From positions 30,001-62,000 of the forward strand of contig JAJRZD010000020.1 in NCBI GenBank assembly GCA_024275415.1: a DNA stretch of 32,000 nt. Reading direction: 5' to 3'. This stretch comes from an archaeon (GTDB lineage: Archaea > Asgardarchaeota > Thorarchaeia > Thorarchaeales > Thorarchaeaceae). The notes under the pieces were generated by a model, which searched no databases, had not been told where the DNA came from, and saw nothing but the letters and a program-made list of their open reading frames with translations. A program made the translations under genes and the position numbers. Shown in pieces: positions 1 through 32,000 of the stretch (position 1 is its first letter; the number at the start of each line of letters is the position of its first letter).

Positions 1-8084: not shown

Positions 8085-8202
8085 TGGTGCGGAGGGCGAG
8101 ATTCGAACTCGCGATTCGTGTGGGAACCGGGTTTCGATTCCCAAATCACTACTGAACTAGGCCCTCAACCTAGCGCCTTTGACCTGGCTTGGCAACCTCC
8201 GC
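8085..8202 (-). tRNA. trnL-GAG: tRNA-Leu(GAG) with a 30-nt intron in the variable arm (8115-8144); CCA encoded
   Basis: The minus strand reads GCGGAGG-TT-GCC-AAGCCAGGTCAAA-GGC-G-CTAGG-TT-GAG-GG-CCTAG-TTCAGTAGTGAT[intron]TC-GCGAG-TTCGAAT-CTCGC-CCTCCGC-A-CCA. The anticodon is at 8164-8166. Confidence 0.95.
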
Positions 8203-8406
8203 GTTGTATCCCAAGAGGGTTCCAAGCTGCTCGAGAATATATATGAGGGTTTTGCGAGCAGTTCCTGCCAACCCACATTAATTCCAATGATAAGGATTTC
8301 TATTAGTCCCATAAATAAATGATACCAGTAGACATACAACAGCAGTCAACCTATTATCATTTGTTGAGGATGACGGATTCCAATGGTAGAAAGGAGTCTG
8401 ATGTAA

Positions 8407-8454
8407 GGACCCGCCCCATTGAGGTCGAGGGAGGCAGGGTGTGGGGGCGGGTCC
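8407..8454. other. GC-rich inverted repeat (11-bp perfect stem) overlapping a G-tract run in the intergenic region
   Basis: GGACCCGCCCC (8407-8417) pairs with GGGGCGGGTCC (8444-8454) around a 26-nt loop. Confidence 0.6.
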
Positions 8455-8665
8455 GAGGCAGGGAGAAGTATGAAGGCCTTTATTCAAGGCCACAATATAT
8501 CATGATGATTTGAGAATTTAAGCCCCTGAGATAAATGAGGTTCGATTAGAAAGGTAAGATTTGGACAGATGTGTCAGGAAATGATAATCAAAGTGTAGTT
8601 CGAGCAACATGTTGATTAGGGACTTGTAATGATGCTTTAACAGGAACATTCACAGGTGATACCAG

Positions 8666-9664
8666 ATGAGTACTCCGAAAATTGGCGTGATAGGAACTGG
8701 CAACATGGGTCGGATTCATTCGAGAGTCTTGAGTGAGATGCGGATGTTGGCAGGGGTATCAGACATCAATATCGATTCTGCAACAAGGATTGCAGACCTT
8801 TATGATGTGCCAGCCTTTGAGGAGTACCATGCAATGATTACAGAAACTGAACTCGATGGCGTGATCATTTCGACTCCAACATTCACACATGCCAAGATTG
8901 CCGAGGATATCGCCAAGAAGCATCCTGAGATTAATGGGATAATGATAGAAAAGCCCCTTGCAAGCAAGTTGGAGGACGCCAAACGGGTCGCTAAGACATT
9001 GAGGGGTTGCAAGATACCTACCATTGTATCACACACTGAAATCTACAATCCTATTGTTCGAAGGGCACTATCACTTCTTGAAGAAGGGGCAATCGGTATT
9101 CCGAAGAACATCATCCATGACCGCAGAGGTTTCGTACAGCCCACAAGAGTACAATCGTTAGGAGATGTTTTTGAAGACCTAGGAGTGCACGACTTTGACA
9201 TCATGACTCGCATTAGCCAAGGACCAGCCAGACTTTATGCTCAGGCGAGGAAAGAGGGAGGGGTCTATAATGCAGGAACGGTAATGGTCACCTTTGAGAG
9301 TGGCACAGAACATTGTTTCCATCTATCACGGGAGTATGCAGGCCGTGCAAGAATGATGAATGTTTCGGGAAGTAAGGGTACGCTCATTCTAGATCTTTTT
9401 GCACAAATCATTTACGTCAAGGATCTTGATCAGGAACCCCTTGCCGAAGAACGCACGATTCGTCTGCCAGAAAGAGGGGCAACCATCAAGGTATATGGAG
9501 AGCCTGTGCGAGAGGTTCTGATGGATTTCATACGAATGCTTGAAACTGGTTCCCAGCCAAAGGTCGGATTGGAAGATGGGATAAACACACTGAGGATAAT
9601 CGAAGCCGCAAGAGAGAGTGCACGAACAGGAAAGGTCGTAAACATCTCTATCAATTCGAGGTGA
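8666..9664 (+). CDS. Gfo/Idh/MocA family NAD(P)-dependent oxidoreductase (possibly a nucleotide-sugar dehydrogenase)
   Basis: Rossmann motif IGVIGTGNMG, STPTFTH, IEKP and DLGVHDFD. Confidence 0.9.
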   Translation: MSTPKIGVIGTGNMGRIHSRVLSEMRMLAGVSDINIDSATRIADLYDVPAFEEYHAMITETELDGVIISTPTFTHAKIAEDIAKKHPEINGIMIEKPLASKLEDAKRVAKTLRGCKIPTIVSHTEIYNPIVRRALSLLEEGAIGIPKNIIHDRRGFVQPTRVQSLGDVFEDLGVHDFDIMTRISQGPARLYAQARKEGGVYNAGTVMVTFESGTEHCFHLSREYAGRARMMNVSGSKGTLILDLFAQIIYVKDLDQEPLAEERTIRLPERGATIKVYGEPVREVLMDFIRMLETGSQPKVGLEDGINTLRIIEAARESARTGKVVNISINSR

Positions 9665-10943
9665 TTTTCCCGACCAGATGTGTCTTTTTTGTATCAGTTA
9701 TGGTTACTTCAATGGGCTCGCCGATTGGCGAATTGCCTTCAACTATGACCAGTTTGTAGGTGTCTGTTCGACCTTTGAGTTGGTTATTCGCTGTTTTTCC
9801 GGTGATGATGACAGAGCCTCTCCAGCCAAGCCAGAATGAATTAGCCTCCCTAACAAGCTCGTCCACAAGAAGAGACAGCTGACGACTTCGTCGCTTCTTT
9901 GTCTGAGTGTGTACTTTTTTCTTTGACTTCGATGCTGGAGTTCCTGGCCGATCCCCATATTTTGAAATATTGATTACCGAAGGTCTGGTTTCTCGAAGGA
10001 CATCCACCGTCATTTCAAAATCTTCGTCTGTTTCCCCAGGATGCCCCACAATGATATCCGTTGCAATTGTTGCCTGTGGGAACCTGTTCCGAATTGCCCC
10101 AATGACCAGTTTCCACTCGTGCACAGAATACTTCCGGTTCATCTCCTTCAGAACATTGTCGGATCCCGATTGAAGAGGGACATGAAAGAATTGAAAGAAA
10201 TGAGGCGAGGACATAACATCAAGAACGGGTTCAATCTTGTCAAGAATCAGATTCGGGTTGAACATGCCCAGTCTAAACTTGTGACTGCCATCAATCTCTG
10301 CAATTGTTTGTAACAAGTCAACAAGGCTCTCACCTGAGTCGTATCCGAATGCTCCAATGTCTTGGGCCGTAAGTCGTATTTCCCTGAACCCATAATGTAC
10401 GCATCGTCGCACGACATCACGTATCTCTGAAATGGTGTAGCTTCGTACATTCGTACGAGCGAATCGTACTGCACAGTATGAGCAAGCACCGATACACCCC
10501 TCACAAATGGGGATTGTGCATATGACGGTGCCAGTGGGACTCTCGTAGTAGCGTAGCTTCGAGCTGGTATCTGAATCAAGGTACATTATGCCAGAATCAC
10601 CCTGAAGGATTCTCAAAACGATAGAGCCAAGTGAGTCAAGAGATTGAGGACCGATTATTGCAGCGAAATTTGGGATCGCCTTCGTGACTCGCTGTAACGA
10701 TATCCGTGGAAGGCATCCTGTGACAACAACGGGAACAGGATGCTGAGAAAGCGTTTCTAGTCGACTGATTATCTTGTCTTCCGTAGGTTCTTTGACACCA
10801 CAGCTGTTCAGGATTATGATATCTGATGATGTGATATCATCACTGCGCTCAAGACCCATCTGGTGCAGCCTGCCAATGATGAGATCGGAGTCCGCTATGT
10901 TCAGGCTACATCCGTAAGTTTCAAGATAGAATCGATATATCAT
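9651..10943 (-). CDS. mtaB: tRNA methylthiotransferase, MiaB-like/archaeal MtaB (ms2t6A37) type
   Basis: N-terminal UPF0004 domain (ETYGCSLN, NSCGVK, VTGC), CxxxCxxC (CIGACSYC), QSGSD, TDIIVGHPGE and a C-terminal TRAM domain. The likely start is ATG 10943. The 3' end overlaps the convergent oxidoreductase by 14 bp. Confidence 0.9.
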   Translation of the reverse strand: MIYRFYLETYGCSLNIADSDLIIGRLHQMGLERSDDITSSDIIILNSCGVKEPTEDKIISRLETLSQHPVPVVVTGCLPRISLQRVTKAIPNFAAIIGPQSLDSLGSIVLRILQGDSGIMYLDSDTSSKLRYYESPTGTVICTIPICEGCIGACSYCAVRFARTNVRSYTISEIRDVVRRCVHYGFREIRLTAQDIGAFGYDSGESLVDLLQTIAEIDGSHKFRLGMFNPNLILDKIEPVLDVMSSPHFFQFFHVPLQSGSDNVLKEMNRKYSVHEWKLVIGAIRNRFPQATIATDIIVGHPGETDEDFEMTVDVLRETRPSVINISKYGDRPGTPASKSKKKVHTQTKKRRSRQLSLLVDELVREANSFWLGWRGSVIITGKTANNQLKGRTDTYKLVIVEGNSPIGEPIEVTITDTKKTHLVGKITSN

Positions 10944-10947
10944 CGGA

Positions 10948-11229
10948 CTAACCACCTTGAACATGGGGCAAGATGATTATCTCATCATCCGGATGCAATG
11001 CAGTCCGAATGCCGCCGAGATTGGAAACATCCTTCATGTTTAGCATGAATATCAGATTCCCACTGACACGGCCTTCATCCATGAGCAGTTCCTTTGCGGG
11101 AACCCCCCACCTTTCGATGAGTGCCTCTACAACATCGTTCACTGTAGCATTTTCGGGCAATTCGAGCGATATCCACTCGTTGCCTATCAGCCTACGTAAT
11201 GGACCAAACGTCTTAACCTTGATTCGCAA
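10948..11229 (-). CDS. Ubiquitin-like MoaD/ThiS/SAMP sulfur carrier
   Basis: A 93-aa beta-grasp pattern (IKVKTFG...LPENATVNDVV...D-EIIILPHVQGG) ending in diglycine. Confidence 0.93.
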   Translation of the reverse strand: MRIKVKTFGPLRRLIGNEWISLELPENATVNDVVEALIERWGVPAKELLMDEGRVSGNLIFMLNMKDVSNLGGIRTALHPDDEIIILPHVQGG

Positions 11230-11264
11230 GTGTCGACCCCTAATACATCATTCAAGCATGTCCA

Positions 11265-11639
11265 CTATTCAGACTTTTGATAGAACTCAATCAGCTCATC
11301 GGTCATTGAAGCCACTGCTTGCACAATCGCGTCTATCTGCTCTCTGGTGGCTGCATTGACATGAATGCCCACTGATACAAGGACAGGTATCTGCAATACC
11401 TGACAGATTGATTCAGCAGAAGAATTGGCAACAAGATAGTCCTTATGGCCCGGAGCTGTAATCGTATTCACACTGACTGTCGTTGCATCTCGGTAGTGGC
11501 TTTTTGTTGGATAGGCAAGAGCTACTCCACCAATATGATGCTCGTCACCTCCATAGATTGCCACCAGAAGATCAGAACCAATCCTTTGATGAGAAAGGAC
11601 AAGTTCTATTCCGTTAATAGACCGCGTGATCATCGCCAT
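11265..11639 (-). CDS. Small conserved protein resembling the LpdD / proteasome-assembly-chaperone-like family
   Basis: Conserved-looking motifs GG-x2-HIGGVA, GHKD and VGIH-x3-AT-x-EQI. The family name is recalled from memory, not searched. ATG 11639 follows AGGTGG. Confidence 0.65.
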   Translation of the reverse strand: MAMITRSINGIELVLSHQRIGSDLLVAIYGGDEHHIGGVALAYPTKSHYRDATTVSVNTITAPGHKDYLVANSSAESICQVLQIPVLVSVGIHVNAATREQIDAIVQAVASMTDELIEFYQKSE

Positions 11640-11666
11640 GCAAACCACCTTTCGGATTATGTGCCA

Positions 11667-13220
11667 TTATCCTTGTTGTTTTTGCTTGTGAATCCTCCAT
11701 GACAAGGTCAGGGACTTCGGATGAGCAGCATAGTACTCGTCCAACCTACGAATGGCAGTGGAATGTGGTGCAGATTTCACTATATCAGGACTTTCTCGTG
11801 CCTCTTTTGCGATTTCCCTGTACACCTCAATCATCAGATCAAGTTCTTCTTTAGATTCAGTTTCTGTAGGTTCTATCATTAATGCCTCATTAACGATTAG
11901 CGGGAAGTAGATGGTCGGGGCGTGAATGCCAAAGTCCAACAACCGTTTCGCAATATCCATAGCAGTGATACCTGTCGATTCCTTGAGAGCCTCAGCAGAG
12001 ATGACACCCTCGTGCATACGAGGAGCATCCTTTGAAAAGGGGAGCGTGAACCCATCTAGATTGCTGATATGGTGGGCGACATAGTTCGCATTGAGTACCG
12101 CGGTTTCGGATACTTTCTTGAGACCCTGTTTCCCTAACGCCAGCGCATACGCATAAGCACGAACTAAGACACCAAAGTTGCCATAGTAGGACTGGACATG
12201 ACCAATAGACTGGGGAAGGTCATAATCAAAAAAGAAGCTCCCATCATTCCGTTTCCTAATCCTAGGAATTGGAAGGAACTGCTCAAGCTCCTTGACCACG
12301 CCAACAGGACCAGCTCCAGGACCACCCCCACCATGAGGGGTCGAGAATGTCTTGTGTAGGTTCAGATGTACCACAGCAACACCCATGTCGCCCGGACGGG
12401 TGATGCCCATAATCGCATTGAAATTGGCGCCATCATAGTAGAGTAGGCCCCCCGCATCATGAACAATCCCAGATATCTCCCCGATGTTCTTCTCGAACAC
12501 TCCGATTGTGTTGGGGTTGGTCAGCATCAGTCCTGCCGTGCTAGAACCAGCCGCTTCCTTTACTGCATCAAGATCGACGAGTCCTTCCTTGTCTGAGGGA
12601 ATCACGACAACTTTGTAGCCGGCCATTGCAGCAGATGCAGGATTGGTTCCATGCGCAGCGTCAGGAATGAGCATCTCAGTTCGTTGCTCACATTCCTCAG
12701 ATATGCACTTGTGATAGGCACGGATGATAAGGACACCTGTGAACTCACCCTGCGCTCCAGCAGCAGGTTGCAATGTGATTGCGCTCATCCCTGTTATCTC
12801 AGAGAGCCATTGCTCAAGTTCCCACATGATCTCTAGCGAGCCCTGTACTTGAGATTCGTCTTGATAGGGATGCGCCCATAAAAAGCTAGACAAATTCGCA
12901 CTGAACTCATTCTCTGCCGGATTGTATTTCATAGTGCAGCTGCCAAGGGGATAGGTGCCCTGAGTGACCGAGAAGTTCATCTGAGACAGGCGCGTGAAGT
13001 GTCTGACTACTCTAGGCTCAGAAACCTCGGGTAGGTTAGGAGCGTGTTTTCTTTTCAGCACATCAGGAATCAGTGTGTCTATATCTCCCACCATGTCGAT
13101 GATGTCACTGTCAATCGACGGAAAGGTATGACCAATCATTCCAGGCTCAGACAGTTCAAAGATTAGAGGTTCTTTCCAATACGCCTGCCTAAAGCGCCGA
13201 GATGATATCCGGTCAGCCAT
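11667..13220 (-). CDS. gcvPB: Glycine dehydrogenase (decarboxylating) subunit 2
   Basis: Motifs PLGSCTMKYNP, AGAQGEF, AHGTNPASA, YYDGAN, the PLP lysine motif NLHKTFSTPHGGGGPG and EPTETES. Confidence 0.97.
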   Translation of the reverse strand: MADRISSRRFRQAYWKEPLIFELSEPGMIGHTFPSIDSDIIDMVGDIDTLIPDVLKRKHAPNLPEVSEPRVVRHFTRLSQMNFSVTQGTYPLGSCTMKYNPAENEFSANLSSFLWAHPYQDESQVQGSLEIMWELEQWLSEITGMSAITLQPAAGAQGEFTGVLIIRAYHKCISEECEQRTEMLIPDAAHGTNPASAAMAGYKVVVIPSDKEGLVDLDAVKEAAGSSTAGLMLTNPNTIGVFEKNIGEISGIVHDAGGLLYYDGANFNAIMGITRPGDMGVAVVHLNLHKTFSTPHGGGGPGAGPVGVVKELEQFLPIPRIRKRNDGSFFFDYDLPQSIGHVQSYYGNFGVLVRAYAYALALGKQGLKKVSETAVLNANYVAHHISNLDGFTLPFSKDAPRMHEGVISAEALKESTGITAMDIAKRLLDFGIHAPTIYFPLIVNEALMIEPTETESKEELDLMIEVYREIAKEARESPDIVKSAPHSTAIRRLDEYYAAHPKSLTLSWRIHKQKQQG

Positions 13221-14611
13221 TATTGCGCACCCTCCATAATATCACTGACAGCTGAAACAAGCTCGTCAATTGTTTCTCTGGTGTGAATCTCCGTAACACA
13301 CAAGAGCATTGATTCTCCGAATTGAGGAAATTGATCCGATAATATGACTCCACCATGAAGATTGCGTTTCAAAAGCTCTTTGTGTACGGTTTCAGCTTTG
13401 ATGCCTTGAAAGCTGACAACGAATTCCTTCCAGAAGGGACCGTCGAGAGCAGGGGCATTGACGCCTTCTATCTGGTCAAGCCTCTTTGCTGCATAGTGTG
13501 AATGGTAGAGGATGGTTTCACCAAGTTCCCTGAATCCGGACTTTCCCAGTAGAGATGTGTATATGGCTGCTTGAACCGCCATGAGTGCTTGATTCGAACA
13601 GATGTTACTTGTCGCCTTTTCTCGACGAATGTGCTGCTCACGAGCGCTGATAGTAAGGACAAACCCTCGATCATGTGGTTCATTGATTGTCCGAGTCATG
13701 CCCACGAGCCGTCCGGGCATCTGAAATACAAGTTTGCGATTATTGACACATCCAAAAACACCAAGTAACGGGCCACCATAGGACATTGGAATACCCAGTG
13801 GCTGTCCCTCGGATATCACGATGTCTGCTCCGTAGTCACCAGGGGAACGGACGACCCCAAGAGAGAGTATGTCGACTCCTGCGATGACCAGAGCGCCTGC
13901 ATCATGTGCAATACCTGCAATCTCATCAACCTGAGTTTCGAAGGTGCCAAGATAAGAGGGGTTCTCAATGTATATTGCCGCCACTGAGGAGTCCATCTTC
14001 TCATTCAAATCATCGAGGGACATCAATCCGGTTTCATGATCAAAGGCAACGAGTTCAAGGTCGATACCAACTGGCTCGGTGTATGTTTCGGTGACCTTGA
14101 GGTGAACTGGGTTCATCGTTCTTGGAAAGAGCATCTTGTTACGTTTCTTCACGCGTACAGCCATTCGCACAGCTTCTGCAAGAGATGTTGCCATATCGTA
14201 CATGCTACTATTGACTACATCAATGTCAAGCAGTTCCGCCATCAGACTTTGGTATTCAAAAAGCGTTTGGAGCATTCCCTGACTGACCTCTGGCTGATAA
14301 CTAGTGTATGCAGTAACGAATTCTGACCTACTCCCCAACGAAACCACCGCAGCCGGAATATAGTGAGGCGCAACTCCCGCTCCAAGAAAGGCTCTTCCAT
14401 CATTTACAGGCTTGTTCTTCCTGCCGAGTTCCAAAATTCTATTCGTAACCTCAATCTCCGAACGCGAATCGGGGATATCGAGATCATGTCCCAAACGAAA
14501 TTCATCAGGGATGTTTGCGAAGAGGTCAGTGATATCCTTCATGTCTATTGACCGGAGCATTTCCTGCCGCATCTCGTCTGTCGTAGGAATCCAAGGATGT
14601 TTCCAACTCAT
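13220..14611 (-). CDS. gcvPA: Glycine dehydrogenase (decarboxylating) subunit 1
   Basis: Motifs FLGAG, YTSYQPEVSQG, NSSMYD, GQPLG, PGRLVG and REQHIRREKATSNIC. The likely start is ATG 14611, since the ORF-track extension to 14740 looks non-coding. TAATG overlap with gcvPB. Confidence 0.96.
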   Translation of the reverse strand: MSWKHPWIPTTDEMRQEMLRSIDMKDITDLFANIPDEFRLGHDLDIPDSRSEIEVTNRILELGRKNKPVNDGRAFLGAGVAPHYIPAAVVSLGSRSEFVTAYTSYQPEVSQGMLQTLFEYQSLMAELLDIDVVNSSMYDMATSLAEAVRMAVRVKKRNKMLFPRTMNPVHLKVTETYTEPVGIDLELVAFDHETGLMSLDDLNEKMDSSVAAIYIENPSYLGTFETQVDEIAGIAHDAGALVIAGVDILSLGVVRSPGDYGADIVISEGQPLGIPMSYGGPLLGVFGCVNNRKLVFQMPGRLVGMTRTINEPHDRGFVLTISAREQHIRREKATSNICSNQALMAVQAAIYTSLLGKSGFRELGETILYHSHYAAKRLDQIEGVNAPALDGPFWKEFVVSFQGIKAETVHKELLKRNLHGGVILSDQFPQFGESMLLCVTEIHTRETIDELVSAVSDIMEGAQ

Positions 14612-14764
14612 TGGTATCCACACCATCGTCCTGTTGGTGATTCTCTCGAAAACTATCTGCCAATTAGACTTTTGCATTGTCCTGCAAAAAAAGATCTGAA
14701 CCAGTCGCATGATTTTTAAACAGAGCAAATATCTGCACACGCCAGTTCATAGGTGGACAGATGC

Positions 14765-15085
14765 ATGAAGCAATGGCTTATGGAAATCCTTGCGTGTCCT
14801 GCAGAGAATTGTGGGAACAAGTTGAACCTTGATGTGTTCACGAGTCATGTGGTCAAAACAAACACAGAAGAGGTCAAAGAAATCGATGAGGCATTGATAG
14901 TCTGTCCAAAATGCGGTCGATGGTATCCTGTCATTGAAGGGATCGCCTGCATGTTACCCGATCATCTCCGGATGAGCGGAAAACAGAGAGTCGAGGAAAC
15001 AAAGTTCCTCCAAAGATGGAAAGACAAACTGGATTCCTCAATTCTCAACGAGGGAAAGCCTTTTGGTCTTACATCCACCTCGTAG
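14765..15085 (+). CDS. trm112: Trm112 family methyltransferase activator
   Basis: MK-x2-LMEILACP...C and CPKCGRWYPVIEGIACMLP form the Zn-ribbon signature. ATG 14765 follows AGGTGG. Confidence 0.9.
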   Translation: MKQWLMEILACPAENCGNKLNLDVFTSHVVKTNTEEVKEIDEALIVCPKCGRWYPVIEGIACMLPDHLRMSGKQRVEETKFLQRWKDKLDSSILNEGKPFGLTSTS

Positions 15086-15092
15086 AGTCACT

Positions 15093-15200
15093 AGCCCCGT
15101 GGTGTAGCGGTCAATCATATCGGGTTTTGGAGTCGCATAGACTCATTCTATGCGATGAAAGTCCCCGGTGACCCAGGTTCGAGTCCTGGCGGGGCTACCA
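15093..15200 (+). tRNA. trnQ-UUG: tRNA-Gln(UUG) with a 32-nt intron at canonical position 37/38 (15131-15162); CCA encoded
   Basis: Acceptor AGCCCCG/CGGGGCT, anticodon stem TCGGG/CCCGG, anticodon TTG at 15127-15129, T-arm CCAGG-TTCGAGT-CCTGG. Strict BHB with central helix TTTT/GAAA and a 9-bp intron stem. Confidence 0.95.
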
Positions 15201-15229
15201 CTTCAACCTGCGTCATCGGTTAGTGGGAA

Positions 15230-16066
15230 CTACTCTCTTGGTACACTGCTAACCAAGTCACGATGAAGACGTTTCACTTGCGAGAGTACTAGACGTTCAC
15301 CATTGACAAGCACCTCGACATTGATGTGCTCTTTAAGACCGCTTGTAGATAGCTTTTTCATGAGAACACCTTCGACTTGGAACACACCAGCGGGGTTATC
15401 CATAGCTACTGTAATCCGCATGGGTTTGTCAGTTCCTTTCTCGAGGTGGACATCTTGAATAGCCATAGCACTTACGCTATGAATGTCAACCTTGCCTTTA
15501 TGAAAGGGAACCATTGTGCGCCCCTTGCTCATATCCGAGCCATCTCCAATCTTTGTGACACCAGCCTCAAAGGTCAGACATTGAATGTCATCATCATGAG
15601 AGTAGATTCCGTGGAGGATGGCCGAGAGAATATCAGTGGACTTCCCAGGGTCATCATAGATGTGATCCAGCTTCTTCTCCAGAATGGGAGCTGCAAGATG
15701 TATTGCGGCCTGGTAGTGCTCTTTCCGGTGTATCACCATTCCAAGATCGTGAAGATATGTCGATGAAAGAACAACCAGTCGTGCGTCATCGGAGTCGCCG
15801 ATACCTTCTGCGACGATATTGGGTTTGAACGTTTCGTCTAGGATGTCAAAGGCACGTAATGCATTCCAAGTTGCCACTTCAGCATGGACATGCCCATGAT
15901 CAGTGTACCCTAATCGTGCGACAGCCATCCGATTTGCTGTGCGCAGATAGGATTGGACGCGCGGAGAACCGCTGAGATATTGGTACATCTCAAGGGATTT
16001 CGTGTTCGGCTTCAACAGTGTGCGAGGGCTTACTTTCTCTCGATTGAAGGGTTCGGTGGAATTCAT
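15230..16066 (-). CDS. HD-domain metal-dependent phosphohydrolase (archaeal COG3294-like)
   Basis: Motifs LGYTDHG-x-VH, YLHDLG, H-x3-H, HD, and IGDGSDM-x-KGR. Confidence 0.85.
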   Translation of the reverse strand: MNSTEPFNREKVSPRTLLKPNTKSLEMYQYLSGSPRVQSYLRTANRMAVARLGYTDHGHVHAEVATWNALRAFDILDETFKPNIVAEGIGDSDDARLVVLSSTYLHDLGMVIHRKEHYQAAIHLAAPILEKKLDHIYDDPGKSTDILSAILHGIYSHDDDIQCLTFEAGVTKIGDGSDMSKGRTMVPFHKGKVDIHSVSAMAIQDVHLEKGTDKPMRITVAMDNPAGVFQVEGVLMKKLSTSGLKEHINVEVLVNGERLVLSQVKRLHRDLVSSVPRE

Positions 16067-16080
16067 AATAAAAGACCCCG

Positions 16081-16101
16081 AGGGACTCTAGAGGAGTCCC
16101 T
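16081..16101 (-). terminator. Hairpin between the ribophorin-like gene and the HD gene
   Basis: AGGGACTC-N5-GAGTCCCT is an 8-bp stem. On the minus strand it is followed by CGGGGTCTTTTATT and then the next ATG. Confidence 0.35.
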
Positions 16102-16128
16102 AGGAGCTGATAAGGATTCCGCAAGGGA

Positions 16129-19086
16129 CTATATTTCGCCAGCTTCTTCCTGGAAGGTCAGAAGAATCCTATCAGTTGCTGTTGTGGCTTTCTTGATAGT
16201 CTTGAGATAATCCTGACGCGACTTCTCAAACGCAGCACGGCTTATCTTTTGCTTCTTCTTTCTCAGGAGGAGCTGACGAAGACCAGCCTTGGCACCCTCG
16301 ATTTTCTCGTCTTGAAGTTCGAGTTGAGATATGAGATCGCGATACCGTGCACCATGTTGAATCAAGCTCTCCTTTAGTTTCGGTAGAGCTTTGTCCACCT
16401 CATTCATCTGATTCTTGATATCTCGTTCTCGGATCATGAACTCTTTCTTAGTGACCTTGCCTTTTCTCCTTGCAGATTCGAGCTTTTCCAACTCAAGGTT
16501 CAACGAAACCTTCTTTGAATAGGTCTTTGCAAATTCTGACAGGAGCTCGATAGGTGCACCAGCCTGTCGGGTTTCTACGTGGCTGTCAGTTCGGTCTTCT
16601 GCACCGGATGATGATTCGATAAAGCCCCATCGCCGATATGCCACAAAGATTGACGCAATGAAACCAATAATCATTGCAAAGACAACAGGACGTGATGCAG
16701 AACCGATTGATATGCTATATACTAACACAATCTGAGGTGGGTTATACCTAGTTGTGTTGTACTTGGTAAACCGAAGAGTGGCATCAAACACACCATGGAG
16801 CAACCGATAATCCCCACTCACAGATTTTACATCAATGGCTGGAGAGAGAACGACATCTACAACATGGGTCTGGACAAGAGTGTCGCCGAATGTCCCCATG
16901 GGTAGTGATAGGATGGTTCCGCTGGTGTTTGTTTGAATATAAGATTCCATCTGCACGGTATAGTCAATATAGAACGTGTAAGAGTAGCCAGGGAGAAAAC
17001 CTTTCTCTCCAAATCGATCTTTCTGAAGGTTAATCTGAAGCTTGAGTGTGGAGTTCAAATCCCACTCACCAGTGGGTTGCGAGTTCGCAAGAATACCGAC
17101 CTCATCGAATATCTTCACGGATGGGACATATTCAGGCAACGTGAAGAGGAGGATGCTCTCTTTTGCAGGACCTATGTTTCTCATAGATATCTCTTCATGA
17201 AAACGCATGTATCCCCAAGGGTCTATAGTAACCCTTGTGTACCTGTCCGCGAGAATCAATGGGGTGTATGAGGTCATCTCAAAGCTGAAAGACTCACTCT
17301 GCATGGGGAGCAAGTTATGCCAGACGCCTTCTGGAGTGTCAGTAAGGAGTGTATCACCACTCCTAAAGGCAAGTATCAGCTGAGCGGTTCTGAGTACGTA
17401 GGGAACCATTGGATATTTCATGAACTCGACTTCATAGGTATTCTCATCAAAATCAATGAGTGTATGAAGTGAGTGGAATTGGAAGGTTATTGTGAATCGA
17501 TAGGTGCGACCGTAATCAACAGCTTGGAACATATACACGCGCCAGTGATAGAGTCCCTGATAGTCCTCAAGTCGGACTATTTCGAGCGCGTTCTCGTCAG
17601 AATCGGCAGCACTTATGTCTAATAGGCGGTCACCATATTCTGCGGGGAGGAATATCTCGAGGGCATTGATAGGTGCAGAGCCGTTGTTCCTCACATCATA
17701 AACATCACGGACCTCAGTGGTATGGTAAAACTTTGTGGCCACGGTTCGTTCCACATCAAGTTTCATCCCTAGGAGTGGGAGGTATGGACGGTCAATGACA
17801 ATCTCTACGGACTGAACTGTCGTCACATTCGAGGGGTCTGTTGCGTTGACGAGGATAGTATGAGTGCCTTCATCTATTTCTGTAAGGTCAAGTGACGTTT
17901 CCCAAAGACCCGTCTGGAAGTCATAAGTTATCTCTGTCCATTCGTCATCATCCAATCGATAGAAGGTTCTTCGAACCCATGAGTTGTCTGACACGTTCAG
18001 AGAAAGATCTGCCACATATCCAAGCGTGGCATTTGCTTCAGGACTGTTGATCTGAATAGTGGGGCCTTCATTTGGAGTGAAAGAAGTCATAGGAGTTGCA
18101 GCCCATGCGGTATGTTGTGCCGGCAACTCAGAGATATCCTCACTACTGCCATACATGAGCATGAACGGATATGACAGATCAGTTGCATTGGTTAGAGGGA
18201 TATCATCAGGATCTGTGCTATTCATCAGAATGAAGTACTCGAGTTGTGTTTTCGTCCCATCGTCGCTTCCGTCTGCAGAGATAATCCTACTCTGGTTTGC
18301 ATCGGGCTGGTGTTGAAAGGTACTAATTCCATGTTCATCGCTGTATTCGATGTCGCTTGCAAGAGCTGGATTGCTGAATTCGTTGTTGATACGGGTAACA
18401 GTTATGATATACTCCAAATCCTGCCCATACATCGGATGCGATGGTTCGTTGTATGCCTCCTCAGCAGGAATGATAAAGTGCTTTGTTTCACCAATCCTCA
18501 TCCCAATGATGGCATCCTTGTAACCTTGTAAGAGACTCTCGTCACCGATAGGGGTTGTCGAATCATCATTCGGGACATTACCTTCTTCAACAAGAGTGCC
18601 ATTCCTCAGTTTGAGGATGTAGTGAACCGTAACTACATCAGATGCCTTGACTCTGGTATAGGTCTGATGAGGAGTCCCAGGGGCATAGCCGAAAATCAAA
18701 TCCGAATTGTTTAGACCATCTGACCGGAAATCATCGGTATAGTTCTTCCATCCTAGAGCGATCCAACCAGATGTCGCAGCCTCAAGGCCCACAAAAAGGA
18801 CTGACGAATTATGTTCCATGTACACGGTGATACCGGTCACAGGATCTGTGTAGGACGACGAATATTCCGTAGGGTCAATAATCCCATCAGCACGGCCAAA
18901 ATGTTCGTCAACATAGGGGATGGATAGATTGACAGAAGATTCAGCTAGCGCTATTGATGGGGCAGGATCAGATATCGTTGTGCTTCTGTCCCATCCATCA
19001 TTATCTAGGGTAAGTAGCATGACACTGTTGCTAAGTAGAAGTGTCAATAGTATGAGAATCGCTGCTCTTTGTTTAAACAGACCCAA
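16129..19086 (-). CDS. Multidomain membrane protein: signal/TM + DOMON-like domain with inserted FKBP PPIase + Ig-like + ribophorin I (OST1)-like luminal domain + TM + helical cytoplasmic tail
   Basis: TTG start after SD GGTGATC. DOMON-like motifs GWIALGW and DLIFGY; FKBP motifs VTVHY and GYKDAIIGMRIGETKHFIIPAEEAY; Ig-like PTIQINSP...EGTHTILVNATD; ribophorin-like IDPWGYMRFHEEI...GYSYTFYIDY; TM near aa 800; charged helical C-terminus. Confidence 0.8.
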   Translation of the reverse strand: MGLFKQRAAILILLTLLLSNSVMLLTLDNDGWDRSTTISDPAPSIALAESSVNLSIPYVDEHFGRADGIIDPTEYSSSYTDPVTGITVYMEHNSSVLFVGLEAATSGWIALGWKNYTDDFRSDGLNNSDLIFGYAPGTPHQTYTRVKASDVVTVHYILKLRNGTLVEEGNVPNDDSTTPIGDESLLQGYKDAIIGMRIGETKHFIIPAEEAYNEPSHPMYGQDLEYIITVTRINNEFSNPALASDIEYSDEHGISTFQHQPDANQSRIISADGSDDGTKTQLEYFILMNSTDPDDIPLTNATDLSYPFMLMYGSSEDISELPAQHTAWAATPMTSFTPNEGPTIQINSPEANATLGYVADLSLNVSDNSWVRRTFYRLDDDEWTEITYDFQTGLWETSLDLTEIDEGTHTILVNATDPSNVTTVQSVEIVIDRPYLPLLGMKLDVERTVATKFYHTTEVRDVYDVRNNGSAPINALEIFLPAEYGDRLLDISAADSDENALEIVRLEDYQGLYHWRVYMFQAVDYGRTYRFTITFQFHSLHTLIDFDENTYEVEFMKYPMVPYVLRTAQLILAFRSGDTLLTDTPEGVWHNLLPMQSESFSFEMTSYTPLILADRYTRVTIDPWGYMRFHEEISMRNIGPAKESILLFTLPEYVPSVKIFDEVGILANSQPTGEWDLNSTLKLQINLQKDRFGEKGFLPGYSYTFYIDYTVQMESYIQTNTSGTILSLPMGTFGDTLVQTHVVDVVLSPAIDVKSVSGDYRLLHGVFDATLRFTKYNTTRYNPPQIVLVYSISIGSASRPVVFAMIIGFIASIFVAYRRWGFIESSSGAEDRTDSHVETRQAGAPIELLSEFAKTYSKKVSLNLELEKLESARRKGKVTKKEFMIRERDIKNQMNEVDKALPKLKESLIQHGARYRDLISQLELQDEKIEGAKAGLRQLLLRKKKQKISRAAFEKSRQDYLKTIKKATTATDRILLTFQEEAGEI

Positions 19087-19268
19087 TACAGATCACCGTT
19101 TATTATTCTGATAGATAATGGTCTAGTTTGCCAGACCACGAACAATGCGCACGAATTTCGAGTCCGTTAAAATAGTTTCCGTTAGATTAGGCATTGTACC
19201 TAAAAGCAGCAATACCTAAAAACCGTTAAATGGTGTTCGAATCAGGTGTGTGAGAGGTCGAATCACAA

Positions 19269-20285
19269 ATGCTCTTGATGCTGATGGTTGCACTGGTTTC
19301 CTTTGTTATCGTCGTGATGTTCATGCCAGGAACGATAAGGATGCTCCGAGAGAAGGATATCGTTGGCATCGATGTGCACAAACACAATAAACCTGAGGTG
19401 CCCAAAGGCGGAGGTTTCGTGTTTCTCTTTGCAATAGTGGCATCAATTCTAGTAGTCATTGGTGTAACAACATTCCAAGAGGGCAACGTGAACCCAGGAC
19501 TTCTAGCAGCATTGGTTTCAATACTGATGGCGGGGATGATAGGCCTTCTAGATGACACCTTCGATTTCAGGAATCGCACAAAGGTCGTACTTCCACTTGT
19601 CGCTTCCATACCAATCATTGCAATGCAAGTAGGCACAACAAAGATGGACATCCCTCTCATTGGCACTATTGATTTAGGAATAATATACCCCCTGATTGTA
19701 GTCCCATTGATGATGACGTTCATTATCGATTCCACGAACATGTACGGAGGAATGAATGGACTAGAATCAATCTTGGCTGCGATAAATGCCTCTGCGATTG
19801 TGATGTTTCTCGTCTTGAAGACAGTACTGTTTCAGGACACAATCTCCAGTGGACAAGCAGATGCAGGAATTGTCGCAGGAGCACTATTGGGGGCTTCAAT
19901 CGGATTTCTCATCTTCAACTGGTATCCGGCAAAGGTGCTCCCCGGGGATGTAGGAAGACTTGCACTCGGTGCAACTATTGCTTCTGCATTGATCTTGGGG
20001 AACATGGATCGCCTCGCGGTGATGCTCTATGCACCGTTCATGTTCAATTTCTTGCTCTATCTCATATATCGTGTTCATGTGAAAAGAACAGGAAAAGAAT
20101 GGACCAAATTCGCAAAGCCAAGAGAGGATGGCACTCTTGAGGTTGTGGGCCCCTACACAATGTATTGGCTGTTGCCACATCTCTCGAAGAAGGTAACTGA
20201 AAGATTGAACGTGGTGATGCTTGCGCTCCTTCAGGCATTGCTTGCCTATGGTACAATCTATTTGATATTATTCCCGGTATTCTGA
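19269..20285 (+). CDS. aglH: UDP-GlcNAc:polyprenol-phosphate GlcNAc-1-phosphate transferase (AglH/Alg7/DPAGT1, MraY/GPT family)
   Basis: Motifs GIDVHK-x-NKPEVPKGGG, IGLLDD, NMYGGMNGLE and FNWYPAKVLPGDVG, with about 10 TM segments. Confidence 0.9.
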   Translation: MLLMLMVALVSFVIVVMFMPGTIRMLREKDIVGIDVHKHNKPEVPKGGGFVFLFAIVASILVVIGVTTFQEGNVNPGLLAALVSILMAGMIGLLDDTFDFRNRTKVVLPLVASIPIIAMQVGTTKMDIPLIGTIDLGIIYPLIVVPLMMTFIIDSTNMYGGMNGLESILAAINASAIVMFLVLKTVLFQDTISSGQADAGIVAGALLGASIGFLIFNWYPAKVLPGDVGRLALGATIASALILGNMDRLAVMLYAPFMFNFLLYLIYRVHVKRTGKEWTKFAKPREDGTLEVVGPYTMYWLLPHLSKKVTERLNVVMLALLQALLAYGTIYLILFPVF

Positions 20286-20304
20286 GAAACAGGACAATGG
20301 AACC

Positions 20305-21357
20305 TTATTGAATCTTTGTTGGAAGATACTCGTCAACTACAAAGTCGATTCCAAAACGGCTGAAGGCCTGCTGCTCAGCTTTCTTTCGAAGTCGCCTGAA
20401 GGATTCTATTGCGGATTGCCAGTCATCGGATAAATAACGCGAGTCTTTGGACAGTTCGTCTAATCTCTTAAGATCACGATTATTCATGTCCTCACAGGGA
20501 AGATTGTATCTCACAATATCATCAGCATTCACCCCAATCCATTCAGCTGTCGGGATTGCTAAATCGCGGATGTGTGCTGCATTAGCACTGCCTGCAATGA
20601 TGACCCTTGCGATGTGCATCCCCCACGGGTCGCCATCGGTGAATATCTTCACAGGCAAGTGCAGTTCGTCGTGCAATCGTCGCATCAATCTTCGTGTCGA
20701 TCGAGGTGCCTGGCCACCCAGATGCACCAAAATACAGTCGAATCGTTCCCAGCATCGGGTTTCGATGAGTCGGGAGAACATTCCCCCGGACTCGACAGCA
20801 AGAATGAGCTTGGCATCCGTCCTTACAGGAGATGCCGAGAGTAGGGCAGGACCTATCGGCAATCCATCGGGACTTATCGTGAGGTCAACTTCCTTGTCTT
20901 CATAGCCTTTGACAGTGTAACGCATGATAACTTTCCCGTAGATAGAAGAATGCTCTTCCGGGAAGAAACCCAATGACTCACGGGGATATTCAATCAGGGC
21001 TTCAAGGTCAGATAATAATCTGTCCGATTCAGCTTGGTCTTTGAATCTGACGCCGAACGCCTCACTTGAATAGTAGAGGTCTCTTAGAGAGCTTGTCCTA
21101 CCGGACTCAAGAAGTCGCTTCGAGAATGAAGCGATCCACATTAGCTGCATGAAGCTCCGAATATGCTTGCTATTTGACGAGTCGCGGGTAGTCCTAGAGT
21201 CCCCAAGGATGAATTGCTCGGTCTGCTCGTCAAACACTATGTTTTCTGTACTCCGAGCAGGTATCTCAATTCTTGGAAAATGTCCATCCTCAATTGATGA
21301 CAGAATCTTTTTCCCCAGCTCAGTCAAACTCTTGATAGGGTCGCTCATATCAGACAT
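20305..21357 (-). CDS. top6A: DNA topoisomerase VI subunit A
   Basis: The catalytic Tyr motif SLRDLYY, Toprim AVESGG, DGDPWG and KAEQQAF. Confidence 0.97.
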   Translation of the reverse strand: MSDMSDPIKSLTELGKKILSSIEDGHFPRIEIPARSTENIVFDEQTEQFILGDSRTTRDSSNSKHIRSFMQLMWIASFSKRLLESGRTSSLRDLYYSSEAFGVRFKDQAESDRLLSDLEALIEYPRESLGFFPEEHSSIYGKVIMRYTVKGYEDKEVDLTISPDGLPIGPALLSASPVRTDAKLILAVESGGMFSRLIETRCWERFDCILVHLGGQAPRSTRRLMRRLHDELHLPVKIFTDGDPWGMHIARVIIAGSANAAHIRDLAIPTAEWIGVNADDIVRYNLPCEDMNNRDLKRLDELSKDSRYLSDDWQSAIESFRRLRKKAEQQAFSRFGIDFVVDEYLPTKIQ

Positions 21358-22876
21358 CGCTATCTACCTCGAAAAGTTCGTTAATCATCCGTGATGTGTC
21401 AGGAATATTGTCAACCCCTGCAACCTCACTACTGAACTTGGCCAGCAGGTTGAAAAGCCTTGAGAACTCCTTCAACTTCCGTCTAGAATGTAAAGCACGC
21501 TTCTTCCCCTCAGAAAACACTTTCAGTTTTCGGCCAAGCTCACGATACAATGATAGTATCTCAGAGGTAATTGAACTGACTGATGTGATGGATTGCTTCC
21601 CAGCCGCTGAATAAGGAACCCTAATGGAGCAGAAGTGTGTGAAGATAGCTACGCCACTGATTTCAGGAGGCTTGTATCGCGCCCAAGGGATGCGCTTGAG
21701 TGTCTTCGCAAAGACATCATCAGTTGAGTCATAGAGCAGCGGTACACGATTGGCAAACCTGAAGAGATGTGGAATGTCGGATTGTTCGAATGCATCACTA
21801 ATTGCCAACACACCTTCCACGATATACGGGAAACCATCCCATTCGAGGGGGCCTCGTTGGGAATAACCAATCACTGTGGCGTTGAATTCTTTCCGAATCG
21901 CATTAAAGAACGACTCCTTTCCGACAGGACTCAGGCAAGTCGCACTTGGTTTCCCAAACTTGTCATACTTGCGGAGAGAATTGCCTAGATATGAGAGCGC
22001 TTCTCTATCAAGAGACCCTATTGTCGCTCGCGGATCCATCCGGATGAAATTGAGAAATTTTTCAGCGGTCTTATGCCCTAGCTGCTGAAAGGAACCAACC
22101 AGAAATTCGTGAAGACGCAGATCCGGATTCTTTGCAGCAAGACGTCTGATTAGTTCAAGATCTGCTGCATGGGGATGTGGCAACGAGTCCACTGGTAGTG
22201 AAGGGATCTTCTTGGTGAACCCTCCGAAAGTGTACCGTTCTGTATCATCCAATGATAGAGTGATCCGCGCATGGGGAGTGGAAATGCCAGTTAGTCGCAA
22301 ATATTCGATGACACGCTCGCGAGATCGTTTCAAATCACCATTCAATGTGATGTGTACTGTGGTACCTCGCTCTTTCCGTTTCAACGGGTTCGACGATTTG
22401 ACGATAGGTGAGTTTGATTCGATATCGATGTACACACTGTATTCGTTCCCTTCGTTCTGAGCGGTTTTTGTGTGTATTACAGCTGGTGTACCTGTCGAGA
22501 TCTGTCCATAGAGTACCGCCATTGTGACCCCAAGCCCAAAGGTGCCTCGCCTCTGTCTAGAACTATATTTGTTGCCATACAACACCTTGCCAAACGCGTT
22601 TGGAACGTTCTCATCGGGCACCCCAGTACCATTGTCAGATACCGACACGGTGCAGGTGCGTCCAAGCTCGGATTGGATTGTTACATCTACGGTAGGAAGC
22701 ACTCTTGCTTCCTCACATGAATCAAGGCTGTTCTCTACGAGTTCTCGCACTGTCGTGTACAGCGACTGGGTCGGGTTCTCAAAGCCAGCCATCTGTCGGT
22801 TCCTGTAGAAGAATTCGGCTGGTGATATCCCTCTGAAGTTTCCAGACGCTGAACCAGTCATAGTGTTCAATCTCAT
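21350..22876 (-). CDS. top6B: DNA topoisomerase VI subunit B
   Basis: SPAEFF, GHKL motifs ELVENSLDSC, DNGTG and RGTFGLG, followed by PHP, H2TH and RFANRVPLLY. Confidence 0.97.
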   Translation of the reverse strand: MRLNTMTGSASGNFRGISPAEFFYRNRQMAGFENPTQSLYTTVRELVENSLDSCEEARVLPTVDVTIQSELGRTCTVSVSDNGTGVPDENVPNAFGKVLYGNKYSSRQRRGTFGLGVTMAVLYGQISTGTPAVIHTKTAQNEGNEYSVYIDIESNSPIVKSSNPLKRKERGTTVHITLNGDLKRSRERVIEYLRLTGISTPHARITLSLDDTERYTFGGFTKKIPSLPVDSLPHPHAADLELIRRLAAKNPDLRLHEFLVGSFQQLGHKTAEKFLNFIRMDPRATIGSLDREALSYLGNSLRKYDKFGKPSATCLSPVGKESFFNAIRKEFNATVIGYSQRGPLEWDGFPYIVEGVLAISDAFEQSDIPHLFRFANRVPLLYDSTDDVFAKTLKRIPWARYKPPEISGVAIFTHFCSIRVPYSAAGKQSITSVSSITSEILSLYRELGRKLKVFSEGKKRALHSRRKLKEFSRLFNLLAKFSSEVAGVDNIPDTSRMINELFEVDSDV

Positions 22877-22916
22877 ATCATAAGGATGATATTTTCAGGC
22901 CGCGTATTACGCTTGG

Positions 22917-23486
22917 TCAGTAGTCGCTCATCCAAAGCTCGGATTTGATTCGGTTAATCTCACGGCGACTTCTCTCAAGGTATTTGTAGACAGAGCCATG
23001 TGGAGCGCCATCAATCAACATGGTCACAGCCCGAGTTGCATAATCAAGCTGTGGATCATAACCTATGATAGCAACTGTCCGCCCATACACCGAAACTTTG
23101 GTTTCTGTAACCTCCTCAATCACCCGACGAGTACGGCCGTTCTCGCCAATTATCCTACCTGCCACCCGTTTCAGCTGAGATGGAGAAGTGCCAACAAACT
23201 CTCTAAGAGAGATGATTACTAGGCGGGCGTCCTCATCAATCAGAGACAGAGCACGTTTGGGACTAAAACCTCGTGCCATTGCCTGAATGATGTCCCGTGC
23301 TTTCCAAAGGAGCACATGATCGTCGGCATTCGCAGAACCCCTAATAGTGACGACACCATCTGAGCCGACCTCAATCTTAGTGTTCGTTAGTTGTTCGACT
23401 CGTTTGCGGACACGTCCATTTCGCCCCACTATGACTGCAATACGTTCCTCGGGAACACGAATTACTTTATGAAACATCATTTTCAA
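22917..23486 (-). CDS. dim2: KH-domain rRNA-processing protein (Dim2/Pno1-like)
   Basis: Two GxxG loops (IVGRNG, IIGENG), ARGFSP and GAPHGSVY, in conserved synteny with RIO1. The start may be ATG 23480. Confidence 0.9.
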   Translation of the reverse strand: MKMMFHKVIRVPEERIAVIVGRNGRVRKRVEQLTNTKIEVGSDGVVTIRGSANADDHVLLWKARDIIQAMARGFSPKRALSLIDEDARLVIISLREFVGTSPSQLKRVAGRIIGENGRTRRVIEEVTETKVSVYGRTVAIIGYDPQLDYATRAVTMLIDGAPHGSVYKYLERSRREINRIKSELWMSDY

Positions 23487-24271
23487 GAATCACCTGAGTT
23501 AAGAATCTCGGAGGTCAGGTCTTGGGGGTCCTGGGTATCCACTCCAAGTTTATTGAAGAAGTGTGTTATGTTTTTAATATCACGATAGAGGTATCTCGAA
23601 GCATTATCGTGGTCACGGACAAGAGATTGTGATACATCAATGAAAACAGGTTCGCCCACCCAGAGAATGTTATACTCGCTGAGGTCTGCATGCACAAGCT
23701 TTGCTTTTGTATAGCCCATCTTAATCATCTTGATGATGTCACGATAGGTCGTTTCTGGCGAAGGTATTTCCACGTTCTTGATCAATGGCGCTGCAGTCGC
23801 ATTTTTTTGGTCGCCAATGAATTCCATTATCAGCACATTCCGATATATGGCAACAGGCTTAGGTACGCGCACACCAGCATCATAATAGCGAGCAAGGTTC
23901 TTGTATTCCTTCATGGCCCATTGTGGCACAAGAACCCTATTCTTTCGCCCCACACGTTTGAAACGAGGGTCTCCAACCATATATTCCCTCATAAAATCGG
24001 TTTCTGCTGTCGAAACACGGTATATCTTCACAGCAACCGATTTGTTATCAGTGGTTTCTCCACGATACACATTTGCTTCTTTCCCTGTACTTATGACACC
24101 ATGAACTGCATTGATGACACCCCTGTTGAAAAGACGAAAGATGACCTTGAGTGTTGGAGGGTCAATTACGCCCTCAACAACCTTGAATTCGTCATCATCA
24201 CGGCGACGCTTTGACCTGCGACTGTCTAGTTGGTCTTCGATCTTGCGCCGTTGCTTTTCAGCTCTCTTCAA
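23483..24271 (-). CDS. rio1: RIO1 atypical serine kinase
   Basis: Motifs ISTGKEANVY, AVKIYR, KEYKNL, LVHADLSEYNIL and IDVSQS. Confidence 0.96.
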   Translation of the reverse strand: MKRAEKQRRKIEDQLDSRRSKRRRDDDEFKVVEGVIDPPTLKVIFRLFNRGVINAVHGVISTGKEANVYRGETTDNKSVAVKIYRVSTAETDFMREYMVGDPRFKRVGRKNRVLVPQWAMKEYKNLARYYDAGVRVPKPVAIYRNVLIMEFIGDQKNATAAPLIKNVEIPSPETTYRDIIKMIKMGYTKAKLVHADLSEYNILWVGEPVFIDVSQSLVRDHDNASRYLYRDIKNITHFFNKLGVDTQDPQDLTSEILNSGDS

Positions 24272-24349
24272 TTCAGTTTATCACCTGTCAGATAGGATAC
24301 TATCCTTTCAAGAGAATGTACCTATGAAGAAAAAGCTTGAGATTGTTAT

Positions 24350-24679
24350 CTAAAACATCTTGAGAATCTTATGTCGGTTCAGCCAATCAAGCTCGTTGTT
24401 TCGATACCTATAGACGACATCGCATTTCTGATCAGACTGGAACTCCCACGGAACTACAAGAACCGTATCACCAATTCGCATCCAGACTCGCTTTTTCATT
24501 CGACCGGGTATCCTCCCAATCCGGATATTGCCATCTTCGCAACGTATCCTGACACGGTCATGTCCAAGCATCTGGATGATGATTCCAAAAAGCTCACCAT
24601 TATCTCGATTAGGTGTCCGTACACGGACTAATTCTCCATCGGGTCCTATTACTGGTCCATCTCGTCTTCGTCGTGACAA
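24350..24679 (-). CDS. eif1a: Translation initiation factor aIF-1A
   Basis: Motifs QMLGHDRVRIRCEDG, RIPGRMKKRVWMRIGD-x-VLVVPWEFQ and DVVYRY. TTG start after GGAGG. Confidence 0.97.
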   Translation of the reverse strand: MSRRRRDGPVIGPDGELVRVRTPNRDNGELFGIIIQMLGHDRVRIRCEDGNIRIGRIPGRMKKRVWMRIGDTVLVVPWEFQSDQKCDVVYRYRNNELDWLNRHKILKMF

Positions 24680-24782
24680 AATAATCCTCCAATCAATGCT
24701 AGGGGTGCCCTAGCCGCTATGTCTGGAAGTACTACCAAGCATTTAAGACTAACGAAATCGCCACCTTACTGTGGCTCACCCC

Positions 24783-25847
24783 TTATTCGGGGACAGGATA
24801 TAGCTTGTTATTGTGCTCAATGAGATAGATAGAGTCACCCGACACATACTGTCGGATCGATTCGTCATCAAGCTCGAGTATTTCGAATGTGTCCGATGCC
24901 ATTACCTGAAGAGGCTTCCCATAGACATTAGAAACGACAGTGAACTCGCGTTTGGAATCTCCCTCTGTGATGAATCTGATAGTCTTCCATTTCGAGCTCT
25001 TTGGAGAAACAGTGAACCTATGCCGTCTTACAAGGTCATAGCAGGTAAGTCCGCCCTTCCCCATCTTCAGAACTCGACATGGATTGCCTACAACCTCAAT
25101 GAAGTCCCCTGGCAAGAATTGAGGGAGTCGAAGAAGAATCGTTGTTCTGTACTTCTTCTTGCCGCCCCTGTCTTGGGAATATAACTTGAAATTCTCCTTT
25201 CTGCTCGCTAGGAATTGTGCCTCAACCTCTTCGGCAATCTTACGACAGAGTAAATCGGATCCGAGGTACAGATCCAAACCAAATTTTGTTTCATCTATCT
25301 GTAAAATGAAAGCACGAGTGTCTTTCCCGTATTCGGCAATAGTGCGTTCTTTGGCAATCTCAAGTATCTGATCCTGCTCTTCTTTTGTCAACGGCCGTTC
25401 ATCAGCCCGAATCTGTAGGGTCGCCTCATAATAACCGCCGCTCATCATTGAGCACGAATCGCAGGACATGTAGGAATACCGTATCTCTGTGGGGTATTCT
25501 TCTGTATGTGGTTCTAGGTCTGGAGCGGACTTTCCTGTCACAACTAGGCGTACCAACAGAACTCTATCCAATCGGTTCTCTTCAATAATATCCACACTCA
25601 GTCCCGGTACCAATGGGGTTATTTCCATATCTAGAAGTATGTCAATCTGTTCTGCCCTCTGTGCATCTTTGTTTTGTGATGACAGGGTCTTCCATCCGCC
25701 AGGAATTTTCACGGAGCCACACTTTTTGCAAATTGTTATAGACAGCGGAGAACTCACTTTGACTAGTGGATGCTCGTTGTTGTAACAATTCTGGCAGAGA
25801 CCATCCAGAATAGATGGCTCTCCACACAAATAGCAAGGAGATCTCAT
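24783..25847 (-). CDS. nmd3: NMD3 family large-subunit ribosome biogenesis factor
   Basis: Four CxxC pairs (CYLC, CQNC, CKKC, CDSC), followed by GGYYEATLQIR. The start is ATG 25847 or GTG 25856. Confidence 0.9.
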   Translation of the reverse strand: MRSPCYLCGEPSILDGLCQNCYNNEHPLVKVSSPLSITICKKCGSVKIPGGWKTLSSQNKDAQRAEQIDILLDMEITPLVPGLSVDIIEENRLDRVLLVRLVVTGKSAPDLEPHTEEYPTEIRYSYMSCDSCSMMSGGYYEATLQIRADERPLTKEEQDQILEIAKERTIAEYGKDTRAFILQIDETKFGLDLYLGSDLLCRKIAEEVEAQFLASRKENFKLYSQDRGGKKKYRTTILLRLPQFLPGDFIEVVGNPCRVLKMGKGGLTCYDLVRRHRFTVSPKSSKWKTIRFITEGDSKREFTVVSNVYGKPLQVMASDTFEILELDDESIRQYVSGDSIYLIEHNNKLYPVPE

Positions 25848-25946
25848 CGCGTCCACTGGAGTTTTGGACGTCTGAGATACTTATGAATTCAGTTGTAGGA
25901 GATGACGACTATATTCGCGAGAGTAGGGAACAGAAAAGTGTCAGTG

Positions 25947-26249
25947 CTAGAGCTTCATCCATTGGGCGTGAGGCTCCCCTTGGATGTAAAGGACAGCATT
26001 CTTATGGACGAGTCCGGCCTCAATTGCTGCTGTGACGGTGATCGTGCCAATCATGTTGGCAATGGTCGCGTTTTGGAGGTATTTGATGCAAGTTGCAGTG
26101 TCAACTAGATCACCTCCATAGAACTCCTTGCTTACATTGAAGCGTATCTCACCATCAATGAGAGTTCGTCCAAGTAGATTCTCATCACAAGCAGACACAA
26201 GTACGTGGTCCAATGTTTCACGAATTCGAACATAGACTGATTTTGACAT
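25947..26249 (-). CDS. DUF424 family protein
   Basis: Motifs LVSACDENLLG, VSKEFYGG, ANMIG and AIEAGLV, in the usual archaeal neighbourhood of aIF2beta. Confidence 0.88.
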   Translation of the reverse strand: MSKSVYVRIRETLDHVLVSACDENLLGRTLIDGEIRFNVSKEFYGGDLVDTATCIKYLQNATIANMIGTITVTAAIEAGLVHKNAVLYIQGEPHAQWMKL

Positions 26250-26259
26250 TGAAGGAACC

Positions 26260-26673
26260 TCATACAGGACGAATCGATGTGCTTGCCCCGCAGGCGGAGC
26301 ACTTCAGATAATATGCGTGTCCGTCCTTGTCCATGTTAGTATCGGGACGACCACACACAGGACAAAGGACATAGGCATCGATATATTTCGAAAGAACCTC
26401 ATTAACCGTATTTGCTGTAAATTTGCCTTGGAAAATAGCACTTCCACCCTCCATATTCCCAGCTGTTGCCAGCTGCCCAGCGACATATTTGAGTACCTCT
26501 TTGCCAGGCCTGTTGAGGACACCCAGAATCTCTTGGAAATTCTGCCAGATTGTCCTAGTCCCCTGGATCATCAGCTGGACATGAGGTACCTTGAATCGTT
26601 CACCAGAACGTTTGAACGCATCTTCAGGCACACTATCTCTTGCCCTTTCAAGCAATTTCTCGTAGTCGTCCAT
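26260..26673 (-). CDS. eif2b: Translation initiation factor aIF-2 subunit beta
   Basis: Motifs YEKLLERA, ERFKVP, NFQEI...LNRP, ELATAG-like QLATAG, and a C-terminal Zn ribbon CPVCGRPDT...CSACGA. Confidence 0.96.
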   Translation of the reverse strand: MDDYEKLLERARDSVPEDAFKRSGERFKVPHVQLMIQGTRTIWQNFQEILGVLNRPGKEVLKYVAGQLATAGNMEGGSAIFQGKFTANTVNEVLSKYIDAYVLCPVCGRPDTNMDKDGHAYYLKCSACGASTSIRPV

Positions 26674-26725
26674 GTATAATGTTTCCCCGTTAATAGTTAT
26701 TGAAGGTTCTGATTAGTCACATAGG

Positions 26726-27418
26726 CTAGTCGATAGGACGATAGACCCCGACCTCCTGTTCCATGATCAGTTCTTTGTCCACTAAATCAAGTATCTCCAG
26801 ATTGATCTGCCAAGCGTCAACACCCTTTTCCTCAAAATGAGATACGATGGTCTTGATACCTACACCATCCGGGTTATCATTATCGATGATATATTGGAGA
26901 ATCTCGCCAGCGACACCGCCAACGCCAGACTTCAGAGATGGTTTAGAAGGCGAGGACGGTTCGATAAATGATTCCAATGCGCCTTCACGGGTCGAATGCT
27001 GTTTGGTGGTATTGCCATCCTTATTTTGACGAAGAATGGTCATCTGGCGCTCGTACTTGTGGATAACAAGCAAGTTTGGATCATCAATTGGCTTGACAAT
27101 CTCAGGTGCAATATAGATCTCATCGTTATACTCTCGGATTCTACCAATCACCATGGCGAGGACATTCAAGTCAATCTTTTGCAGCAGAGATGCTTTAGCA
27201 CCCCATACCTTGGCACGGATGACTCCAGTGCCATCATCAAGTGTGATGCTAGCATAATTATTGTCGCCGGCAACCTGATCCACTATACTTCCTAGAAGGA
27301 ACACACGACGGAGTTCCACTCCTTGAGGAGTTATCACACGGAATCCCTCATCCTCACTATATTCGCCATCGAGTATATCACTAACAGATGCTCGGATCGC
27401 AGTCTGTCGCTCCTTCAC
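26726..27418 (-). CDS. Replication protein A subunit 2-like (OB fold + linker + winged helix)
   Basis: OB-fold motif RRVFLLGSIVD...LDDGTGVIRAKVW...IGRIREY, a low-complexity linker, and a C-terminal wH-like segment (EILQYI...GV-x2-WQINLEILDL...IMEQEVGVY). Confidence 0.8.
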   Translation of the reverse strand: MKERQTAIRASVSDILDGEYSEDEGFRVITPQGVELRRVFLLGSIVDQVAGDNNYASITLDDGTGVIRAKVWGAKASLLQKIDLNVLAMVIGRIREYNDEIYIAPEIVKPIDDPNLLVIHKYERQMTILRQNKDGNTTKQHSTREGALESFIEPSSPSKPSLKSGVGGVAGEILQYIIDNDNPDGVGIKTIVSHFEEKGVDAWQINLEILDLVDKELIMEQEVGVYRPID

Positions 27419-27482
27419 AGAATCATGTCACCTGCCTGCCAGATGTCTGTCGTGACCACCCTTTATAGAGTTCACTATTACA

Positions 27483-28517
27483 CTAGAAGAAATCAGACAA
27501 TGAGCTCTGTTGTACCCCCTCGCGTTCCGCTTCACGCTTCTGTATTAAGCGCTCAAGTGCAGCAGTCACACGGTTCGCACTAAAATCATGCTCTGAGCAG
27601 AGAATCATTGTGACCTCTTCGACGTTAGGATCTTCCCAAGAAAACGGTTTAACCTCCATATTGGGAGGGTCTAAGAATATCTTACGGATTTCCTCAAACG
27701 GGAAATCAATCGTGTATTTCCCTGATTCAATGATTCCTTCAATAGAACCAAACTCACGAATGAGTTTGAGCGCAGTCTTAGGACCTACCCGAGGAACCTT
27801 GTCATTGTAATCCGTTCCAACAAGTAAGGCGATATCAATCAGCTGCTCTCGTGAGATGCCTAACAATCTCAAGTTCAGGTCTAAATCAATCAATTCCGGA
27901 GAGATTATCTTGAAGGTATTAGTTCGTGAAACGCGTCTTTTGCCTGAAACTGAAAGGTTCCGTATCATTCTTGGACAATTATATAGGAGAGAGTCATTGT
28001 CTTGGCTTGCACTAGCATACACCATGTTCTCCCTAGCCATCTGTGCTGCCAGCGCTTCACCCTCAGACGGAGCTTGTATCCATGGGATACCCATTGCGGT
28101 CAACAGCCGCTTGCTCTCGTCAATCATCCCAGTGGTGAGTGTGGAGCTTGCCTGTGCTGCTTTTCGCGCATCATCGATTCGTCCTTCTTTCTTAGCAAGC
28201 TGCCATTCTTCAAATGCAGCTTCACGAACCGCTCGCCGCCTCTCAACTTCTCCAGACTTGAGTTTGGGCGGTTCACCATCAAAGACATAAACTGGAAGTA
28301 TCCCTTGTTCGAGAAGGTTCATATTGCGATAGAATATCCCGCTTAGGTGGCTAGTGACTCTTCCTTTCCGATCCATGAGGGGAGTTCCATCACGCTGTCT
28401 GATAGTGGAGAGAAATTGGTACAGGGTATTGAACGCATCTATAGCAACCTTCTTCCCTGCGAGATCAGATATTGTTATTTTCTGAGCTTGTATGATGTCA
28501 GAGAGTTTTGTCCCCAT
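27483..28517 (-). CDS. fen: Flap endonuclease 1
   Basis: MGTKL, AIDAFNTLYQFL, SHLSG, VFDG, APSEGEA, SQD-x-DSLL, GTDYN, GPKTA, and a C-terminal PIP box QSSLSDFF. The likely start is ATG 28517. Confidence 0.98.
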   Translation of the reverse strand: MGTKLSDIIQAQKITISDLAGKKVAIDAFNTLYQFLSTIRQRDGTPLMDRKGRVTSHLSGIFYRNMNLLEQGILPVYVFDGEPPKLKSGEVERRRAVREAAFEEWQLAKKEGRIDDARKAAQASSTLTTGMIDESKRLLTAMGIPWIQAPSEGEALAAQMARENMVYASASQDNDSLLYNCPRMIRNLSVSGKRRVSRTNTFKIISPELIDLDLNLRLLGISREQLIDIALLVGTDYNDKVPRVGPKTALKLIREFGSIEGIIESGKYTIDFPFEEIRKIFLDPPNMEVKPFSWEDPNVEEVTMILCSEHDFSANRVTAALERLIQKREAEREGVQQSSLSDFF

Positions 28518-28670
28518 TGAATCCGCTCCAACACTCAGTAGGAGTGGTTTATCATATATCATTTGAGGAGTGCTTCCTAATGAGTACTCTTCGGTAAGTT
28601 TATAATATTCCCAAAGGTGGCGACAGGAGACCAACACCAAATATTTGGCTCTGGTGATACTTTGTCAACA

Positions 28671-28838
28671 ATGAAGACGATTAGGTGCACATCGTGCCAC
28701 GGTTCAATTTCTCCCAAGGAGGATAGTGTAAAGATGCAATGCCCAAACTGTGGAGTTGCTACAATATGGCGTTGCGGATCATGCAGGAAGTTCTCTAACC
28801 GGTATTCCTGCCCAAACTGTGGCTTTGAGGGGCCATGA
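28671..28838 (+). CDS. Small Zn-ribbon protein (DUF1610 / HVO_2753-like)
   Basis: CTSC...CPNCG...WRCGSCRKFSNRYSCPNCGFEGP, in the conserved position upstream of aEF1beta. The likely start is ATG 28671. Confidence 0.92.
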   Translation: MKTIRCTSCHGSISPKEDSVKMQCPNCGVATIWRCGSCRKFSNRYSCPNCGFEGP

Positions 28839-28855
28839 TTCAAGGAGAGATAGAA

Positions 28856-29125
28856 ATGGCAAGAGTGATTATCACAATTAGAGTGATGCCTGTAGATATT
28901 GATGTGGATCTAGAAGGTCTACTTGAACAAATCAGACAGAACATCCCTGAAGGCACTGATGTTAGAGCGAATGAGATCGTGCCTGTCGCATTTGGTCTCA
29001 AGGCACTCAGGATAAATCTGGCAAGAGACGAATCGTTAGGGGGAACTGACGATATCGAAGAGGCAATCAGCAACCTTGAGGGCGTTTCACAAGTCGAGGT
29101 TGAGGTTGTTTCAAGAATCTCTTGA
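28856..29125 (+). CDS. ef1b: Translation elongation factor aEF-1beta
   Basis: RVMPVDIDVDL, PVAFGLKAL and EGVSQVEV. ATG 28856 follows GGAG. Confidence 0.95.
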   Translation: MARVIITIRVMPVDIDVDLEGLLEQIRQNIPEGTDVRANEIVPVAFGLKALRINLARDESLGGTDDIEEAISNLEGVSQVEVEVVSRIS

Positions 29126-29163
29126 TAGACGAAATGCCACCTAGTTTATCTCATAACTCATAG

Positions 29164-29198
29164 TTTAAATTAATAATTTCCCGCCGGTGCATACCGGC
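29164..29198 (+). promoter_or_regulatory. Putative TATA region and downstream hairpin of the cdc48 promoter
   Basis: TTTAAATTAATAA is followed by GCCGGT-GCAT-ACCGGC (29183-29198). Confidence 0.35.
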
Positions 29199-29268
29199 CA
29201 CTAACATAGTCGGTTATATGGGACAGACAAGACTCAATAGTGATAGTCTGTACACAAAGGAGATATAG

Positions 29269-31512
<2,244 letters not shown>

Positions 31513-31521
31513 TGAAGTCAA

Positions 31522-31782
31522 GTGGCACCATGGAATGCTATACCCTTAAGGAATCTGATCCTGAACATAATCCACAAACGGAAAGGGATTATCCTTGATG
31601 ATGAGCTGATTCGGGCTTTGGAGAAGGAAAACGGAACAAAACCCAGTGAGGCCGAGTTGAACTCCGCCCTCCTAAAACTAGAGATAAATGGCATTGTCCA
31701 TGTCAGTCAAATCACAAAAACAAAGCGACGAATCGAGGTTATCACCGAAGCACATGAATTCCTTCATGTAGATGAAGACTGA
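31522..31782 (+). CDS. Small winged-helix-like protein downstream of cdc48
   Basis: An 86-aa ORF 9 nt after cdc48, with a helix-helix-helix-wing pattern (ELNSALLKLEINGIVHV). Confidence 0.7.
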   Translation: MAPWNAIPLRNLILNIIHKRKGIILDDELIRALEKENGTKPSEAELNSALLKLEINGIVHVSQITKTKRRIEVITEAHEFLHVDED

Positions 31783-31808
31783 CTGCCTATTACTAGGAGG
31801 TATGGCCA

Positions 31809-32000
31809 TTGTCGGGAAAAAAAGTACTGGCAGCTGGCAAGTTCGATATATTGCATCTCGGGCATCTGGCATATCTCGAACAGGCGAAGGAACTCGCGGG
31901 CCAAGAAGGACAACTCATTGTTGTGATTGCTAGGGATGATACTATTACACGGGAGAGAGGGGCTCCTCCAGTGTTTCCACAAGAACAGAGACGAAGACTT
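31809..32000 (+). CDS. ribL: FAD synthase / cytidylyltransferase family protein, 3' end truncated by the window (not in ORF track)
   Basis: TTG after GGAGGT reads MSGKKVLAAGKFDILHLGHLAYLEQAKELAGQEGQLIVVIARDDT...PVFPQEQRRRL, containing the HxGH motif and VIARD. Confidence 0.88.
   Translation, partial: MSGKKVLAAGKFDILHLGHLAYLEQAKELAGQEGQLIVVIARDDTITRERGAPPVFPQEQRRRL

What the first reader, a model, noticed from the sequence alone, without database searches (positions are those of the whole stretch)
16129..19086. Ribophorin I (OST1)-like protein fused to a foldase and a putative glycan-binding module: a one-chain glycoprotein quality-control device?
Seen in sequence: signal/TM, DOMON-like domain (aa about 60-330), FKBP (aa about 145-234), Ig-like domain (aa about 340-435), a large beta-rich domain, a TM near aa 800, and a charged helical tail. 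There are many N-x-S/T sequons. The segments VTIDPWGYMRFHEEISMRNIG, GFLPGYSYTFYIDY and VQTHVVDVVLSP resemble, from memory, the ribophorin I motifs xxSHWGxIxVEExxxL, GGWKxxYxxGY and LTVKIILPEG. Established: ribophorin I is a non-catalytic oligosaccharyltransferase subunit, Asgard archaea encode homologues, and eukaryotic RPN1 partners with the lectin malectin on misfolded glycoproteins. Inference: this fusion may place a PPIase and a sugar- or ligand-binding domain next to the OST, folding or proofreading nascent secreted proteins as they are glycosylated. I do not know of a description of this architecture.
Basis: partly seen in the sequence, partly recalled or inferred. Interest (0 to 1): 0.85.

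Follow-up and report, generated by a model that had tools for sequence, protein, structure and literature searches.

The report
Thorarchaeal ribophorin I with built-in FKBP
This gene encodes the Thorarchaeota version of ribophorin I (OST1), a helper subunit of the protein N-glycosylation machine. In this archaeal order alone it carries an extra outward-facing module: a prolyl-isomerase (FKBP) domain nested in a DOMON beta-sandwich, plus an Ig domain. That would make it a folding helper wired directly to the secretion and glycosylation site.

Summary
The ORF at 16129-19086 (-) encodes 985 aa: signal/anchor, a DOMON-fold sandwich (about 53-136 and 247-336) with an FKBP domain (141-237) inserted in a loop, an Ig domain (340-434), a complete OST1/ribophorin I body, one TM, and a cytosolic 4-helix bundle.

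- **OST1 identity:** the C-terminal half matches human RPN1 (Z 31), yeast Ost1 (Z 27.6) and the crystal structure of the ribosome-binding tail of Prometheoarchaeum OST1 (8WHN, Z 18.5, rmsd 1.8 Å).
- **Not an artefact:** the fusion is one open frame in about 68 species-level Thorarchaeota genomes and in a sister family at 32% identity. Every other Asgard family sampled has a plain OST1 of about 570-640 aa.
- **Context:** it is the genome's only ribophorin I gene and its only exported FKBP. It always sits head-to-head with an ALG7/AglH-like gene.

Best reading: an OST subunit that tethers an ATP-independent foldase or chaperone at the translocon exit, a fused analogue of human FKBP11. The lectin/quality-control idea is untested, and the DOMON ligand is unknown.

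This scan had already found the same fusion in other Thorarchaeota genomes. I found no paper describing it.

The parts
19006..19086 (-). TTG start and N-terminal signal peptide or signal anchor (aa 1-27; basic n-region K5/R7, hydrophobic core)
   Evidence: Hydropathy peak over aa 1-19. The orthologues start at the same position with the same hydrophobic segment. A stop lies two codons upstream, in a 987-aa open frame.
18667..18942 (-). DOMON-fold beta-sandwich, N-terminal half (aa 49-140), with the DGIIDPxEY motif
   Evidence: hhalign gives 97% probability to a Pfam-DOMON protein and stops exactly at the FKBP insertion. VIA Z 15.4/15.1/13.1 to EbdC, NxrC and the DBH DOMON. This is the best-conserved extracellular segment (0.76).
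18379..18666 (-). FKBP-type domain (aa 141-236) inserted in a loop of the DOMON sandwich; short type, no IF insert
   Evidence: Pfam FKBP_C E 4.7e-11. PDB sequence hits to FKBPs. VIA Z 12.7 to SlyD and 11.7 to FKBP13. Pocket residues Y156, L186, Y189 and Y212 are invariant and Y226 is kept in 29/30.
18073..18378 (-). DOMON-fold beta-sandwich, C-terminal half (aa 237-338)
   Evidence: DOMON-superfamily structures align over model residues 24-308, spanning the insert. ESM-Atlas DOMON cluster: 163 aligned residues, rmsd 1.8 A, query 29-310.
17782..18072 (-). Ig-like (Big_7) spacer domain (aa 339-435)
   Evidence: Pfam Big_7 E 2.3e-6. VIA Z 13.6 to an Ig-like module of a mannanase.
16702..17781 (-). 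OST1/ribophorin I extracellular body: two beta-sandwich domains (aa 436-610 and 611-795)
   Evidence: Pfam Ribophorin_I 27.4 bits, above the cut-off. Collinear match to plain Asgard OST1 proteins. Foldseek E 3.4e-30 to human RPN1. VIA Z 31.2 to RPN1 and 27.6 to yeast Ost1.
16561..16701 (-). Single transmembrane helix (about aa 796-822) and a low-confidence acidic linker (823-842)
   Evidence: Hydropathy. Model helix at 794-823 and pLDDT below 50 at 825-840.
16132..16560 (-). Cytoplasmic basic 4-helix bundle (aa 843-985), the ribosome-binding domain of OST1
   Evidence: phmmer E 2.7e-7 to 8WHN. VIA Z 18.5, rmsd 1.8 A over 141 residues. Most conserved part of the protein (0.81, 36 invariant residues). 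Net charge +11. Ribosome binding of the MK-D1 domain was shown in PMC11417166.
19087..19268 (.). 182-bp divergent intergenic region shared with the AglH/ALG7-like gene
   Evidence: Coordinates. The head-to-head arrangement is conserved in all Thorarchaeota loci with upstream sequence and in the sister family.
19269..20285 (+). Divergently transcribed Glycos_transf_4 gene, a homologue of UDP-GlcNAc:dolichyl-P GlcNAc-1-P transferase (ALG7/DPAGT1/AglH type)
   Evidence: Pfam E 2.1e-29. Best solved relative is human DPAGT1, E 1.4e-19.

Best explanation
Shown:
- The gene encodes the single OST1/ribophorin I subunit of this Thorarchaeon. It is a type I membrane protein. Its C-terminal 550 residues are a complete counterpart of eukaryotic RPN1: two extracellular beta-sandwiches, one TM helix and a basic cytosolic 4-helix bundle.
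- In front of this body sits a 400-residue extracellular extension: a DOMON-fold sandwich with an FKBP domain nested in one of its loops, then an Ig spacer. The extension is conserved across one archaeal order and absent from all other Asgard OST1s.

Inferred:
- The tail docks the translating ribosome, as shown for the Prometheoarchaeum domain. The TM and sandwiches sit beside AglB/STT3 at the SecY channel.
- The extension therefore holds an ATP-independent prolyl isomerase or proline-binding chaperone a few nanometres outside the membrane, where nascent secreted and S-layer-type proteins emerge and receive N-glycans.
- The DOMON sandwich most likely serves as the substrate- or ligand-holding platform that FKBP foldases usually need, comparable to the IF domain of SlyD or the chaperone domains of FkpA, trigger factor and PpiD.
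- In effect this is a covalent version of what eukaryotes do with the separate single-pass protein FKBP11 at the OST-A translocon.
For: OST1 identity:
- Pfam Ribophorin_I above threshold.
- End-to-end collinear homology of residues 441-985 to Pfam-positive Asgard OST1s of about 570 aa from Odin-, Hel- and other lineages.
- Foldseek E 3.4e-30 to human RPN1.
- VIA Z 31.2 to RPN1, 27.6 to yeast Ost1, and 18.5 (rmsd 1.8 A) to the MK-D1 OST1 tail 8WHN.
- That tail binds ribosomes in pull-downs (PMC11417166).

Genome context:
- Only one Ribophorin_I locus in a 92.9%-complete genome, plus one STT3/AglB and an OST3/6-like ORF 4 kb from it.

Extension:
- FKBP by Pfam, PDB sequences and fold.
- DOMON fold spanning the insert.

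Topology:
- N-terminal signal, one TM, 16 mostly conserved sequons outside and none in the tail.

Selection:
- DOMON-N (0.76) and FKBP (0.68) are more conserved than the OST1 sandwiches (0.57-0.61).
- The aromatic FKBP pocket (Y156, L186, Y189, Y212, Y226) is invariant or nearly so.

Distribution:
- Full-length single frames in 68 genomes of the family, with 82 of the 85 other genomes of the family matching. The sister family has it at 32% identity. All other Asgard families match only residues about 441-985.

Other support:
- It is the only FKBP with an export signal in this genome; the other one is cytosolic.
- Conserved head-to-head pairing with the ALG7/AglH-like gene.
- Eukaryotic precedent for an FKBP at the OST-A translocon (PMC12804085).
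Against: - No experiment or complex model here shows association with AglB, SecY or ribosomes in Thorarchaeota. That step rests on homology.
- The FKBP has Gln or Glu at the Asp37 position, Ser at Phe46 and Leu/Ile/Val at Phe36 in this family (numbering from my memory of FKBP12). Catalysis may therefore be weak or lost. The sister family keeps Phe-Asp.
- In the human translocon the FKBP11 pocket is buried by CCDC134, and the authors argue against an isomerase role.
- All other Asgard lineages do without the module, so it is not needed for OST function as such.
- The orientation of the module relative to the channel is unknown, because the two halves were modelled separately.
- The DOMON ligand is unknown.
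Confidence: 0.6

Rival explanations
1. Same OST1 subunit, but the FKBP is a non-catalytic adaptor or docking module, as proposed for human FKBP11. Its pocket, together with the DOMON sandwich, would bind a fixed partner: another translocon or S-layer component, or a proline-containing loop of the protein itself. It would not turn over nascent chains.
For: - The Asp37 equivalent is Gln in 17 and Glu in 13 of 30 orthologues, and Phe46 is Ser.
- FKBP11's pocket is buried at the translocon, and its knockout gives no glycosylation defect.
- The pocket aromatics are invariant, which fits conserved binding as well as it fits catalysis.
Against: - E. coli SlpA, aligned, has Ala-Glu at the same two positions. 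From memory it is a weak but real PPIase.
- The sister family keeps the canonical Phe-Asp.
- No candidate partner is conserved next to the gene apart from a cytosolic-looking 278-aa protein.
Confidence: 0.2
2. One reading: the DOMON module is a lectin that reads the N-glycan or the lipid-linked donor. Together with the FKBP it would form a glycoprotein folding and quality-control station, analogous to malectin-ribophorin I or calnexin.
For: - The DOMON superfamily includes the sugar-binding CBM9 (VIA Z 12.1 to 1i82).
- The gene is paired with the first enzyme of N-glycan assembly.
- The module itself carries 12 of the 16 sequons.
Against: - The top fold matches are haem-binding DOMONs, not lectins.
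- The aromatic residues that could stack on sugars (W108, W328) are not kept in the sister family.
- No malectin-like segment exists. All ectodomain residues are accounted for by the DOMON, FKBP, Ig and OST1 folds.
- No glycan-trimming QC cycle is known in archaea (my knowledge).
Confidence: 0.1
3. The DOMON module binds haem b and makes the protein an extracellular electron-transfer or redox element attached to the OST.
For: The best structural matches are haem-b DOMONs: EbdC Z 15.4, NxrC 15.1, and the cellobiose dehydrogenase cytochrome domain at 11.7. Four His residues are conserved within the family.
Against: - No conserved Met or Lys in the DOMON halves. Only H62 is shared with the sister family, so a Met/His or Met/Lys axial pair is not conserved.
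- A redox role has no link to the rest of the protein.
Confidence: 0.04
4. The fusion is an assembly or gene-calling artefact that joins an FKBP gene to an OST1 gene.
For: None found.
Against: - Single uninterrupted frames of 975-1010 aa in about 68 independent species-level genomes, including a complete chromosome (CP070658.1) and the founding MAGs SMTZ1-45 and AB_25.
- The FKBP is nested inside another domain, which a join of two genes cannot produce.
Confidence: 0.01

Closest known systems
Asgard OST1/ribophorin I, e.g. 'Ca. Prometheoarchaeum syntrophicum' MK-D1 OST1 (607 aa; cytosolic domain PDB 8WHN; PMC11417166)
   Same: Signal peptide, two extracellular beta-sandwiches, one TM and a basic cytosolic 4-helix bundle. 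Residues 441-985 are collinear with plain Asgard OST1s. The tail superposes on 8WHN at rmsd 1.8 A.
   Different: The Thorarchaeal protein has about 400 extra N-terminal extracellular residues (DOMON with nested FKBP, plus Ig). These are absent from all other Asgard families sampled.
Eukaryotic ribophorin I (human RPN1 in OST-A/B, PDB 6S7O, 8B6L; yeast Ost1, 6C26, 6EZN)
   Same: Whole-chain fold match (VIA Z 31.2 over 488 residues; Foldseek E 3.4e-30). This includes the metazoan-type cytosolic ribosome-binding bundle.
   Different: Only 12-16% identity. There is no FKBP/DOMON/Ig extension in eukaryotes. The archaeal complex lacks most of the other eukaryotic OST subunits.
Human FKBP11 at the ribosome-Sec61-OST-A translocon (PDB 9N9J/9YGY; PMC12804085)
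   Same: An FKBP domain on the exoplasmic side of the translocon next to the OST, anchored by one TM helix and coupled to a basic cytosolic ribosome-binding element. The FKBP folds superpose (Z 10.8).
   Different: FKBP11 is a separate, substrate-recruited protein, and its pocket is covered by CCDC134. Here the FKBP is covalently part of OST1, is nested in a DOMON domain and is constitutive. There is no specific sequence relationship to FKBP11 beyond the FKBP family.
Bacterial translocon-associated extracytoplasmic foldases (E. coli PpiD at SecYEG, Bacillus PrsA, periplasmic FkpA/SurA); my knowledge, not tested here
   Same: ATP-independent PPIase-type domain combined with a substrate-holding domain, held at or near the Sec exit on the outer face of the membrane.
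   Different: Those proteins use parvulin or FKBP domains with helical chaperone domains, and they are not subunits of a glycosyltransferase complex.
DOMON superfamily (Pfam DOMON PF03351; EbdC/NxrC haem-b subunits; DBH DOMON; CBM9)
   Same: Beta-sandwich fold (Z 12-15). DGxxDxxEY N-terminal motif. hhalign 97% to a Pfam-DOMON protein.
   Different: The Pfam DOMON model itself does not hit this protein, and hits only 3 of 30 orthologues weakly. A whole FKBP domain is inserted in a loop. No conserved haem-ligand pair.

Membership tests
Ribophorin I / OST1 (Pfam PF04597) | Match to the family profile above the curated threshold | tested here: met
   27.4 bits against a cut-off of 25, residues 646-749 on profile positions 260-355. 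The match is partial and marginal on its own.
Ribophorin I / OST1 (Pfam PF04597) | Full-length architecture and fold: two lumenal/extracellular beta-sandwiches, single TM, C-terminus in the cytosol | tested here: met
   The AF2 model of 433-985 (pLDDT 90.4) matches RPN1 6s7o_E at Z 31.2 over 488 residues and Ost1 6c26_1 at Z 27.6. Foldseek E 3.4e-30 to 8b6l_O.
Ribophorin I / OST1 (Pfam PF04597) | Cytosolic 4-helix ribosome-binding domain (metazoan and Asgard type) | tested here: met
   phmmer E 2.7e-7 to 8WHN, and VIA Z 18.5 at rmsd 1.8 A over 141 residues.
Ribophorin I / OST1 (Pfam PF04597) | Orthology: collinear with accepted Asgard OST1s and sole copy in the genome, alongside STT3 and OST3/6 | tested here: met
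   (residues 441-985 against OST1s of 560-640 aa). (one Ribophorin_I, one STT3, one OST3/6-like ORF).
Ribophorin I / OST1 (Pfam PF04597) | Physical membership of the OST complex and ribosome binding | not testable with these tools
   Inferred from homology to MK-D1 OST1 and RPN1. No complex prediction was run.
FKBP-type peptidyl-prolyl isomerase (Pfam PF00254) | Profile match and FKBP fold | tested here: met
   E 4.7e-11, 43.3 bits against a cut-off of 21.1. VIA Z 12.7 to SlyD 3cgm and 11.7 to FKBP13 2pbc.
FKBP-type peptidyl-prolyl isomerase (Pfam PF00254) | Canonical pocket residues (FKBP12 Y26, F36, D37, F46, I56, W59, Y82, F99; numbering from memory) | tested here: inconclusive
   Y26, Y82, I56->L, W59->Y and F99->Y are invariant or nearly so. 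F36->L/I/V, D37->Q/E, F46->S. The sister-family protein P0126 keeps F-D.
FKBP-type peptidyl-prolyl isomerase (Pfam PF00254) | PPIase activity | not testable with these tools
   Needs an enzyme assay.
DOMON superfamily | Direct match to the Pfam DOMON profile | tested here: not met
   No hit for this protein at E <= 1. Only 3 of 30 orthologues hit, with a best E of 0.0035.
DOMON superfamily | Remote homology and beta-sandwich fold | tested here: met
   hhalign 97% to the DOMON protein P0261. VIA Z 15.4, 15.1, 13.1 and 12.1 to EbdC, NxrC, the DBH DOMON and CBM9. ESM-Atlas DOMON cluster at rmsd 1.8 A over 163 residues.
DOMON superfamily | Ligand site (haem Met/His or Met/Lys pair, or sugar-stacking aromatics) | tested here: inconclusive
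   No conserved Met or Lys. H62 is the only His shared with the sister family, and W113 is kept. No coordinates were available for pocket analysis.
Malectin-type glycoprotein quality-control lectin | A malectin or other recognised lectin domain in the ectodomain | tested here: not met
   No such Pfam hit at E <= 1. Every ectodomain segment is assigned to a DOMON, FKBP, Ig or OST1 sandwich. Glycan binding by the DOMON module remains untested.

The most novel reading that the evidence does not exclude
Thorarchaeia run a primitive version of ER-style co-translocational protein maturation at the cell membrane. A constitutive OST subunit would couple ribosome docking, N-glycosylation and an exoplasmic fold-assisting station (FKBP plus a ligand- or glycan-reading DOMON platform). 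That would mean exported, translocon-bound folding help arose in Asgard archaea before any ER existed, contrary to the published view that Asgard databases hold no signal-peptide-bearing chaperones.
Probability: 0.3. Interest if true: 0.8.

Novelty: new variant of a known kind. Interest (0 to 1): 0.58.

Why it matters
Ribophorin I is one of the eukaryotic signature proteins that tie the Asgard translocon to the ER translocon.

A 2024 study of that machinery concluded that Asgard databases contain no chaperones with signal peptides. From this it inferred that no compartment with chaperone-assisted refolding exists in them (PMC11417166). Here, a whole Asgard order has an FKBP foldase-type domain on the exoplasmic side, welded to the OST subunit that docks the ribosome.

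That gives a natural, genetically fixed model of "glycosylate and fold at the channel exit". It parallels the recently solved FKBP11-bound human translocon.

The ectodomain is cysteine-free and modular, so PPIase, chaperone and ligand-binding assays are straightforward. Comparing Thorarchaeal with plain Asgard OST1s could also show what the extension adds.

Tried and rejected
- **Foldseek/PDB on the N-terminal model:** the search with the 410-residue model was swamped by Ig and FKBP hits and showed no DOMON. The exhaustive VIA search resolved this.
- **Pfam DOMON, EB_dh, CBM9:** none hit the protein directly.
- **Nested architecture elsewhere:** AlphaFold-DB clusters and the ESM Atlas show no other protein with an FKBP nested in a DOMON. 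The best TM by query is 0.36-0.38, and DOMON-only or Ig-only proteins fill the lists. This does not prove absence.
- **Literature:** searches for ribophorin/OST1 with Asgard, Thorarchaeota, FKBP, peptidyl-prolyl or DOMON found papers on Asgard OST1 but none describing the fusion.
- **Haem reading:** I looked for a conserved Met/His or Met/Lys pair and found none.
- **Downstream 278-aa gene:** the very conserved gene has no Pfam hit and only a sub-threshold NCBIfam hit. It looks cytosolic, so I did not count it as a partner.
- **Stand-alone module as donor:** I considered that the stand-alone DOMON-FKBP-Ig proteins were the donors of the module. The tree places them after the split from the sister family that already has the fusion, so they look like partial duplicates. 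Their branches are long.
- **Complex prediction not used:** OST1 with AglB is a textbook pair that would tend to pass by likeness to solved OST structures, and AglB (920 aa) plus the OST1 body exceeds the size limit. A blind test of the N-module against AglB would have had low predictive value.


Full report
**1. What is there**

The minus-strand ORF 16129-19086 is the only long frame at this place. It translates to 985 residues from a TTG start. A stop lies two codons upstream (987-aa open frame), and the orthologues begin at the same position.

Pfam finds three domains:
- FKBP_C, residues 145-228, E 4.7e-11.
- Big_7, residues 342-413, E 2.3e-6.
- Ribophorin_I, residues 646-749, 27.4 bits against a cut-off of 25.

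Against PDB sequences the best hit of the whole protein is not an FKBP. It is the last 140 residues matching 8WHN, the crystal structure of the cytoplasmic domain of OST1 from 'Ca. Prometheoarchaeum syntrophicum' MK-D1. [quoted passage not shown]

**2. The C-terminal half is a complete ribophorin I**

An exhaustive profile-free search of 1.8 billion representatives found a large set of 550-620-aa proteins matching residues about 441-985 end to end at 21-28% identity. Those I checked carry significant Pfam Ribophorin_I matches, and sources name them from Odinarchaeia and Helarchaeota.

An AF2 model of residues 433-985, built on 60 such sequences, has pLDDT 90.4. It shows two beta-sandwiches, one long TM helix, a disordered linker and four helices.
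- Foldseek ranks human RPN1 and yeast Ost1 chains in places 1-8 (E 3.4e-30 to 4.3e-19). The next hits are integrins at 1e-8.
- VIA gives Z 31.2 (488 residues) to RPN1 6s7o_E and Z 27.6 to Ost1 6c26_1.
- VIA gives Z 18.5 (rmsd 1.8 A, 141 residues) to 8WHN.

**3. The N-terminal extension**

An AF2 model of residues 31-440 (30 orthologues) has pLDDT 86 and pTM 0.79.

An all-against-all structural search returns DOMON-superfamily sandwiches whose alignments run from model residue about 24 to about 308, across the FKBP:
- Ethylbenzene dehydrogenase gamma subunit, Z 15.4.
- Nitrite oxidoreductase gamma subunit, Z 15.1.
- DOMON domain of dopamine beta-hydroxylase, Z 13.1.
- CBM9, Z 12.1.
- Cellobiose dehydrogenase cytochrome domain, Z 11.7.

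In the same search the FKBP (model 111-207) matches SlyD at Z 12.7 and FKBP13 at Z 11.7. The Ig domain (model 310-404) matches Ig modules at Z up to 13.6.

Further support for the DOMON fold:
- An ESM-Atlas cluster that is 100% Pfam DOMON aligns over 163 residues at rmsd 1.8 A across the same span.
- hhalign of the family alignment against a Pfam-DOMON protein gives 97% probability and ends exactly at the insertion point GYAPGT.
- Weak point: the Pfam DOMON model itself does not hit the protein.

**4. Topology**

- Hydropathy gives an N-terminal signal or anchor and one TM at about 796-822. The tail has 33 K+R against 22 D+E.
- There are 16 N-x-S/T sequons before the TM against 5.9 +/- 2.1 in shuffles, and none after it.
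- 13 of the 16 are conserved in at least 23 of 30 orthologues.
- The protein has no cysteine.

The extension and the OST1 sandwiches are thus outside the cell, and the bundle is in the cytoplasm.

**5. Not an artefact; where it occurs**

More than 200 proteins of about 930-1010 aa match at 48-72% identity over 95-100% of the query. Sources call them FKBP-type isomerase, Ig-like or hypothetical, from Thorarchaeota MAGs.

In one genome per species, 78 loci were recovered. They include SMTZ1-45, AB_25 and the complete chromosome CP070658.1.

A survey of 400 genomes of the phylum gave the following:
- Uninterrupted matches from residue 9 or earlier to residue 984 or later in 68 genomes of the window's own family, counting the window's genome.
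- 82 of the 85 other genomes of that family have a match. The remainder of these are pieces at contig ends.
- A 32%-identical full-length version (1034-aa frame) in the single genome of a sister family of the same order.
- In every other family, matches limited to residues about 441-985 in frames of about 560-655 aa.

The fusion is therefore an order-level trait, and plain OST1 is the rule elsewhere.

A few Thorarchaeota also have a stand-alone DOMON-FKBP-Ig protein, with an extra Ig-like domain, a Ser/Thr-rich stalk and a C-terminal TM. On a tree these branch after the sister family that already has the fusion, which suggests partial duplication of the fused gene. Their branches are long.

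**6. Genome context**

- The genome (92.9% complete) has one Ribophorin_I locus (this one), one STT3/AglB (920 aa) and an OST3/6-like ORF 4 kb upstream of AglB.
- It has two FKBP genes. The other is a cytosolic long-type FKBP without a signal.
- The gene is head-to-head, 182 bp apart, with a Glycos_transf_4 gene whose best solved relative is human DPAGT1/ALG7.
- The order TopoVI-B, TopoVI-A, GT4 (divergent), OST1, a 278-aa protein, GcvP is kept in essentially every Thorarchaeota locus that reaches that far. The GT4 pairing is also kept in the sister family.

**7. Is the FKBP likely to work?**

The mapping below uses the gap-free alignment to wheat FKBP73 FK1 and my memory of FKBP12 numbering.

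| FKBP12 position | In this family | Conservation |
|---|---|---|
| Y26 | Y | invariant |
| I56 | L | invariant |
| W59 | Y | invariant |
| Y82 | Y | invariant |
| F99 | Y | 29 of 30 |
| H87 | H | 22 of 30 |
| F36 | L/I/V | hydrophobic in most |
| D37 | Q (17) or E (13) | no Asp |
| F46 | S | 26 of 30 |

The sister-family protein keeps Phe-Asp. E. coli SlpA, aligned, has Ala-Glu at the same two places.

The aromatic cage is under strict selection, but catalytic efficiency cannot be judged from sequence. By column conservation the DOMON N-half (0.76) and the FKBP (0.68) are more constrained than the OST1 sandwiches (0.57-0.61). Only the ribosome-binding tail is higher, at 0.81.

**8. Mechanism proposed**

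- Shown: identity and architecture, topology, conservation, distribution and context.
- Inferred from MK-D1 and eukaryotic OST: the tail docks the ribosome, and the body sits beside AglB at SecY.
- Inferred from the anatomy: the extension hangs an ATP-independent FKBP, backed by a DOMON platform and spaced by an Ig domain, over the exit of the channel. There it can bind or isomerise prolyl bonds of nascent exported chains as they are glycosylated.

The closest working analogue is human FKBP11. It is a single-pass FKBP that binds ribosome-associated Sec61/OST-A translocons through a basic C-terminal helix and sits in the lumen next to OST-A. Its pocket is covered by CCDC134, and the authors doubt an isomerase role (PMC12804085).

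That caveat feeds the main rival reading, a non-catalytic adaptor. The lectin/quality-control and haem readings have fold-level support only.

**9. Novelty**

- Asgard OST1 is well known (PMC10307638; PMC11417166).
- The fused FKBP-in-DOMON extension was not described in any paper I could find.
- Database names miss the ribophorin identity.
- PMC11417166 states that no chaperone homologue with a signal peptide exists in Asgard databases. This protein is an exported foldase-type domain in a whole Asgard order.
- Earlier agents of this scan reached the same reading on other Thorarchaeota genomes, so within the scan this is a repeat.

I class it as a new variant of a known kind.

Noticed in passing
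window 15230-16066 (-): A 278-aa protein sits 63 bp downstream of OST1 on the same strand. It is kept at 65-88% identity in nearly all Thorarchaeota loci, which is higher than OST1 itself. It is soluble-looking, with His/Asp motifs reminiscent of HD phosphohydrolases. It has no Pfam hit and only a sub-threshold NCBIfam phosphohydrolase hit (E 0.039).
   Followed up: partly
window 19269-20285 (+) and 19087-19268: An ALG7/DPAGT1/AglH-like GlcNAc-1-P transferase gene lies head-to-head with OST1 across 182 bp. The arrangement is conserved throughout the family and in the sister family. In two non-Thor Asgard genomes (G002, G308) the plain OST1 lies 3-5 kb from the AglH-like gene.
   Followed up: yes
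L074 6001-7125; L075 6001-7149 (proteins P0131, P0132): Stand-alone paralogues of the DOMON-FKBP-Ig module occur in a few Thorarchaeota. They have an extra Ig/HYR-like domain, a Ser/Thr-rich stalk and a C-terminal TM anchor, which gives an FKBP11-like single-pass layout. Their neighbourhoods were not examined.
   Followed up: partly
own genome G000 contig C10: 22133-22447 (+) and L002 1408-4170 (+): An OST3/6-like ORF (139-aa frame, matching the TM part of the profile) lies about 4 kb upstream of the single AglB/STT3 gene. AglB is 920 aa, with a WWDYG motif and a long acidic C-terminal extension.
   Followed up: no
window 19226-19741 (-): A 171-aa ORF lies antisense to the 5' part of the GT4 gene. 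It has no family hit and is probably not a gene.
   Followed up: no
window 20305-25856 (-), 27483-28640 (-), 29323-31512 (+): A run of eukaryote-like informational genes: TopoVI A and B, a two-KH-domain protein of the PNO1/KRR1 type, RIO1 kinase, NMD3, FEN1/XPG and a Cdc48-type AAA ATPase.
   Followed up: no
window 4626-5723 (-): A 365-aa membrane protein with a weak 7TMR-DISM_7TM match (E 6.6e-4, below the cut-off). Another first-reader note reads it as a 7-TM protein with a longin-like domain. Not examined.
   Followed up: no
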